In this document: piece after piece, positions 1 through 64,000 of the stretch | How positions within the stretch are numbered: the first letter of the stretch is position 1 | Layout: each line of letters starts with the position of its first letter | Origin: Escherichia coli | GTDB taxonomy: Bacteria > Pseudomonadota > Gammaproteobacteria > Enterobacterales > Enterobacteriaceae | Assembly: GCF_050920415.1 (NCBI RefSeq) | Contig: NZ_CP169309.1 | Length of the DNA stretch: 64,000 bases | Reading direction: 5' to 3' (one strand) | Program-made: the position numbers and the translations under genes | The notes under the pieces: generated by a model | What the model was told of the DNA's origin: nothing | The model's database searches: none | The model's input: the letters and a program-made list of their open reading frames with translations, nothing else

Positions 1-66
1 TATAACCAGACTTACGCCCCCGCGATACTTGTGCGGAATCTTACCCTTATTTATCCATCACGGGAA

Positions 67-792
67 TTATTCCGTGATTAAAGTCCCTTCTTTTTCACCC
101 ATTACCACACGGCGCAGCGCACCCGGTTTGTTCATGTTGAAAACACGAATCGGTAATTTATGGTCACGAGCCAGCGTGAAGGCCGCCAGGTCCATGACTT
201 TCAGCTCTTTTTCCAGCACTTCGCTGTAAGTCAGTTGCTCGTACATGGTTGCGGTTGGATCTTTCGCCGGATCAGCGGTAAACACGCCGTCAACTTTGGT
301 TGCTTTCAGCACCACATCAGCTTCAATTTCGATACCACGCAGGCAAGCTGCTGAGTCGGTGGTAAAGAACGGGTTACCTGTACCGGCGGAGAGGATCACC
401 ACACGGTTGTTGCGCAACAAGCTGATAGCTTCTGCCCAGCTGTAGCTGTCGCACACGCCATTCAATGGAATAGCGGACATCAGACGAGCGTTCACATAGG
501 CGCGGTGCAGTGCATCACGCATTGCCAGGCCGTTCATTACGGTCGCCAGCATTCCCATGTGGTCGCCCACAACGCGGTTCATACCCGCTTTCGCCAGACC
601 AGCGCCACGGAACAGGTTACCCCCACCAATCACCACACCAACCTGAATACCCAGTTCAACCAGTTCTTTGATTTCCTGAGCCATGCGATCCAGTATGCTT
701 GCATCAATACCGAAGCCTTCCGTGCCCTGCAGAGCTTCGCCACTCAACTTAAGCAGAATGCGTTTATAGACGGGTTTTGCATTGGTAGCCAT
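67..792 (-). CDS. pyrH: UMP kinase
   Basis: 241 aa [24 protein letters not shown]..., recognised as PyrH; length matches. Confidence 0.95.
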
Positions 793-902
793 GTTTCTTT
801 CCTGAGACTGTCAACGATTGAAATGAATTAATACCGGCGACATTGTACGTCGCTTTTCAGCGCAGCCCCATAAGGGTTAGCTGAATTTACAAGATGGGCG
901 CA

Positions 903-934
903 AAAAGAAGCCGCCCTCAGGCGGCTCCTTTTCG
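903..934 (-). terminator. intrinsic terminator downstream of tsf
   Basis: minus-strand hairpin GCCGCC-TGA-GGGCGGC followed by TTCTTTTT immediately after the tsf stop. Confidence 0.6.
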
Positions 935-938
935 ATAA

Positions 939-1790
939 TTAAGACTGCTTGGACATCGCAGCAACTTCTGCTGCAAAGTCAGTCTCAACTTTCTCGATGC
1001 CTTCACCTACTTCGAAGCGGATGAAGCCAGTCACTTCAGCGTTATGCTCTTTCAGCAGCTGACCAACAGTTTTGCTTGGTTCCATAACGAACGGCTGACC
1101 GGTCAGAGAAACTTCGCCGGTGAATTTCTTCATGCGGCCTTCAACCATTTTCTCTGCGATTTCTTTCGGCTTACCAGACTGCATCGCGATATCCAGCTGA
1201 ACCTGGTATTCTTTCTCTACCACTTCAGCGGAAACATCTTCCGGTTTGATGAATTCTGGTTTGCTTGCAGCAACGTGCATAGCGATGTGTTTAACCAGCT
1301 CTTCGTCAGCGCCTTTAGCAGCAACCAGAACGCCGATACGCGCACCGTGCTGATAAGAACCCAGAACGTCGCCTTCCAGCGCAGCAACGCGGCGAATGTT
1401 GATGTTTTCACCAATTTTCGCTACCAGCGCAACACGTTCTTCTTCGAACTGTGCTTTCAGAACTTCAACGTCAGTGATTTTGCCAGCAACAGCTGCGTCC
1501 AGAACTTTGTCTGCGAACGCCTGGAAACCAGCGTCTTTTGCAACGAAGTCAGTCTGGCAGTTAACTTCCAGAATGATGCCGTAGTTGCCGTCGATTTTGG
1601 TTTTGATCACGCCGTCAGCAGCAACGTTGCCTGCTTTTTTCGCTGCTTTGATAGCACCGGACTTACGCATGTTTTCGATTGCCAGCTCGATGTCGCCGTT
1701 AGCTTCAGTCAGTGCTTTTTTGCAATCCATCATGCCTGCGCCAGTACGCTCACGCAGCTCTTTTACCAGGGATGCGGTAATTTCAGCCAT
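939..1790 (-). CDS. tsf: elongation factor Ts
   Basis: 283 aa [30 protein letters not shown]...; length matches EF-Ts. Confidence 0.95.
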
Positions 1791-1905
1791 TCTAAAATCC
1801 TCGGAGATGTGATCTGCCCGGCATTAAACCGCACAGATATAAAAGTGAAAAAGGGGGCCATATGCAGGCCCCCTAACCAAACGTGTACTACCTGGTCTAT
1901 AAGGG

Positions 1906-2030
1906 CTCTCCCCCTTCATATTTCGCGCCGCAGATGCGTTGTCTTCGCTCGCTCATCCCGGTCACTTACTGATGTAAGCTCCCGGGAATTCTCGAGCTTG
2001 CCGCCTTTCTGCAACTCGAACTATTTTGGG
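1906..2030 (-). repeat. ERIC/IRU-like imperfect palindromic repeat in tsf-rpsB intergenic region
   Basis: hand alignment: about 86% identity over a 77-nt core to the reverse complement of the ERIC copy at 44556-44682, with changes on both palindrome arms (CCCCAG/CTGGGG vs CCCGG/CCGGG). Confidence 0.5.
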
Positions 2031-2047
2031 GGAGTTATCAAGCCTTA

Positions 2048-2995
<948 letters not shown>

Positions 2996-3140
2996 TCAGA
3001 CGATGAATTTTCTATTATAGAAAACGTTCAGTGGCACGTTTGGCGAAATTCAGAATGATTCTCAATTTGCCCGGGTGTGATACCATTGACGACACTTACA
3101 TATATATTGTCGGTATCACCGACGCTGATGGACAGAATTA

Positions 3141-3935
3141 ATGGCTATCTCAATCAAGACCCCAGAAGATATCGAAAAAATGCGCGTCGCTGGCCGACTG
3201 GCTGCCGAAGTGCTGGAAATGATCGAACCGTATGTTAAACCGGGCGTCAGCACCGGCGAGCTGGATCGCATCTGTAATGATTACATTGTTAATGAACAAC
3301 ACGCGGTTTCTGCCTGCCTCGGCTATCACGGCTATCCGAAATCCGTTTGCATCTCTATTAATGAAGTGGTGTGCCACGGTATCCCGGACGACGCCAAGCT
3401 GCTGAAAGATGGCGATATCGTTAACATTGATGTCACCGTAATCAAAGATGGTTTCCACGGCGACACCTCGAAAATGTTTATCGTCGGTAAGCCGACCATC
3501 ATGGGCGAACGTCTGTGCCGCGTAACGCAAGAGAGTCTTTACCTGGCGCTACGCATGGTAAAACCGGGCATTAATCTGCGCGAAATCGGCGCGGCGATTC
3601 AGAAATTTGTCGAAGCAGAAGGCTTCTCCGTCGTTCGTGAATATTGCGGACACGGTATTGGTCGCGGCTTCCATGAAGAACCGCAGGTGCTGCATTATGA
3701 CTCCCGTGAAACCAACGTCGTGCTGAAGCCGGGAATGACCTTCACCATCGAGCCAATGGTCAACGCGGGTAAAAAAGAGATCCGCACCATGAAAGATGGC
3801 TGGACGGTAAAAACCAAAGATCGCAGCTTGTCTGCACAATATGAGCATACTATTGTGGTGACTGATAACGGCTGCGAAATTCTGACGTTACGCAAGGATG
3901 ACACCATCCCGGCGATAATCTCGCACGACGAATAA
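3141..3935 (+). CDS. map: methionine aminopeptidase
   Basis: 264 aa ORF MAISIKTPEDIEKMRVAGRLAAEVL... Confidence 0.95.
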   Translation: MAISIKTPEDIEKMRVAGRLAAEVLEMIEPYVKPGVSTGELDRICNDYIVNEQHAVSACLGYHGYPKSVCISINEVVCHGIPDDAKLLKDGDIVNIDVTVIKDGFHGDTSKMFIVGKPTIMGERLCRVTQESLYLALRMVKPGINLREIGAAIQKFVEAEGFSVVREYCGHGIGRGFHEEPQVLHYDSRETNVVLKPGMTFTIEPMVNAGKKEIRTMKDGWTVKTKDRSLSAQYEHTIVVTDNGCEILTLRKDDTIPAIISHDE

Positions 3936-3938
3936 GAT

Positions 3939-3964
3939 GAAGCCGGCGAATGCCGGCTTTTTTA
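3939..3964 (+). terminator. intrinsic terminator after map
   Basis: GCCGGC-GAAT-GCCGGC stem followed by TTTTTT. Confidence 0.7.
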
Positions 3965-3978
3965 ATGCGATAATTTAA

Positions 3979-6669
<2,691 letters not shown>

Positions 6670-6699
6670 TGTGTTTACTGATATGAAAAGAGTTTAACA

Positions 6700-7524
6700 A
6701 TGCAGCAGTTACAGAACATTATTGAAACCGCTTTTGAACGCCGTGCCGAGATCACCCCAGCCAATGCAGACACCGTTACCCGCGAAGCGGTAAATCAGGT
6801 GATCGCCCTGCTGGATTCCGGCGCACTGCGTGTTGCGGAAAAAATTGACGGTCAGTGGGTGACGCATCAGTGGTTGAAAAAAGCGGTGCTGCTCTCTTTC
6901 CGTATTAATGATAATCAGGTGATCGAAGGGGCAGAAAGCCGCTACTTCGACAAAGTGCCGATGAAATTCGCTAACTACGATGAAGCACGTTTCCAGAAAG
7001 AAGGCTTCCGCGTCGTGCCACCAGCGGCAGTGCGTCAGGGCGCGTTCATTGCCCGTAACACCGTGCTGATGCCGTCTTACGTCAACATCGGCGCATATGT
7101 TGATGAAGGCACCATGGTTGATACCTGGGCGACCGTCGGTTCCTGTGCGCAGATTGGTAAAAACGTCCACCTTTCCGGTGGCGTGGGTATCGGCGGCGTG
7201 CTGGAGCCGCTGCAGGCTAACCCGACCATTATTGAAGATAACTGCTTCATCGGCGCACGCTCTGAAGTGGTTGAAGGGGTGATTGTCGAAGAAGGTTCCG
7301 TCATCTCTATGGGCGTATACATTGGTCAGAGCACCCGTATTTACGACCGTGAAACCGGCGAAATCCACTACGGTCGCGTTCCGGCTGGTTCGGTGGTTGT
7401 GTCAGGTAATCTGCCGTCGAAAGATGGCAAATACAGCCTCTACTGTGCGGTTATCGTTAAGAAAGTTGACGCGAAAACTCGCGGCAAAGTCGGCATTAAC
7501 GAACTGCTACGCACCATCGACTAA
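6700..7524 (+). CDS. dapD: tetrahydrodipicolinate N-succinyltransferase
   Basis: 274 aa [27 protein letters not shown]...; hexapeptide-repeat region. Confidence 0.95.
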
Positions 7525-7535
7525 AAGTCAGTACA

Positions 7536-7564
7536 CGGGCAGCATGAAGCTGCCCGTTTTTTTA
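7536..7564 (+). terminator. intrinsic terminator after dapD
   Basis: GGGCAGC-ATGAA-GCTGCCC stem followed by GTTTTTTT. Confidence 0.7.
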
Positions 7565-7573
7565 CAGGGATGA

Positions 7574-8389
7574 ATGATGATCACACGCAGGCGTTTTTTA
7601 CAGGCTGCCGCCGCGACGTTAACGGTGAGTTCAGGTTTCGGTTATATGCATTACCTGGAACCCGGCTGGCTTGAATTAAGCCATCACCGCTTCGCCTTTT
7701 TTGAAGAAAAAGCCGCACCATTCAAAATTCTGTTTCTGGCCGATCTCCATTACTCTCGTTTTGTTCCTTTAAGCCTGATTTCTGACGCTATTGTCCTTGG
7801 CGTAGCGCAAAAACCTGATTTGATTTTGCTGGGTGGCGATTATGTTTTATTTGATATGCCGCTGAATTTTTCGGCGTTCAGTGACGTACTCTCTCCCCTT
7901 GCCAAATGTGCACCGACATTTGCCTGTTTTGGCAATCACGATCACCCCGTGGGTACAGAGAAAAATCGCTTAATTGGCGAGGCGTTAAAATCGGCGGGGA
8001 TCACTGTGTTGTTTAACCAGGCAACGGTAATCGCCACATCAAAACGGCAATTTGAACTGGTTGGCACTGGTGATTTATGGGCCGGACAATGCAAACCACC
8101 TCCCGCCAGCGAAGCAAATCTGCCTCGTCTGGTGCTGGCACATAATCCCGACAGCAAAGAAGTCATACGTGATGAACCCTGGGATCTGATGCTGTGCGGC
8201 CATACTCACGGCGGGCAACTGCGCGTACCGTTGGTTGGTGAACCTTTTGCCCCTGTCGAAGATAAACGTTACGTCGCCGGATTAAATGCCTTTGGCGAAC
8301 GACACATCTACACAACCCGTGGCGTGGGCAGTTTGTATGGTTTGCGTCTGAACTGCCGCCCGGAAGTAACGATGCTGGAACTGGTGTAG
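7574..8389 (+). CDS. yaeI: Tat-signal metallophosphoesterase (calcineurin-like phosphodiesterase)
   Basis: 271 aa; N-terminal RRRFLQAAAA twin-arginine motif; GDxxxxD...GNHD...GHTH metallophosphatase motifs. Confidence 0.85.
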   Translation: MMITRRRFLQAAAATLTVSSGFGYMHYLEPGWLELSHHRFAFFEEKAAPFKILFLADLHYSRFVPLSLISDAIVLGVAQKPDLILLGGDYVLFDMPLNFSAFSDVLSPLAKCAPTFACFGNHDHPVGTEKNRLIGEALKSAGITVLFNQATVIATSKRQFELVGTGDLWAGQCKPPPASEANLPRLVLAHNPDSKEVIRDEPWDLMLCGHTHGGQLRVPLVGEPFAPVEDKRYVAGLNAFGERHIYTTRGVGSLYGLRLNCRPEVTMLELV

Positions 8390-8550
8390 AACGTGAATTT
8401 TATCGCCAGAATAAAGCAGGTAATTTTTTGATTTTTACGCCATGATAGAAGTCTGGAAGAAAAAGGCTTTCTGCGATCACAGTCGAGCCGGGCGGGCCAG
8501 GCCAAATGCTAAAATAAGCACAATTTACTGACTCATTTTGAGGTAACGCT

Positions 8551-8937
8551 ATGTACGACAATCTGAAAAGTCTGGGTATTACCAATCCTGAAGAAATTGA
8601 TCGTTACAGCCTCCGGCAGGAAGCCAACAACGATATTCTGAAAATCTATTTCCAGAAAGACAAAGGCGAGTTTTTCGCCAAGAGCGTGAAATTTAAATAT
8701 CCACGTCAGCGCAAAACGGTAGTCGCTGATGGTGTGGGTCAAGGTTATAAAGAAGTACAGGAAATCAGCCCGAACCTGCGGTATATCATTGATGAACTTG
8801 ATCAAATCTGCCAGCGTGACCGCAGCGAAGTTGATCTTAAGCGTAAGATCCTCGACGACTTACGTCACCTGGAGTCAGTAGTAACCAATAAGATCAGCGA
8901 GATTGAAGCCGATCTGGAAAAACTGACGCGTAAATAA
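8551..8937 (+). CDS. yaeH: DUF3461 family protein
   Basis: 128 aa [26 protein letters not shown]...; synteny. Confidence 0.85.
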
Positions 8938-8949
8938 TGTCATTCTGTG

Positions 8950-8982
8950 GGCCGGGTAAAGTCTCACCCGGCTGTAATTTTG
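8950..8982 (+). terminator. terminator hairpin between convergent yaeH and cdaR
   Basis: GCCGGGT-loop-ACCCGGC followed by TGTAATTTTG. Confidence 0.5.
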
Positions 8983-8990
8983 TAATCGAC

Positions 8991-10148
8991 CTACCGCTCT
9001 TCATCCAGTTGTAACGCCACATACAGCAGCAACCTGTCATCAAAATTGCCCAAATCAAGCCCGGTCAGTTCCGATATACGATTAAGCCGATACTCAAGAG
9101 TATTACGATGAATAAACAACGCCTTTGACGTTGCCAGCGGTTGCACATTGTGGCGAAACCACGCCGCCAGCGTTCGCCGCAGCAAGCCGTTATTGTCCAT
9201 CGCTTTCAGCCGCGCCAGCGGTCGCGCCAGTTCGTTGGCCTGCCAGTCGCCACGCAAACTGTCGAGCAACACAGGCAACATCAGATCCTGATAAAAATAG
9301 CAGCGACTTTCGGGCATCCGCTGTTTACCCACCACCATCGTCGTTTTCGCCGTACGATAAGAGCGGGCAATACTGCCTGGTCCGGTAAAATAGTTACCCA
9401 GCGAAACGCGAAAACGTAGCTGACCATACTCTTTCATGCGGGCAATCAGTTGTTCAACTCGCTTACGATGATCTTCTGCATCCCAGCGCCCAAACGAATT
9501 CAACGCCGGTTTCAACACCACCATTTCGGTCAGTGAAACAATCGCCACCAGATTATTACGCTCGGGTGTAGTCAGCGCGTTTTGCAGTTGCTGTAACTCC
9601 GCCATTGCGCTGTCCACGCCAAGTTGACCGCTATCGACCTCAACAATAGCCACCACTCGCGGTTGATTGAGATCGATCCCCAGCCGTTGCGCCCATTCAG
9701 TGAGTGCAGGAGTATTCTCCTCCGCCTGAATCAGGTTCATCACCAGTTCTTCCCGCAAACGGCTATCCTGCGCCAACAGATGCATCAACCGCGACTGTTC
9801 CAGCATCATTTCAGCCGTCATGCAGACCAGTTCGCCATATTTACGCAGATTCTCTGGTTCACCAGTCAGGCCGATTACGCCGACAATTTCACCTTCCAGC
9901 CGTAATGGTAGATTAATCCCCTGCCGCACACCGTGCAGATGACGTGCCACCGCGTCATCGATATCAACTACTCGTCCCTGTGAAAGTACCAGCAATGCAC
10001 CTTCGTGCAATTCACCAATACGCTCACGATCGCCGCTGCCGATAATACGCCCGCGGGCATCCATTACGTTAATATTGGTATCAATGATGCGCATGGTGCG
10101 CGCCACGATATCCTGCGCCATTTTGGTATCAAGATGCCAGCCAGCCAT
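8991..10148 (-). CDS. cdaR: carbohydrate diacid regulator (sugar-diacid regulon activator)
   Basis: 385 aa from MAGWHLDTKMAQDIVARTMRIID...; C-terminal PucR-type HTH; track ORF extends 6 codons upstream. Confidence 0.85.
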   Translation of the reverse strand: MAGWHLDTKMAQDIVARTMRIIDTNINVMDARGRIIGSGDRERIGELHEGALLVLSQGRVVDIDDAVARHLHGVRQGINLPLRLEGEIVGVIGLTGEPENLRKYGELVCMTAEMMLEQSRLMHLLAQDSRLREELVMNLIQAEENTPALTEWAQRLGIDLNQPRVVAIVEVDSGQLGVDSAMAELQQLQNALTTPERNNLVAIVSLTEMVVLKPALNSFGRWDAEDHRKRVEQLIARMKEYGQLRFRVSLGNYFTGPGSIARSYRTAKTTMVVGKQRMPESRCYFYQDLMLPVLLDSLRGDWQANELARPLARLKAMDNNGLLRRTLAAWFRHNVQPLATSKALFIHRNTLEYRLNRISELTGLDLGNFDDRLLLYVALQLDEER

Positions 10149-10302
10149 AAGTCCTCCGTTATGCACGGCTTAGCATAAGGAAGTACGTAACGTACGGCAT
10201 TGTGCAAATGCCCAAAGGATGAGGAAGATGTATGGAGTTGTGGTGAAGTTCACAGATTGTAAGGAGAACCCCTTCCCGTTTTCAGGAAGGGGTTGAGGAA
10301 GA

Positions 10303-11727
10303 TTACTGCATTAACAGATAGATGGTGCTGTCGCCGCGCTGAATATTCAGTGCCAGCACAGACGGTTTGCTGTCGAGAACTTTACGCAGTTCAGCGATGT
10401 TTTTCACTGCCTGCTGGTTCGCACCAATAATCACATCACCTTTCTTCAGGCCGATCTGCGCAGCCGGAGTGCCCGTTTTCACGTTGTTCACCACCACGCC
10501 CTGATCTTTGCCTTTGTTGCTCATCTCAGCGCCTTCAATGCCGTTGAAGATGGTGCTGGAATCAACCTGATTCTGGCTGCTCTGCTGCAGTTCCAGGTTC
10601 ACGTTAACCTGCTTCCCGTCGCGCAGTAAGCCCAGGGTCAGTTTGCTGCCTACCGGCATAGTGCCCACCTGAGCACGCAGTGCGGCAAAGCTGCTGATTG
10701 GCTTACCGTTCAGTGAGGTGATCACATCACCCGCTTTAATGCCCGCTTTCGCGGCGGAAGAGTTCGGCAGAACCTGGCTTACGAAAGCACCGCGCTGGGC
10801 GTCAACTTTCATCGCTTTCGCCAGATCGGAGTTCAGCTCAGTGCCCATAATACCCAGCTCACCACGTTTCACCTGGCCGTATTCCACCATCTGCGAGGTC
10901 AGGTTTTTCACCATGTTGCTCGGGATAGCAAAACCGATACCGATGTTTCCGCCGTCCGGTGCGAGGATCGCGGTGTTGATACCAATCAGTTCGCCGTTCA
11001 GGTTAACCAGCGCGCCACCAGAGTTACCCCGGTTGATCGCAGCATCGGTCTGGATGAAGTTTTCATAGTTTTCGGCATTCAGACCGCTACGCCCCAGCGC
11101 AGAGACAATCCCGGAAGTTACCGTCTCGCCCAGACCAAACGGGTTACCAATTGCTACGGTGTAATCACCCACGCGCAGTGCATCAGAATCCGCCATCTTA
11201 ATTGCGGTCAGATTTTTCGGGTTCTGGATCTGGATCAGCGCGATATCAGAGCGCGGATCTTTGCCAACCATCTTCGCGTCGAACTTACGACCATCGCTCA
11301 GCTGGACTTTAATCACCGTCGCGTTATCAACAACGTGGTTGTTGGTGACGACATAGCCTTTATCGGCATCAATGATGACGCCGGAACCCAGCGCCATGAA
11401 TTTCTGTTGTTGGCCGCCGCCATTACCGCCCTGGCCCCCCTGGCAGAACGGAGAGCTCTGGAACGGAGAACCTTCCTGGCAGAACGGAGAATCATCACCG
11501 AAGAACTGCTGGAAATTACGCGGCATACGCGGCGTATTAACGGTTGTGCTACCTTCTACGTTAATGCTGACCACTGAAGGCATCACCTTTTCGAGCATCG
11601 GTGCAAGGCTTGGCATCTGCTGGGCTGTCGTTGCTGAAGAAGTCTCAGCCGCCGTTGCAGAGAGCGGAGATAACGCCAAACCTAAACTCAGAGCCAGTGC
11701 ACTCAGTGCTAATGTGGTTTTTTTCAT
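10303..11727 (-). CDS. degP: periplasmic serine endoprotease DegP/HtrA
   Basis: 474 aa; signal peptide, trypsin-like GNSGGAL motif, two PDZ domains. Confidence 0.95.
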   Translation of the reverse strand: MKKTTLALSALALSLGLALSPLSATAAETSSATTAQQMPSLAPMLEKVMPSVVSINVEGSTTVNTPRMPRNFQQFFGDDSPFCQEGSPFQSSPFCQGGQGGNGGGQQQKFMALGSGVIIDADKGYVVTNNHVVDNATVIKVQLSDGRKFDAKMVGKDPRSDIALIQIQNPKNLTAIKMADSDALRVGDYTVAIGNPFGLGETVTSGIVSALGRSGLNAENYENFIQTDAAINRGNSGGALVNLNGELIGINTAILAPDGGNIGIGFAIPSNMVKNLTSQMVEYGQVKRGELGIMGTELNSDLAKAMKVDAQRGAFVSQVLPNSSAAKAGIKAGDVITSLNGKPISSFAALRAQVGTMPVGSKLTLGLLRDGKQVNVNLELQQSSQNQVDSSTIFNGIEGAEMSNKGKDQGVVVNNVKTGTPAAQIGLKKGDVIIGANQQAVKNIAELRKVLDSKPSVLALNIQRGDSTIYLLMQ

Positions 11728-11772
11728 GTATTTCAGTCTCGATTAACAGATAACGCAAAATTGCTGTGTTCT

Positions 11773-11800
11773 TCAGATTCGTTTTATAGCGCGAAGTTCC
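11773..11800 (-). promoter_or_regulatory. sigma-E type promoter upstream of degP
   Basis: minus strand reads GGAACTT - 16 nt - TCTGA, matching the sigma-E -35/-10 consensus, about 50 bp upstream of the degP start. Confidence 0.65.
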
Positions 11801-11856
11801 GAACTAAAGTTTCTGCAAAAGGTAAAAATTTATTGTTCGTCTTTACAAAAGCCTGG

Positions 11857-13374
11857 TTATTGTTCTACGGCCATCAGACGTCGGTATTCATCCCAGGCAT
11901 AGAGGTCGGTCATACCGCTGATATAATCCTGCAGCAGGCGGCAACGGTAATAATATTCCCATAGCGGAAACTCAGGAGAATCTGACGGTAATTTACTGAC
12001 AGCCTCGACATAGGCCAGCCGATGGCGCGTCGAGAGTTTGTGGAATAAGCGCGATTCAATAGGGAAACGTTTCACCCGTTCTTTTTCTACCAGTTCAGTA
12101 AAGTCTGATAACGACAGGCTTAATAAAGGGCGATAAATCTCTAATAATCCGCTAATGACCCGATAGCCCTGCAATTCAAGCTGCTCGACATCTGGATGGC
12201 TAAACACATGTTTTACAGCGACATTTTTATATAGCTTTAGAAGATCGCTGCATTCGCTGGCATCTTCCAATAATGCATGATTAAACGTTCCGGCGAAAAT
12301 CGCAGGCAGATTATCAATAAATCGTTGTGCTGCGTAGGGTACCAGTTTATTTAGGGTGTTTACCCGTAAATACATAAAAAACTGATCTTCCGTACTGCGG
12401 CTTAAACTATTTGAGCGTGATTTTTCCCAGGCATTTTCAACCACCAGCGAAAAGAGCGAACCTTTCTCATGCTGGCCCCACGCTTCGTGCAAATGATGAT
12501 AAAGCTGCTCAACGCTGAATATTCTTTTCTCTACCGCATCTTCAAGATCTGCCACACAATAGGAGATGTCGTCGGCAGCTTCCATAATCCACGTTAATGG
12601 AAAACGACTGTAAAGCGCCAAATTAAGTTCTTTACGCAACCGGGCAATATAAGCTTCTTCAGAAAGATAATAACCCGGCTTTTTCATTAAATAGTGATGT
12701 GTCTCAGGCGTTTCGCCACGCCACCACGCCGGACGGGTATATTTTAAAATACCGCCAACCTGTGCCCAGGTGAGATTCATCCGCATCAATGTATGCACCA
12801 GACGAATACCTTGTGCATTCCCCTCAAAATGGCATAAGTCCTGACGAATTTTGCGCCGCAGTTCGTTAAGCGGTTCTTCCCCTTCCCGTAAACGTAATGC
12901 CACCACGCAGCAGCGATCGTCAGTCAGAGGCTGGCTTTCGGCATCAGCCGGAAACAAACGCTGGCGAAACCAGTCATTTATCGCCGCTTCACCAAAATGG
13001 CCAAACGGCGGATTGCCGATATCGTGCATCAGGCATGACATCTCAACAATACTTTCAAAGGGGCCGGTCAGTTCATCCAGACCATACTCTTCCAGTAATT
13101 TAAGTTCTTTCAGACGGCTTAAAATTTCTTTGGCGATGTAGCGCCCCACCTGCTGGACTTCCATTGAATGGGTTAGACGCGTGCGCACGGCGGCATTTCG
13201 CTCCAGCGGAAAAACCTGGGTCTTTTGTTGCAGACGACGAATTGCCGGAGAGTTAATAATACGCCCGCGATCGCTCTCAAAGATTCGCAGGATCTCATGT
13301 TCGGTTTTAACGCCCTGTGGTGAACGGTAACGACGATGCCAGTTTATTTTTTTTCGGAAATCAATCTGTGCCAT
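11857..13374 (-). CDS. dgt: dGTP triphosphohydrolase
   Basis: 505 aa ORF; HD-domain motif [10 protein letters not shown]. Confidence 0.95.
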
Positions 13375-13457
13375 GTCCTCTCCCGCGTGAGAAATACGCT
13401 TCCCCGTAAGCGCATGGTAAACTATGCCTTCAAATCGGGCTTATCGCGAGTAAATCT

Positions 13458-14156
13458 ATGAAAATCGGCATCATTGGTGCAATGGAAGAAGAAGTTACGC
13501 TGCTGCGTGACAAAATCGAAAACCGCCAAACTATCAGTCTGGGCGGTTGCGAAATCTATACCGGCCAACTGAATGGAACCGAAGTTGCGCTTCTGAAATC
13601 GGGCATCGGTAAAGTTGCTGCGGCACTGGGTGCAACTCTGCTGTTGGAACACTGCAAGCCAGATGTGATTATTAACACCGGTTCTGCTGGTGGCCTGGCG
13701 CCAACGCTGAAAGTGGGCGATATCGTTGTCTCGGACGAAGCACGTTATCACGACGCGGATGTCACGGCATTTGGTTACGAATACGGTCAGTTACCTGGCT
13801 GCCCGGCTGGCTTCAAAGCTGACGATAAACTGATCGCTGCCGCTGAGGCCTGCATTGCCGAACTGAATCTTAACGCTGTACGTGGCCTGATTGTCAGCGG
13901 CGACGCTTTCATCAACGGTTCTGTTGGCCTGGCGAAAATCCGCCACAACTTCCCGCAGGCCATTGCTGTAGAGATGGAAGCGACGGCAATCGCTCATGTC
14001 TGCCACAATTTCAACGTCCCGTTTGTTGTCGTACGCGCCATCTCCGACGTGGCCGATCAACAGTCTCATCTTAGCTTCGATGAGTTCCTGGCTGTTGCTG
14101 CTAAACAGTCCAGCCTGATGGTTGAGTCACTGGTGCAGAAACTGGCACATGGCTAA
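13458..14156 (+). CDS. mtnN: 5'-methylthioadenosine/S-adenosylhomocysteine nucleosidase
   Basis: 232 aa [27 protein letters not shown]... Confidence 0.95.
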
Positions 14157-14949
14157 GTCACTGTTCAGGGCGCTGGTCGCCCTGTCTTTTCTCGCCCCTC
14201 TGTGGCTCAACGCCGCACCGCGCGTCATCACGCTTTCACCCGCCAACACTGAACTTGCTTTTGCCGCCGGGATCACGCCGGTTGGGGTCAGCAGTTATTC
14301 CGACTACCCTCCACAAGCGCAAAAGATTGAGCAGGTTTCAACCTGGCAGGGGATGAATCTCGAACGCATTGTGGCCCTTAAACCCGATCTGGTGATTGCC
14401 TGGCGTGGAGGTAATGCCGAGCGGCAGGTTGACCAGTTAGCTTCGCTGGGAATAAAAGTGATGTGGGTCGATGCGACAAGCATTGAACAAATTGCCAATG
14501 CGTTACGTCAACTGGCCCCCTGGAGCCCACAACCGGACAAGGCTGAACAAGCCGCGCAATCCCTGCTGGACCAGTACGCACAATTGAAAGCGCAATATGC
14601 TGATAAACCTAAAAAACGTGTTTTTCTGCAATTCGGCATTAATCCGCCATTTACCAGTGGAAAAGAGTCGATTCAAAACCAGGTACTCGAAGTTTGTGGC
14701 GGAGAAAACATCTTTAAAGACAGCCGGGTTCCCTGGCCGCAAGTTAGCCGCGAACAGGTGTTAGCACGCGCGCCACAGGCGATTGTCATTACAGGTGGAC
14801 CGGACCAAATTCCTAAAATCAAACAATACTGGGGTGAACAGCTCAAAATTCCCGTTATTCCTCTCACGAGTGACTGGTTTGAACGTGCAAGCCCACGTAT
14901 TATCCTCGCTGCACAACAGCTCTGTAATGCGCTTTCACAGGTAGATTAG
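14149..14949 (+). CDS. btuF: vitamin B12 periplasmic binding protein
   Basis: 266 aa from [24 protein letters not shown] (signal peptide); overlaps mtnN stop by 8 nt; track ORF extends 9 codons upstream. Confidence 0.9.
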
Positions 14950-14986
14950 CGCCTGATCTTTTCAGGTGCTCAGTGGGGATAGAACA

Positions 14987-15610
14987 ATGCTCGTCTATTG
15001 GCTGGATATAGTCGGCACAGCGGTATTTGCCATCTCCGGCGTTTTGTTAGCCGGAAAATTGCGTATGGACCCTTTTGGTGTCCTGGTATTAGGCGTGGTT
15101 ACCGCAGTAGGCGGCGGGACAATTCGCGACATGGCGCTGGATCACGGCCCGGTCTTTTGGGTGAAAGATCCCACCGATCTGGTTGTTGCAATGGTGACCA
15201 GCATGCTGACGATCGTGCTGGTGCGCCAGCCAAGACGCTTACCGAAATGGATGTTGCCGGTGCTGGATGCCGTTGGTCTGGCGGTGTTTGTCGGCATTGG
15301 CGTGAATAAAGCCTTTAATGCGGAAGCCGGTCCGTTGATCGCGGTTTGTATGGGCGTCATTACTGGCGTTGGCGGCGGGATCATTCGTGATGTACTGGCC
15401 CGCGAAATCCCCATGATTTTACGCACAGAAATCTACGCAACGGCCTGTATTATCGGCGGTATTGTCCACGCTACGGCTTATTACACATTTTCCGTGCCCC
15501 TGGAAACAGCCAGTATGATGGGCATGGTCGTGACGCTATTGATTCGACTGGCGGCTATTCGTTGGCATCTTAAGCTACCGACGTTTGCGCTGGATGAGAA
15601 TGGGCGTTGA
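14987..15610 (+). CDS. yadS: UPF0126 family inner membrane protein
   Basis: 207 aa from MLVYWLDIVGTAVFAISG...; multi-pass hydrophobic; start chosen by length recall. Confidence 0.8.
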   Translation: MLVYWLDIVGTAVFAISGVLLAGKLRMDPFGVLVLGVVTAVGGGTIRDMALDHGPVFWVKDPTDLVVAMVTSMLTIVLVRQPRRLPKWMLPVLDAVGLAVFVGIGVNKAFNAEAGPLIAVCMGVITGVGGGIIRDVLAREIPMILRTEIYATACIIGGIVHATAYYTFSVPLETASMMGMVVTLLIRLAAIRWHLKLPTFALDENGR

Positions 15611-15620
15611 AGAGAGGAGA

Positions 15621-15645
15621 TGTGCCGGATAGCTTATCCGGCACA
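15621..15645. terminator. palindromic hairpin between convergent yadS and erpA
   Basis: TGTGCCGGATA-GCT-TATCCGGCACA perfect inverted repeat; no clear U-tract. Confidence 0.4.
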
Positions 15646-15656
15646 CGAATAAGAGA

Positions 15657-16001
15657 TTAGATGCTGAAGGAAGAACCGCAACCGCAGGTGCTTTTCGCGT
15701 TCGGGTTGGTCACGATGAAACGAGAACCTTCCAGACCTTCGGTATAGTCAACGGAACCGCCGACCAGATATTGCAGGCTCATCGGGTCAACCACCAGGCC
15801 TACGCCCTGTTTTTCGATGGTCATATCGCCTTCATTCACCTGATCATCAAAGGTGAAACCATACTGGAAGCCGCTACAACCGCCACCGGTGATATACACG
15901 CGTAATTTCAGATTCGGGTTATCTTCGTCAGCGATCAGGCTTTTAACTTTGTTGGCTGCTGCGTCGGTAAACTCCAGCGGCAGTGCTACGTCATCACTCA
16001 T
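15657..16001 (-). CDS. erpA: iron-sulfur cluster insertion protein (A-type carrier)
   Basis: 114 aa from [20 protein letters not shown]...; C-terminal CGCGSSF motif. Confidence 0.9.
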
Positions 16002-16082
16002 ATTTTGCTCCAAACGACATCGGCAATTGGGCAAATTCTAACCCAATAATAATCGCCATTATCTAATACCCTGGTATTTCGT

Positions 16083-17522
<1,440 letters not shown>

Positions 17523-17728
17523 TCATACAAATAAGATGACGGCATTTTACTCGCACGTTCCATGAAAATCCTTTGCAAAGCGTAATGTTTCAAATGCACA
17601 AAACTTTTATACTCTAAGAAATCAGGATTGTACCAGTACAAGCAACCTGACGTTTGACGAGTATTTAACTTGTTATGAATAACATAGAATAGCAGCCATT
17701 CACTTTTTCTACGAATCAGGAACCCTCC

Positions 17729-19009
17729 ATGAGTAAGTCTGAAAATCTATACAGCGCAGCGCGCGAGCTGATCCCTGGCGGTGTGAACTCCCCTGTTCGC
17801 GCCTTTACCGGCGTGGGCGGCACTCCACTGTTTATCGAAAAAGCGGACGGCGCTTATCTGTACGATGTTGATGGCAAAGCCTATATCGATTATGTCGGTT
17901 CCTGGGGGCCGATGGTGCTGGGCCATAACCATCCGGCGATCCGCAATGCCGTGATTGAAGCCGCCGAACGCGGTCTGAGCTTTGGCGCACCGACCGAAAT
18001 GGAAGTGAAAATGGCGCAACTGGTGACCGAACTGGTCCCGACCATGGATATGGTGCGCATGGTGAACTCCGGCACCGAAGCGACGATGAGCGCCATCCGC
18101 CTGGCCCGTGGTTTTACCGGTCGCGACAAAATCATTAAATTCGAAGGTTGCTACCACGGTCACGCTGACTGTCTGCTGGTAAAAGCCGGTTCTGGCGCAC
18201 TCACTTTAGGCCAGCCAAACTCGCCGGGCGTTCCGGCAGATTTCGCCAAACATACATTAACCTGTACTTATAACGATCTGGCCTCGGTACGCGCCGCGTT
18301 TGAGCAATACCCGCAAGAGATTGCCTGTATTATTGTCGAGCCAGTAGCAGGCAACATGAACTGTGTTCCGCCGCTGCCAGAGTTCCTGCCGGGTCTGCGC
18401 GCACTGTGCGACGAATTTGGCGCATTGCTGATCATCGATGAAGTGATGACCGGTTTCCGCGTGGCGCTGGCTGGCGCGCAGGATTATTACGACGTGGTGC
18501 CAGACCTCACCTGCCTGGGCAAAATCATCGGCGGTGGAATGCCGGTAGGCGCATTCGGTGGTCGTCGTGATGTGATGGATGCGCTGGCCCCAACCGGTCC
18601 GGTCTATCAGGCGGGTACGCTTTCCGGTAACCCGATTGCGATGGCAGCCGGTTTCGCCTGTCTGAATGAAGTCGCGCAGCCGGGCGTTCACGAGACGCTG
18701 GATGAGCTGACAACACGTCTGGCAGAAGGTCTGCTGGAAGCGGCAGAAGAAGCGGGAATTCCATTGGTCGTTAACCACGTTGGCGGCATGTTCGGTATTT
18801 TCTTTACCGACGCCGAGTCCGTGACGTGCTATCAGGATGTGATGGCCTGTGACGTGGAACGCTTTAAGCGTTTCTTCCATATGATGCTGGACGAAGGTGT
18901 TTACCTGGCACCGTCAGCGTTTGAAGCGGGCTTTATGTCTGTGGCGCACAGCATGGAAGATATCAATAACACCATCGATGCTGCACGTCGGGTGTTTGCG
19001 AAGTTGTGA
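17729..19009 (+). CDS. hemL: glutamate-1-semialdehyde 2,1-aminomutase
   Basis: 426 aa [29 protein letters not shown]... Confidence 0.95.
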
Positions 19010-19029
19010 TCCAGCATGGTTTGTCGGAT

Positions 19030-19112
19030 GCGGCGTAAACGCCTTATCCGACCTACAGATCAGGACCGTTTGTAGGCCCGATAAGACGCCACAGCGTCGC
19101 ATCGGGTATCCG
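19030..19112. repeat. REP/BIME cluster between convergent hemL and fhuB
   Basis: two oppositely oriented REP-like units: GGATGCGGCGTAAACGCCTTATCCGACCTACA and TGTAGGCCCGATAAGACGCC...GCGTCGCATCGGG. Confidence 0.6.
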
Positions 19113-19166
19113 TTGCCGCGTAAAAGCTTTATCCATCCAGGAGTTAAGGGCCGTTATATGGAAAAA

Positions 19167-21149
19167 TTAACGGCTCTGCTTTCTCAACAAATAGATAAAA
19201 TACGGCGCGCCGATAAAGGTCGACAGCAGCCCCGCTGGGATCTGGAATGGAAACAGCACCATCCGCCCACACCAGTCAGCGAACACCAGCAGTAAACCAC
19301 CCACCAGCGCCGAAATCACAATATGCGGCATCGTCCGTCGAAAGCCCATCATCCGCGCGATATGCGGTGCCATCAGACCAACAAAACTCAACGGTCCAAT
19401 GGTCATTGTCGCGGTCGCCGTCAGGCAAGCCGCCAGCAGCAGTAGCGCAATTCGCGTCGGCGTCAGCGCCATTCCCACTGCTCGTGCGGTATCACCGCCC
19501 AGCGGTAAAATGGTCAGCCAGCGGCGGCACAGCGGGGTAATCGCCAGCAAAATTACCATCACAATTCCCGTGCGCCAGACCTGCGCCTCGGTCGCGTTGT
19601 AGGTCGAACCGGAAATCCACGTCAGCACTTGCGCCATTCGCGGGTCACCACTTGCCTGCAACATCATCAAAAGCATGGTGAACGCGGTACTTAAGGCCAT
19701 CCCCGCCAGTAACATGCGGTGTGGGGAAAATCCACCGCGTCCGGCAGCGATCATAATGATCAACAGCGTCACCGCCGCGCCGAGACTGCCCGCGGGTAAC
19801 AGCCAGCCAAAGGCATTACCCGGCACCAAAAACAGCATCAATACCACACCAAACGCCGCGCCGGAACTAATCCCCAGCACTTCCGGGCTTGCCATCGGGT
19901 TTCCGGTCAGCCGCTGAATAATACAGCCCGCCACTGCCAGCATGATGCCCGCAAACAGTGCCGCCATAATTCGCGGCCAGCGCCAGGGCATTAAATCATC
20001 GAGCAGCGCCCCGCTCGCCCACGTCCAGCCGTGCGCATCACGACCAAACGACAGCGCCACCACCACAGCAATTATCAGCAGCACACCGCCAGCAAGGGCA
20101 AACGCCAGCACATGTTGGCGTTCAGTCGCGACACGATCGTTGGCCTTCATATCCGGCGCACTGATGCTGCGTAAACGCGGCAGCAGCCACAGCAGCAGCG
20201 GCGCACCGATGAGCGCAGTGACCGAACCGGTAGAAACTTCCATCCACACGCGAGTCAGCCAGAGGATGATTTGATCGGAAAGCCAGAGGATCAGCGCACC
20301 AATCAGTGACGCCAGCAGCAGTCTTGGCAGCAGACGCCGCGCCCCCAGCATTTTTGCCAGCAGCGGCGCGAACAACCCGATAAAGCCGATAATCCCCACC
20401 GCGTTCACCAGCAGCGCACTGATGACTATCGCCAGCGACAGCGCCGCCAGACGCGCGAGCGACAAGGCCAGCCCGAGATTGCGCGCCACGCCATCATCAA
20501 GCCCCATCAGGGTTAACGGACGAAGTAGCAGTAACGTCAGCATCACGCCGCCCAGCAACTGCGGCCATAAACGCTCAACGCCGCCCCAGTCGGTTTGCGT
20601 CAGCGTTCCGGTGCTCCACAGGAACATGCTTTGTAGCTGGTCGTGATGGAAGATAACCAGTAACTGATTGATTGCCCCGCAATAAAGGCTCACCACAAGC
20701 CCCGCGAGGATCAGCGTTACCGGAGAAAGCCGTTTCCCCCACGCGACGCCAAAGACAATTAAGCCAACCACACAAGCCCCTGCCAATGCAGCAAACTGGC
20801 TCGCCATCGCACCAGGGATCGCCCAGAGCGTGGTGACGGTAATCCCCAGTTGCGCGCCTGTAGCAACGCCCAACGTCGTCGGTTCCGCCAGCGGGTTACG
20901 CAGCACTTGCTGAAACAGCACGCCCACCAGCCCCAGGCCCGCGCCCACCAGCAGCAAAATCGCCAGACGCGGTAACAAGCTGTAGTGAAAAATCATCTGC
21001 TCGATGACATCGATATCCGGCGACCAGGTGGCCTGCACCCACTGGCTACGCGGCAGCGCCTGCGAGAAGTTCATCCAGGTGAGCATCGCTGCGGCAATCA
21101 CCAGCAGCGCCAACAATAACGCCGGGAAAAGCGCAATACGTTTACTCAC
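19167..21149 (-). CDS. fhuB: ferrichrome ABC transporter permease
   Basis: 660 aa, duplicated FecCD-type permease halves. Confidence 0.95.
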   Translation of the reverse strand: MSKRIALFPALLLALLVIAAAMLTWMNFSQALPRSQWVQATWSPDIDVIEQMIFHYSLLPRLAILLLVGAGLGLVGVLFQQVLRNPLAEPTTLGVATGAQLGITVTTLWAIPGAMASQFAALAGACVVGLIVFGVAWGKRLSPVTLILAGLVVSLYCGAINQLLVIFHHDQLQSMFLWSTGTLTQTDWGGVERLWPQLLGGVMLTLLLLRPLTLMGLDDGVARNLGLALSLARLAALSLAIVISALLVNAVGIIGFIGLFAPLLAKMLGARRLLPRLLLASLIGALILWLSDQIILWLTRVWMEVSTGSVTALIGAPLLLWLLPRLRSISAPDMKANDRVATERQHVLAFALAGGVLLIIAVVVALSFGRDAHGWTWASGALLDDLMPWRWPRIMAALFAGIMLAVAGCIIQRLTGNPMASPEVLGISSGAAFGVVLMLFLVPGNAFGWLLPAGSLGAAVTLLIIMIAAGRGGFSPHRMLLAGMALSTAFTMLLMMLQASGDPRMAQVLTWISGSTYNATEAQVWRTGIVMVILLAITPLCRRWLTILPLGGDTARAVGMALTPTRIALLLLAACLTATATMTIGPLSFVGLMAPHIARMMGFRRTMPHIVISALVGGLLLVFADWCGRMVLFPFQIPAGLLSTFIGAPYFIYLLRKQSR

Positions 21150-22036
21150 GCTTTACCTCCAATGGCGTTATCCAGAATACGCACAAAGTGCATTGCCGAG
21201 AGCGTCGCACCATAAAACCAGACTGCAGGTACGCGCTGAAAGCGTCCGGCGCGGACAAACGGCATAGCCTGCCACAGCGGGGTTGCCATTAGGGTATCCA
21301 TGTCTTTGCTGTTGTCGTGATCAAAACAGAGCACATCAACGTCTTTATACGCTGCCAGACGATCGATACTGACGGCGGTACTGCCCCAGAAGTTGGTTTC
21401 CCCTTGCCAGGCATTTGGGATGCCGTACTCATCAAGAATTTCCTGGAACAAGCTGTTTGGACCGAAGACCAGCATATGGCGCGGATCGATAAGTGTCGTC
21501 AGCAATAACGGGCGCGCACCACGCTTCACAAAGCGGGGTTTCATGCTGCGGATAAAGTCTTCATAGTGCGCTAAATGCGTTTCCGCTGCGCTTTGCAGGT
21601 TAAGTAAATCTGCCATTTCCGTCAGTGACTTACGCGCCATCGCCAGCGGCTGTTTGCCGTCGCTGAAGTTAAATCCGCGCCCAGGCGCAATGCGTGCCAG
21701 CATTTCTGGTGAAGGGCCATACCCTGCCGACCAGACCATAAACGACGGTTTCATTTCGGTCAGCAGTTCAAGGTTAGGTTCTGTACGCAAACCAACGTCA
21801 ATCACTGAATCCGGCAATGGTGGCTCGCTGACCCACAGGCGATAGTTGATGGTATCCGCCACGCCGTAAGGCACGATGCCGAGCGCCAGCAGTAATTCCA
21901 CCGGCAACCACTCCAGCGCCACAATACGCTTTGGATCAATAGCCGCCGCGCGGGCGGTATTCATCTGCCATAACAACGGAGAAAGCGCCATCGCCGTTAA
22001 CAGTCGACGGCGCGAAATAAGAGGTAAGCCGCTCAT
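21146..22036 (-). CDS. fhuD: ferrichrome periplasmic binding protein
   Basis: about 296 aa (MSGLPLISRRRLLTAMALSPLLW, Tat-like signal); the start may be one codon upstream at 22039; overlaps the fhuC stop. Confidence 0.88.
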   Translation of the reverse strand: MSGLPLISRRRLLTAMALSPLLWQMNTARAAAIDPKRIVALEWLPVELLLALGIVPYGVADTINYRLWVSEPPLPDSVIDVGLRTEPNLELLTEMKPSFMVWSAGYGPSPEMLARIAPGRGFNFSDGKQPLAMARKSLTEMADLLNLQSAAETHLAHYEDFIRSMKPRFVKRGARPLLLTTLIDPRHMLVFGPNSLFQEILDEYGIPNAWQGETNFWGSTAVSIDRLAAYKDVDVLCFDHDNSKDMDTLMATPLWQAMPFVRAGRFQRVPAVWFYGATLSAMHFVRILDNAIGGKA

Positions 22037-22833
22037 CAATAAACAAAACTCACAGGTGCAGCACCCGCCGGATGCGGCAAAATACCCATCGGGATGCCAT
22101 AAATCATTTCGAGGGTTTCGCCGCGCATAATTTCCGCAGGCGTTCCCTGAGCAATCATTTCACCGCCGCGCAGGGCGACCAGATAATCACAGTAACGCGC
22201 AGCCATATTGATATCGTGCAGCACGGCAATGACCGTCAGGCCACGCTCCTGACTTAAACGGTGCACCAGCGCCAGCACATCAACCTGGTGGGCGATATCC
22301 AGCGCCGAGGTCGGTTCGTCCAGCAACAGACAACGGCTATCCTGCGCCACCAGCATGGCGATCCACGCCCGTTGACGTTCGCCGCCAGAGAGGCTATCGA
22401 CCAGCCGATGCGCCAGCGGTTTTAAGCCAACCAGCGAGATAGCCTCTTCGACCTTTTCGCGATCTGCCGCGCCAAAGCGCCCCAGCGCGCCATGCCACGG
22501 GTAACGACCAATCGCCACCAGTTCACGCACCGTCATCCCTTCTGCCGGAGGAAGCTGCTGCGGCAAATAAGCCACTTTGCGAGCAAACGCTTTGCTGCTC
22601 CAGCTTTCCAGCGGCTGGGCATCAAGAAGAATCTCCCCTTCCGACGGCGGTTGGTGACGGCCAAGCATTTTGAGCAGAGTGGATTTACCAGAACCGTTGT
22701 GACCAATCAGACCGGTCACTTTCCCGGCAGGAAAGGTTAACGACAGCGGATGCAAAAGCGTGCGCCCGGGCACACGAAAGGAGATATTACGCAGTGCAAA
22801 AGTGGTATCGGAATGATTCGTGTATTCCTGCAT
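22036..22833 (-). CDS. fhuC: ferrichrome ABC transporter ATP-binding protein
   Basis: 265 aa from MQEYTNHSDTTFALRNISF...; Walker A GHNGSGKST, signature LSGGERQR. Confidence 0.9.
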   Translation of the reverse strand: MQEYTNHSDTTFALRNISFRVPGRTLLHPLSLTFPAGKVTGLIGHNGSGKSTLLKMLGRHQPPSEGEILLDAQPLESWSSKAFARKVAYLPQQLPPAEGMTVRELVAIGRYPWHGALGRFGAADREKVEEAISLVGLKPLAHRLVDSLSGGERQRAWIAMLVAQDSRCLLLDEPTSALDIAHQVDVLALVHRLSQERGLTVIAVLHDINMAARYCDYLVALRGGEMIAQGTPAEIMRGETLEMIYGIPMGILPHPAGAAPVSFVY

Positions 22834-22883
22834 AACAGCCAACTTGTGAAACGGGCACGGAAATCCGTGCCCCAAAAGAGAAA

Positions 22884-25127
22884 TTAGAAACGGAAGGTTG
22901 CGGTTGCAACGACCTGACGTTCTGCGCCCCAGAAGCAGCCATAGGTATTAAAGCAGCTGGCGACGTATTCACGATCGAACAGGTTGTTGACATGCAGCGC
23001 CACGTTGGAGCCCGCCATGCCGACTCGCGCCAGATCATAACGCACTAACGCATCCACGACCGTATAACTTCCCACTTTAAAGGAGTTAGCCGGATCACCA
23101 TAGCTGGAGCCTGTAAAGCGACCGCCAGTACCGAGCGTCAGGCCGGAGAGCGGGCCTTCAAAGAAGGTGTAGTCAGCCCACAGAGAAGCCATGTGTTTTG
23201 GCACCTGCGCAGGCGTGTTGCCTTTGTAGGTAGTATCGGTGGTGTATTCTGCATCGGTGTAAGTATAAGAACCAACTACGTTAACACTCGCCGACAGCGC
23301 CGCTTTCGCTTCGATTTCTACGCCACGCGCGCGGATTTCACCACCTTCAACCGAGAAGAAGGAACCCTCAGGGTCCGCCATCAGGTTGTTGGTTTTAGTG
23401 AGATTATACACAGCACCAGTAACCACAATTGGGCGATCTTCCGGTACATATTTCACGCCGACCTCATACTGCTTACCTTTAGACGGCGCAAAAATATTAC
23501 CATCCTTCCCAACTTGTGAAGAAGGTTCAAACGATTCGCTATAGCTGAAGTAAGGTGTTACACCATTATCAAACAGGTAGTTAACACCACCACGCCAGGT
23601 AAACTGTTTGTCATCACGTTTATCGGTCGTCCCTTCAACGCGGTTATGAGACTCTTGATCCGCCCAGTCATAACGACCGCCCAGGGTGACCAGCACTTTA
23701 TCCCACTGCGCCTGATCCTGAACATAAACACCCGTTTGTTTCTGCTTATTCAGAATGCGGTAAGGGCCGGAGTTTGCCGGATCTTTCGCATTGAAGTCGA
23801 AATCGGTATTCACCGGATTGTACAGATCGAGCAGCGGTACGGAGTCGTCGTAACCAAACCAGGCGTTGATGTCATTACGCATACGCATAAAGTCGACACC
23901 GGTCAGCAGAGTGTGGTCGATATCGCCAGTGGCAAACTTGCTCTGCAACTGGGTATCAACGGAGAAGTTTTGCAGCTTCTCATCATCAACGACGTATTTA
24001 CGTGCCAGGTAGTGACCTTTATCGGCTGGCGCTAAAGCGGCACACTGTTTGCTGTAAGCATTCGCCGGATCGGAGCAGACGCCGTAACCATAAACGCTGT
24101 TTTGCGAGGTTTTGTTTTCAGCAAAGCGCAGGTTCTGACGCACCGTAAAGGTGTCGTTAAATTCGTGATCGAAGCTGTAGCCCACCATCTTCTCATTACG
24201 AGAATAGGTGTTGTTCTTCGCCCCTTCGTTAAAATCTGTCGGCAGACGCTTACCGTTCGGCAGCGGCTCAACGGTTCCCTCTTTCGGCAGCCAGCCGTAA
24301 TAACCGGTTTCCGGCTCGTTCTGGAAGTAAAAAAGGAAGGTGAAATTGGTTTTATCATCCGGGCGCCAGGTGAACGCTGGAGCAATAGCATAACGCTGCT
24401 CTTCTGCCCCCTTCTGCTGAGCATTGGCTGAACGCGCAATACCAGTCAGACGATAAGAGTAAACGCCGTCATCATCCAGCGCATCACTGAAGTCAAAACC
24501 AGTCTGGAACAGGCTGTCAGTACCGGCTTTAAACTGAATTTCTTTCAGCGGTTCTGTAGTCGGGCGCTTGCTGACCATGTTCAACAGGCCGCCAGGACTG
24601 CTTTTACCGTAAAGCACTGAAACCGGACCACGCATAATTTCAGCGCGTTCCAGCATATACGGGTCAATAACTGCATCGTTATAGAAGTTGCCTTGCAACT
24701 TCAGACCGTTGAGATAGTTATTCTGGCTTTGGCCTTCTGCTGCAAAACCACGAATAATCAAATGATCATAAGTGTTTGATGCACCACGCGTACCGACCGA
24801 AACGCCTGGCGTATAGCTAAGAGCTTCTTTTACCGACTTCGGCTGATGCAGCGCCATCTCTTCGGCGGTCACAACAGAAATAGACTGTGGCACTTTTTGA
24901 ATCGGTGTATCGGTTTTGGTGCCGGTAGCGGACTGTCGCGCCGCAATAGTTGCAGCTGGCCCCCATGCGCTTTCTTGCGGCGCTGGTGCAGCGGTAACGG
25001 TGATAGTGTCTTCTTTCGGTTCAACCGCTGCCTGTGCGTAAACAGACATGCCGCTAACCGCTGTGGCTACTACAACTGCGATTTTACGCAGTGAGTGTTT
25101 TGGCTGAGCAGTTTTGGAACGCGCCAT
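22884..25127 (-). CDS. fhuA: TonB-dependent ferrichrome outer membrane receptor
   Basis: 747 aa; signal peptide, plug plus beta-barrel, C-terminal ...TATFRF. Confidence 0.95.
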   Translation of the reverse strand: MARSKTAQPKHSLRKIAVVVATAVSGMSVYAQAAVEPKEDTITVTAAPAPQESAWGPAATIAARQSATGTKTDTPIQKVPQSISVVTAEEMALHQPKSVKEALSYTPGVSVGTRGASNTYDHLIIRGFAAEGQSQNNYLNGLKLQGNFYNDAVIDPYMLERAEIMRGPVSVLYGKSSPGGLLNMVSKRPTTEPLKEIQFKAGTDSLFQTGFDFSDALDDDGVYSYRLTGIARSANAQQKGAEEQRYAIAPAFTWRPDDKTNFTFLFYFQNEPETGYYGWLPKEGTVEPLPNGKRLPTDFNEGAKNNTYSRNEKMVGYSFDHEFNDTFTVRQNLRFAENKTSQNSVYGYGVCSDPANAYSKQCAALAPADKGHYLARKYVVDDEKLQNFSVDTQLQSKFATGDIDHTLLTGVDFMRMRNDINAWFGYDDSVPLLDLYNPVNTDFDFNAKDPANSGPYRILNKQKQTGVYVQDQAQWDKVLVTLGGRYDWADQESHNRVEGTTDKRDDKQFTWRGGVNYLFDNGVTPYFSYSESFEPSSQVGKDGNIFAPSKGKQYEVGVKYVPEDRPIVVTGAVYNLTKTNNLMADPEGSFFSVEGGEIRARGVEIEAKAALSASVNVVGSYTYTDAEYTTDTTYKGNTPAQVPKHMASLWADYTFFEGPLSGLTLGTGGRFTGSSYGDPANSFKVGSYTVVDALVRYDLARVGMAGSNVALHVNNLFDREYVASCFNTYGCFWGAERQVVATATFRF

Positions 25128-25155
25128 TGGTATATCTCTGATGTAAAGTGAATGA

Positions 25156-25195
25156 TAACGTAAACGAGAATGATTATTATAAAGATAAGATAATA
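25156..25195 (-). promoter_or_regulatory. fhuA promoter with Fur-box-like sequence
   Basis: minus strand TTATCTTATCTTTATAATAATCATTCTCG resembles the GATAATGATAATCATTATC Fur consensus and overlaps a TATAAT -10. Confidence 0.45.
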
Positions 25196-25346
25196 TTCGA
25201 AACGCTGGCGGGTTCGCAAGCGGTACGCAATCTGAGCGTTCCTGAAGGGTTAATAAACAACCAGATGAAAAGAAAGGGTTAATACTTTAGGTGGGATGTT
25301 ATTTTACCGGATGGCAACTCGCCATCCGGTATGTCACGCTTAGACG

Positions 25347-27881
25347 TTAATTACTACCAAACATATCCTTGATCCAACCTGCTACGCCGTCACTGTCTTT
25401 CTGCTCTTGCTGAGCAGGTTGCTGTTGCGGCTGTTGCTGCGGCTGAGAAGACTGATCAAACGGATTGCCTGACGGTTGCTGCTGCATCTCACTCTGCTGG
25501 CACAGCGATTGCGGATCGCTGGTCCAGACCGGTAAGACACGCATGCCCCCGCTGCAGACAAAGTTGCCGTCGTAGTCCACGCCCATATCAGCAATGTCTT
25601 CTGGCGGAACAAGATTCAGCGGTGTTGGTGTCTGGTTAGCCAGATAACGCTGATAAATCGACATTGCCCCACTGGCACCATACAGTTTGGTCGGCTGGTT
25701 GTTATCACGGCCTACCCAGGTGATGGTCACCGTGCTGCCGTCAATGCCCGCAAACCAGGTATCCACGTTGTTGTTGGTAGTCCCGGTTTTGCCCGCCAGA
25801 TGCAGGTTCGGGTATTTCGCCCCAAGCTGACGACCCGTACCGCGTTGTACCACCTGCTGCATGGTCCATAGTGTCAGATACGCCGCCTGCGCCGGAACCG
25901 CGCGTTCCGCCTGCGGGAAGCTCTGATACAACACCTTGCCATCTTCCGCGATTACCGAACGCAGCGCAGAAAGCGGTGCTCGATTACCACCACTAGCGAT
26001 GGTCTGGAACGCCTGCGCCACTTCAATTGGCGTTAAGTTCAACGCCCCCAGCAGCATTGCCGGAACCGGATGCAGCTGATCTTTCGGTACGCCCAGTTTA
26101 ATCCAGGTATCCGTAACCGCAGGCAGACCCAGCGCCATCCCCAGATTCACCGTCGGCACGTTCATCGAACGTGTCAACGCATCCACCAGCATCACTCTGC
26201 CACTTTCGCTATAACGACGATCATCGTTCTGCGGTGACCAGACCTGGCCATTCGGCTGACGCAGCGCGATTGGCGCATCGGCAATCCACGTGTTCAGGCG
26301 ATAGATTTTCGGCTGGCTTAAGGCCGTCAGATAAGTCGCTGGTTTTGCAAGGGAACCAATCGAACGACGCGCCTGCATCGCACGGTTGTAACCTGCAAAC
26401 TGCGGCTCAGAACCACCAACCATCGCGCGAACTTCACCGCTAAAGCGGTCGACAACCACAATTGCCGTTTCCAGATCGCTCAGCTTTCGCTGTTTCTTCA
26501 GCGCCGGAATACCTTCCACGGCGGCTTTTTCTGCCGCGTCCTGGGCCACCGAGTCAAAGGTAGTGAAGATCTTCACGCCGGAGAGATCTTTCACTTTATC
26601 GCCCAGTTTCGCCTGTAGCTCCTGACGCACCAGTTGCATAAAGGCTGGCTGTGGAGAGATTACCCCGCCGCGCGGCTGAACCCCCAGCGGACGTGCACTC
26701 AACATGTCATAGAGCTCTTGATCAATAATCTGCTGTTGTTGCAGCAGACGCAGCACCAGGTTACGTCGCTCCAGCGCCAGTTTCGGGTTACGCCACGGGT
26801 TGTAGATGGACGCTCCTTTCACCATACCCACCAACAGCGCCTGCTGATCGAGGCTCAATTCTTCTACCGGGCGACCAAAGTAATACAAGCTCGCCAGCGG
26901 GAAGCCGCGGATTTCGTTGTCGCCGCTCTGACCGAGATACACCTCGTTCATATACAGCTCAAGAATGCGGTCTTTGCTGTAACGCGCATCCATGATCAGC
27001 GCCATGTAGGCTTCGTTCGCTTTACGCCAGTAAGAACGTTCGCTGGAGAGGAACAGGTTTTTCACCAACTGTTGCGTCAGCGTACTCGCTCCCTGCACCG
27101 TGCGTCCGGCGGTCAGGTTTGCCAGCACCGCACGTCCGATGGAGTAGAGACTGATCCCATCATGCTCGTAGAAATGACGGTCTTCTGTCGCCAGCAAAGT
27201 ATCCACCAGCAAATCCGGGAAACCACTGCGCGGCACAAACAGACGTTGCTCACCGTTTGGTGAAGAGATCATAGTGATCAGGCGCGGATCAAGACGGAAG
27301 AAACCGAACTGACGGTTGTTCTCCATATTGACGATCGTCGCCAGATGATCGCCATCAAAGGTCAGACGCGCACGCACCTGTCCTTCTTTGCTGTCCGGGA
27401 AATCAAACGGACGACGGATCATCTCAATGCTGTTGGCCTGCACGGTAAATTCGCCAGGGCGCGTCATTTTCGACACCTGACGATACTGGGTCGCCTCCAG
27501 CAGCTTCACCATCTCGTTTTTGCTGATGGTCATGTCTGGCTCAAGGTTGACCATTCGGCCATAAACAGCCGCAGGCAATTGCCAGACTTTGCCATCAATA
27601 CGGCTACGAATTTTTTGATCGAGATAAACGCCGTAAATGGCGATCAGCACGGCAAAAACAATAGCCAGTTTTAGCAGCAGCCATAGCCAGCCGCGTTTGC
27701 CACGAGGCTTACGCCCTTTGCCTTTGCCCTTACCTTTGCGCGGCATCGGTTCTTCATCCTCATAGTCATCATAATCGTCGTAATCATCGTCATCTTCGTA
27801 ACGACGACGGCTTACCTTTTGTTTGACCGGACGCGTCGGTTTCCCTTTGCGTCCAATTGGCTCGCGGTCATTCCCGGCCAT
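25347..27881 (-). CDS. mrcB: penicillin-binding protein 1B (bifunctional glycosyltransferase/transpeptidase)
   Basis: 844 aa from [15 protein letters not shown]...; acidic [15 protein letters not shown] tract; track ORF extends 5 codons upstream. Confidence 0.9.
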
Positions 27882-27974
27882 GCTTTTTCTCCGCAATATT
27901 CAGGCGCAAAAGCCCGATTTTCTGTTCTTCTGTAACAAGACAGAAGAAGATATCTCTCAAATTTACTTTGGTCT

Positions 27975-30404
27975 TCATGAATACTTTTTCGTCCGTCGCG
28001 TCGGTGCGGTATTTGCCGGATCATCCGGCCAGACGTGTTTGGGATAACGCCCTTTCATCTCTTTTTGCACATCGCAATACGCTCCTTTCCAGAAGGCGCT
28101 CAAATCTCGTGTGATTTGCAGCGGCCTTTGGGCAGGAGAAAGCAACTCCAGCACCAGCGGCACACGCCCCTGGGCGATCGTCGGATTGGTGGCCTCGCCA
28201 AACATCTCCTGCATTCTCACCGCCAGCGCGGGCGGGTTATCTTCATGGTAACGAATGGCGATCCGGCTTCCCGTCGGCACAGTGTAATGCGCAGGCAATT
28301 CACTATCCAGACGTTGCTGCATCCCCCAATCAAGTAATCCGCGTAGCGCCTGATAAATATCGAGTGATTTCAGGCCGCGTAGCGAATGTACGCCTGCCAT
28401 ATGCGGCAGTAGCCACGTTTCCAGCGTCGCCAACAAACTTTCATCATCAACCGCTGGCCAGTCATATTCTGGCAACCACCTGGCGGCGCATAACAAACGC
28501 AAGCGTAGCTGTTCCGCTTCCGGCGTCCAGTTAAGCACGCTTAAGCCTTTTTCACGAATGCCGTTAAGCATCGCCTGATGCAGCTCGTCTTCTGAAGGCT
28601 TCGCCAGCGGCTGCACTTTTACCGTCAGTTGGCCGATTTGCAACCGACGCCAGGCTTTCAGCGTACCTTGCGCATCATCCCACTCCACGGTGTCCGATTG
28701 CTGCACCAGCTGCGGACAGCGTTGCACTAATTCATCGATATCGACCGGTAGCGCCAGTAAAATCCGCGCATCCGGCGAGGCGCTACCCTGCAATAATAAC
28801 GGTGCGATCAACCATTCGTGGCGGCTGAGCGCATCATCGGCATCGAGCATTGCCCCCATGCCGTTTGCCAGTTGATAGCGCCCCTCTTGCCCACGGCGGC
28901 GAGCGATGCGATCGGCAAACGCTCCGGCAAGTAACGGTGCGATAAGCGAACTGTCTGCCTCACCGCCGCGTACGTTTAAGCGCTTTAACAGTTGCTGGCT
29001 ACGTTGCTGCCAGGCAGGTTGATTGCGCGAAAACGCCACGCCCAGATCGATATTGCCCATCCGTGGTGGCTCTTCGAGAATAGCGGCAATTTTTGCAGCG
29101 GTAGCAGCTTCGTCGTCGCTCTTTGCGCTCACCAGCATTGCCGCTAAACGCGGATCGTTACCCAGCGTCGCCATTTTCTGCCCTTTCGTGCTTAGCCGTT
29201 CACCGTCCATCGCCCCCAGCATCCGCAACAGGCGTTTCGCGGCCTGTAAATTCACGGCTGGCGGTTGATCCAGCCAGCTCATCTGCGTCGGATCGCTGCA
29301 TCCCCATTGCAGTAATTCCATCAGCAAACCGGAGAGATCGCTTTGTAAGATTTCCGGTTCACTTTGCGCGGAGGCGCGTTCTGCTTGTTCTTTGGCGATT
29401 AAATGTAGACAGATCCCCGGCTCCAGACGTCCGGCACGCCCCGCACGCTGCGTCATAGATGCCTGACTAACGCGTTGAGTAATCAGCCGCGTAAGCCCCG
29501 TGCGCGGATCAAAGCGCGCCACACGTTCCTGAGCACAATCCACCACCAGACGAATACCTTCGATGGTTAAACTGGTTTCAGCAATATTGGTTGCCAGCAC
29601 TACTTTGCGCATCCCTTCTGGTGCCGGAAGGATCGCTTTTCGCTGATCGTTCAGCGACAACGCGCCATACAGCGGGCAGAGCAACACATCACTACCGATG
29701 CGCGAAGCCAGTTGTTCCTGAACGCGCTGAATTTCTCCGACACCAGGTAAAAATAACAGTAATGAGCCGCTTTCCTGATGCAGCAATTCGGCGGTGGCAA
29801 CCGCCACGGCTTCATCAAAACGCTGATGAGCGGGCAGCGGTAAATATCGGCGTTCAACCGGAAACGAGCGCCCTTCTGAGATGACGACGGGCGCTTCTGG
29901 CAGCATCTGCTGCAAGCGGTCATTGTCCAGCGTAGCCGACATAATCAGTAGTTTAAGGTCATCACGCAGACCTTGTTGCACATCGAGTAACAGCGCCAAC
30001 GCCAGATCCGCCTGCAAGCTGCGCTCATGAAACTCATCGAGGATCACCAATCCAACGCCGCTCAGTTCAGGGTCACGCTGGATCATGCGCGTCAACACGC
30101 CTTCGGTAACTACTTCCAGGCGAGTATTTGGCCCGACACAGTTTTGCGCGCGCATCCGGTAGCCTACCGTATCACCTGTTTTTTCGTTAAGCAGTTCCGC
30201 CAGTCGTTGCGCAACGTTACGCGCCGCCAGGCGACGCGGCTCCAGCAGGATAATTTTTCCGTTAATGCCGGGATGCGCCAGCAGTTGCAGCGGCAGCCAG
30301 GTTGATTTCCCGGCCCCGGTCGGCGCACTTAATAACACCTGCGGTGCACCATCGAGGGCAGCAAGTAACTCAGGTAAGACGGCAGCAACGGGCAACGACG
30401 ACAC
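27975..30404 (-). CDS. hrpB: ATP-dependent RNA helicase HrpB (DEAH-box)
   Basis: about 809 aa assuming a GTG start (VSSLPVAAVLPELL...); Walker A TGAGKST, DEFH box; alternative ATG start at 30449. Confidence 0.85.
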   Translation of the reverse strand: MSSLPVAAVLPELLAALDGAPQVLLSAPTGAGKSTWLPLQLLAHPGINGKIILLEPRRLAARNVAQRLAELLNEKTGDTVGYRMRAQNCVGPNTRLEVVTEGVLTRMIQRDPELSGVGLVILDEFHERSLQADLALALLLDVQQGLRDDLKLLIMSATLDNDRLQQMLPEAPVVISEGRSFPVERRYLPLPAHQRFDEAVAVATAELLHQESGSLLLFLPGVGEIQRVQEQLASRIGSDVLLCPLYGALSLNDQRKAILPAPEGMRKVVLATNIAETSLTIEGIRLVVDCAQERVARFDPRTGLTRLITQRVSQASMTQRAGRAGRLEPGICLHLIAKEQAERASAQSEPEILQSDLSGLLMELLQWGCSDPTQMSWLDQPPAVNLQAAKRLLRMLGAMDGERLSTKGQKMATLGNDPRLAAMLVSAKSDDEAATAAKIAAILEEPPRMGNIDLGVAFSRNQPAWQQRSQQLLKRLNVRGGEADSSLIAPLLAGAFADRIARRRGQEGRYQLANGMGAMLDADDALSRHEWLIAPLLLQGSASPDARILLALPVDIDELVQRCPQLVQQSDTVEWDDAQGTLKAWRRLQIGQLTVKVQPLAKPSEDELHQAMLNGIREKGLSVLNWTPEAEQLRLRLLCAARWLPEYDWPAVDDESLLATLETWLLPHMAGVHSLRGLKSLDIYQALRGLLDWGMQQRLDSELPAHYTVPTGSRIAIRYHEDNPPALAVRMQEMFGEATNPTIAQGRVPLVLELLSPAQRPLQITRDLSAFWKGAYCDVQKEMKGRYPKHVWPDDPANTAPTRRTKKYS

Positions 30405-30477
30405 AAAACGCTCCAGAGGGTTAACATTCTTCGCGCCACATTGTAGCATCGCGGTAATGCATAACCGAGTACCTCAC

Positions 30478-31727
<1,250 letters not shown>

Positions 31728-31904
31728 TAGAGTAAGTAACTGGTTAATTTACATTCTGGTCGCGTGCGCAAATACGCTTTTCCTCACACAGTTGTCAAGT
31801 GTTACGTTTAGATAATTGCTATCCGGAAAAGCTTCTGCTATTTATAGCGGCCTCATTTTTCCCCCGAACATGGGGATCGATAGTGCGTGTTAAGGAGAAG
31901 CAAC

Positions 31905-32360
31905 ATGCAAGAAGGGCAAAACCGTAAAACATCGTCCCTGAGTATTCTCGCCATCGCTGGGGTGGAGCCATATCAGGAGAAGCCGGGCGAAGAGTATATG
32001 AACGAAGCCCAGCTGGCGCACTTCCGTCGTATTCTGGAAGCATGGCGTAATCAACTCAGGGATGAAGTCGATCGCACCGTTACACATATGCAGGATGAAG
32101 CAGCCAACTTCCCGGATCCGGTAGACCGTGCAGCCCAGGAAGAAGAGTTCAGCCTCGAACTGCGTAACCGCGATCGCGAGCGTAAGCTGATCAAAAAGAT
32201 CGAGAAAACGCTGAAAAAAGTGGAAGACGAAGATTTCGGCTACTGCGAATCTTGCGGCGTTGAAATTGGTATTCGTCGTCTGGAAGCGCGCCCGACAGCC
32301 GATCTGTGCATCGACTGCAAAACGCTGGCTGAAATTCGCGAAAAACAGATGGCTGGCTAA
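31905..32360 (+). CDS. dksA: RNA polymerase-binding transcription factor DksA
   Basis: 151 aa from [19 protein letters not shown]...; C4 zinc finger [25 protein letters not shown]; AAGGAG RBS. Confidence 0.95.
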
Positions 32361-32396
32361 TTACAGCCGTTCCATCACGTTTACCACAGGCGGGAA

Positions 32397-33323
32397 ATGC
32401 TCCCGCCTTATTTTTTGTTCAACGAGATGACAGACACACACTATATTGGTCGCTTCGCCCCCTCTCCTTCTGGCGAGCTTCATTTTGGCTCTCTGATTGC
32501 CGCGCTTGGAAGCTTTCTACAGGCTCGCGCCCGGCAAGGTCGCTGGCTTGTTCGCATTGAAGATATCGATCCGCCTCGTGAAGTTCCCGGTGCCGCAGAG
32601 ACCATCCTGCGCCAGCTGGAACATTACGGTCTACACTGGGACGGCGATGTTCTCTGGCAATCGCAACGTCACGACGCCTATCGCGAAGCACTCGCATGGT
32701 TACATGAGCAAGGGTTAAGTTATTACTGCACCTGCACGCGCGCACGTATTCAAAGCATTGGCGGTATTTACGACGGTCATTGCCGGGAGTTGCATCATGG
32801 GCCAGAAAACGCTGCTGTACGTATTCGCCAGCAGCATCCGGTCACCCAGTTTACTGACCAGCTGCGCGGCATTATTCATGCCGACCAAAAACTGGCGCGG
32901 GAAGATTTTATTATTCATCGCCGTGATGGTTTATTTGCCTATAACCTGGCGGTGGTCGTTGACGATCACTACCAGGGCGTGACAGAAATTGTCCGTGGCG
33001 CGGATTTGATCGAACCCACGGTGCGCCAAATCTCGCTGTACCAGCTTTTTGGCTGGCAGGTGCCAGATTACATTCATTTGCCACTGGCACTTAATCCACA
33101 AGGCGCTAAACTTTCCAAGCAGAATCATGCGCCTGCGTTGCCAAAAGGCGATCCTCGGCCGGTGTTAATCGCGGCACTTCAATTTCTGGGCCAGCAGGCA
33201 GAAACACACTGGCAGGATTTCAGCGTCGAGCAAATTCTCCAGTCAGCCGTCACAAACTGGACGCTGACTACCATTCCTGACTCGGCAATTGTAAATTCAA
33301 CATTCTCAAATGCGTCATGCTGA
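32397..33323 (+). CDS. gluQ: glutamyl-queuosine tRNA(Asp) synthetase (GluRS paralog)
   Basis: 308 aa; class I aaRS HIGH-like motif ([11 protein letters not shown]) and KLSKQ; alternative start at 32427. Confidence 0.85.
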
Positions 33324-33382
33324 GCTATGATTAGCCGCTATTTTTTTGTCCTGAATGATGTTTGACACTACCGAGGTGTACT

Positions 33383-34780
33383 ATTTTTACCCGAGTCGCT
33401 AATTTTTGCCGCAAGGTGCTAAGCCGCGAGGAAAGCGAGGCTGAACAGGCAGTCGCCCGTCCACAGGTGACGGTGATCCCGCGTGAGCAGCATGCTATTT
33501 CCCGCAAAGATATCAGTGAAAATGCCCTGAAGGTAATGTACAGGCTCAATAAAGCGGGATACGAAGCCTGGCTGGTTGGCGGCGGCGTACGCGACCTGTT
33601 ACTTGGCAAAAAGCCGAAAGATTTTGACGTGACCACCAACGCCACGCCTGAGCAGGTGCGCAAACTGTTCCGTAACTGCCGCCTGGTGGGTCGCCGTTTC
33701 CGTCTTGCTCATGTCATGTTTGGCCCGGAGATTATCGAAGTTGCGACCTTCCGTGGACATCACGAAGGTAACGTCAGCGACCGCACGACCTCCCAACGCG
33801 GGCAAAACGGCATGTTGCTGCGCGACAACATTTTCGGCTCCATCGAAGAAGACGCCCAACGCCGCGATTTCACTATCAACAGCCTGTATTACAGCGTGGC
33901 AGATTTTACCGTCCGCGATTACGTTGGTGGCATGAAGGATCTGAAAGACGGCGTTATCCGTCTGATTGGTAACCCAGAAACGCGCTACCGTGAAGATCCG
34001 GTACGTATGCTGCGCGCGGTTCGTTTTGCCGCCAAATTGGGCATGCGCATCAGCCCGGAAACCGCAGAACCGATCCCACGCCTGGCAACCTTGCTAAACG
34101 ATATTCCTCCGGCGCGTTTGTTTGAAGAATCTCTGAAACTGTTGCAAGCGGGCTACGGTTACGAAACCTATAAACTGCTGTGTGAATACCATCTGTTCCA
34201 GCCGCTGTTCCCGACCATTACCCGCTACTTTACGGAAAATGGTGACAGTCCAATGGAGCGGATCATTGAGCAGGTGCTGAAGAATACTGACACGCGTATT
34301 CATAACGATATGCGCGTCAACCCGGCGTTCCTGTTTGCCGCCATGTTCTGGTATCCCCTGCTGGAAACAGCACAGAAAATTGCCCAAGAGAGCGGCCTGA
34401 CTTATCACGACGCTTTCGCGCTGGCAATGAACGATGTGTTAGACGAAGCCTGCCGTTCACTGGCGATCCCGAAACGGCTAACCACTTTAACCCGTGATAT
34501 CTGGCAATTACAGTTGCGCATGTCCCGCCGTCAGGGTAAACGCGCATGGAAATTACTCGAACATCCGAAGTTCCGCGCCGCTTATGACCTGCTGGCACTG
34601 CGTGCTGAAGTAGAACGCAACGCCGAGCTACAACGTCTGGCGAAATGGTGGGGTGAGTTCCAGGTTTCCGCGCCGCCAGACCAAAAAGGGATGCTTAACG
34701 AACTGGATGAAGAACCGTCACCGCGTCGTCGTACTCGTCGCCCGCGCAGACGTGCGCCGCGCCGTGAGGGCACCGCATGA
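33383..34780 (+). CDS. pcnB: poly(A) polymerase I
   Basis: 465 aa if initiated at the ATT codon at 33383 ([13 protein letters not shown]...), with GAGGTG Shine-Dalgarno 7 nt upstream; the track ORF begins at an in-frame TTG at 33362. Confidence 0.85.
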
Positions 34781-35253
34781 CAGTGGCGTATATTGCCATC
34801 GGCAGCAATCTGGCCTCTCCGCTGGAGCAGGTCAATGCTGCCCTGAAGGCAATAGATGACATTCCTGAAAGCCGCATTCTTGCCGTTTCTTCGTTTTACC
34901 GCACCCCACCGCTGGGGCCGCAAGATCAACCCGATTACTTAAACGCAGCCGTGGCTCTGGAAACCTCTCTTACAGCAGAAGAGCTCCTCAACCACACACA
35001 GCGTATTGAGCTGCAACAGGGTCGTGTCCGCAAAGCTGAACGCTGGGGACCGCGCACGCTCGATCTTGATATCATGTTGTTTGGTAATCAGGTCATAAAC
35101 ACTGAGCGCCTGACCGTTCCGCACTATGATATGAAGAATCGTGGATTTATGTTGTGGCCGCTGTTTGAGATCGCGCCGGAACTCGTGTTTCCTGATGGTG
35201 AAACGTTGCAAGCAAGACTCACTACTTTCCCTCCCAGCCCACAGCACTGGTAA
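34777..35253 (+). CDS. folK: 2-amino-4-hydroxy-6-hydroxymethyldihydropteridine pyrophosphokinase
   Basis: 158 aa [25 protein letters not shown]...; overlaps the pcnB stop. Confidence 0.9.
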
Positions 35254-35758
35254 ACCACATTCCTGGAAAAACGTATTGGGTAATGCAATGTTGTATAATA
35301 TTATTTTATAGTTTCAATGAATTAATTCTCTCTCCCCCATCATATAAATCACAAAAAAACAGCATTAAAAATATAATTACGGCAAATATATTTTCATTAC
35401 CTATATTAACTTTTCTCTTTATAAGAGGTTTTTAATGATAATTAACCAATTTATTCTGAGTACTATGCCTCACTCCCGGTATTAGCACTGGATAGCACTT
35501 AATTGGATTCTGTCAGGCTGGGACGGGGGCAACAAGTGCATACAACGACCTGTCCTTAACGCGTAATTATTAATTTCTACAGCGTATTATCACATTATTT
35601 AAACCTGCCCAACCTCACCAAATACATTCATAAAATGCATAATTATAATAAATCATAAAAATCCATTCACCGAAGATATTTTTCTTTAAAGAGTGTGGCA
35701 TTTATAATAAGTTTTGGTGAGAAAATTCACCACCATTAATTTTAATAAGGATATTTCT
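35254..35758 (+). promoter_or_regulatory. 505 bp AT-rich upstream region of the fimbrial operon
   Basis: strongly AT-biased by eye (long A/T runs, TATAAT-like hexamers) against a GC-balanced surrounding; typical of nucleoid-protein-silenced fimbrial promoters. Confidence 0.5.
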
Positions 35759-36325
35759 ATGTTAAATAAAAGTGCTATTGCTGCGGCATTAGTCATGTTC
35801 ACCAGTTCAGCCTTCGCGCTTGATGGCGGTCAATTAGATTTCTCAGGTTTGGTCAGTGACAATACCTGCGCCCTGCACGTCAACGGTGGCGCGCAGGACG
35901 GTCAAATTACTCTGCAAACCGCTACAACCGCTGAAGTTAATGGCGCAGGTGTCGTAAAGACTGCCGACGTTGGTGCAAAACCGGAAGCCTTTTCTATTGC
36001 GATAGATTGCTCGGGCGATCCAAAAAATAACGCCAGTCTGAGCATGGGTTCTGTGTTCTTCAGTAACAGCCAGGGCACTCTGAACAACGATCTCTCTATC
36101 AGCCAGGCGGCAACCGGGGTCGCTATTGCCATTCACTACCTTACCAATGCCACCACCTACCAACAGGTGAAAGTTAACGACAGCACCGATGTTAAAAACC
36201 TTGTGTTTACCAACGGCAAAGCGGTTTACAACTTTAAAGCGTCGTATGTTAAACAGGCAGCAACAGTTGACGCAACGGCAGGTTATGTCAAAACCAACGC
36301 CGCTTATACAGTGACTTATCAGTAA
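35759..36325 (+). CDS. yadN: fimbrial major subunit (type 1 pilin family)
   Basis: 188 aa from MLNKSAIAAALVMFTSSAFA (signal peptide) with AAGGA RBS; conserved Cys pair; C-terminal ...YTVTYQ donor-strand motif; symbol by synteny. Confidence 0.75.
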   Translation: MLNKSAIAAALVMFTSSAFALDGGQLDFSGLVSDNTCALHVNGGAQDGQITLQTATTAEVNGAGVVKTADVGAKPEAFSIAIDCSGDPKNNASLSMGSVFFSNSQGTLNNDLSISQAATGVAIAIHYLTNATTYQQVKVNDSTDVKNLVFTNGKAVYNFKASYVKQAATVDATAGYVKTNAAYTVTYQ

Positions 36326-36381
36326 ATCTCTGCATCACCCGACAGCCCACTGCTGTCGGGTAACTCAATAAGGATAGTGTT

Positions 36382-37125
36382 ATGACCAGGATGTGTCAGT
36401 TTGTTGTTTCCGCTGTTTTCATCGCATCGACAGCCGTTTTCAGCCTCACCGCGCAAGCAGATATCGTGCTTTCCGGTACGCGCATTATTTACAATGCAGA
36501 CCAGAAAGACGTTACTTTGCGCATGGAAAACAAAGGCGCCCGCCCATTATTAGTCCAGACCTGGATTGATACCGGCAGCGAGAATGCCGACCCCAGCACA
36601 TTGAAAGTGCCTTTTACCGTGACGCCACCGGTTTCCCGCGTTGATGGTAAAAAAGGCCAAACGGTTAAAATTGCGTGGAACGCCAGCCAGACCCTTCCAG
36701 CCGATCGCGAAAGCATTTATTGGTTCAATGCGCTGGAAGTTCCCCCCAAGATGAGCGATGCCGATGCCAAAGGAAAAAACATTCTGCAACTGGCTTTCCG
36801 CACCCGTATCAAGCTGTTCTATCGCCCAACCGGTCTGGCGGGTAACCCGGCTGATGCACCAAAACAGTTAACCTGGCGTCTCCAGTCTTCAGCCGGAAAA
36901 GTGGTGCTGCAGGCGACAAACCCTACGCCTTATCACGTCTCATTCAGCAGCATTACCCTTGGCTCAGGCGGTAATAAATATACCGTGGAGACCAGTATGG
37001 TCGCACCCATGAGCAGTGCGGAAATGGTGGTAAAAGGCGCTCCCCGTTCTGTGTCTGGTGCAACAGTTGATTACTCCGCCATTAATGATTTTGGCGGTGG
37101 CATTGACGGCCAAGTCAAACTTTGA
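36382..37125 (+). CDS. yadV: periplasmic fimbrial chaperone (PapD-like)
   Basis: 247 aa; signal peptide; chaperone motifs GTRIIY...LLVQTW and FRTRIKLFYRP. Confidence 0.85.
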   Translation: MTRMCQFVVSAVFIASTAVFSLTAQADIVLSGTRIIYNADQKDVTLRMENKGARPLLVQTWIDTGSENADPSTLKVPFTVTPPVSRVDGKKGQTVKIAWNASQTLPADRESIYWFNALEVPPKMSDADAKGKNILQLAFRTRIKLFYRPTGLAGNPADAPKQLTWRLQSSAGKVVLQATNPTPYHVSFSSITLGSGGNKYTVETSMVAPMSSAEMVVKGAPRSVSGATVDYSAINDFGGGIDGQVKL

Positions 37126-37157
37126 TGCCCACAAATTATATCGGCTGAGATCGTACA

Positions 37158-39764
37158 ATGAAGCTCCCCTACGATGGCAAAAAAATTCAACGATCGCCGC
37201 TCGCTTGCCTGATTGCGTGCAGCCTGCTGCCCTGTACTCAAAATGTGTGGGGGGCAGACGAGACCGTTGAGTTTGATAACACGTTCCTGATGGGCGCAGG
37301 CGCCAGGGATATTGATGTCAATCGTTACAGCAAAGGTAACGCAACATTACCTGGACGCTATGACGTCAGCGTGTTTATTAATAACCAGGCCAGCGCCAAT
37401 CTGAAAATCGAGTTTATTGAATTAGACCCTAAACACGCTGCTCAACCCTGCATCTCCGCGAACACGTTATTACAGCTGCATATTCGCCAGCCAGAAAAGC
37501 TAACGGATAACGCAATTTTGCAAAAACGCGAAAATGCTGCGCAGGATTGCCTCAACCTAGAGGTTGCTATTCCGCAATCAAGCGTCGCTTACAACAGCAA
37601 TGATCAGCGGCTTGATATCAGCATGCCGCAAATCTGGCTGCAAAGAACCTATGCCAACTATGTCGACGCCTCACTCTGGGATGAAGGCATCAATGCCGCA
37701 ATGCTCTCTTACACCCTTAACGGCTGGCGCAGTGAATCCCCCAATCAAACCACAGAAACCAGCTACGCCGGACTAATGGGCGGTATCAATTTATGGGGAT
37801 GGCATTTTCGCTCACATGGTAACTATTCGTGGGACAAAGAGGACGGCGGCAGTTTTGAATTTCAGGATAAATACCTGCAACGCGATATCGCCGCGCTTCG
37901 CTCTCAACTGGTGATGGGTGAAACCAATACCACAGGAGAAACCTTCGACTCGGTTCCTATTCGCGGGATGCGACTCTATAGCGAAAGCCGCATGTTGCCA
38001 CCCACGCTGGCATCGTATGCTCCCGTTATCCGTGGCGTGGCAAACTCTAACGCGAAAGTCACGATCACCCAAAACGGCTATAAAATTTATGAAACGACCG
38101 TGCCACCAGGGCCATTCGCGATTGACGATCTCACTCCGGCAGGGTTCGGTGCCGACCTCGAAGTGACCATCACCGAATCGGACGGCTCAAAGCGTACGTT
38201 TAGTCAGGCCTATTCATCGGTGATCCAGATGATGCGTCCCGGCGTAGGCAAATGGGATATCAGCGGCGGTGAGGTCAATAAAGAGGAACTTCAGGATAAA
38301 CCGAACCTGCTGCAAGGGACCTACTATTACGGATTGAGCAACACCTTCACCGGCTACACTGGTCTGCAAATGACCGATAACGGCTACTGGGCCGGTTTAC
38401 TGGGGGTGGGGATGAATACATCGCTGGGCGCATTCTCCTTCGATGTTACTCAGTCTCATGCCGAAATCCCTGACGATAAAACTTATAGTGGGCAGAGCTA
38501 CCGTATTTCATGGAATAAATATTTCGCCCCGACCGAAACGTCACTCAACATTGCCGCCTATCGCTACTCCACTGAAAACTATCTGGGGCTAAACGACGCG
38601 TTAACGCTGATTAATTCAGCCAATCATCCTGATGAAGAGGACTACTCGGGTATTGTCAGTTATGCGCGCATGAAAAATCAGTTCAGCGTTAGCATTAACC
38701 AAACGTTAAAAAGTGATGAACGTGACTATGGATCTTTCTATGTGAATGGCACATGGACAGATTACTGGGTAACCAACGAATCACAGAGCAGTTTTTCCTT
38801 TGGCTACAGTAATTCCTTTAACTGGGCGAGCTACAGCGTCAGCCTGCAACGCACATACGATGAAGACAATAAGAAGGATGATTCAGTTTACCTGAGCGTG
38901 ACCATTCCGCTTGATAAACTGCTGGGTCGTGATAGCCGCCAGGGTGGCTTCAAAACGCTGAACACCAGCGTTAACAGCGATATGAAAGGGAGTTCGCAAT
39001 ATAACGCCATTGCCTCGGGCTACAGCCAGGATAATCGCTGGAGTTACAGCGTGAATACCGCCTATAACGCGCAGAAAAACAGTGACAGCCTGAAAAGTAT
39101 CAGCGGTTATACCAGCTATGAATCGCCGTGGGGAACATTTTCAGGCTCAGCCTCCACCAGTAGCGATCACTCACGTCAGTATGGGCTCAGCACCGATGGC
39201 GGTTTTGTACTCCACCGCCACGGTCTGACCTTCAGTAACGACAGTTTTACCGACTCTGACACGTTGGCGCTGATCAACGCCCCCGGTGCAAAGGGCGCGC
39301 GCATTAACTTTGGTAACAGCACCATCGATCGCTTTGGGTACGGCGTGAGCAGTTCACTGTCACCGTATCGGGAAAATACTGTCGTGCTCGATGTTAACGA
39401 TCTGGATAACGACGTGGAGCTCAAAAACACCAGTAGCATCGCCATTCCGCGCCAGGGTTCCGTCATTTTCAGCCATTTTGACACCGACACCGGGCGTTCT
39501 GCCATTCTCAATTTACTGCGCAGCAACAATCAGCCCGTGCCGTTTGCTTCTGATATTACCGACGAAAAAGGGACCTCTATCGGGACCGTCGGACAGGGTA
39601 GTCAGGCATTTGTACGTGGTATTGCCGACAGCGGTGAATTGACGGTCACCTGGTATGAGAAAAATAGTCGCCAGCAGTGCCGTATTCATTATCAGATACC
39701 GTCATCACCCACCATGACCGGTAAAACTATCGTACTCAACGGCGTGCCATGCACCCAGCAATAA
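37158..39764 (+). CDS. htrE: outer membrane fimbrial usher
   Basis: 868 aa, signal peptide, usher-size beta-barrel protein in the canonical operon position. Confidence 0.85.
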   Translation: MKLPYDGKKIQRSPLACLIACSLLPCTQNVWGADETVEFDNTFLMGAGARDIDVNRYSKGNATLPGRYDVSVFINNQASANLKIEFIELDPKHAAQPCISANTLLQLHIRQPEKLTDNAILQKRENAAQDCLNLEVAIPQSSVAYNSNDQRLDISMPQIWLQRTYANYVDASLWDEGINAAMLSYTLNGWRSESPNQTTETSYAGLMGGINLWGWHFRSHGNYSWDKEDGGSFEFQDKYLQRDIAALRSQLVMGETNTTGETFDSVPIRGMRLYSESRMLPPTLASYAPVIRGVANSNAKVTITQNGYKIYETTVPPGPFAIDDLTPAGFGADLEVTITESDGSKRTFSQAYSSVIQMMRPGVGKWDISGGEVNKEELQDKPNLLQGTYYYGLSNTFTGYTGLQMTDNGYWAGLLGVGMNTSLGAFSFDVTQSHAEIPDDKTYSGQSYRISWNKYFAPTETSLNIAAYRYSTENYLGLNDALTLINSANHPDEEDYSGIVSYARMKNQFSVSINQTLKSDERDYGSFYVNGTWTDYWVTNESQSSFSFGYSNSFNWASYSVSLQRTYDEDNKKDDSVYLSVTIPLDKLLGRDSRQGGFKTLNTSVNSDMKGSSQYNAIASGYSQDNRWSYSVNTAYNAQKNSDSLKSISGYTSYESPWGTFSGSASTSSDHSRQYGLSTDGGFVLHRHGLTFSNDSFTDSDTLALINAPGAKGARINFGNSTIDRFGYGVSSSLSPYRENTVVLDVNDLDNDVELKNTSSIAIPRQGSVIFSHFDTDTGRSAILNLLRSNNQPVPFASDITDEKGTSIGTVGQGSQAFVRGIADSGELTVTWYEKNSRQQCRIHYQIPSSPTMTGKTIVLNGVPCTQQ

Positions 39765-39780
39765 TGTTCCAGGAGAGGAA

Positions 39781-40353
39781 ATGAGAACTTTTTTACTACC
39801 GCCCCTGCTGCTGCTGACGTCGCTTTGTCTCCGCCCTGCACTGGCAACCGATCTTTCGGTCAACTTTACCGCAACAATCAAAGAGACGACCTGTGCCATG
39901 ACGCTCAATGCATTGAATGGGGCCAATATCAGCGGTGATGCCACAGCGAATAACTATTATCTGGATCTGCCTGACATGGGCGTTTCGGACATTGTGAATA
40001 AATCGTCAATGTCGGAGGCTAATTTTAAAATCCTTCCCAGCAATTGTAATAACTATATTTCCAGCATGTCGATGACGCTTAATGGCGCAGTCAGCGGCTA
40101 TACAGATTCGTTAATCGCTAATGACCAGACCGTTTCGGGGCATACCAACTATGTTGGTCTTGGTATTAAACGTATGAACGCAAATGAAAATCTCCGTTTT
40201 AAACTCAACGGTAGCCAGCGAGTCACCTGGACGAGTGATGAAATAAGTAATGGATTGGATCTCACTGCCATGCTTCGTCAGACCACCACAGCGAATCCGA
40301 TCACCACTGGACAATTCCAGGCCAAAGTGACTTTCGTCTTTACCTACGAATAG
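39781..40353 (+). CDS. yadM: fimbrial minor subunit
   Basis: 190 aa, signal peptide, C-terminal ...VTFVFTYE. Confidence 0.75.
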   Translation: MRTFLLPPLLLLTSLCLRPALATDLSVNFTATIKETTCAMTLNALNGANISGDATANNYYLDLPDMGVSDIVNKSSMSEANFKILPSNCNNYISSMSMTLNGAVSGYTDSLIANDQTVSGHTNYVGLGIKRMNANENLRFKLNGSQRVTWTSDEISNGLDLTAMLRQTTTANPITTGQFQAKVTFVFTYE

Positions 40354-40358
40354 CAGGT

Positions 40359-51422: not shown

Positions 51423-53813
51423 ATGGCAATTAACAATACCGGCTCGCGACGATTACTCGTCACGCTAACAGCCCTTTTTGCAGCGCTTTGCGGGCTGTAT
51501 CTACTCATTGGCGGAGGCTGGCTGGTCGCGATTGGCGGCTCCTGGTACTACCCTATCGCTGGCCTTGTGATGCTCGGCGTCGCCTGGATGCTGTGGCGCA
51601 GTAAACGCGCTGCGCTTTGGCTATACGCCGCCCTGCTGCTCGGCACCATGATTTGGGGCGTCTGGGAAGTGGGTTTCGACTTCTGGGCGCTGACTCCGCG
51701 CAGCGACATTCTGGTCTTCTTTGGTATCTGGCTGATCCTGCCGTTTGTCTGGCGTCGCCTGGTCATTCCTACCAGCGGCGCAGTTGCCGCACTGGTGGTG
51801 GCACTGCTGATTAGCGGTGGCATTCTGACCTGGGCCGGATTTAACGATCCGCAGGAAATCAACGGCACCTTAAGCGCCGATGCCACACCTGCCGAAGCTA
51901 TCTCCCCCGTTGCCGATCAGGACTGGCCTGCCTATGGTCGCAATCAGGAAGGTCAACGCTTTTCACCTCTGAAACAAATTAACGCTGATAACGTCCACAA
52001 GCTGAAAGAAGCCTGGGTGTTCCGTACTGGCGATGTGAAGCAGCCGAACGATCCGGGCGAAATCACCAATGAAGTGACGCCGATTAAAGTAGGCGACACG
52101 CTTTACCTGTGTACCGCTCACCAGCGTTTGTTTGCGCTCGATGCCGCCAGCGGCAAAGAGAAATGGCATTACGATCCTGAGCTGAAAACCAACGAGTCTT
52201 TCCAGCATGTAACCTGCCGTGGTGTCTCTTATCATGAAGCCAAAGCAGAAACTGCTTCGCCGGAAGTGATGGCGGATTGCCCGCGTCGTATCATTCTCCC
52301 GGTCAATGATGGCCGCCTGATTGCGATTAACGCTGAAAACGGCAAGCTGTGCGAAACCTTTGCCAATAAAGGCGTGCTCAATCTGCAAAGCAATATGCCG
52401 GACACCAAACCGGGTCTGTATGAGCCGACTTCACCACCGATTATCACTGATAAAACCATCGTGATGGCGGGTTCCGTCACTGATAACTTCTCAACCCGCG
52501 AAACGTCTGGCGTGATCCGTGGTTTTGATGTCATTACCGGGGAGCTGTTGTGGGCCTTTGATCCAGGCGCGAAAGATCCGAACGCGATCCCGTCTGACGA
52601 ACACACCTTTACCTTTAACTCGCCAAACTCGTGGGCACCTGCGGCCTATGACGCGAAGCTGGATCTGGTGTATCTGCCGATGGGCGTTACCACGCCAGAT
52701 ATCTGGGGCGGTAACCGCACCCCAGAACAGGAACGTTATGCCAGCTCAATTCTGGCGCTGAATGCCACTACCGGGAAACTGGCGTGGAGCTATCAGACCG
52801 TTCACCACGACCTGTGGGATATGGATCTTCCGGCACAGCCAACGCTGGCAGATATCACCGTTAATGGTCAAAAAGTTCCGGTTATTTACGCTCCAGCGAA
52901 AACCGGCAACATTTTTGTGCTTGATCGCCGCAATGGTGAACTGGTGGTTCCGGCCCCGGAAAAACCGGTGCCGCAAGGCGCAGCGAAAGGTGATTACGTT
53001 ACACCTACTCAACCGTTTTCTGAACTGAGCTTCCGCCCGACGAAAGATTTAAGCGGTGCGGATATGTGGGGCGCCACCATGTTTGACCAACTGGTGTGCC
53101 GCGTAATGTTCCACCAGATGCGTTATGAAGGTATTTTCACCCCGCCATCTGAACAGGGTACGCTGGTCTTCCCGGGTAATCTGGGGATGTTCGAATGGGG
53201 CGGAATTTCCGTTGATCCGAATCGTGAAGTGGCAATTGCCAACCCAATGGCGCTGCCGTTCGTTTCGAAACTGATCCCACGCGGTCCTGGCAACCCGATG
53301 GAACAGCCGAAAGATGCCAAAGGCACCGGTACAGAATCCGGCATTCAGCCACAGTACGGCGTACCGTATGGCGTTACGCTCAACCCGTTCCTTTCGCCGT
53401 TTGGTCTGCCGTGTAAACAGCCAGCATGGGGCTATATCTCGGCGTTGGATCTGAAAACCAACGAAGTGGTGTGGAAGAAACGCATTGGTACGCCGCAGGA
53501 CAGCATGCCGTTCCCGATGCCCATTCCGGTGCCGTTCAATATGGGTATGCCGATGCTGGGCGGGCCAATCTCCACGGCGGGTAACGTGCTGTTTATTGCC
53601 GCTACGGCAGATAACTACCTGCGCGCTTACAACATGAGCAACGGTGAAAAACTGTGGCAGGGCCGTTTACCGGCGGGTGGTCAGGCAACACCGATGACCT
53701 ATGAAGTGAATGGCAAGCAGTATGTGGTGATCTCCGCAGGCGGTCACGGTTCATTTGGTACGAAGATGGGCGACTATATTGTGGCTTATGCGTTGCCGGA
53801 TGATGTGAATTAA
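51423..53813 (+). CDS. gcd: PQQ-dependent membrane glucose dehydrogenase
   Basis: 796 aa from MAINNTGSRRLLVTLTALFAALCGLYLL...; N-terminal TM helices plus PQQ beta-propeller. Confidence 0.9.
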   Translation: MAINNTGSRRLLVTLTALFAALCGLYLLIGGGWLVAIGGSWYYPIAGLVMLGVAWMLWRSKRAALWLYAALLLGTMIWGVWEVGFDFWALTPRSDILVFFGIWLILPFVWRRLVIPTSGAVAALVVALLISGGILTWAGFNDPQEINGTLSADATPAEAISPVADQDWPAYGRNQEGQRFSPLKQINADNVHKLKEAWVFRTGDVKQPNDPGEITNEVTPIKVGDTLYLCTAHQRLFALDAASGKEKWHYDPELKTNESFQHVTCRGVSYHEAKAETASPEVMADCPRRIILPVNDGRLIAINAENGKLCETFANKGVLNLQSNMPDTKPGLYEPTSPPIITDKTIVMAGSVTDNFSTRETSGVIRGFDVITGELLWAFDPGAKDPNAIPSDEHTFTFNSPNSWAPAAYDAKLDLVYLPMGVTTPDIWGGNRTPEQERYASSILALNATTGKLAWSYQTVHHDLWDMDLPAQPTLADITVNGQKVPVIYAPAKTGNIFVLDRRNGELVVPAPEKPVPQGAAKGDYVTPTQPFSELSFRPTKDLSGADMWGATMFDQLVCRVMFHQMRYEGIFTPPSEQGTLVFPGNLGMFEWGGISVDPNREVAIANPMALPFVSKLIPRGPGNPMEQPKDAKGTGTESGIQPQYGVPYGVTLNPFLSPFGLPCKQPAWGYISALDLKTNEVVWKKRIGTPQDSMPFPMPIPVPFNMGMPMLGGPISTAGNVLFIAATADNYLRAYNMSNGEKLWQGRLPAGGQATPMTYEVNGKQYVVISAGGHGSFGTKMGDYIVAYALPDDVN

Positions 53814-53832
53814 GATTGACTCATATTGCTGA

Positions 53833-55227
<1,395 letters not shown>

Positions 55228-55292
55228 AGTTTTGCGTTTGTCAGCAGAATAATGCCCGGAGAGATCCGGGCATATTTCCGAATACGGTCTTT

Positions 55293-56843
55293 TTATACCG
55301 TAAACCCTAACATCATCCCCGTATCTTCATGCTCCAGCAGATGGCAGTGCGCCATATATGCATGTTCTTTCGGTGCGTCGTGATTAAACTTCACCAGGAC
55401 TTCGCTGACATTACCTTCTACCTTAACAGTATCTTTCCAGCCTGCGCGATGCGTCGCTGGCGGTTTGCCATTTTCTGACAAGATACGGAACTGCGTACCG
55501 TGGATATGGAACGGATGCAGCATCATGTCGCCCACGCCAGAGATAACCCAACGCTCGTACTGCCCTTTTGCTGCCGCAAACATCGGCTTATTCATATCAA
55601 ACGCCTGACCGTTGATTTTATTGGCATGGTGGAAATCGAACTTCCCGCCGTGGTTCATATGATTCATATTGCCGTGCCCCATATGGCCCATCATCTGGCT
55701 GTGATCCATCCCGGCCATCGCCTGATCGCCATATTTCTCCATCAGCATCTGCATCCCCATCATATCGAGCATCGGGTCCATAGAGAGTTGCAGCTTGCGT
55801 ACCGTCAGCCCTTCCAGCGAAGGTAATGCTGGCAGGCTACTTAACGCGTCAGGTAAGGCACCTGAAGCACTAATGGAAATCGGCTGGATCCGCATTACCG
55901 GATGCGGCTTGTCAAACGGTGCAATTGCCATTCCCATCTGGCTGACCGGTAGCGTCACCAGATCAAAGGGTTTGTTGTCGTTAACCTCCACCAGCACTTC
56001 GAAACGCTCGCCCATCAGCACCGGCAGCTCGCTCACCTTCACTGGTTCAGGTAGCAGACCACCGTCGCTGGCAATCACATACAGCGGGCGATTGTCACTG
56101 GTAGCGAAATTGAGCGAGCGGGCGTTACAGCCATTGAGCAAACGCAGGCGCAGCCAGCCGCGCGGGGCGGCGTGTTGCGGGTAGATAGCACCATTGGTCA
56201 GCAGCGTATCGCCAAACCAACCCACGGCAGCGGTCATCACATCCAGTTGATAATCAATCTGCCCGTCAGCGTTAAATTTTTTATCCTGCACGATCACCGG
56301 GACATCATCGATACCCCACTGTTTTGGCAGCATTAATTTTAGAATCTCGTCATCTTCAATCACTACCAGCCCCGCCAGCCCCATCGCCACCTGTCGCCCG
56401 GTTTTGCCATGTTGATGCGGATGGAACCAGCAGGTAGCGGCAGGTTGATCAACGTTCAACGTCACCGTACGCTTGCCACCTGGCGGAATAATTCCCTGCG
56501 GGCCGCCGTCGACTTCACCCGGTACTTCCAGCCCGTGCCAGTGCAACGTCGTTTCTTCCGTCAGTTGGTTATAGATATCAACCGTTACCGCTTTGCCGCG
56601 CTGTAATTTCACCGCCGGCCCCAGCAGATTGCCGTTATAGCCCCAGGTAGTTGCAGTTTTCTCGCCAAAGGTGGACTGACCTGCGCCAATAGTTAACTGA
56701 ATGCGATTACGGGCATCGGTCGTGAGCAAATCAGGGATCGGTAACGTTGGGCGTTCCGCCGCAAATACTGCGCGGCTCCACAGCGGCAAGGCTGAAGCTA
56801 CGCCCAGCGCAATGGAATATTTCAAGAAATCACGACGTTGCAT
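55293..56843 (-). CDS. cueO: multicopper oxidase (cuprous oxidase)
   Basis: 516 aa from [22 protein letters not shown] (Tat signal); Met/His-rich insert; copper-ligand motifs [18 protein letters not shown]. Confidence 0.93.
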
Positions 56844-56888
56844 AGTTATTTCCTTATTCTTAAGCAGGCGAAACAAAATCAAACGTTG

Positions 56889-56919
56889 AGCATAGTCCTT
56901 CCCCTTACGGGAAGGTCAA
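56889..56919 (-). promoter_or_regulatory. MerR-type (CueR-like) promoter/operator of cueO
   Basis: minus strand TTGACC - 19 bp spacer containing the dyad CCTTCCC-N5-GGGAAGG - TATGCT; the 19-bp spacer plus dyad is the MerR-family hallmark. Confidence 0.7.
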
Positions 56920-57008
56920 GCCGCAGACACAATTTAATCAACAATAATGGTCGTCGCCTCGCTCGCAGTGTGCTAACGTTTATCTTCTTTAAGCCCCTGG
57001 TAGAAGCA

Positions 57009-57356
57009 ATGAAGACGTTTTTCAGAACAGTGTTATTCGGCAGCTTGATGGCCGTCTGCGCAAACAGTTACGCGCTCAGCGAGTCTGAAGCCGAAGATAT
57101 GGCCGATTTAACGGCAGTTTTTGTCTTTCTGAAGAACGATTGTGGTTACCAGAACTTACCAAACGGGCAGATTCGTCGCGCACTGGTCTTTTTCGCCCAG
57201 CAAAACCAGTGGGATCTCAGCAACTACGATACCTTCGACATGAAAGCCCTCGGTGAAGACAGCTACCGCGATCTCAGCGGCATCGGCATTCCCGTCGCTA
57301 AAAAATGCAAAGCCCTGGCTCGCGATTCCTTAAGCCTGCTTGCCTACGTCAAATAA
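57009..57356 (+). CDS. yacC: secreted protein of unknown function (YacC family)
   Basis: 115 aa from MKTFFRTVLFGSLMAVCANSYA (signal peptide); longer track ORF overlaps the cueO promoter and is rejected. Confidence 0.85.
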   Translation: MKTFFRTVLFGSLMAVCANSYALSESEAEDMADLTAVFVFLKNDCGYQNLPNGQIRRALVFFAQQNQWDLSNYDTFDMKALGEDSYRDLSGIGIPVAKKCKALARDSLSLLAYVK

Positions 57357-57461
57357 TCCCTGATACCTTTTTGTAGAAATATTGACCGTGCATCCGCGGT
57401 CAATGTTAGCTATTATGTTGCGCCCTTTTTTTACGGGTGTTAACAAAGGAGGTATCAACCC

Positions 57462-58328
57462 ATGGCCGAAAAAAAACAGTGGCATGAAACGCTACACGAC
57501 CAGTTTGGGCAGTACTTTGCTGTAGATAACGTTCTGTATCATGAAAAGACCGCTCACCAGGATCTGATCATTTTTGAGAACGCCGCATTTGGTCGCGTAA
57601 TGGCGCTGGATGGCGTAGTACAAACCACCGAGCGCGACGAGTTTATCTATCATGAGATGATGACCCACGTTCCGCTATTAGCCCACGGTCACGCGAAACA
57701 TGTGCTGATTATCGGCGGCGGCGACGGTGCCATGCTGCGTGAAGTGACCCGACATAAAAACGTTGCGTCAATCACGATGGTGGAAATCGATGCGGGTGTC
57801 GTATCGTTCTGCCGTCAGTATCTGCCCAACCATAACGCCGGTAGCTACGACGATCCGCGCTTTAAACTGGTAATCGACGATGGCGTCAATTTCGTTAATC
57901 AAACCAGCCAGACCTTTGATGTTATTATCTCCGACTGCACCGATCCTATCGGTCCCGGCGAGAGTCTGTTCACCTCAGCATTTTATGAAGGCTGCAAACG
58001 TTGCCTGAATCCTGGCGGTATCTTCGTCGCACAAAACGGCGTCTGCTTTTTACAGCAGGAAGAGGCTATCGACAGCTATCGTAAACTCAGCCATTACTTC
58101 AGCGATGTTGGCTTTTATCAGGCGGCAATCCCGACCTATTACGGCGGCATCATGACCTTTGCATGGGCGACAGATAACGACGCCTTACGCCATCTCTCAA
58201 GCGAAATTATTCAGGCGCGTTTTCTCGCTTCTGGCCTGAAATGCCGTTATTACAATCCGGCAGTCCATACGGCAGCTTTTGCCTTACCTCAGTATCTGCA
58301 AGACGCACTGGCCTCACAGCCGTCCTAA
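57462..58328 (+). CDS. speE: spermidine synthase
   Basis: 288 aa [33 protein letters not shown]... Confidence 0.95.
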
Positions 58329-58343
58329 GGAGAAGATAAGAAA

Positions 58344-59138
58344 TTGAAAAAACTGAAACTGCATGGCTTTAATAATCTGACCAAAAGTCTGAGTTTTTGT
58401 ATTTACGATATCTGCTATGCCAAAACAGCCGAAGAGCGCGACGGTTATATCGCTTATATCGATGAACTCTATAATGCCAATCGTCTGACCGAAATCCTGT
58501 CAGAAACCTGTTCCATTATCGGGGCCAATATTCTTAACATTGCCCGCCAGGATTACGAACCACAGGGTGCCAGCGTCACTATTCTGGTGAGTGAAGAACC
58601 GGTCGACCCGAAACTTATCGACAAAACAGAACACCCCGGCCCACTGCCAGAAACGGTCGTTGCCCATCTCGATAAAAGTCATATTTGCGTACATACCTAC
58701 CCGGAAAGCCATCCTGAAGGTGGTTTATGTACCTTCCGCGCCGATATTGAAGTCTCGACCTGCGGCGTGATTTCTCCGCTGAAGGCGCTGAATTACCTGA
58801 TCCACCAGCTTGAGTCCGATATCGTAACCATTGATTATCGCGTGCGCGGTTTTACCCGCGACATTAACGGTATGAAGCACTTTATCGACCATGAGATTAA
58901 TTCGATTCAGAACTTTATGTCCGAGGATATGAAGGCGCTGTATGACATGGTGGATGTGAACGTCTATCAGGAAAATATCTTCCATACAAAAATGTTGCTT
59001 AAAGAGTTCGACCTTAAGCACTACATGTTCCACACTAAACCGGAAGATTTAACCGACAGCGAGCGCCAGGAAATTACCGCTGCGCTGTGGAAAGAAATGC
59101 GCGAGATTTATTACGGGCGCAATATGCCAGCTGTTTAA
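58344..59138 (+). CDS. speD: S-adenosylmethionine decarboxylase proenzyme
   Basis: 264 aa; ORF begins at a TTG codon ([18 protein letters not shown]...); no in-frame ATG gives the full N-terminus. Confidence 0.9.
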
Positions 59139-59142
59139 CGGC

Positions 59143-59177
59143 TCTGGCGGAGCTCGCAGGCTCCGCCAGATTTATCT
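59143..59177 (+). terminator. intrinsic terminator after speD
   Basis: TCTGGCGGAGC-TCGCAG-GCTCCGCCAGA stem followed by TTTATCT. Confidence 0.6.
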
Positions 59178-59538
59178 ACTTCTGCTGCACAAAATCGCGA
59201 TAAGCCGCCACTACCTGCAAGAAGTCCTCAACGCCGCACAGCGACAGGCTTTCCTCGTCGTAGTAGTTCATTCCCTCTTCCATTTCATCGCCAGCGAATT
59301 CCAGTTGATTGGCGCGAACCATTACCTCTTCACCGTCCATCCACAGGGTGTATTCATGCCCTGCCCGCTGCCAGGAACGTTCGCTGCCTTTGAGCGTGCG
59401 CGCGGCGTCTTCCACTTCATCAAGCAAGGCCAGGTTTTCTTTTACCTCTTCATTAAACCAGTGCCCGACCACCTCATGCCCCATGGACATGCGCACCTTT
59501 ACCACTCCGGTTACATCGCGCAGAAATTCATAATCCAT
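59176..59538 (-). CDS. yacL: UPF0231 family protein
   Basis: 120 aa from [22 protein letters not shown]...; longer track ORF rejected. Confidence 0.85.
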
Positions 59539-59641
59539 AGTGTGTTCCTCTGCTCCCGGCAATGCGCCGAAATCGCATTGCGCCATTGATTTAATTATCG
59601 CAGCCTTATCGGAGAAAAACAGCGGAACGGCGATGGTTTAG

Positions 59642-59680
59642 AAATAAAAAATGCCCGGGAATCTCATTCACCGGGCATTG
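59642..59680 (-). terminator. intrinsic terminator after acnB
   Basis: minus strand AATGCCCGG-loop-CCGGGCATT followed by TTTTTTATTT. Confidence 0.6.
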
Positions 59681-59712
59681 TCTCGTTTATGCGCAGCGGG
59701 TGCGCTTACTTA

Positions 59713-62310
59713 TTAAACCGCAGTCTGGAAAATCACCCCATCTGCTTTTTCGGTGTACTGAGAAAGCTGGTTGAAGTTCAGATAACGGTAAGTATCAACG
59801 GCTGTTTTATCTACCTGCGCCACGTAGGTCTGGTACTCTTCCGGCGTCGGCAGTTTGCCAATCAGCGCCGCAACAGCAGCCAGTTCCGCAGAAGCCAGGA
59901 AGACGTTCGCGCCAGTCCCCAGACGGTTCGGGAAGTTACGGGTAGAGGTGGAAACCACCGTCGCACCGTCTGCTACACGCGCCTGGTTACCCATACACAG
60001 GGAACAGCCAGGGATCTCGATACGCGCACCACTCTTACCGAAGACGCTGTAGTAGCCTTCTTCGGTCAACTGCGCGGCGTCCATACGCGTTGGCGGAGCC
60101 ACCCACAGACGGGTCGGCAGCTGACCTTTATGCGCATCCAGCAGTTTACCGGCGGCACGGAAGTGACCGATGTTGGTCATGCAAGAACCGATAAACACTT
60201 CGTCGATCTTCTCGCCCTGTACCGCAGACAGCGGACGTGCGTCGTCCGGGTCGTTCGGTGCACAGAGGATTGGCTCTTTGATATCAGCCAGATCGATGTC
60301 GATTACTGCTGCGTATTCTGCATCAGCATCGGCTTCCAGCAGCTCAGGATTCGCCAGCCATTTTTCCATGCCCTGAATACGGCGTTCCAGGGTACGACGA
60401 TCGCCGTAACCTTCCGCGATCATCCACTTCAGCAGGACGATGTTAGAGTTCAGGTATTCAATGATCGGCTCTTTGTTCAGCTTGATGGTACAACCGGCAG
60501 CAGAACGCTCGGCGGACGCATCGGTCAGCTCAAAGGCCTGCTCAACTTTCAGATCCGGCAGACCTTCAATTTCCAGAATGCGACCAGAGAAGATGTTTTT
60601 CTTGCCTTTCTTCTCAACAGTCAGCAGACCTTGTTTGATCGCATACAGCGGAATGGCGTGTACCAGATCGCGCAGGGTGATGCCCGGCTGCATTTTGCCT
60701 TTGAAGCGAACCAGAACGGATTCCGGCATATCCAGCGGCATTACGCCTGTTGCAGCTGCAAATGCCACCAGACCAGAGCCCGCCGGGAAAGAGATACCGA
60801 TCGGGAAACGGGTATGGGAGTCACCGCCAGTACCGACGGTATCCGGCAGCAGCATACGGTTCAGCCAGGAGTGGATTACGCCATCACCCGGACGCAGCGA
60901 CACACCGCCACGGTTCATGATAAAGTCCGGCAGCGTGTGGTGCGTGTTCACGTCAACTGGTTTCGGATACGCCGCGGTGTGGCAGAAAGACTGCATCACC
61001 AGATCAGCCGAGAAGCCCAGGCACGCCAGGTCTTTCAGTTCATCACGGGTCATCGGGCCGGTGGTGTCCTGAGAACCGACAGAGGTCATTTTCGGTTCGC
61101 AGTACGCACCCGGACGAATGCCTTTCACGCCGCAGGCACGACCGACCATTTTCTGCGCCAGCGAGAAGCCGCGATCGCTCTCAGCGACATCTTTCGCCTG
61201 ACGGAACACATCGCTGTGTGGCAGGCCGAGTGCTTCACGCGCTTTGGTGGTCAGGCCACGCCCGATAATCAGCGGAATACGACCGCCAGCACGCACTTCA
61301 TCAATCAGCACGTCGGTTTTCAGTTCGAAGGTTGCCAGCAGTTCGCCGGTTTCGTGGTTACGCACTTCACCTTTGTACGGGTAAACGTCAATCACGTCGC
61401 CCATGTTCAGGTTAGAGACGTCGACTTCGATTGGCAATGCACCCGCGTCTTCCATCGTGTTAAAGAAGATTGGTGCAATTTTACCACCGAGGCACAAACC
61501 ACCGCCGCGTTTGTTCGGTACATGAGGAATATCTTCACCCATAAACCACAGCACGGAGTTAGTCGCAGATTTACGCGAGGAACCGGTACCCACAACGTCA
61601 CCCACATAGGCCAGCGGGAAACCTTTCTGTTGCAGAGCTTCGATTTGCTTGATCGGACCAACAACACCCGGCTGATCTGGCTCGATGCCTTCACGCGCGT
61701 TTTTCAGCATCGCCAGCGCGTGCAGTGGGATATCCGGGCGCGACCACGCATCCGGTGCCGGAGAAAGGTCATCGGTGTTGGTTTCGCCAGTTACTTTGAA
61801 GACGGTAACGGTCAGTTTTTCAGCCAGCGCCGGGCGATTCAGGAACCATTCGGCATCCGCCCAGGACTGCATTACCTGCTTCGCATATTCGTTACCTGCT
61901 TTCGCTTTCTCTTCTACGTCATAGAAGTTATCGAACATCAGCAGCGTGTGAGAAAGTGCTTTGGCAGCGATCGGTGCCAGTTTGGCATCATCCAGCGCGT
62001 CGATCAGCGGATGAATATTATAACCACCCTGCATGGTGCCCAGCAGTTCGATGGCTTTTTCCGGAGTCAGCAGTGGGGATTTAGCTTCGCCTTTGGCGAC
62101 AGCAGCCAGGAAGCCTGCTTTGACATAGGCGGCTTCATCGACGCCAGGGGGAACACGGTTGGTTAACAGATCTAACAGGAATTCTTCTTCGCCCGCGGGC
62201 GGGTTTTTCAGCAGCTCTACAAGTGCGGCCATTTGGTTTGCATCCAGGGGTTTGGGCGCAATCCCCTCAGCGGCACGCTCAGCTACGTGCTTACGGTATT
62301 CTTCTAGCAC
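59713..62310 (-). CDS. acnB: aconitate hydratase B
   Basis: 865 aa assuming a GTG start ([22 protein letters not shown]...) preceded by a GAGGAG RBS; the track ORF extends 51 codons upstream. Confidence 0.93.
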
Positions 62311-62664
62311 GACGGTTCTCCTCGCTCTCATTGTCATAGTGCGGCAGGCGATTCTCTTCACGCTCCTGTGAGACAGCAGTTTGTAGGGTAAATGCCCAGT
62401 ACCGCAACGGGCAGAATAGCAGGATTTTGACGATGTGTTAATCTGTTTACAAAAAAGCAACATAAAAAAGTGGCTGAATCGTTAAGGATGGTCTAGAGAT
62501 TGTTTCCCTCCGTAAAAACTTCGTTAATTCGCATGGTGATAATCACCTTTCTCAACGAATCCCAAGATTAGTCAAAATTTAAACTACCGCCTCTTTATAC
62601 TCGGATTCACAGCACCTGCGGGTGGCAGTTCGCCGACCATTGCGATTTCCTTGAGATCCGAATT

Positions 62665-64000
62665 ATGAAAATGACTTTGCCGTTTAAACCCCATGTGCTG
62701 GCGCTAATTTGCAGTGCCGGGCTTTGTGCCGCCTCTGCAGGGCTATATATAAAAAGCCGCACAGTGGAAGCGCCTGTGGAAGCGCAATCGACACAACTGG
62801 CTGCGCCTGACATCACCGCAGTTACGCTTCCTGCAACGGTTTCCGCACCGCCCGTAACGCCCGCCGTCGTTAAAACCGCATTCAGCACTGCGCAAATAGA
62901 TCAATGGGTTGCACCTGTCGCGCTGTACCCCGACTCTTTGCTTTCACAAGTGTTAATGGCATCAACCTATCCGGCAAACGTTGCGCAAGCAGTGCAATGG
63001 TCGCACGATAATCCACTTAAACAAGGCGATGCTGCTATTCAGGCGGTATCTGACCAGCCGTGGGACGCCAGCGTCAAATCGCTGGTGGCTTTTCCGCAAT
63101 TGATGGCGTTAATGGGCGAAAACCCGCAATGGGTGCAAAACCTGGGCGATGCTTTTCTGGCGCAGCCGCAGGACGTGATGGACTCGGTACAGCGGTTGCG
63201 GCAACTGGCGCAACAAACCGGCTCGCTGAAGTCATCAACCGAACAGAAAGTTATTACCACAACGAAGAAAGCTATACCGGTAAAACAGACAGTCACGGCT
63301 CCCGTCATACCATCCAATACCGTTACAACTGCCAACCCTGTCATTACAGAGCCTGCAACAACCGTCATTTCCATTGAGCCCGCCAACCCTGATGTGGTCT
63401 ATATTCCCAACTACAACCCAACCGTGGTTTACGGGAACTGGGCCAATACTGCGTATCCGCCGGTTTATCTGCCACCACCAGCCGGAGAACCGTTTGTTGA
63501 CAGCTTTGTGCGCGGATTCGGCTATAGCATGGGCGTTGCTACTACATACGCACTATTCAGCAGCATCGACTGGGATGACGACGATCATGACCATCATCAT
63601 GACGATGATGATTATCACCACCACGATGGCGGTCATCGTGACGGTAATGGCTGGCAACACAACGGCGACAACATCAATATCAACGTCAACAATTTCAACC
63701 GTATCACCGGTGAGCATCTTACTGATAAGAATATGGCATGGCGGCACAATCCAAACTACCGTAATGGTGTGCCCTATCATGATCAGGATATGGCAAAGCG
63801 GTTTCACCAAACCGATGTCAACGGCGGCATGAGCGCCACGCAGTTACCTGCTCCAACACGCGACAGCCAGCGTCAGGCGGCAGCAAGTCAGTTTCAGCAA
63901 CGAACACACGCCACACCCGTCATTACGCGAGATACCCAACGTCAGGCAGCGGCACAGCGGTTTAATGAAGCTGAACACTATGGGAGCTATGACGACTTCC
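62665..64000 (+). CDS. yacH: DUF3300 family secreted protein, 3'-truncated by the window end
   Basis: open frame from ATG 62665 (MKMTLPFKPHVLALICSAGLCAAS...) with no stop to position 64000, which is why it is absent from the ORF track; contains an Asp/His-rich tract. Confidence 0.8.
   Translation, partial: MKMTLPFKPHVLALICSAGLCAASAGLYIKSRTVEAPVEAQSTQLAAPDITAVTLPATVSAPPVTPAVVKTAFSTAQIDQWVAPVALYPDSLLSQVLMASTYPANVAQAVQWSHDNPLKQGDAAIQAVSDQPWDASVKSLVAFPQLMALMGENPQWVQNLGDAFLAQPQDVMDSVQRLRQLAQQTGSLKSSTEQKVITTTKKAIPVKQTVTAPVIPSNTVTTANPVITEPATTVISIEPANPDVVYIPNYNPTVVYGNWANTAYPPVYLPPPAGEPFVDSFVRGFGYSMGVATTYALFSSIDWDDDDHDHHHDDDDYHHHDGGHRDGNGWQHNGDNININVNNFNRITGEHLTDKNMAWRHNPNYRNGVPYHDQDMAKRFHQTDVNGGMSATQLPAPTRDSQRQAAASQFQQRTHATPVITRDTQRQAAAQRFNEAEHYGSYDDF

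Follow-up and report, generated by a model that had tools for sequence, protein, structure and literature searches.

The sigma-E promoter of degP in the dgt-degP gap of Escherichia coli and the elements around it

The promoter of degP/htrA is among the founding examples of sigma-E-dependent transcription and serves as a routine reporter of envelope stress. Its start was reportedly mapped by Lipinska et al. in 1988, and Erickson and Gross are said to have used it in 1989 to define sigma-E. Envelope stress, as outlined in PMC3306311, leads to the cleavage of RseA by DegS and RseP, which sets sigma-E free. Rhodius et al. (2006; PMC1312014) gave the consensus of sigma-E promoters as a -35 element GGAACTTTT and a -10 element (T/C)GGTCAAAA with a strongly preferred spacer of 16 nt, a discriminator of 5 or 6 nt and a purine start. 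The gene degP is a core member of the sigma-E regulon (PMC1312014) and is found among the active sigma-E promoters in published lists, and A/T-rich UP sequences have been described at sigma-E promoters by Rhodius in 2006 (PMC1312014) and 2012.

In E. coli K-12 MG1655, Cappable-seq places a start on the degP strand at 180844 with a score of 41.6, by far the strongest in the region (PMC4782308 supplement), and the same start is found in the TSS-seq data of Cho et al. (2014), where its 51-nt upstream string ends in ...GAATCTGAAGAACA (PMC3923258 supplement). A sigma-E ChIP-chip region covers 180545-180945 (Cho et al., 2014; PMC3923258), and the same ChIP study finds sigma-S bound at the degP promoter and sigma-70 absent. 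The degP-cdaR transcription unit is assigned to sigma-E, and dgt forms a separate unit (Cho et al., 2014; PMC3923258).

The closest described system is htrA of Salmonella enterica, where sigma-E ChIP-seq shows a peak. Three starts have been mapped there, which give leaders of 40 nt, 47 nt and 215/449 nt (Choi et al., 2017; PMC5602114). The transcript with the 40-nt leader was first observed under stress only, the transcript with the 47-nt leader is constitutive and low-level, and a fourU thermometer in the htrA leader has been validated by SHAPE and reporter assays (PMC5602114). A second stress pathway also acts on degP. In a review, Cpx control of degP is credited to Danese et al. (1995), and two of the 41 known CpxR sites compiled in PMC9600279 (Table S1) belong to degP. 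Cpx activation induces degP 27-32 fold, and an induction of 6-fold remains in a cpxR deletion (PMC9600279).

The core promoter and its K-12 counterpart

The window is the whole stretch of E. coli DNA analysed here, 64,000 nucleotides in length. The locus lies between two minus-strand open reading frames, which RefSeq annotation of identical DNA identifies as follows.

10303..11727, minus strand: degP (htrA) coding sequence, 474 aa
11857..13374, minus strand: dgt coding sequence (dGTPase, 505 aa), which lies upstream of degP

Two RNA families also score above their Rfam gathering scores elsewhere in the window, both on the minus strand: CssrA (RF02798, 136.6 bits) at 1853..1962 and t44 RNA (RF00127, 83.5 bits) at 2801..2887.

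An earlier note, made from the letters alone, had proposed a sigma-E promoter of the form GGAACTT-N16-TCTGA at 11773-11800 on the minus strand, within the short dgt-degP spacer. A pattern search of the window confirms this motif at 11800..11773 and nowhere else in the 64 kb, and the gap that holds it is 129 nt long. The parts of the promoter are as follows.

11801..11827, minus strand: A/T-rich stretch, possible UP-element, -60..-34 (70% A+T vs 48% for the window)
11794..11800, minus strand: -35 element GGAACTT, -33..-27, 7/7 match to the sigma-E -35 consensus GGAACTT(TT)
11778..11793, minus strand: spacer CGCGCTATAAAACGAA, 16 nt, between the -35 and -10 elements
11773..11777, minus strand: -10 element TCTGA, -10..-6, in which T, C and the last A agree with TCAAA
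11768..11772, minus strand: discriminator AGAAC, 5 nt, a length within the 5/6-nt preference of sigma-E
11767, minus strand: +1 of the sigma-E promoter, an A, transferred from MG1655 180844 and giving a 40-nt leader

Motifs were scored with our own consensus-count scan against the consensus of Rhodius et al. (2006). The claimed match to the sigma-E consensus holds at all seven positions of the -35 element and in the 16-nt spacer, and at three of the five positions of the -10 element. A TCAAA-like -10 element is expected 15-19 nt downstream of the -35 element, preferably at 16 nt, and TCTGA follows GGAACTT after exactly 16 nt. Dinucleotide-preserving shuffles gave a mean expectation of 0.02 matches to GGAACTT-N16-TCTGA in the window, and the pattern occurred in 2 of 100 of them. 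The looser pattern GAACTT-N15-18-TCTGA finds the same single site (0.04 expected), and a perfect -35 element followed at 15-17 nt by TCNNA is likewise found at the degP site alone (0.23 expected). When one mismatch was allowed in the -35 element, seven sites with TCNNA were found in the window vs 6.6 expected, and the other matches were discarded as chance. The A/T-rich stretch at -60..-34 is possibly a UP-type sequence, with a composition compatible with those of sigma-E promoters.

The earlier note had named a mapped start at odds with the -10 element as grounds for giving up the promoter. Coordinate transfer puts MG1655 180844 at 11767 of the window, an A six nt downstream of TCTGA, and the measured K-12 start is thus consistent with the -10 element. 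The purine start that sigma-E prefers 5 or 6 nt past the -10 element is found here as this A after the 5-nt discriminator. The alignment with the K-12 degP promoter, which the note had also called for, shows the two to be identical apart from two spacer nucleotides: the -35 and -10 elements, the spacer length, the discriminator, the +1, the leader and the CpxR boxes are the same. Over 321 aligned bases (-253..+68), the window and K-12 differ at three positions, one at -129 in dgt and two in the spacer at 11792/11791 (-25/-24), where the window reads CGCG and K-12 reads CAGG. The CGCG form of the spacer is also found in O157:H7, E. whittamii and Salmonella arizonae, and the S. arizonae locus carries GGAACTT-N16-TCTGA as the window does. 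Compared to the consensus of Rhodius et al. (2006), the promoter shares GGAACTT, the 16-nt spacer, the 5-nt discriminator, the A start and the A/T-rich upstream sequence, but its -10 element is TCTGA instead of TCAAA, and GGAACTT is followed by CG instead of TT.

Motif, geometry, conservation (below) and identity to the K-12 promoter are all observed at 11800..11773 (minus strand), and this segment is almost certainly the core of the promoter of degP/htrA for sigma-E (RpoE, of the ECF type). From the K-12 data, we infer with very high confidence that sigma-E holoenzyme would start transcription at 11767 in this strain as well, the two spacer changes notwithstanding. The sigma-E promoter of degP is an already known element: it is the same as that of K-12 degP/htrA and the counterpart of htrAp3 of Salmonella enterica, the stress-induced promoter whose 40-nt leader has the same length as that of E. 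coli degP.

Conservation within E. coli and across Enterobacteriaceae

Of 5426 complete E. coli genomes, 5424 match a 301-nt query over the dgt-degP gap, and many of the matches are 100% identical. The two genomes with no match may be deletions or mislabelled replicons, and three of the about 5424-5425 matches lie on plasmid-labelled records, which are possibly mislabelled replicons or deletions as well. With a 66-nt promoter query, the identity is at least 99% in 4020 of the 5424 genomes and 95-99% in 1404. The version in the window is the commoner one in E. coli, and among the matches listed, the most divergent version (95.5%) retains both promoter elements.

For the family, we compared 80 degP loci of Enterobacteriaceae from about 25 genera, with one genome per species. 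The strict pattern GGAACTT-N15-17-TCNNA is present in 60 of the 81 upstream regions (window and K-12 counted), with TCTGA as the -10 element in 51 of these 60 and a 16-nt spacer in 57. In the remaining regions the elements deviate by one base, as in GGAACTA of Enterobacter and TGAACTT of Kosakonia, and a relaxed pattern that allows for such deviations finds the motif in all 81. The 79 distinct upstream sequences were aligned with MAFFT, and their mean identity was measured against the window, with the following results.

+1: 1.00, invariant
TTTAC, 11826..11822 (-59..-55): 1.00
-35 element: 0.97
-10 element: 0.95
Proximal CpxR box: 0.90
-54..-34: 0.65
Stretch directly past the dgt stop codon: 0.53
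Discriminator: 0.52

A working promoter with an activator site upstream would be expected to leave just such a footprint in these alignments. In Klebsiella, Kosakonia, Shimwellia, Buttiauxella and others, the conserved leader block ACACAGCA is separated from TCTGA by an insertion of 5-6 nt. This insertion leads to predicted leaders of 45-46 nt in about a third of the species, and the sigma-E start in these genera is predicted to be shifted relative to the thermometer.

Other starts and other sources of degP transcription

Two further starts mapped in K-12 transfer to the window.

11774, minus strand: second start (K-12 180837), 47-nt leader, stationary phase, seen by Cho et al. (2014; PMC3923258) only
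11942, minus strand: third start, weak and within dgt (K-12 180669), 215-nt leader, seen by Cappable-seq only, with a score of 1.8 (PMC4782308)

The K-12 starts mirror the trio of leader lengths in Salmonella, 40, 47 and 215 nt, and the 215-nt leader that arises within dgt from 180669 has its counterpart in Salmonella htrAp1. The second start lies inside the sigma-E -10 element, 7 nt upstream of 11767, and the sigma-E spacer contains a TATAAA at 11788..11783 (minus strand) that is a plausible -10 element for this start on its sequence. A TATTAT at 11955..11950 (minus strand), seven nt upstream of the 11942 start, is by the same kind of reading a plausible -10 element for the 215-nt leader.

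These features leave room for a reading in which the sigma-E motif is incidental and degP is driven by a nested sigma-70/sigma-S promoter that starts at 11774 with TATAAA as its -10 element. The stationary-phase start and a sigma-S ChIP region that spans this site (Cho et al., 2014; PMC3923258) speak for it, as do the constitutive, low-level transcript with a 47-nt leader in Salmonella (PMC5602114) and the 80-95% conservation of TATAAA across genera. However, Cappable-seq does not see 180837 and shows at this spot only 180844, with a high score (PMC4782308), sigma-70 gives no ChIP signal, and Cho et al. (2014; PMC3923258) assigned both starts to sigma-E. A simple promoter scan of the gap found no sigma-70-type -35/-10 pair, and the sequence around GGAACTT and TCTGA is less conserved than these elements themselves, a difference that a promoter built on TATAAA alone would not call for. 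We consider it very unlikely that the nested promoter takes the place of the sigma-E promoter, and most likely the promoter of the 47-nt leader is a minor, additional one. The sigma-S ChIP signal and the start 7 nt upstream nevertheless show that sigma-E is not the sole holoenzyme at the degP promoter.

Transcription from the dgt side, by read-through or from an internal promoter of dgt, would leave the intergenic motif with little to add if it were the main source of degP mRNA. A simple scan of the dgt-degP gap found no terminator-like hairpin, so the two genes may to some extent be co-transcribed, and the weak start at 11942 with its TATTAT and the 215/449-nt leaders that arise within dgt in Salmonella (PMC5602114) point the same way. 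Against this source as the main one, the internal start scores 1.8 vs 41.6 for the intergenic start (Cappable-seq; PMC4782308), dgt and degP-cdaR are separate units (Cho et al., 2014; PMC3923258), and the promoter footprint is strongly conserved. On these start scores, units and footprint, dgt read-through was rejected as the main explanation, and its probability is very small indeed. The earlier note's further point, that transcription of degP need not depend on dgt, is borne out by the K-12 data, in which the 180844 start, the sigma-E ChIP region and the assignment of the unit to sigma-E agree.

That the motif is a chance match with no promoter function might be argued from the three of five consensus positions in its -10 element and from the chance-level yield of the relaxed scans, but the 0.02 matches expected per window, the K-12 start mapped at the correct distance with a positive sigma-E ChIP signal and the elements conserved across genera contradict it and reduce its probability to almost nothing.

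The leader, the CpxR boxes and the stress inputs

The sigma-E promoter would deliver an mRNA whose leader matches a known RNA family from its first base.

11722..11767, minus strand: degP leader, match to the HtrA fourU RNA thermometer (Rfam RF02700), 77 bits vs a gathering score of 52

The match spans the full model (1-46), and its first base is the mapped +1. In the RF02700 alignment, UUUU at +8..+11 pairs with the Shine-Dalgarno sequence GAGA at +28..+31. In conservation the leader equals the promoter elements, which can be put down to the RF02700 thermometer. The Salmonella leader scores 78.4 bits vs 77 for the window, and of 20 loci from other genera, 7 also exceed the RF02700 threshold. 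One stem pair of the E. coli hairpin is A-C, against A-U in the Rfam consensus. The predicted fold of the leader is weak (-3 kcal/mol, z-score 0.95) and no more stable than that of shuffled controls, and RNAalifold, applied to the leader together with 60 nt of the coding sequence, returned no consensus structure. The E. coli degP leader is, on the family match, a putative fourU thermometer, whose function is documented in Salmonella.

Both CpxR boxes listed for degP (PMC9600279) are found as exact matches upstream of the start.

11832..11846, minus strand: proximal CpxR box degP1, GTAAAGACGAACAAT, -79..-65
11982..11996, minus strand: distal CpxR box degP2, GTAAATTACCGTCAG, -229..-215, within the dgt coding sequence

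They are boxes of the GTAAA-N5-6-GTAAA type, and the proximal one has one perfect half-site. Relative to the weak start at 11942, the distal box (11996..11982) occupies -54..-40. Direct activators of housekeeping promoters typically bind at this position, so the distal box may serve the 11942 start. Control of degP could then be tiered, with each box serving a different promoter, the proximal box the sigma-E promoter and the distal box the weak internal start. We put this forward tentatively, as a rather unlikely arrangement. If true, it would account for a CpxR box that lies 230 bp upstream of where sigma-E starts, and the transcript with the 215-nt leader could give Cpx a route to degP that bypasses sigma-E.

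For the sigma-E promoter itself, the proposed course of events begins with misfolded outer-membrane proteins, upon which sigma-E would be freed from RseA. Sigma-E holoenzyme would then bind GGAACTT as the -35 and TCTGA as the -10 element, 16 nt apart, and initiate at the A at 11767, and the resulting mRNA would have a leader of 40 nt and be made independently of dgt. A second envelope-stress input would come from phosphorylated CpxR on the upstream boxes of the GTAAA type, and the leader, as a fourU thermometer, would mask the ribosome-binding site at low temperature.

The value of these results lies in confirmation, and they carry little weight as a discovery. For E. coli, they bring together in 130 bp and the end of dgt a sigma-E core promoter, CpxR boxes, a nested start, a start internal to dgt and a putative thermometer that begins at +1.

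What the first reader, a model, noticed from the sequence alone, without database searches (positions are those of the whole stretch)
19030..19112. Other REP units in the window are candidate secondary targets for the guide RNA
The REP between hemL and fhuB contains, on the minus strand, CTTATCGGGCCTACAAAC (19069-19086). ATCGGGC-CT exactly equals the left guide segment of the RNA, a better match than the site actually occupied (ATCAGGC), and only the right half deviates. The REP at 53842-53875 (ATCCGGC-CT-ACTAAA) is a poorer match. REP clusters would therefore be predicted hot spots for this element.
Basis: partly seen in the sequence, partly recalled or inferred. Interest (0 to 1): 0.45.

Follow-up and report, generated by a model that had tools for sequence, protein, structure and literature searches.

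The report
REP hairpin is known IS621 target
A short repeated palindrome (REP) between the E. coli genes hemL and fhuB perfectly matches the guide RNA of the IS621 jumping gene elsewhere in the window. Other E. coli strains carry IS621 at exactly this spot, but this targeting rule is already published.

Summary
ATCGGGCCTAC lies at 19072-19082 on the minus strand, in the 3' arm of a REP hairpin between the convergent genes hemL and fhuB. It is the only exact copy in the window.

The resident element at 53923-55200 (minus strand) is IS621, of the IS110 family. Its bridge (guide) RNA is 174/177 identical to the published one, and all guide segments are unchanged.

The right guide specifies only CT-AC, which this site matches, so the site is an 11/11 match. 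The occupied site, ATCAGGCCTAC, matches 10/11 with a tolerated rG:dT pair.

The prediction holds:
- Seven of 5,426 complete E. coli genomes carry IS621 at exactly this bond and in this orientation, from at least two or three independent events.
- One of them is a close relative, N96, whose copy has the same guide-RNA variant.
- The exact 50-mer is listed as a natural IS621 target in Durrant et al. 2024.
- The poorer ATCCGGCCTAC REP is never occupied in the predicted way.

It is already known that IS621 targets REPs (Choi 2003) and that the guide specifies ATCGGGCCTAC (Durrant 2024).

The window's own copy has a recombinase gene broken by two frameshifts. Low interest.

The parts
19072..19082 (-). 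Candidate IS621 target 11-mer ATCGGGC-CT-AC: left target 19076-19082, core CT 19074-19075, right target AC 19072-19073. The predicted insertion point is between 19074 and 19073.
   Evidence: Only exact match in the window. Identical to the published target-binding-loop specificity ATCGGGCCTAC (file 5). Occupied at this bond in 7 E. coli genomes.
19072..19106 (-). REP unit (Z2-like) CCCGATGCGACGCTGTGGCGTCTTATCGGGCCTAC. The left target ATCGGGC forms the 3' arm of its hairpin stem. The G at target position 4 is compensated by a C in the 5' arm (CCCGAT).
   Evidence: REP head and tail scan; hairpin of -11.2 kcal/mol, z = -4.6.
19023..19056 (+). Inverted partner REP (Y-type) GTCGGATGCGGCGTAAACGCCTTATCCGACCTAC. 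Its 11-mer ATCCGACCTAC (19046-19056) has 2 mismatches to this element's guide. Together with the unit above it forms a REP pair (BIME) between convergent hemL and fhuB.
   Evidence: Occupied in E. coli C9 by an IS621 variant whose left guide reads ATCCGACCT.
53923..55200 (-). Resident IS621 copy, 1,278 bp including the 3' CT core. The left end begins TGTATTATCC at 55200 and the right end finishes ...ACAGTAT-CT at 53923.
   Evidence: 97.5-99.5% identical to elements annotated 'IS110-like element IS621 family transposase' in 1,634 genomes. Boundaries.
55010..55186 (-). Bridge (guide) RNA gene: left target guide ATCGGGCCU at 55129-55137, right target guide GUAG at 55105-55108 preceded by UGC at 55109-55111, and a donor-binding loop containing ACAGUAU around 55055-55062.
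   Evidence: 174/177 identical to the experimentally used bridge RNA. The 3 differences lie in the apical hairpin between the two target guides, and the stem is kept. Folds with z = -4.0.
54030..55008 (-). IS621 recombinase gene, broken. The open frame ends after 215 aa. Two 1-nt homopolymer deletions (at 54407 and 54272) shift the frame over roughly residues 201-246, which includes the catalytic Ser241 region.
   Evidence: Alignment to intact 326-aa copies. PF01548 DEDD_Tnp_IS110, E = 5e-25, on the 215-aa part. The 54272 deletion is shared with a copy annotated 'frameshifted' in strain MFDS1022581.
55201..55227 (-). Left half of the occupied REP target: GCCTGATGCGCTACGCTT-ATCAGGC-CT, abutting the IS left end.
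   Evidence: A weak Rfam naRNA4 (REP-derived) match overlaps it.
53852..53885 (+). REP unit (Y-type) next to gcd with 11-mer ATCCGGCCTAC at 53875-53885. It has one mismatch, at position 4 (C, so no wobble is possible).
   Evidence: No canonical IS621 insertion there in 5,426 genomes.

Best explanation
The flagged sequence is an ordinary E. coli REP hairpin, one of an inverted pair between the convergent genes hemL and fhuB. Its 3' arm and tail read ATCGGGC-CT-AC.

[quoted passage not shown] The right guide GUAG pairs with the top-strand CTAC.

The site is therefore a genuine, recurrently used natural attachment site for IS621. The circular IS form, which carries ACAGTAT-CT-TGTAT at its joined ends, is recombined into the target after the CT core by the recombinase tetramer, giving LT-CT-IS-CT-RT.

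Shown here: the 11/11 match; intact guide and donor segments in the resident copy; and natural insertions at exactly this bond in other genomes.

Taken from the literature: the pairing and strand-exchange mechanism.

Inferred: that insertion could occur in this particular strain. The resident copy's recombinase gene is frameshifted, so recombinase would have to come from another IS621 copy.
For: -: single exact 11-mer in the window, 0.03 expected.
- the published bridge RNA has specificity ATCGGGCCTAC. The window copy is 174/177 identical, with all guide segments unchanged.
- (PMC11208160): 144 of 173 experimental insertion sites were in REPs. 129 sites were ATCAGGCCTAC and 2 were ATCGGGCCTAC, together 96.2% of insertions. 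The right guide is 4 bp, with an optional GCA extension.
- (PMC11208158): the left guide A50-U58 and right guide G77-G80 pair with the target, with a G53:dT non-canonical pair. Cleavage is between T9 and A10.
- the exact 50-mer of this site is natural target seq640. The BL21-type flank variant is seq627.
- both predicted junctions occur in the same 7 genomes.
- the junctions read ...CTTATCGGGCCT|TGTATTAT...ACAGTATCT|ACAAACGG....
- the IS copies at this site differ by 28-29 nt between N96 and the others, and two flank haplotypes occur, so the events were independent.
- N96 carries the window-type bridge-RNA variant at both the gcd-cueO and the hemL-fhuB sites.
- BL21(DE3), the strain used in the published genome insertion assay, has ATCGGGCCTAC at this REP.
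Against: - The resident copy cannot make recombinase: it has two frameshifts, and the region encoding Ser241 is out of frame. The window alone does not show whether an intact copy exists in this genome.
- According to the literature, the bridge RNA is transcribed from a promoter that is only reconstituted in the excised circle. The integrated copy is therefore not necessarily producing guide RNA.
- The perfect-match site is occupied in far fewer genomes (7) than the wobble-match gcd-cueO site (202). Better pairing therefore does not obviously mean a hotter spot. These counts are confounded by shared ancestry.
- In this strain and its nearest relative MFDS1022581 the site is empty.
Confidence: 0.93

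Rival explanations
1. The match is only a by-product of REP conservation. The REP is a host element (a hairpin acting in mRNA stability or termination, or as a gyrase or IHF site) and is not actually used by IS621 at this locus.
For: - The site is empty in the window and in its nearest relative.
- REPs are host repeats with hairpin structure.
- Only 7 of 5,426 genomes are occupied.
Against: - Both exact junctions are present in 7 genomes, involving two IS variants and two flank haplotypes.
- The exact 50-mer is in a published list of natural targets.
- Being a host REP and being an IS621 target are not mutually exclusive.
Confidence: 0.03
2. The site is recognisable but is effectively protected or disfavoured relative to ATCAGGCCTAC REPs, for example by a more stable G-C-rich hairpin or by bound host proteins. 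It would then be a weak target rather than a hot spot, despite perfect pairing.
For: - 7 occupied genomes here against 202 at the gcd-cueO ATCAGGCCTAC site.
- In Durrant's natural-target file, 24 entries contain TTATCGGGCCTAC and 575 contain TTATCAGGCCTAC.
Against: - ATCGGGC-type REPs are simply much rarer than ATCAGGC-type REPs: 2 against 129 used sites in BL21(DE3). The raw counts therefore say nothing about per-site efficiency.
- Occupancy counts are not corrected for phylogeny.
- At least 2-3 independent hits at one locus argue for good usage.
Confidence: 0.2
3. The resident element is a dead relic, and no IS621 activity exists in this strain. The REP would then be a target only in principle.
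For: Two frameshifts in the recombinase gene. One is shared with a copy annotated as frameshifted in a related genome.
Against: - Guide segments, donor ends and the junction-promoter hexamers are all intact.
- Related genomes hold 10-21 IS621 places, with intact 326-aa copies.
- The same frameshifted lineage sits at different loci in the window's genome and in MFDS1022581. This implies recent movement or gene conversion.
- Published work shows the bridge RNA works in trans.
- Both deletions are in homopolymers, so one or both could be sequencing errors.
Confidence: 0.25

Closest known systems
IS621 (IS110 family) bridge-RNA-guided recombinase of E. coli (Choi, Ohta & Ohtsubo 2003; Durrant et al. 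2024, PMC11208160; Hiraizumi et al. 2024, PMC11208158)
   Same: - The element is 97.5-99.5% identical to annotated IS621 copies.
- The bridge RNA is 174/177 identical, with the same left and right target guides and donor guides.
- It has a CT core at both junctions and ACAGTAT/TGTAT ends.
- The occupied target is the canonical ATCAGGCCTAC in a REP.
- The flagged site equals the published loop specificity ATCGGGCCTAC and is in the published list of natural targets.
   Different: - This copy has three substitutions or insertions in the apical hairpin of the target-binding loop (UUAGGUUUUCAACCUG instead of UUGGGUUCUAACCUG), a variant shared with strains N96 and MFDS1022581.
- Its recombinase gene carries two frameshifts.
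REP / BIME elements of E. coli
   Same: - A 34-35-nt imperfect palindrome with the GCC(G/T)GATGCG-type head and CTTATC(N)GGCCTAC tail.
- An inverted pair separated by a short linker.
- Located between convergent genes.
   Different: This unit is the rarer ATCGGGC variant, with G at target position 4 and a compensating C in the 5' arm, rather than the common ATCAGGC (Z) or ATCCGGC (Y) types.
ISPpu9 / ISPpu10 of Pseudomonas putida (IS110 family elements inserted in REPs; PMC12288879 and bioRxiv 10.64898/2026.03.19.712850, titles and abstracts only)
   Same: IS110-family elements that insert site-specifically into the host's REP sequences.
   Different: Different host, a different REP family and a different bridge-RNA architecture. 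Not examined here beyond the abstracts.

Membership tests
IS621 / IS110-family bridge recombinase element (the resident IS) | N-terminal DEDD RuvC-like transposase domain | tested here: met
   PF01548 DEDD_Tnp_IS110, E = 5.4e-25, residues 8-152 of the 215-aa ORF. The protein is identical in frame to the intact 326-aa copies up to about residue 200.
IS621 / IS110-family bridge recombinase element (the resident IS) | Intact C-terminal Tnp domain with catalytic Ser241 | tested here: not met
   Two 1-nt deletions (54407, 54272) put roughly residues 201-246 out of frame. The coding DNA is otherwise present. This makes the copy a defective member, not a non-member: DNA identity to annotated IS621 is 97.5-99.5%.
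IS621 / IS110-family bridge recombinase element (the resident IS) | Bridge RNA in the left end, with a target-binding loop (left and right target guides) and a donor-binding loop | tested here: met
   174/177 identity to the experimentally validated RNA. AUCGGGCCU, UGC-GUAG and the donor-loop ACAGUAU are unchanged. Predicted fold z = -4.0. No Rfam 15 family matches it.
IS621 / IS110-family bridge recombinase element (the resident IS) | CT core at both junctions; donor ends ACAGTAT...TGTAT; a sigma-70 promoter split between the right and left ends | tested here: met
   The junctions read ATCAGGC-CT|TGTATT... and ...ACAGTAT-CT|ACGTG. Joining the right and left ends gives TTGCAG-N17-TATTAT, read from the sequence (coordinates). 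Promoter activity was not tested.
Natural IS621 target site (the flagged REP) | 11-nt match to the target-binding loop (7 left target + CT core + 2 right target) | tested here: met
   11/11 at 19072-19082 (-). 1 of 3 in the optional GCA extension.
Natural IS621 target site (the flagged REP) | Element found inserted at exactly this bond and orientation in other genomes | tested here: met
   7 of 5,426 genomes carry both junctions. Junctions were read in three of them. Listed as natural target seq640 and seq627.
Natural IS621 target site (the flagged REP) | Experimental insertion into the site | not testable with these tools
   BL21(DE3) has ATCGGGCCTAC at this REP, and the paper reports two such sites hit. 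The per-site table (Supplementary Table 3) could not be read.
REP / BIME | Roughly 35-nt imperfect palindrome with the conserved head and tail, extragenic, in an inverted pair | tested here: met
   Head and tail scan. Hairpins of -11.2 and -10.0 kcal/mol with z about -4 to -5. Located between the hemL stop (19009) and the fhuB stop (19167).

The most novel reading that the evidence does not exclude
Recombinase-dead IS621 copies that keep an intact bridge RNA and intact ends may be moved in trans by sibling copies. They would then behave as non-autonomous, RNA-guided passengers.

The evidence is that the same frameshift (deletion at window 54272) and the same SNP set occur in the window's copy at gcd-cueO and in a copy at a different locus (tkt side) in the nearest relative, MFDS1022581.

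A related reading concerns guide diversification. Within a single REP pair, the two arms are used by IS621 lineages whose left guides differ to match each arm: ATCGGGC in 7 genomes and ATCCGAC in strain C9. This suggests guides diversify along REP subtypes.
Probability: 0.35. Interest if true: 0.3.

Novelty: already known. Interest (0 to 1): 0.12.

Why it matters
It matters little beyond confirmation. The result shows that a reader working from raw sequence can correctly derive the target rule of a bridge-RNA element and predict a real insertion site.

The rule (REP targeting, loop specificity ATCGGGCCTAC, tolerance of A at position 4) is published, and this exact site is in the published target list.

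Practical value:
- When annotating this strain, the hemL-fhuB REP is a polymorphic IS621 site.
- The resident copy should be marked as a pseudogene-bearing copy that may still be mobilisable in trans.

Tried and rejected
- **Rfam.** Searches at the gathering threshold and at a permissive E-value found no bridge-RNA family. The only hit was a weak REP-related naRNA4 match. The RNA was therefore identified by alignment to the published sequence.
- **Choi et al. 2003 (PMC166490).** Not held. REP targeting is cited through Durrant et al.
- **Supplementary Table 3 of Durrant et al.** The per-site insertion counts in BL21(DE3) could not be found as text. I could not show that this REP is one of the two ATCGGGCCTAC sites hit experimentally, only that BL21(DE3) carries the motif there.
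- **ATCCGGCCTAC REP at 53875.** The chimeric-junction test gave one apparent hit (strain D5). It turned out to be an inverted IS621 at the neighbouring ATCAGGCCTAC site, not an insertion in that REP.
- **Could the D5 orientation be guide-directed on the other strand?** Rejected: only 6/11 positions match, and the core would be GT.
- **Promoter and terminator scan of the hemL-fhuB spacer.** Nothing found.
- **Occupancy as a hot-spot measure.** The raw counts (7 against 202 genomes) were not used, because they are confounded by shared ancestry and by how rare ATCGGGC-type REPs are.

Full report
**What is at the coordinates**

The window is an E. coli chromosome segment running rpsB ... hemL, fhuBDCA ... 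gcd, cueO ... acnB. hemL is 100% identical to strain MFDS1022581 and 99.7% identical to strain N96.

hemL ends at 19009 on the plus strand and fhuB ends at 19167 on the minus strand. Between them lie two REP units in inverted orientation:
- 19023-19056 (+): GTCGGATGCGGCGTAAACGCCTTATCCGACCTAC.
- 19072-19106 (-): CCCGATGCGACGCTGTGGCGTCTTATCGGGCCTAC.

Each folds as a hairpin. ATCGGGCCTAC at 19072-19082 (-) is the only exact match to ATCRGGCCTAC in the window, against 0.03 expected.

**The element that carries the guide**

Between gcd and cueO, on the minus strand at 55200-53923, lies a 1,278-bp element. It is flanked as ...CGCTT-ATCAGGC-CT|TGTATTATCC ... ACAGTAT-CT|ACGTGAAC.

It is 97.5-99.5% identical to elements annotated 'IS110-like element IS621 family transposase', which are present in 2,244 of 5,426 complete E. 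coli genomes.

Its left end encodes an RNA that is 174/177 identical to the bridge RNA used by Durrant et al.:
- The left target guide AUCGGGCCU (55129-55137), the right target guide GUAG preceded by UGC, and the donor-binding loop are all unchanged.
- The three differences lie in the small apical hairpin between the two target guides, and they keep its stem.

The N-terminal 215 aa match PF01548. Two 1-nt homopolymer deletions, at 54407 and 54272, then throw roughly residues 201-246 out of frame, including the Ser241 region (catalytic role of S241 from PMC11208158). The 54272 deletion is shared with a copy annotated 'frameshifted' at a different locus in MFDS1022581. At least that frameshift is therefore real, and the defective lineage has moved or been converted.

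**What the guide specifies**

The published work gives the following (PMC11208160; PMC11208158):
- The target-binding loop of IS621 specifies ATCGGGCCTAC.
- The left guide (A50-U58) pairs with the bottom strand of the left target plus the CT core.
- The right guide (G77-G80, GUAG) pairs with the top-strand CTAC.
- The usual natural target, ATCAGGCCTAC, is accepted through a G53:dT non-canonical pair.
- Cleavage is between T9 and A10.
- An optional 3-bp extension (GCA, pairing with UGC) improves use of the site.

The flagged site is therefore an 11/11 match, not a site whose 'right half deviates'. Only the optional extension differs (AAA, 1 of 3), and the occupied site does no better there (GTG, 1 of 3).

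The REP next to gcd (53852-53885, +) has ATCCGGCCTAC.

**Direct test of the prediction**

I built the two junctions that an insertion at 19074|19073 would create, using 150 nt of flank plus 150 nt of IS end, and searched 5,426 complete E. coli genomes.
- Both junctions are present, full length, in the same seven genomes: N96, isolate 648 (OW967966), CFSAN064035, 5444, 10034940-2, 15.03CC and 22AR0322.
- An IS621 transposase is annotated between fhuB and hemL in these genomes.
- Read base by base, the junctions are ...GTCTTATCGGGCCT|TGTATTAT... and ...ACAGTATCT|ACAAACGG....

The events were independent:
- N96 carries the window-type IS variant, which is 28-29 nt different from the canonical copies in the other genomes.
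- The canonical copies sit on two different flank haplotypes.
- There were therefore at least two, and probably three, independent insertions.

N96, a close relative of the window's strain, has the same IS variant at both gcd-cueO and hemL-fhuB. The nearest relative, MFDS1022581, has an identical but empty hemL-fhuB spacer (171/171 bases).

The exact 50-mer GACGCTGTGGCGTCTTATCGGGCCTACAAACGGTCCTGATCTGTAGGTCG is natural target seq640 in Supplementary Data 2 of Durrant et al. The BL21-type haplotype is seq627. BL21(DE3), the strain used in their genome insertion assay, has ATCGGGCCTAC at this REP. The paper reports two such sites hit, but I could not read the per-site table.

**Controls with the other REPs**
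- The gcd-cueO site occupied in the window is occupied in 202 genomes.
- The ATCCGGCCTAC REP at 53875 has no canonical insertion in any genome.
- The other arm of the hemL-fhuB pair (ATCCGACCTAC, 2 mismatches to this guide) is occupied in one genome, strain C9. The element there is an IS621 variant whose left guide reads ATCCGACCU. The target and guide co-vary, as the bridge-RNA model predicts.
- An IS621 inside a prophage capsid gene, a non-REP site, still has a guide-like target: ATCG(A)AGCCT|AC-GCG, one bulged base plus one wobble position. Non-REP copies therefore do not contradict guide-directed targeting.

**Mechanism and caveats**

The best explanation is the published one. The REP is a host repeat whose 3' arm and tail happen to be the sequence that IS621's bridge RNA reads. 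An excised IS621 circle is recombined in after the CT core.

- Shown here: the match, the intact guides and donor ends, and natural occupancy of the site.
- Taken from the literature: the pairing geometry, the chemistry, and the fact that the bridge RNA is transcribed from a promoter rebuilt at the RE-LE junction of the circle. The two hexamers TTGCAG and TATTAT are present at 17-nt spacing once the ends are joined (coordinates).
- Inferred: that insertion could happen in this strain. The resident copy lacks a working recombinase gene, and the rest of the genome is unseen.

The idea that a better match means a hotter site is not established. The raw counts (7 against 202 genomes; 24 against 575 unique natural targets) are confounded by ancestry and by the rarity of ATCGGGC-type REPs.

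**Novelty**

This is already known. REP targeting by IS621 dates from Choi et al. 2003 (reference 16 in PMC11208160). The loop specificity, the position-4 tolerance and this very site as a natural target are in Durrant et al. 2024.

The finding is a correct re-derivation with one technical error (the 'deviating right half') and minor coordinate slips. Interest is low.

Noticed in passing
L002 (E. coli C9, NZ_CP010129.1) 1640-2930; equivalent to window 19046-19056 (+): An IS621 variant is inserted in the other arm of the hemL-fhuB REP pair, at ATCCGACCT|AC and in the opposite orientation. Its bridge-RNA left guide reads ATCCGACCU instead of AUCGGGCCU, and the bases 5' of the right guide also differ (CGCG-GUAG against UUGC-GUAG). 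This is natural guide and target co-variation at a single locus.
   Followed up: partly
L003 (E. coli D5, NZ_CP010145.1) 1770-3070; equivalent to window 53921-55209: IS621 sits at the same bond of the gcd-cueO REP as in the window, but the whole element is inverted. The sequence reads ATCAGGC-CT-AG-rc(right end)...rc(left end)-AC, with both core dinucleotides at one junction and none at the other. Guide pairing on the other strand does not explain it (6/11). The arrangement is unique among 5,426 genomes. It could be a rare aberrant recombination or an assembly error.
   Followed up: partly
window 54272 and 54407 (-); L008 (MFDS1022581, NZ_CP169399.1 842351-844482): The window's IS621 recombinase gene has two 1-nt homopolymer deletions. 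The one at 54272, together with all the window-specific SNPs, is shared with a copy next to tkt in the nearest relative, while that relative lacks an IS at gcd-cueO. This suggests a defective copy was mobilised in trans, or that gene conversion occurred between copies.
   Followed up: partly
window 55113-55128 (-); also L001, L006, L008: A lineage-specific bridge-RNA variant changes the apical hairpin of the target-binding loop from UUGGGUUCUAACCUG to UUAGGUUUUCAACCUG. A G-U pair becomes A-U and the loop is one nucleotide longer. It is shared by the window, N96 and MFDS1022581, and is evidently functional, since N96 has it at two loci alongside intact recombinase genes.
   Followed up: partly
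L006 (N96 gcd-cueO locus) compared with window 53886-53922: In N96 the spacer to the right of the gcd-cueO IS621 is the short REP-pair linker ACAAACGGTCCTGATCTGTAGGTCGG, nearly identical to the hemL-fhuB linker. The window instead has the long linker ACGTGAACTCTGCAATTTATTGAAT.... The REP-pair type at this locus therefore differs between close relatives.
   Followed up: no
L009 (CFSAN064035, NZ_CP031134.1 70553-73800): IS621 interrupts a prophage major capsid gene at GATATCGAAGCCT|ACGCG. This is a non-REP target that resembles the guide with one extra base. The same insertion is seen in many STEC genomes.
   Followed up: partly
window 1853-1962 (-), 2801-2887 (-), 11722-11767 (-): Rfam hits unrelated to the finding: CssrA sRNA, t44 RNA upstream of rpsB, and the htrA (degP) 5' UTR thermometer.
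   Followed up: no

Follow-up and report, generated by a model that had tools for sequence, protein, structure and literature searches.

Where does translation of pcnB begin, if no ATG stands between the in-frame stop codon upstream (33356-33358) and the conserved N-terminus of PcnB? The gene codes for poly(A) polymerase I (PAP I), which marks RNAs for decay and sets the copy number of ColE1-type plasmids. We addressed the question in a stretch of 64,000 nucleotides (the window), an Escherichia coli chromosome segment that runs from pyrH to lpdA in the reverse of the K-12 orientation. The original prediction placed the start at an ATT codon. In our analysis pcnB translation almost certainly starts at this non-canonical AUU (33383), which is positioned by a Shine-Dalgarno (SD) sequence and is inefficient, keeping the enzyme scarce. 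Sequence and comparison with relatives show where the start lies, its SD and the constant distance between them, where coding begins, and that no usable canonical alternative exists. That initiation actually occurs at the AUU, and that this limits expression, is taken from the K-12 literature. The AUU start of pcnB was already known, having been published in 2002, and stands in the reference annotation; the window adds nothing new to it. The coordinates of the features are collected in Table 1.

Table 1. Features of the pcnB start region in the window.
Feature	Position	Strand	Basis
Promoter-like site for sigma-70, TTCTCA, 17 nt, TATGAT	33303-33331	+	only promoter-like match in 33000-33600
gluQ stop codon TGA	33321-33323	+	direct reading
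In-frame TGA closing the pcnB reading frame upstream	33356-33358	+	direct reading
TTG, start of the mechanical 472-aa ORF, not the real start	33362-33364	+	ORF list
SD, GAGGTG	33373-33378	+	invariant in 80/80 species; duplex -7.2 kcal/mol
Spacer TACT, 4 nt, length fixed, sequence variable	33379-33382	+	80 species
ATT (AUU), initiation codon of pcnB	33383-33385	+	conservation, RefSeq, NF008634, literature
pcnB CDS, poly(A) polymerase I, 465 aa and stop	33383-34780	+	NF008634, PDB 3AQK-3AQN, annotation
pcnB codons 2-12, invariant peptide, synonymous variation unusually low	33386-33418	+	81 sequences
GTG (Val12), rival start, 454-aa product	33416-33418	+	used by many ab initio callers
First in-frame ATG (Met52), 51 codons downstream	33536-33538	+	direct reading

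Initiation signals and their conservation

By direct reading, the ATT is followed by the codons TTT ACC CGA GTC GCT AAT TTT TGC CGC AAG GTG CTA, and the 3' end of pcnB overlaps the start of folK at 34777. The window holds the conserved synteny gluQ-pcnB-folK. The claim that no ATG yields this N-terminus was borne out, the first in-frame ATG being that at 33536. Upstream of the conserved N-terminus the sole canonical in-frame start of this window is the TTG at 33362, which is without an SD. As had been said, the supplied ORF track reaches this TTG, where an ORF of 472 aa is listed.

The strength of SD sequences was scored as the duplex with the 3' end of 16S rRNA at 44 start sites of the window. 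The GAGGTG at 33373-33378 with its 4-nt spacer yielded -7.2 kcal/mol for the ATT, a stronger duplex than in 32 of the 40 other genes, in line with the claim of a well-spaced SD. This places it above the window median, in contrast to the 'poor ribosome binding site' mentioned in PMC3561954. An SD at functional spacing serves the AUU, and by the same scoring the rival TTG and GTG have none. An SD of this quality, invariant and always at the same distance, is consistent with a start codon that depends on every possible aid to work. The arrangement GAGGTG-N4-ATT occurred once, against 0.38 matches expected per 64 kb; as a single-sequence statistic this is not beyond chance, and the significance of the arrangement comes from its conservation.

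Conservation was assessed with pcnB loci from 80 Enterobacteriaceae species that share 87-100% protein identity. Both the ATT and the GAGGTG were invariant in 80/80 species and always 4 nt apart, while the spacer had ten different sequences, every one of 4 nt. Upstream, codons -10 to -4 and -1 varied at several codon positions (at all three except at codon -4), stops occurred at codons -10, -9, -6 and -5 in some species, and 1-nt indels were present upstream of the SD. Codon -1 specified five different amino acids across the species. Codons -3 and -2 were fixed, only because they are the SD. From codon 0 (the ATT) to codon +12 each position retained one amino acid in the 81 sequences, with synonymous third-position changes only. 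By this alignment, the coding signature sets in right at the ATT.

When the region was compared with K-12, there was no mismatch over the 306 nt from -101 to +205 around the ATT (33282-33587). The flanks differed by 5-10%, with 21 mismatches in about 200 nt at the 3' end of gluQ, and the pcnB CDS carried 94 mismatches in about 1190 nt, all of them from +206 onward. Of the 5424 complete E. coli genomes that matched the 121-bp start region, 5422 did so with at least 99% identity. Across the 80 species codons 2-11 were the top windows of synonymous-site conservation in pcnB, followed by a second peak at codons 35-48. The mean major-codon frequency was 0.93 for codons 2-11 versus 0.71 elsewhere in pcnB (permutation p ~1e-5), and codons 2-9 were almost frozen synonymously, the rare CGA codon included. 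The mismatch-free 306 nt and the conservation peaks at codons 2-11 and 35-48 suggest a constraint at the nucleotide level. It is a tentative and rather doubtful idea that this constraint goes beyond AUU and SD and reflects a possibly undescribed regulatory element. Candidates could be a context that tunes the AUU (IF3 or growth rate), the site of a regulator, or overlapping signals of an internal promoter or alternative start. The multiple promoters and the alternative start of PMC2939334 may explain part of the constraint. Nothing in our analysis argued positively for a further RNA-level signal around the start.

Several observations concern the window as a whole. Its first 53.9 kb differ by 5 SNPs from NZ_CP169399.1 (strain MFDS1022581). 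Identity to K-12 was about 90-96.5% over the HSPs of 26611-63922, and identity to E. albertii, E. whittamii and an Escherichia sp. locus was 91-93%. At 33150-33750 the identity was in the 95-99% band for all except 2 of the 5424 E. coli genomes that matched, with 95.7-97.2% among the matches listed, apart from one partial hit. These identities suggest that the window comes from a divergent Escherichia lineage that carries the label E. coli. Relative to NZ_CP169399.1 there is an insertion of about 1276 bp between gcd and cueO (53925-55200). The insert is an IS621 copy (IS110 family); 2244 of 5426 E. coli genomes carry this element, with a median of 5 sites each. The transposase of this copy may be interrupted, because its largest ORF, on the minus strand at 54361-55008 with a DEDD_Tnp_IS110 domain, comprises only 215 aa.

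Annotation of the start in databases and in distant relatives

RefSeq/PGAP annotates pcnB with an ATT start and 465 aa both in NZ_CP169399.1 and in K-12 (b0143). The NCBIfam equivalog NF008634 scored 997.6 bits against a cut-off of 702, and positions 1-468 of its 469 aligned to residues 8-471 of the 472-aa ORF product. Position 1 of the profile falls on the ATT codon and the seven residues encoded from the TTG are left out. Thus the curated PcnB N-termini, i.e. position 1 of NF008634 and K-12 b0143, both begin at the ATT. The initiation of pcnB at the ATT of 33383, as originally predicted, is upheld by the 80/80 conservation, the identity with K-12, RefSeq and NF008634. In a precomputed listing close PcnB homologues carry the Pfam domains PolyA_pol, PolyA_pol_RNAbd and PolyA_pol_arg_C, and PcnB is near-identical to PDB 3AQK-3AQN over the crystallised core. 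As evidence for the N-terminus these structures were set aside; their constructs begin at residue 28 (ATT numbering) and are silent on the native N-terminus.

Among 120 public protein cluster representatives 51 had the correct N-terminus, 15 were extended upstream and 54 were truncated. The truncated ones begin at the GTG 11 codons downstream or at later ATGs; most carry no source name and stem from ENA, Logan or JGI predictions. Products that begin with MLSREES are common in ENA and Logan predictions, and the NCBI-sourced entries of 465 aa carry the correct N-terminus. The contention that automated callers misplace this start therefore stood for the 69 of 120 representatives that are wrong, but not for the NCBI pipeline (RefSeq/PGAP), which is now correct for E. 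coli. Misplacement is real for ab initio callers, and it is commoner downstream, as truncation, than at the TTG. The gene can serve as a control case of annotation, as a caller limited to ATG, GTG and TTG cannot place the pcnB start correctly. The same caution had been advised for acnB, hrpB, panC and speD. This did not hold; their GTG, GTG, GTG and TTG starts coincide with those curated in K-12, an SD precedes each (-6.2 to -9.1 kcal/mol) and nothing suggests misplacement. On the minus strand the longest acnB ORF (59713-62463) has an ATG start and 916 aa, and the annotated and curated start is the internal GTG at 62310 (865 aa), which is preceded by a strong SD, GAGGAG. The longest-ORF rule over-extends acnB.

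In Salmonella enterica subsp. diarizonae (L024) and arizonae (L025) an ATG is located 21 nt upstream of the ATT, at the place of the E. coli TTG (-7). GAGGTG-N4-ATT is intact in both, and by eye no SD-like purine-rich run was seen upstream of the ATG. Among the PcnB proteins of Salmonella at NCBI, the 472-aa form MTLPRCAIFTRV... is the most frequent (P0013, 2921 member sequences). Given the ATG at -7 and the 472-aa form as the commonest protein, an upstream start may be used in Salmonella.

The search was extended to one representative per 50%-identity cluster, and the DNA of relatives including L085-L090 was compared. GAGGTG-N4-ATT was kept in three loci with 62-67% protein identity (L085, a 1.08-Mb record, L086 and L088), in which the codons after the ATT were changed and still encoded a hydrophobic/basic peptide, e.g. 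LKRITQLYRSLV. L089 (55% identity) had GAGGAT, followed by ATT ATT and then TKVINLYHRLF. In L087, a metagenome contig with 55% identity, the homologous codon was ATC, followed by RRVIELCKKVIG. No ATG, GTG or TTG was found there between the upstream stop and the ATC, only a CTG directly after the stop. The pcnB start of L087 is probably AUC, as read from its sequence. In the same contig (1114-1200) the called ATG start drops the conserved motif I-RRVIELCKKVIG, which is encoded upstream in frame. More distant representatives had a canonical Met directly before a similar motif, e.g. MLIIKKLFKKIF and MIRKLIKVFTRK; L090 had an ordinary ATG and a different N-terminus, and the distant representative P0145 begins with Leu. 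The neighbours gluQ, pcnB and folK recur in distant relatives. In L086 pcnB is split into ORFs of 316 aa and 150 aa, by a frameshift or an assembly error. By these comparisons the N-terminal peptide of PcnB is a conserved feature of the protein, which argues against a start at the GTG of 33416. It also matches the phylogenetic evidence for AUU starts in many Proteobacteria that PMC3561954 reports from Binns & Masters.

Rival start codons

By the longest-ORF rule pcnB would start at the TTG of 33362 and yield 472 aa with the extra N-terminus MTLPRCT. We consider this highly improbable. The TTG is the only canonical in-frame start upstream of the conserved N-terminus and would probably lie on the mRNA from the predicted promoter, and public databases contain forms of 472 aa, among them the principal Salmonella entry at NCBI, which has ATG at this codon. 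Yet the TTG has no SD, its duplex of +0.4 kcal/mol being the second weakest of the 44 sites scored. A TTG is found at this position in only 26/80 species, and in 43/80 the frame holds no ATG, GTG or TTG from the upstream stop to the ATT. Furthermore, the seven extra codons are variable (at all three positions in codons -7, -6, -5 and -1), include stops and 1-nt indels, and are invariant only in the SD itself. The extension is also excluded by the curated profile NF008634 and by the RefSeq annotation. A start at the GTG of 33416 (Val12), which would give 454 aa and turn the stretch from GAGGTG to GTG into a conserved 5' leader, has next to no credibility either. This GTG is conserved in 80/80 species, many ab initio predictions begin there (MLSREES...), and the extreme nucleotide conservation of 33386-33415 is in principle compatible with a function at the RNA level. 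On the other hand its duplex of +0.5 kcal/mol was the weakest of the 44 sites, again without an SD. Codons 2-11 contain five variable sites, each of them a third position with synonymous changes only; by our own arithmetic the chance of this is about (1/3)^5 = 0.4% if the stretch were non-coding. The GTG start would remove the conserved N-terminal peptide, whose codons are altered in distant relatives that nevertheless keep the hydrophobic/basic pattern, often right after a canonical Met. Finally, the literature puts the pcnB start at the AUU (PMC2939334, PMC3561954).

The ATG at 33536 (Met52) touches on an additional product and is compatible with the AUU start. Under special conditions an extra isoform could be made from it on transcripts of the internal sigma-S promoter pS1. 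According to PMC2939334 pS1 is active in vitro and, in the absence of ppGpp, in stationary-phase cells, and anti-PAP I detects two bands on Western blots; the peak of synonymous conservation at codons 35-48 is located just upstream of this ATG. However, its SD forms a weak duplex (-3.9 kcal/mol) and is poorly placed, immediately next to the codon, other genera have their first in-frame ATG at codon +18 or +28 instead, and the authors of PMC2939334 themselves call the truncated isoform unproven. Thus we regard the isoform as unlikely. An ATG was historically proposed as the pcnB start (Liu & Parkinson 1989, in the account of PMC2939334), and the ATG at 33536 is presumably the one discussed there. 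The AUU at 33383 remains our preferred start of pcnB translation.

Transcript, control of expression and known systems

The promoter-like site of Table 1 overlaps the gluQ stop codon. Its element GAGCTATGAT..GCCGCTATTTTTTTG is conserved across genera, and L086 keeps it although gluQ ends about 226 nt upstream there. In L086 (1081-1210) the conserved promoter-like element GAGCTATG..(A/G)CCGCTATTTTTT(T)GG ahead of pcnB occurs twice in tandem, about 95 nt apart. PMC2939334 describes several promoters at pcnB, one of them an internal promoter for sigma-S, as well as a possible alternative start at an ATG; the site at 33303-33331 is probably the published major promoter pB. A transcript from it would carry both the TTG of 33362 and the ATT of 33383. 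No terminator was found between gluQ and pcnB, and 33150-33650 gave no Rfam match even at E = 1. A hairpin that sequesters the SD was considered, since in the minimum-free-energy structure GAGGUG is paired with UACCCG and the AUU lies in the loop. It was not supported: compared with shuffled sequences the leader showed no excess stability (z = +0.8 and +0.3), L088 lacks the complementary bases downstream, and the region varies too little for a test of covariation.

The AUU start of K-12 pcnB was shown experimentally by Binns & Masters (2002, Mol Microbiol 44:1287, PMID 12068810), whose conclusions are restated in PMC2939334, PMC3561954, bioRxiv 10.1101/063800, PMC5499595, PMC4447247, PMC9410913 and PMC2830850. 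The claim that an inefficient AUU start limits poly(A) polymerase agrees with this K-12 result as the citing papers give it. PAP I is present at about 30-50 molecules per cell and is toxic when overproduced, according to PMC3561954; in the published account its scarcity is maintained through the AUU start. The same paper is inconsistent on the start codon, giving UUG in its introduction and AUU in its discussion, which could mislead text mining. The N-terminomics and riboproteogenomics supplements that we searched do not mention pcnB.

We propose the following sequence of events. The promoter that overlaps the end of gluQ probably yields the pcnB transcript, on which the invariant GAGGUG 4 nt upstream would position the 30S subunit over the AUU. 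By established knowledge the initiator tRNA pairs imperfectly with this codon, and IF3 rejects such a start; initiation would therefore be inefficient, and its infrequency would keep PAP I at a few tens of molecules per cell. Discrimination of IF3 against AUU is described as generally established in PMC5499595 and PMC9410913, and for pcnB specifically we infer a dependence on IF3.

The closest known system is pcnB of K-12 (b0143), which shares with the window the gene itself, the context dksA-gluQ-pcnB-folK, the SD, the spacer, the ATT and the 465-aa annotation. Strain background is the only difference, with 94-96% identity over the flanking regions and no mismatch in the initiation region. 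Several of the papers that restate Binns & Masters name pcnB and infC as the only two confirmed AUU-initiated genes of E. coli. Like pcnB, infC, the gene of IF3, has a confirmed AUU start that limits expression via poor initiation and discrimination by IF3. In contrast to pcnB, for which no feedback is known, infC is autoregulated, as its own product discriminates against the AUU; it lies outside the window. In Enterococcus faecalis a rare ATT start likewise attenuates expression of ebpA, and there, too, the start was originally annotated elsewhere (PMC4447247). Yet ebpA is an unrelated gene of an unrelated organism, and its annotated start was a downstream ATG.

Follow-up and report, generated by a model that had tools for sequence, protein, structure and literature searches.

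The window, by which we mean the whole 64,000-nt stretch of Escherichia coli contig NZ_CP169309.1 analyzed here, is 100% identical to E. coli MFDS1022581 (NZ_CP169399), from which the annotation of pcnB, folK and a neighboring fimbrial operon was taken. Its genes run in the order fhuA-mrcB-hrpB-thpR-sfsA-dksA-gluQ-pcnB-folK, followed by a seven-gene chaperone-usher operon (35759-42775) and by panB-panC. The features discussed below are listed with their coordinates in the window, their strand and, in brackets, the basis of the assignment.

33383-34780, plus strand: pcnB, in which divergence from K-12 rises near 34078 (NZ_CP169399 annotation)
34777-35253, plus strand: folK, encoding HPPK, 158 aa (open reading frame, Pfam, structure match and annotation)
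35017-35088, plus strand: putative junction zone, a conserved coding stretch in folK beyond which the gene is no longer shared with strain 2017-02-2CC, of like backbone and unlike cassette (pattern of mismatches between the window and that strain)
35089-35199, plus strand: codons 105-141 of folK, the part of the body that appears linked to the cassette (nucleotide identity, dS and dN)
35200-35253, plus strand: hypervariable FolK tail, codons 142-158, plus the stop codon (translation and tail comparisons)
35254-35758, plus strand: A+T-rich spacer with 29-37% GC, the presumed regulatory region of the operon (composition)
35736-43905, plus strand: block 99.6% identical in Pseudocitrobacter vendiensis, running through the complete operon and panB to 200 nt into panC
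35759-36325, plus strand: fimbrial major subunit, at the YadN position (annotation, PF00419)
36391-37125, plus strand: fimbrial chaperone (annotation, PapD_N, PapD_C)
37158-39764, plus strand: outer-membrane usher, 60% identical to K-12 HtrE (annotation, Pfam and comparison)
39781-40353, 40365-40961 and 40962-41534, plus strand: three minor fimbrial subunit genes (annotation and Pfam)
41561-42775, plus strand: two-domain tip adhesin, at the YadC position (annotation, Pfam and comparison)
42894-43688, plus strand: panB on the right flank, with about 87-90% identity to K-12 (annotation and identity)

Further along the window, about 1.3 kb between gcd and cueO (53924-55201) have no K-12 counterpart. 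This segment holds a 215-aa open reading frame on the minus strand (54361-55008) that presumably resembles an IS110-family transposase, shorter than full length.

Domain score, structure match and conserved residues identify the folK product as a member of the HPPK / FolK family (PF01288). Residues 5-134 cover all 116 positions of the Pfam HPPK profile and score 131.6 bits, the gathering cut-off being 25.7. Solved E. coli HPPK chains (8SIF, 1HKA and related entries) match residues 1-149 with E=2e-89, the HMMER alignment of the window FolK to the K-12 structures ending at residue 149. An alignment of 40 sequences that includes the window FolK shows no variation at D96, D98, R83, R93, H116, Y117 and R122 (numbers counting Met1); in mature-protein numbering we take the catalytic and Mg-binding residues of HPPK to be Asp95/Asp97, Arg82, Arg92, His115, Tyr116 and Arg121. 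The motifs invariant in the 40 homologues are all present in the window FolK, which over residues 1-141 is 95% identical to the K-12 enzyme of known structure (1HKA, 1Q0N, 8SIF).

The initial annotation, made from the letters alone, had proposed that the folK 3' end departs from the K-12 sequence. Pairwise alignment bears this out: 134 of the 141 residues of the body are identical between the window and K-12, the seven differences lying at positions 26, 27, 33, 36, 66, 67 and 105, compared with 5 of 18 aligned columns (28%) in the tail, where the window is one residue shorter. The K-12 ending that the annotation had given for comparison was correct and equals the translation of folK from NC_000913 (ending ...PDGEMLRQILHTRAFDKLNKW; end as read from NC_000913, EMLRQILHTRAFDKLNKW). 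The same annotation had described the body as near-identical to K-12; this holds for the protein and not for the DNA, since nucleotides 1-423 of folK carry 37 mismatches (91% identity). In the translation the tail codons occupy 35200-35250 and the stop codon 35251-35253, and nucleotide alignment of the window is lost at 35209 against K-12 and at 35224 against E. coli ATCC 8739. Relative to K-12, the window tail has three prolines in place of part of the K-12 tail. An AlphaFold model built from 40 sequences retains a helix at residues 144-150, and we take it as support for that helix only, its mean pLDDT being only 71 and residues 154-158 being unconfident (<50 pLDDT).

Such a tail might in principle come from a sequencing or assembly error, or from a frameshift, at the folK 3' end. 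We give this practically no weight: the same tail is present in 14 independent complete genomes, the length of the open reading frame is conserved with the terminal Trp kept, and the DNA differs by substitutions, with no indel that would restore the K-12 frame.

Downstream of folK, the operon shows Pfam matches to Fimbrial, PapD_N/C and PapC_N/Usher/PapC_C domains, with no Pfam match for the minor subunit gene at 40365-40961. It occupies the same folK-panB position as the Yad locus of E. coli (yadN-yadV(ecpD)-htrE-yadMLKC) and Salmonella Sta, and it has the same seven-gene order, namely major subunit, chaperone, usher, three minor subunits and two-domain adhesin. On position and gene order the operon can be classed as Yad-type. 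At the level of sequence it differs strongly from the Yad operon of K-12: at the nucleotide level only the usher gene can be usefully aligned (about 65%), and over 849 aa its protein shares only 60% identity with HtrE of K-12. More generally, ushers of different cassette types have only 54-81% protein identity. The initial annotation had also placed the folK tail at the edge of a variable fimbrial segment, and the tail does lie at its left edge.

A second level of hypervariability was observed inside the cassette. The adhesin (41000-42800) is 65-83% identical to the window or unalignable in the same-cassette genomes R32_14_1F, RMDEC465 and EC42405, in which the other parts of the operon are 92-96% identical; it is the most divergent gene even within one cassette type.

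K-12 is one tail among many. ATCC 8739 FolK has a third tail, EMLQNRLTILNTSQPVIW, and E. coli 2017-02-2CC and E. whittamii have a FolK tail in common, ETLQVILTKLNTIQPEIW. The tails of the 120 closest database proteins, from Escherichia, Citrobacter, Salmonella and Pseudocitrobacter, fall into more than 40 distinct sequences, with a terminal Trp in all but a few aberrant or truncated entries. Across the 40 aligned sequences, W158 never changes, L144 and L148 are kept in at least 90%, and the rest of the protein after residue 141 is variable; the window tail keeps L144, L148, a hydrophobic residue at 151, the Pro at -4 and the terminal Trp. The FolK tail of the window is one of dozens of Escherichia tail alleles, for which K-12 is not a unique reference. 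Across 5,426 complete E. coli genomes, the combination of the window tail with its fimbrial cassette type was found in 14; besides the window genome itself, 13 complete genomes have this tail, with Cys for Ser154. The K-12 type of tail plus spacer was found in 2,946. By these counts, the window carries a rare cassette type with its own tail.

Divergence of the window from K-12 begins well before the tail. In a change-point test, divergence is 2.1% before and 10.4% after approximately 34078 in pcnB, about 1.1 kb upstream of the tail, with control regions at about 96-97% identity. There is no sharp step at the FolK tail in this comparison, identity remaining at about 90% from approximately 34078 until the alignment is lost. 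As a separate observation, the regions flanking the operon on either side diverge unevenly from K-12: identity is 91-92% in parts of hrpB (28400-29600), 87-90% in gluQ (32800-33200) and 87-92% in panB and panC (42894-44560), with dksA and the 5' part of pcnB at 97-99%. Raised divergence therefore continues past the cassette for several kb, as a mosaic.

The key comparator is strain 2017-02-2CC, which has the same backbone as the window and another cassette: the PcnB proteins are identical, the flanks are 97-100% identical, and the operon and tail are different. Between the two folK genes the first 179 nt are identical, mismatches are sparse up to 35058 and they are dense from 35089. The maximum chi-square split falls at 35089, with 37 mismatches in 1712 positions (2.2%) on the left and 26 in 120 (21.7%) on the right (Fisher p=5.6e-16). 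Nucleotides 1-312 of folK are 97.4% and nucleotides 313-423 are 80.2% identical, and dS is 0.11 over codons 1-104 and 2.5 over codons 105-141, with dN of 0.05; compared with the other cassette type, codons 105-141 are saturated at synonymous sites and conserved in protein. In the tail, pN is 0.29. The jump in mismatches and in dS suggests that in the window strain the junction between backbone and cassette-linked sequence falls around codon 95-105, some 110-160 nt before the tail.

Other strains point to another position. K-12 and ATCC 8739 have identical FolK bodies and unlike tails; as far as codon 144, 7 mismatches separate the two over 1,832 nt, and from there on the tails are unalignable and the operons different. 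Taken with the window strain (near codon 95-105), this junction exactly at the tail suggests that the position varies from event to event, yet falls inside folK. The initial annotation had conjectured a recombination breakpoint in the folK 3' end. Junctions inside folK do exist, as K-12 and ATCC 8739 demonstrate; in the window strain the change-point is at approximately 35089 (codon 105), about 110 nt upstream of where the breakpoint had been placed. The FolK tail is hence not the crossover site in this strain. It is the place where cassette-linked divergence surfaces in the protein, since beyond the Pfam HPPK domain (residues 5-134) the sequence is weakly constrained.

Plain vertical divergence would explain the tail without any recombination, the window belonging to a diverged E. 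coli lineage in which the tail had drifted. In its favor, control regions of the window are only about 96-97% identical to those of K-12 and of nearly all other E. coli. We nevertheless regard this as very improbable: strains with the pcnB-folK backbone of the window have another tail together with another cassette, K-12 and ATCC 8739 share the folK body and differ in the tail, and the change-point at 35089 is sharp (p=6e-16). With an abrupt, statistically supported change-point and a 3' segment that co-varies with the cassette, the window folK would instead qualify as a mosaic gene. The 3' segment follows the cassette rather than the backbone in four contrasts, with one exception, P. vendiensis.

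Two candidate refinements of the mosaic were rejected. Nucleotide conservation of the junction zone (35017-35088) is 0.87-0.91 and other parts of folK are equally conserved, which argues against this zone as a unique, most-conserved crossover hot spot. An inter-genus origin of the folK 3' segment was also discarded, since the nearest relatives of nucleotides 313-423 are still Escherichia (87-90%), and no foreign donor could be named in the nearest-relative comparison for this segment of either the window or 2017-02-2CC. The folK of E. whittamii (6001-6480) is itself a three-part mosaic: nucleotides 1-270 are <86% and nucleotides 313-423 are 98% identical to K-12, and the third part encodes a tail protein identical to that of E. 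coli 2017-02-2CC.

Does the tail type follow the cassette type? All 14 complete genomes with the window tail have the same major subunit type and the same start of the chaperone gene, where the query ends; the full operon was compared in four of the 14. Strains with the same backbone and another cassette have another tail (window and 2017-02-2CC; K-12 and ATCC 8739). Conversely, another backbone with the same cassette has the same tail: between E. whittamii and E. coli 2017-02-2CC the operons are 90-96% and the flanks 84-92% identical, and the tail is identical. In this detailed comparison, which covers a handful of E. coli alleles, these contrasts suggest that tail type mostly follows the chaperone-usher operon and not the chromosomal backbone.

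The exception comes from a different genus. The type strain P. vendiensis CPO20170097T (CALSBS010000004.1, 8705-16874) carries the block 35736-43905 with 31 mismatches in 8,170 nt, none of them after 42139, in a backbone that is 77-80% identical to the window. The left junction of the block, at 35736, lies 23 nt before the start codon of the major subunit and downstream of folK, and the right junction lies inside panC at approximately 43906. Because the left crossover is downstream of folK, P. vendiensis has retained its own FolK tail beside the transferred block; an additional, native subunit gene is also still present. Since panB in the block resembles Escherichia far more than the inter-genus baseline would predict, the block was probably acquired in a recent inter-genus transfer with an Escherichia of the window haplotype as donor. 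Cassette exchange thus appears to be recent and genus-crossing, with the folK tail carried along usually, not always.

Metagenomic contigs were rejected as evidence of recombination. Logan contigs L009 and L010 (P0002) join a Klebsiella-like 5' half of folK (78%), near 35040, to a 3' half, tail and spacer that are 96-100% cassette-like. Their N-terminal 103 residues recur in nine other short metagenomic contigs (P0121-P0129) with nine different C-terminal halves, and several of the tails are identical to, or one residue off, FolK tails of Enterobacter or of the Klebsiella oxytoca group. One N-terminal half combined with many C-terminal halves and with tails of known species is the signature of assembly chimeras, most likely formed at a conserved coding stretch, and serves as a warning against using such contigs as evidence of recombination.

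We extended the comparison to the family by scanning species-representative Enterobacteriaceae genomes, which gave 80 folK loci. In 67 of these, panB follows folK after 66-124 nt, and the encoded protein ends in KPxxW in 62 of the 67, typically as L(G/N)AEKPAxW. This ending is found in none of 15 folK alleles that are followed by a chaperone-usher operon (11 from the scan and four from E. coli; Fisher p=1.6e-12, uncorrected for phylogeny), the 15 coming from few genera, namely Escherichia, Pseudocitrobacter, some Citrobacter and Superficieibacter. Mean pairwise identity of the tails is 0.53 without and 0.26 with an operon, compared with 0.85 and 0.905 for the bodies. The conserved panB promoter region of the operon-free genera is found to the right of the operon in the window, which places the operon directly after, or at, the folK end.

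These observations bring up the idea that insertion of the operon, or an illegitimate swap, overwrote the last folK codons, leaving tails of foreign DNA whose reading frame stayed open by chance. The loss of KPxxW from every operon-bearing allele is what such non-homologous replacement would produce, the location of the panB promoter region puts the insertion point at or next to the folK stop codon, and tails of the K-12 type resemble the adjacent spacer in being A+T-rich, with many Lys, Asn and Phe residues. Against it, the tails retain a protein length of 158-160 aa, the spacing of L144 and L148, mostly the Pro at -4 and always the terminal Trp; the tails of the window, ATCC 8739, CP053258 and Pseudocitrobacter form a graded series (xRLTxLxxxxPxxW), as expected from a common tail; and nucleotide divergence climbs gradually upstream of the tail rather than starting there. 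We consider replacement unlikely. Given the conserved length, spacing, Pro and Trp and the graded series, we read the operon-bearing tails as homologous, deeply diverged versions of one tail and not as foreign DNA, and the window tail is still homologous to the ancestral FolK tail.

The tail is more constrained than its diversity between alleles implies. Between E. coli 2017-02-2CC and E. whittamii it has accumulated 6 synonymous and 0 non-synonymous changes, which indicates purifying selection on the FolK tail within one type. The 'weak constraint' of the tail accordingly holds between types and not within a type, where purifying selection is stronger than expected.

This purifying signal between two species sharing one cassette type, together with the tracking of cassette type by tail type, is also what would be seen if the tail, or its 50 nt, were functionally coupled to the cassette, as regulatory sequence or by modulation of HPPK, and each tail were selected. 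Each cassette type might then carry a selectively maintained FolK tail, either with a cis-acting last ~50 nt, for which read-through, an upstream promoter element or silencer nucleation are possible roles, or with a tuning of HPPK stability. Several results speak against coupling. Promoter-like sites in 35150-35800 are at chance level (4 against 3.1 expected), the same region has no terminator signal above chance, and the spacer and tail region has no match to an Rfam family; a single weak terminator-like hairpin, at 35715-35732, falls inside the alternative start region of the subunit open reading frame. In P. vendiensis the operon works with, or at least adjoins, another tail and an intervening extra subunit gene. 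Finally, it is the protein sequence that shows the purifying signal, and HPPK, an enzyme of the cytoplasm, is not known to have any link with fimbriae. We hold both the coupling and the selective maintenance of each tail to be unlikely.

The reading that we prefer is deep allelic divergence linked to the fimbrial cassette and visible in the protein only where FolK is weakly constrained; we put its probability at roughly 70%. The folK-panB interval would hold an old chaperone-usher operon, the 'yad' locus, in the form of many deeply diverged allelic cassettes, which homologous recombination would swap between lineages and even species, with crossovers in the conserved genes to either side, pcnB/folK at the left end and panB/panC at the right. 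DNA adjoining the cassette would share its deep divergence, and recombination in the folK body would uncouple the rest of the gene from it. In most of folK the divergence would stay silent because the enzyme is strongly constrained, and it would lead to amino-acid change in the last 17 codons because these lie outside the HPPK catalytic domain and are weakly constrained. Diversifying selection on fimbriae may keep the cassette types apart, as the polymorphism of yad suggests (PMC13245861, PMC4850163).

Three things were observed directly: the differences in sequence, the change-points, and an association of the tail type both with the cassette type and with operon presence. That linkage and weak constraint caused the divergence of the tail is what we infer from them. 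Two points fit imperfectly, namely the strong purifying selection within a type and the loss of KPxxW in every operon-bearing allele, and they leave room for the two minority readings, tail replacement at insertion and a functional tie between tail and operon.

The setting agrees with what has been described for yad. The locus has been characterized as ancient, core-associated and highly polymorphic, and as shared with Salmonella, where Sta occupies the same position (PMC3559732, PMC13245861, PMC4850163); it has been placed in the common ancestor of Escherichia and Salmonella (PMC3559732). A survey based on at least 80% usher identity found 70% of genomes Yad-positive, with phylogroups D and E largely negative (PMC13245861). 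The reference for this 80% criterion was the EC958 HtrE (PMC13245861); the window usher, with its 60% identity to K-12 HtrE, would fall short. As an aside, the window genome would count as 'Yad-negative' despite a complete operon at the yad site. The 'Yad-negative' groups may simply carry diverged cassettes. The terms folK and panB have zero occurrences in PMC13245861 and PMC4850163; in the searchable literature we found no earlier description of the folK/yad mosaic, a full-text search for folK, panB and fimbrial returning nothing relevant.

In kind, the phenomenon is a known one, a mosaic housekeeping gene beside a hypervariable surface-structure locus, and it involves no new mechanism. Nelson and Selander in 1994 reportedly described gnd, beside the O-antigen (rfb) cluster of E. 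coli and Salmonella, as a mosaic, hitch-hiking housekeeping gene. Like folK, gnd is a metabolic gene that is itself conserved and borders a polymorphic, cassette-like locus, with raised divergence, intragenic recombination junctions and alleles common to several species. The two differ in that the folK neighbor is a fimbrial operon and not a polysaccharide cluster, and in that the effect on the protein is limited in folK to a 17-residue tail outside the catalytic domain.

On the reading preferred here, the left boundary of the hypervariable yad locus would lie inside folK, between about codon 105 and the stop codon, and the tail of an essential folate enzyme would be polymorphic as a consequence. 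The FolK tail type could then serve in typing as a cheap marker of the fimbrial cassette type, and surveys based on an identity threshold would miss diverged cassettes at the yad locus. Should the less probable selective maintenance of each tail prove true, the folK-panB interval would be a dedicated cassette-exchange site with a functional left recombination arm. More broadly, folK would be a further clear example of the rule that a housekeeping gene turns mosaic when its neighbor is a diversifying surface-structure locus.

Follow-up and report, generated by a model that had tools for sequence, protein, structure and literature searches.

In Escherichia coli, the MerR-family metalloregulator CueR is known to control both copA and cueO from promoters in which a 19-bp spacer separates the -35 and -10 hexamers (PMC8169799). 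The core box recognised by the regulator has been given as CCTTCC-N7-GGAAGG (PMC8169799, there citing Yamamoto and Ishihama 2005); the inverted repeat shares 3 bp with the -35 hexamer and is bound by CueR on the face opposite RNA polymerase, and the CueR dimer bends and undertwists the spacer, leaving the two hexamers ~55 Å apart and back in phase (PMC8169799). Promoters in which the core box of PcopA was shifted by 1 bp in either direction (PcopA-1bp and PcopA+1bp) have served to test the effect of position on CueR-dependent activation (PMC8169799). Bending and undertwisting have been described elsewhere together with the role of apo-CueR as a repressor at the same site (PMC5329002). With respect to cueO itself, a PcueO-lacZ fusion is copper-inducible, and PcopA and PcueO have both been deleted as CueR target promoters (PMC9396075); a Delta-PcueO strain has been described as a deletion of the CueR operator site (PMC4507017), and the Salmonella orthologue of cueO is likewise CueR-controlled (PMC2919089).

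The window analysed here is a stretch of 64,000 nucleotides of E. coli DNA, in which a prior reading of the sequence alone (hereafter the sequence-only reading) had pointed to a MerR-type promoter in front of cueO. The element is, with a probability of about 96%, PcueO, the CueR-dependent sigma-70 promoter of the gene coding for the periplasmic multicopper oxidase, and no sequence evidence running counter to this assignment was encountered. PcueO is already known, being a textbook CueR target, and the copy in the window matches the K-12 reference exactly. Outten et al. 2000 is reportedly the primary paper on CueR and Cu(I)-dependent activation at the cueO promoter; the CueR dependence, the copper inducibility and the distortion mechanism attributed below to the element are taken from the literature.

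Anatomy of the promoter

Direct reading of the minus strand from 56919 to 56889 gave a 31-mer of 6 + 19 + 6 bases, the components of which are listed in Table 1. The two hexamers, the spacer length and the dyad reported by the sequence-only reading were each found to be exact, and the orientation which that reading had left implicit was established as the minus strand, the promoter pointing towards cueO. The promoter lies 45 nt upstream of the cueO start codon, and the predicted transcription start would fall 7 nt past the last base of the -10 hexamer.

Table 1. Features of the cueO promoter and its surroundings, with coordinates in the window.
Feature	Coordinates	Strand	Remarks
cueO CDS	55293..56843	-	516 aa multicopper oxidase; regulated gene; twin-arginine signal MQRRDFLK
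Shine-Dalgarno sequence AAGGA	56851..56855	-	7 nt ahead of the ATG; conserved block in the orthologue alignment
Predicted transcription start region	56880..56884	-	Placed from standard sigma-70 geometry; +1 predicted near 56882
-10 hexamer TATGCT	56889..56894	-	Direct reading
19-bp spacer TTCCCGTAAGGGGAAGGAC	56895..56913	-	Direct count; sigma-70 optimum plus 2 bp
CueR operator dyad CCTTCCC-N5-GGGAAGG	56897..56915	.	7+7, perfect; shares 2 bp with the -35 hexamer
Core half-sites CCTTCC and GGAAGG	56910..56915 and 56897..56902		Promoter orientation
-35 hexamer TTGACC	56914..56919	-	Direct reading
yacC	57009..57356	+	Divergent from cueO; 165-bp intergenic region common to both

Placement of the -10 hexamer after a spacer of 17 or 18 bp was considered and rejected, the resultant candidates (ACTATG and CTATGC, respectively) both being devoid of the critical A-11 and T-7, and a generic sigma-70 scan confined to spacers of 16–18 nt returned no promoter between 56600 and 57200. 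With a spacer of 19 bp, no usable 17- or 18-bp alternative and an empty scan at the more usual lengths, the earlier description of the spacer as suboptimal is thus well founded.

When the whole window was searched for CCTTCC-N7-GGAAGG, the PcueO dyad proved to be the sole site with no mismatches. Seven other matches were recovered, each with two mismatches, giving eight at a tolerance of two mismatches against 2.0 expected, and all seven were devoid of a -35/-10 context. One match with two mismatches and no promoter context, at 10268..10298, is a GC-rich, near-perfect palindrome, AACCCCTTCC-N-GGAAGGGGTT, which looks like a terminator-type or other hairpin. The composite pattern of -35, box and -10 was found once in the 64 kb, whereas 0.01 occurrences were expected.

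It might be supposed that the palindrome and the adjacent hexamers have come together by chance, with cueO being driven from another promoter. Perfect 7+5+7 inverted repeats are indeed common in the window, there being 17 of them compared with ~3.9 expected at random; the repeat alone is therefore not rare, and it is the specific sequence and its context that are distinctive. The excess of such repeats, like that of the box matches with two mismatches, is probably due to REP elements and terminators. The expectation calculated for the composite pattern, the failure to detect an alternative sigma-70-like promoter between 56600 and 57200, and the retention of the arrangement, with its register intact, at 79 of 80 orthologous loci, where it forms the best-conserved intergenic block, all argue against a coincidence, which is considered an extremely improbable explanation of the site.

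Agreement with CueR operators and copA promoters

The PcueO dyad matches the published CueR core box at 12 of 12 positions. Comparison with the K-12 promoter of copA, the gene for the Cu(I) P-type ATPase, namely TTGACC + TTCCCCTTGCTGGAAGGTT + TAACCT, by ungapped alignment of the two 31-mers gave 22 of 31 identical positions: both promoters possess the -35 hexamer TTGACC, a 19-bp spacer and the CCTTCC and GGAAGG half-sites, held in the same register relative to -35 and -10, whereas they differ in the central 7 bp and in the -10 hexamer (TAACCT in PcopA, TATGCT in PcueO).

A weight matrix was then constructed from four copA sites only (E. coli, Citrobacter, Salmonella and Raoultella), those from outside E. 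coli having been fetched by way of their CopA proteins. Of the 127,940 window positions scored with this matrix, the PcueO site occupied ranks 1 and 2, corresponding to its two orientations, with 20.9 and 17.3 bits compared with 12.3 bits for the next best position in the window; the matrix is narrow and its training sites are almost identical to each other, with the consequence that the ranking is informative but the scale of the scores is not meaningful. Far from failing to resemble CueR operator models, an outcome that would have told against the sequence-only reading, the site thus combines a complete core match with the first rank in a matrix derived independently of cueO.

An additional observation concerns orientation. 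When the cueO box was read on the plus strand of the window, CCTTCCCCTTACGGGAAGG, it agreed with the K-12 copA box, CCTTCCCCTTGCTGGAAGG (L002), at 17 of 19 positions, compared with only 14 of 19 in promoter orientation. To judge from these counts, the cueO operator may resemble a copA operator inverted relative to -35 and -10, although this may be a matter of chance. A literature search by exact operator sequence returned no match.

As the combination of long spacer and central dyad is common to the whole MerR family (PMC8169799, PMC7911910), and the K-12 zntA and soxS promoters have the same layout, the architecture would also be compatible with the operator of another member such as ZntR, SoxR or a plasmid-borne MerR, and hence with a response to zinc, redox stress or mercury. 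The operator sequences themselves discriminate between these candidates. Neither the K-12 ZntR operator, ACTCTGGAGTCGACTCCAGAGT, which has a 20-bp spacer, nor the SoxR operator, ACCTCAAGTTAACTTGAGGA, exhibited any in-register similarity to the cueO box, and the best ungapped identities obtained (12/19 for ZntR and 10/19 for SoxR) lay outside, or out of register with, their respective dyads; the copA and cueO boxes, by contrast, agree at all 12 core positions and at 14–17 of 19 overall. Furthermore, the literature found for cueO names CueR alone (PMC8169799, PMC5329002, PMC9396075). Control by a different family member is on these grounds highly improbable, and the MerR-family metalloregulator invoked by the sequence-only reading can be specified as CueR by virtue of the core box, the register shared with PcopA and the identity to K-12 PcueO.

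Conservation and half-site variation

Over the 31-bp promoter and the sequence directly adjoining it, the window shows no difference from K-12 PcueO (the cueO/yacK promoter), and the gene order at the K-12 locus (yacC / cueO - gcd) is as in the window; the intergenic region differs from K-12 in a single base further upstream, and the window also carries an insertion sequence of the IS621 family downstream of cueO, which leaves the promoter untouched. Within the species, a 60-bp promoter block was at least 99% identical in 5197 of 5424 complete genomes. The 8 kb around the promoter show ~96% identity to K-12. The segment of the window from 50648 to 59925 is only ~95–96% identical to K-12, and a 401-bp promoter region attained at least 99% identity in only 6 of 5431 E. 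coli records, the closest match found being strain MFDS1022581; taken together, these two figures indicate a comparatively rare E. coli lineage.

Conservation beyond the species was assessed with 80 cueO loci taken from one-genome-per-species contigs and retrieved by protein similarity, a selection which is as a result independent of the motif. In 79 of the 80, representing ~25 genera of Enterobacteriaceae, the -35 hexamer, the 19-bp spacing, the dyad and the -10 hexamer were all kept in register, in the form TTGAC(C/G), a 19-bp spacer containing the dyad, and TA(T/A)GCT, located 41–53 nt before the ATG. The spacer measured 19 bp at every one of the 80 sites compared (the 79 orthologous loci plus the window). 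Mean column entropy was 0.35 bits in the promoter block, compared with 0.92 upstream, 1.00 in the 5' UTR and 0.66 across the initial 60 nt of cueO coding sequence, and the PcueO block was the best-conserved stretch of the cueO intergenic region in the orthologue alignment.

Among the 47 distinct 31-mers, the invariant positions were T1, T2, G3, A4, C5, T7, T8, C10, G18, A20, G23, T26, A27, C30 and T31. The -35 hexamer consequently reads TTGAC throughout, with C at position 6 in 46 of the 47, while every -10 hexamer begins with TA and ends in CT, the G being present in 46 of 47. The conserved core of the operator is 6+7+6, the perfect 7+5+7 palindrome being restricted to Escherichia and some Citrobacter. 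Co-variation of the half-sites across genera was uninformative, since most core positions are invariant and those that vary change on one side only.

These alignments also bear on the proposition that the dyad is an RNA hairpin (a terminator or attenuator), or part of a known structured RNA, rather than a protein-binding site in DNA. Folding of the palindrome in silico does give a 7-bp stem on each of the two strands, at -15.8 kcal/mol (z-score -1.5) and -14.3 kcal/mol (z-score -2.3), but any palindrome folds and both z-scores are only modest. The stem lacks a trailing T-tract, a terminator scan was empty and Rfam yielded no families at E <= 1. Situated between -35 and -10, and hence upstream of the predicted start, the dyad would lie outside the cueO mRNA. 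Across the 47 sites, pairing at the inner and middle positions of the stem was often lost, k=3 being complementary in 21 and k=5 in 31, and the invariant spacing of the dyad relative to -35 and -10 fits a DNA operator rather than a conserved stem. The likelihood of an RNA element is therefore rated as close to negligible.

The sole exception among the 80 loci was that of Intestinirhabdus alba (L078), in which a CueR-type promoter was not found anywhere in the 6.5-kb locus, a result indicating that not all lineages require such a promoter for cueO. The stretch ahead of the ribosome-binding site is there taken up, from 2217 to 2483 of that locus, by a GC-rich element of ~267 bp upstream of cueO, which has inverted repeats of 25 nt at its ends (92% complementary) and looks like a miniature inverted-repeat element.

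A recurrent asymmetry was apparent in the two halves of the operator. In 32 of the 47 distinct cueO sites (loci L004-L083), spanning most genera, the -10-proximal half-site reads GGAGGG and not GGAAGG (31-mer position 21), while the -35-proximal half-site of the same operators stays CCTTCC. By way of contrast, the copA promoters are near-invariant in the four genera sampled, their operators having a perfect GGAAGG in the -10-proximal half in all four, and only Salmonella varying the other half (CCTTAA). It is conceivable, though rather doubtful, that the GGAGGG asymmetry weakens CueR binding in a tuned manner and thereby establishes a hierarchy, with induction of copA preceding that of cueO; were this so, the perfect 7+7 palindrome would mark out Escherichia as the exception. 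The GGAGGG half-site and the inverted likeness to copA are only mildly new points, and are best regarded as curiosities without demonstrated function.

The cueO locus, its regulator and related systems

That the regulated gene is cueO, as the sequence-only reading had it, was borne out by the full-length match of its product (residues 1–516) to the NCBIfam equivalog NF008205 at 980 bits, the cutoff being 525, and by the RefSeq annotation of an identical or near-identical locus, which agrees. The full-length family alignment placed the start codon at the ATG at 56843, which is common to all 80 orthologues. In a mechanical list of open reading frames, cueO is prolonged to an in-frame TTG at 56882; this TTG would lie in the 5' UTR, right at the predicted transcription start. 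The gene arrangement, acnB-yacL-speD-speE-yacC / cueO-gcd, is standard for E. coli.

Two further strongly conserved blocks were present in the intergenic region besides the CueR promoter. The first, at 56967..56981, reads GTGTGCTAACGTTT on the plus strand and includes TGcTAACGT (56971..56979), which on sequence grounds looks like an extended -10 for yacC; the second, at 56941..56951, reads CAATAATGGTC. Given that cueO and yacC form a divergent pair with a common intergenic region, the CueR site might be thought to control yacC in addition to cueO. However, the centre of the dyad is ~100 bp from the yacC start codon and does not fall within a core promoter of that gene, yacC is preceded by a separate conserved block that resembles an extended -10, and activation of the MerR type proceeds only from inside a spacer (PMC8169799); no link between yacC and CueR was found in the literature. 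Dual control is consequently very unlikely.

Downstream, between the convergent cueO and gcd genes, an IS110-like insertion sequence of the IS621 family (~1.29 kb, ~53913..55200, minus strand in transposase orientation) is inserted at a point directly adjoining a REP-like palindrome, GCCTGATGCGCTACGCTTATCAGGCC. Its transposase frame contains at least two frameshifts and is on that account a pseudogene. The element is missing from this position both in K-12 and in the strain with a 100% match to the cueO promoter region; copies of it were counted in 2247 of 5426 E. coli genomes, the median copy number being five.

CueR is not encoded in the 64-kb window, a tblastn search having returned noise only. 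All but two of 5426 complete E. coli genomes (5424) possess a cueR gene, and in K-12 it is located ~377 kb from cueO; with its gene outside the window, the regulator would have to serve PcueO in trans. Structures on record represent CueR by itself, bound to DNA and in complex with RNA polymerase (1Q05-7, 4WLW, 4WLS, 6LDI, 7C17, 6XH7 and 6XH8). The promoter-DNA complexes, determined by crystallography and cryo-EM, were solved on PcopA DNA, and the structural mechanism is carried over to PcueO by analogy, given the common architecture. On this basis a CueR homodimer would occupy CCTTCC-N7-GGAAGG within the 19-bp spacer, on the side of the DNA that faces away from RNA polymerase. In the absence of Cu(I), the over-long spacer would leave -35 and -10 too distant and out of phase, with apo-CueR keeping the DNA in a repressed shape. 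Binding of Cu(I), or alternatively of Ag(I) or Au(I), would cause CueR to kink, bend and undertwist the spacer, and this distortion would in turn shorten the distance from -35 to -10, restore their phase, and permit open complex formation and transcription of cueO. The CueO protein would then be exported by the Tat route and oxidise periplasmic Cu(I).

The activation by DNA untwisting envisaged in the sequence-only reading is in agreement with the literature, with the refinement that bending and kinking also participate and that apo-CueR represses from the same site; the copper induction of the multicopper oxidase likewise accords with published descriptions of cueO, in which the gene is activated by CueR, inducible by copper and preceded by a promoter with a 19-bp spacer. 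The suggestion that an upstream open reading frame, CruR, regulates cueO was rejected, CruR belonging to a Bordetella copper operon.

The value of the assignment is one of annotation only, namely that of a switch through which the sensing of Cu(I) in the cytoplasm is coupled to copper detoxification in the periplasm. The system is relevant to enterobacterial copper tolerance and virulence. No open question is advanced by the assignment, and its confirmation shows that MerR-type promoter architecture is recognisable from raw sequence.

Amongst the systems described, the MerR archetype, PmerT-MerR of Tn21/Tn501, resembles PcueO in having a 19-bp spacer, a dyad between -35 and -10, and a switch from repressor to activator effected by DNA distortion (PMC7911910, PMC8169799). 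It differs in its operator sequence, its regulator (MerR, responding to Hg(II)) and the genes regulated. In addition, MerR is usually encoded divergently beside its target, a linkage that cueR and cueO do not have. A sibling group of monovalent-metal MerR sensors is represented by GolS, which is not known to occur in typical E. coli; the bases that discriminate CueR-type from GolS-type operators are reportedly the subject of Perez Audero 2010 and Humbert 2013. The Salmonella GolS operators, at PgolTS and PgolB, possess inverted repeats similar to that of PcueO, and these too are situated in 19-bp spacers (PMC2919089).

Follow-up and report, generated by a model that had tools for sequence, protein, structure and literature searches.

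A candidate metal- or proton-responsive Asp/His-rich loop, probably grown from a hairpin turn by codon-repeat expansion, in the DUF3300 protein YacH of Escherichia coli

Close to one end of a 64,000-nucleotide stretch of Escherichia coli DNA, hereafter the window, the gene yacH encodes a dense run of aspartate and histidine residues. A preliminary description of the locus likened this run to metal-binding tracts and drew attention to a neighbourhood containing copper-responsive cueO and the Fe-S enzyme gene acnB. We asked whether the run is real and conserved, how it arose and what it may do. YacH is a member of the E. coli 'y-ome'; its proteobacterial family, DUF3300, is very large and has no detectable solved relative.

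In a RefSeq genome that is 100% identical over the region, the gene is annotated as yacH / DUF3300 domain-containing protein (584 aa), and the complete gene has 584 codons (L001:6266-8020). A Pfam search with YacH returned a single match, to DUF3300 (PF11737; 265.5 bits with a cut-off of 25, E 4.5e-79). Since this match covers residues 75-332 and profile positions 2-227 of 227, the Asp/His-rich tract lies inside the C-terminal end of the DUF3300 model. An NCBIfam search with YacH found no family, and PDB sequence searches with full YacH and with the tract alone gave no match even at E up to 10. The main features of the coding sequence are the following:

62665..64000, plus strand: yacH coding sequence, cut by the window end at codon/residue 445 of 584 (translation, RefSeq annotation, Pfam)
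62665..62739, plus strand: predicted signal peptide, aa 1-25, ...CAASA-GL, cleavage between A and G (hydropathy)
62887..63660, plus strand: DUF3300 match, comprising a helical domain, a Pro/Tyr-rich beta region and the tract-bearing hairpin (Pfam, AlphaFold2)
63568..63669, plus strand: Asp/His-rich loop, aa 302-335, DWDDDDHDHHHDDDDYHHHDGGHRDGNGWQHNGD (translation, composition statistics, Trp conservation, low pLDDT)

The reported tract is real. Codons 302-327 of yacH occupy window positions 63568-63645 on the plus strand and encode DWDDDDHDHHHDDDDYHHHDGGHRDG, in exact agreement with the coordinates and translation of the preliminary description; the first of these codons (302, GAC) lies at 63568 and the yacH ATG at 62665. 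The biased loop outruns the reported tract and continues to residue 335 (window position 63669), where it ends in ...GNGWQHNGD and gives way to the strand NININV. Over its 34 residues the loop contains 13 Asp and 9 His. With Asp or His at 20 of 25 residues, the tract scored highest in the 64-kb window when all six frames were considered; the highest value at an unrelated locus was 10, and the maximum obtained by shuffling the residues of YacH (n=2000) was 11. The binomial probability of its Asp and His content, at E. coli frequencies of these residues, is 4e-17. The tract is far from a chance occurrence. Two overlapping open reading frames were considered and rejected as by-products of the NAY-codon repeat: a minus-strand frame at 63553-63810 (85 aa, Ile/Val/Met-rich), which lies inside the strongly supported yacH coding sequence, and a plus-strand frame at 63374-63832 (152 aa, Thr/Ile/Met-rich), also inside yacH.

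YacH is probably periplasmic or envelope-associated. Its sole strongly hydrophobic segment is N-terminal (in a Kyte-Doolittle scan only residues 3-32 exceed 1.2) and includes an Ala-Ser-Ala motif, with the cleavage site placed by the -3/-1 rule and not by a dedicated predictor. An N-terminal hydrophobic segment is present in 100 of the 109 family members with complete N-termini. Mature YacH has a single His before the tract, and the tail after the tract contains 39 Arg. The C-terminal region also carries 32-aa repeats, which were found by protein alignment and missed at the DNA level by Tandem Repeats Finder.

To place the tract within the family, we aligned 113 DUF3300 representatives, with column and linker counts made over 112; the family numbers about 9,550 clusters when grouped at 50% identity (E <=1e-3). 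Besides the family-invariant residues W133, G161, Q176, R179, A182, G186 and P248, the alignment shows the near-invariance of W303, the Trp that opens the tract, which 106 of 112 sequences share. It also gives the consensus [DN]-[VI]-[ND]-[IV]-[ND]-V-N-R-Y-N for the strand after the linker, and a second conserved motif lies further downstream:

63514..63567, plus strand: Gly-rich, moderately hydrophobic segment GFGYSMGVATTYALFSSI, aa 284-301, ending in the first hairpin strand (family consensus, hydropathy, model)
63670..63699, plus strand: second hairpin strand and start of the next helix, NININVNNFN, aa 336-345 (column counts, model strand 337-339)
63739..63777, plus strand: conserved motif WRHNPNYRNGVPY, aa 359-371 (column counts, pLDDT)

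The family consensus of this last motif is W-Q-H-[ND]-P-x-H-R-R-G-V-P-Y, with Tyr replacing the second His in E. coli; its W (100 of 112), H361 (98), H365 (73), R (96) and Y (92) are widely conserved, and AlphaFold2 models residues 361-380 of YacH at pLDDT 94. Confidence is also high (pLDDT >90) across residues 71-200.

Between the conserved Trp and the following strand, most of the family has very little sequence. The median linker is 3 residues long (GHN, GRG, HHG, GGG), and 101 of the 112 representatives have fewer than 5. His accounts for 22% of linker residues and for 1.7% of residues elsewhere, a 13-fold enrichment. In the AlphaFold2 model of a typical short-linker member, P0137, the turn W-G-H-N joins strands 248-251 and 256-260 at pLDDT 87-94. 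In E. coli YacH the equivalent strands are 299-301 and 337-339, and residues 310-330 between them are modelled at pLDDT <50. As equivalent strands flank a short turn in the one protein and a low-confidence region in the other, the tract appears to be an expanded hairpin turn that is predicted to be disordered. It is also dispensable for the fold, because most DUF3300 family members lack it. The DIDIDVN strand was considered and rejected as an EF-hand or DxDxDG motif, as it has no Gly at position 6 and no Glu at position 12 and is a beta-strand in the model.

We then followed the tract through Enterobacteriaceae. With each GTDB species represented by one genome, we obtained 28 enterobacterial orthologs and one Bordetella homolog, which has no comparable tract. 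In every one of the 28, the interval that separates DW from the NINI strand is rich in Asp, His, Tyr and Gly; it is 18-35 residues long and includes 6-14 Asp and 1-11 His. Searching again with Salmonella YacH as the query brought in 120 more proteins from Salmonella, Citrobacter, Klebsiella and relatives. The 109 tracts that we extracted from them have a median length of 29 residues (range 13-41) and contain 4-17 His and 6-14 Asp. The start DWDDDD is found in 81 of these 109, and blocks of three to four Asp and two to four His alternate recurrently. The number of His is not conserved, ranging from 1 to 17 across orthologs, with one in Buttiauxella agrestis and three in Yokenella. The tract is also present in the closest non-Escherichia cluster representatives (Scandinavium, Rahnella), and more distant lineages lack it. 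Absence of the tract from orthologs, or variation without any conserved His/Asp pattern, would speak against the earlier reading; neither was found, because the orthologs (28/28, and the 109 further tracts) keep the tract with its alternating Asp/His blocks.

At the DNA level the tract is built from GAY, CAY, TAY, AAY and GGN codons and contains a repeat:

63575..63628, plus strand: degenerate tandem codon repeat in the tract, GAY/CAY/TAY codons (Tandem Repeats Finder, codon listing)

Tandem Repeats Finder reported a period of 12 in 2.9 copies (78% matches) at 63575-63609 and a period of 21 in 2.4 copies (76%) at 63578-63628. Tract length in E. coli and Shigella ranges from 23 to 28 aa, with 15 variants in a set of 120 distinct YacH proteins; the window carries the modal allele (57/120 proteins). 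The alleles differ by whole CAT or GAT codons within homocodon runs, the His runs being 3-6 and the Asp runs 3-4 residues long. In S. Typhimurium, an 8-bp deletion (GATCATCA, Asp284fs) has turned yacH into a pseudogene in strains 14028s, UK-1, SL1344 and D23580, as compared with LT2 (PMC10048834, PMC3391293), and Asp284 falls within the Salmonella tract (residues 280-310). Taken together, the codon-unit allele variation and the Salmonella deletion identify the repeat as a demonstrable indel hotspot. An apparent hypervariability of yacH as a whole in E. coli (93-97% identity) was dropped, since the acnB control shows that the window strain belongs to a rare, divergent lineage; within E. coli, yacH is only moderately more diverged than acnB.

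We propose that, in the enterobacterial lineage, codon-repeat expansion of a three-residue, often His-containing turn gave rise to a disordered Asp/His-rich loop, the expanded turn joining two conserved beta-strands at the C-terminal end of the YacH DUF3300 domain. Such a loop would be a reversible, low-affinity multi-site binder of Zn2+, Ni2+ and Cu2+, and it may also respond to protons: by our estimates its net charge is about -10.5 at pH 7, and protonation of its roughly nine His would bring this to about -2.5 at pH 5, next to a tail of about +18. The metal or proton state of the loop would then modulate the envelope activity of the DUF3300 module, in the way that the loops of ZnuA and PA4063 add micromolar Zn sites. 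We give this explanation as a whole a probability of roughly 0.5. Its parts deserve different weight. The structural and evolutionary part, an enteric codon-repeat expansion of a hairpin turn into a disordered loop, is very probable. Metal binding in vitro by such an Asp/His peptide would be close to chemically certain, and both the chemistry and the analogy with ZnuA and PA4063 indicate that the loop should bind Zn2+, Ni2+ and Cu2+ reversibly. By the same analogy a metal-binding reading of the tract is plausible. A physiological role for metal or proton binding is more tentative, and we hold it to be somewhat less probable than its opposite. The existence of yacH pseudogenes in several S. Typhimurium strains counts against a metal role. 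We rank a metal- or proton-responsive accessory loop as the most likely reading, neutral filler as the second and a polycation-binding acidic patch as the third.

If the loop were neutral filler, it would be a slippage-made insertion tolerated in a surface turn, with a function limited to solubility and a composition that merely mirrors the mutational neighbourhood of GAY, CAY, TAY and AAY codons and recurrent repeat turnover. Much of the evidence agrees with this. The four NAY codon families that dominate the tract are one first-base change apart, the length of the tract is polymorphic within species, the region is predicted to be disordered, and fewer than five residues suffice at this position in the 101 short-linker representatives. 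YacH is also faster evolving than its neighbours (46-92% identity across ortholog genomes, compared with 91-99.7% for AcnB and 95-100% for LpdA), and the four S. Typhimurium strains named above have lost the gene through the tract itself. However, all enteric orthologs that we examined keep the tract, although their synonymous sites have diverged heavily; at fourfold-degenerate sites of acnB, the window is 56-59% identical to Salmonella, Kluyvera or Raoultella. Its composition is also narrowly bounded: across genera the polar Asp/His/Tyr/Asn/Gly make-up is strictly kept, even as the order and length of the tract drift. The second base of the 745 tract codons, drawn from 29 Enterobacteriaceae, is A in 78% and G in 22%, with T and C at about 0%, whereas T or C occurs freely at third positions; just 13 residues fall outside D/H/Y/N/G/W/R and just 2 are hydrophobic. 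This pattern speaks for selection to keep the composition polar, acidic and rich in His, although continual repeat homogenisation could contribute to it, and the constraint by itself names no ligand. As orthologs also keep the DWDDDD start and the alternation of Asp and His blocks, and His was already 13-fold enriched in the ancestral three-residue turn, we regard neutral filler as unlikely, if still the strongest competitor of the accessory-loop reading.

Published phenotypes of yacH point to envelope stress and cationic peptides. The gene is CpxR-regulated and repressed by protamine and cecropin A, and a yacH deletion mutant survives protamine better than the wild type (PMC9600279). A rob mutant expresses yacH less strongly under butanol stress (PMC7537768), and the gene is induced by a cathelicidin-derived peptide (PMC6737244) and by ampicillin (PMC8865558). 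Metals are nowhere mentioned in the yacH and DUF3300 literature that we found. These data would suit a polyanionic, pH-switchable patch, in which the Asp-rich loop binds cationic antimicrobial peptides, protamine or polyamines and not metals, or else folds onto the Arg-rich tail of YacH until His protonation at low pH releases it. The estimated charges of tract and tail, the latter with its 39 Arg, are in keeping with both forms. The phenotypes, however, belong to the whole yacH gene and not to the tract, and the basic tail also occurs in non-enteric DUF3300 proteins, which lack the acidic loop. Either form therefore seems to us rather less likely than neutral filler.

A further possibility concerns the side of the membrane on which the loop lies. 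If the Gly-rich segment (aa 284-301) spanned the membrane as a helix, the tract, along with the Arg-rich tail, would lie in the cytoplasm as a juxtamembrane loop whose metal or charge role, if any, is intracellular. The segment has the family consensus G-x-[FW]-G-x-G-x-A-x-x-x-A-L-W-G, and its hydropathy over 19 residues is transmembrane-like (>=1.6) in 38 of 113 family members; the strongly basic tail that follows would fit the positive-inside rule. In E. coli, however, the segment scores <1.1, and in the AlphaFold2 models of YacH and P0137 alike it is an extended strand and not a helix, with the P0137 hairpin modelled confidently. An acidic run directly after a transmembrane segment would also break the positive-inside rule locally. 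We find this topology improbable.

We give about as little credence to an older origin, in which the tract-bearing hairpin would be an ancestral cation-binding or proton-sensing site of all DUF3300 proteins. The site would be formed by the His-enriched turn, the alternating Asp/Asn strand and the nearby W-x-H-x-P-x-H-R motif. Compared with their relatives, enterobacteria have lost the DUF2950 partner and the second His of the motif, and their strand has Asn where many relatives have Asp. By growing the turn into a multi-site Asp/His loop they might have compensated these losses, and the loop might link the metal or pH state of the periplasm to an envelope function under Cpx control, one affecting cationic-peptide susceptibility.

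The last reading is the one suggested by the neighbourhood, a copper- or iron-related site coupled to cueO and acnB. The local gene order is cueO, yacC, speE, speD, yacL, acnB, yacH, lpdA, aceF, aceE (RefSeq, 100%-identical genome). From cueO to lpdA the genes lie within one 13-kb stretch, but cueO is ~6 kb from yacH, with five genes in separate units between them, and yacH is divergent from acnB and convergent with lpdA. The acnB-yacH-lpdA synteny is conserved in Enterobacteriaceae and absent at 8/8 non-enteric DUF3300 loci examined. In 4/5 non-enteric contexts a DUF2950 gene (PF11453) follows immediately downstream of DUF3300, where E. coli has the convergent lpdA. Upstream of yacH, no consensus for Fur, Zur, CueR, CusR, NikR or RcnR, nor for PdhR, CpxR or Mar/Rob, rose above the window background, a weak negative from simple consensus scans. 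The best Zur match was 13/23 and was equalled at 123 window sites (a weak test), and the best CueR and CusR matches, 7/12 and 11/20, both occurred at the window background frequency. A sigma-70 promoter scan of 62300-62700 gave a single site, on the minus strand toward acnB, and none for yacH.

The Cpx regulon responds to copper. Together with the CpxR regulation of yacH (PMC9600279) and the proximity of the genes, this is what speaks for a copper- or iron-related site, which we nevertheless consider very improbable given the absence of a CueR/CusR box, the pairing of DUF3300 with DUF2950 elsewhere and the cytoplasmic location of AcnB as against the predicted signal peptide of YacH. Considering the distance to cueO, the divergent acnB, the enteric-only synteny and DUF2950 as the partner elsewhere, the neighbourhood gives no support for a copper or iron role, and the tract has a link to neither cueO nor acnB. 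Of the preliminary metal reading, the likeness to metal-binding tracts is fair and stands, and the argument from the cueO/acnB neighbourhood fails on the synteny and operator scans; with cueO five genes away, acnB divergent, an enteric-specific gene order and no metal-regulator box, its copper/iron context falls away.

Taken as a sequence feature, the YacH tract is an ordinary low-complexity element in a poorly understood family. Recognising it as a lineage-specific expansion of a conserved His-bearing turn tells an enteric add-on apart from the conserved hairpin and WxHxPxHR motif, the parts that merit mutagenesis. It also carries a caveat for genomics, as the indel hotspot in the tract leads to allele-length differences in E. 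coli and to pseudogene calls in Salmonella.

Compared with known systems, the tract is an undescribed instance of an established element, a slippage-born, compositionally constrained, disordered His/Asp-rich loop in an exported protein. Like other slippage-variable trinucleotide repeats it has a degenerate tandem repeat, alleles that differ by whole codons and, in Salmonella, an out-of-frame deletion. Unlike in typical codon-repeat regions, its runs are short (3-6 codons) and mixed, its variation is mostly in-frame and fixed within lineages, and there is no sign of on/off phase variation.

The non-enteric DUF3300 proteins are true homologs of YacH and have its signal peptide, helical domain, Pro/Tyr-rich beta region and Gly-rich segment, together with the invariant Trp. 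An Arg-rich tail, the [DN]-I-[DN]-I-[DN]-V-N strand and the W-x-H-x-P-x-H-R-x-G-V-P-Y motif are common to them and YacH as well. They differ in having a three-residue turn (GHN, GRG, HHG) in place of 32 residues in E. coli, and some lineages have other His-rich variants after the Trp, for example DWHRRHVVVVHHHHYHH. Their genes usually precede a DUF2950 gene, a partner that E. coli yacH lacks.

Two periplasmic zinc systems offer the closest parallels to the proposed accessory loop. In C. koseri ZnuA, a loop (residues 124-143) that is invisible in crystals is needed for two extra Zn sites, and the function of the ZnuA His-rich loop is still termed enigmatic (PMC8900738). ZnuA and YacH are alike in being exported proteins with a disordered, His-containing and acidic loop whose length varies between species; in YacH the loop is His/acidic-rich and predicted to be disordered (pLDDT <50, aa 310-330), and the N-terminus is signal-like. 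YacH nevertheless has no sequence or fold relationship to the cluster A-I solute-binding proteins with their primary Glu/His3 zinc site, and it lacks a primary high-affinity site, a Zur box and an adjacent transporter; its loop is more Asp-rich than that of ZnuA and is arranged in Asp/His blocks. In PA4063 of Pseudomonas aeruginosa, His-rich loops take part in micromolar Zn binding with Asp and His ligands (PMC8561739). PA4063, a periplasmic protein from an otherwise unknown family, has a ferredoxin-like fold and lies in a zinc-starvation operon, and YacH has neither of these nor any known metal regulation. What the two proteins share is a disordered His-rich stretch between two beta-strands, which in PA4063 is one of two such loops.

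The YacH segment that precedes the Asp/His-rich tract (window 63514-63567) is glycine-zipper-like, with the family consensus G-x-[FW]-G-x-G-x-A-x-x-x-A-L-W-G. This Gly segment showed transmembrane-like hydropathy in 38 of the 113 aligned DUF3300 relatives but not in E. coli, a difference that makes the topology of the family ambiguous. On its other side, the tract is adjoined by a second small repeat, since the hexanucleotide CAACAT is repeated 3.8 times at window 63669-63691, where it codes for the NININV strand of YacH. Besides the YacH tract, the window contains only one other acidic low-complexity tract, which spans 25 residues (27720-27794, minus strand) and which we take to resemble the N-terminus of PBP1b (mrcB).

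Past the window end, the 3' part of yacH (L001:7700-7900, in a 100%-identical strain) encodes an Arg/Gln-rich C-terminal tail with 32-aa repeats (...ARxRxQSASPEQRQ...). The common YacH allele is 616 aa long, and the 584-aa allele of the window has one 32-aa tail unit fewer; further alleles of 634, 648, and 662 aa are on record. In E. coli strain E69 (L007:4001-6583), ~830 bp of inserted DNA, which looks like an insertion-sequence element, splits yacH after residue ~368.

Upstream of the gene, a perfect palindrome, GGTGATAATCACC, is located at window 62534-62546, ~120 bp 5' of the yacH start codon, and is directly preceded by a CpxR-like element (GTAAA-N6-GTTAA). The palindrome was kept in four Escherichia loci (L002-L005), and it was not found in locus L006, in the E69 locus (L007), or in any other genus compared.

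A comparison with 5,425 complete genomes of E. coli at acnB and yacH (window 59713-64000) found only three that shared 99% identity or more with the window at either gene; most showed 95-99%. The window thus belongs to a rare and divergent lineage of E. coli. An enterobacterial yacH was also present in a record labelled 'Chryseobacterium sp. 18061' (L027), together with acnB and in enteric synteny, and a protein labelled 'Campylobacter jejuni' (VTQ53429.1, P0280) clustered with Rahnella YacH. Both records look like mislabelled or contaminated assemblies.

Outside the enterics, a DUF2950 (PF11453) gene was found immediately downstream of the DUF3300 gene in four of five distinct contexts (L031, L033, L034, L035, and L036), and the two genes often overlap in non-enteric loci. 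DUF3300 and DUF2950 therefore look like a conserved, putative two-gene module. A DUF2950 partner is typical of the non-enteric DUF3300 loci, whereas E. coli yacH stands without one.
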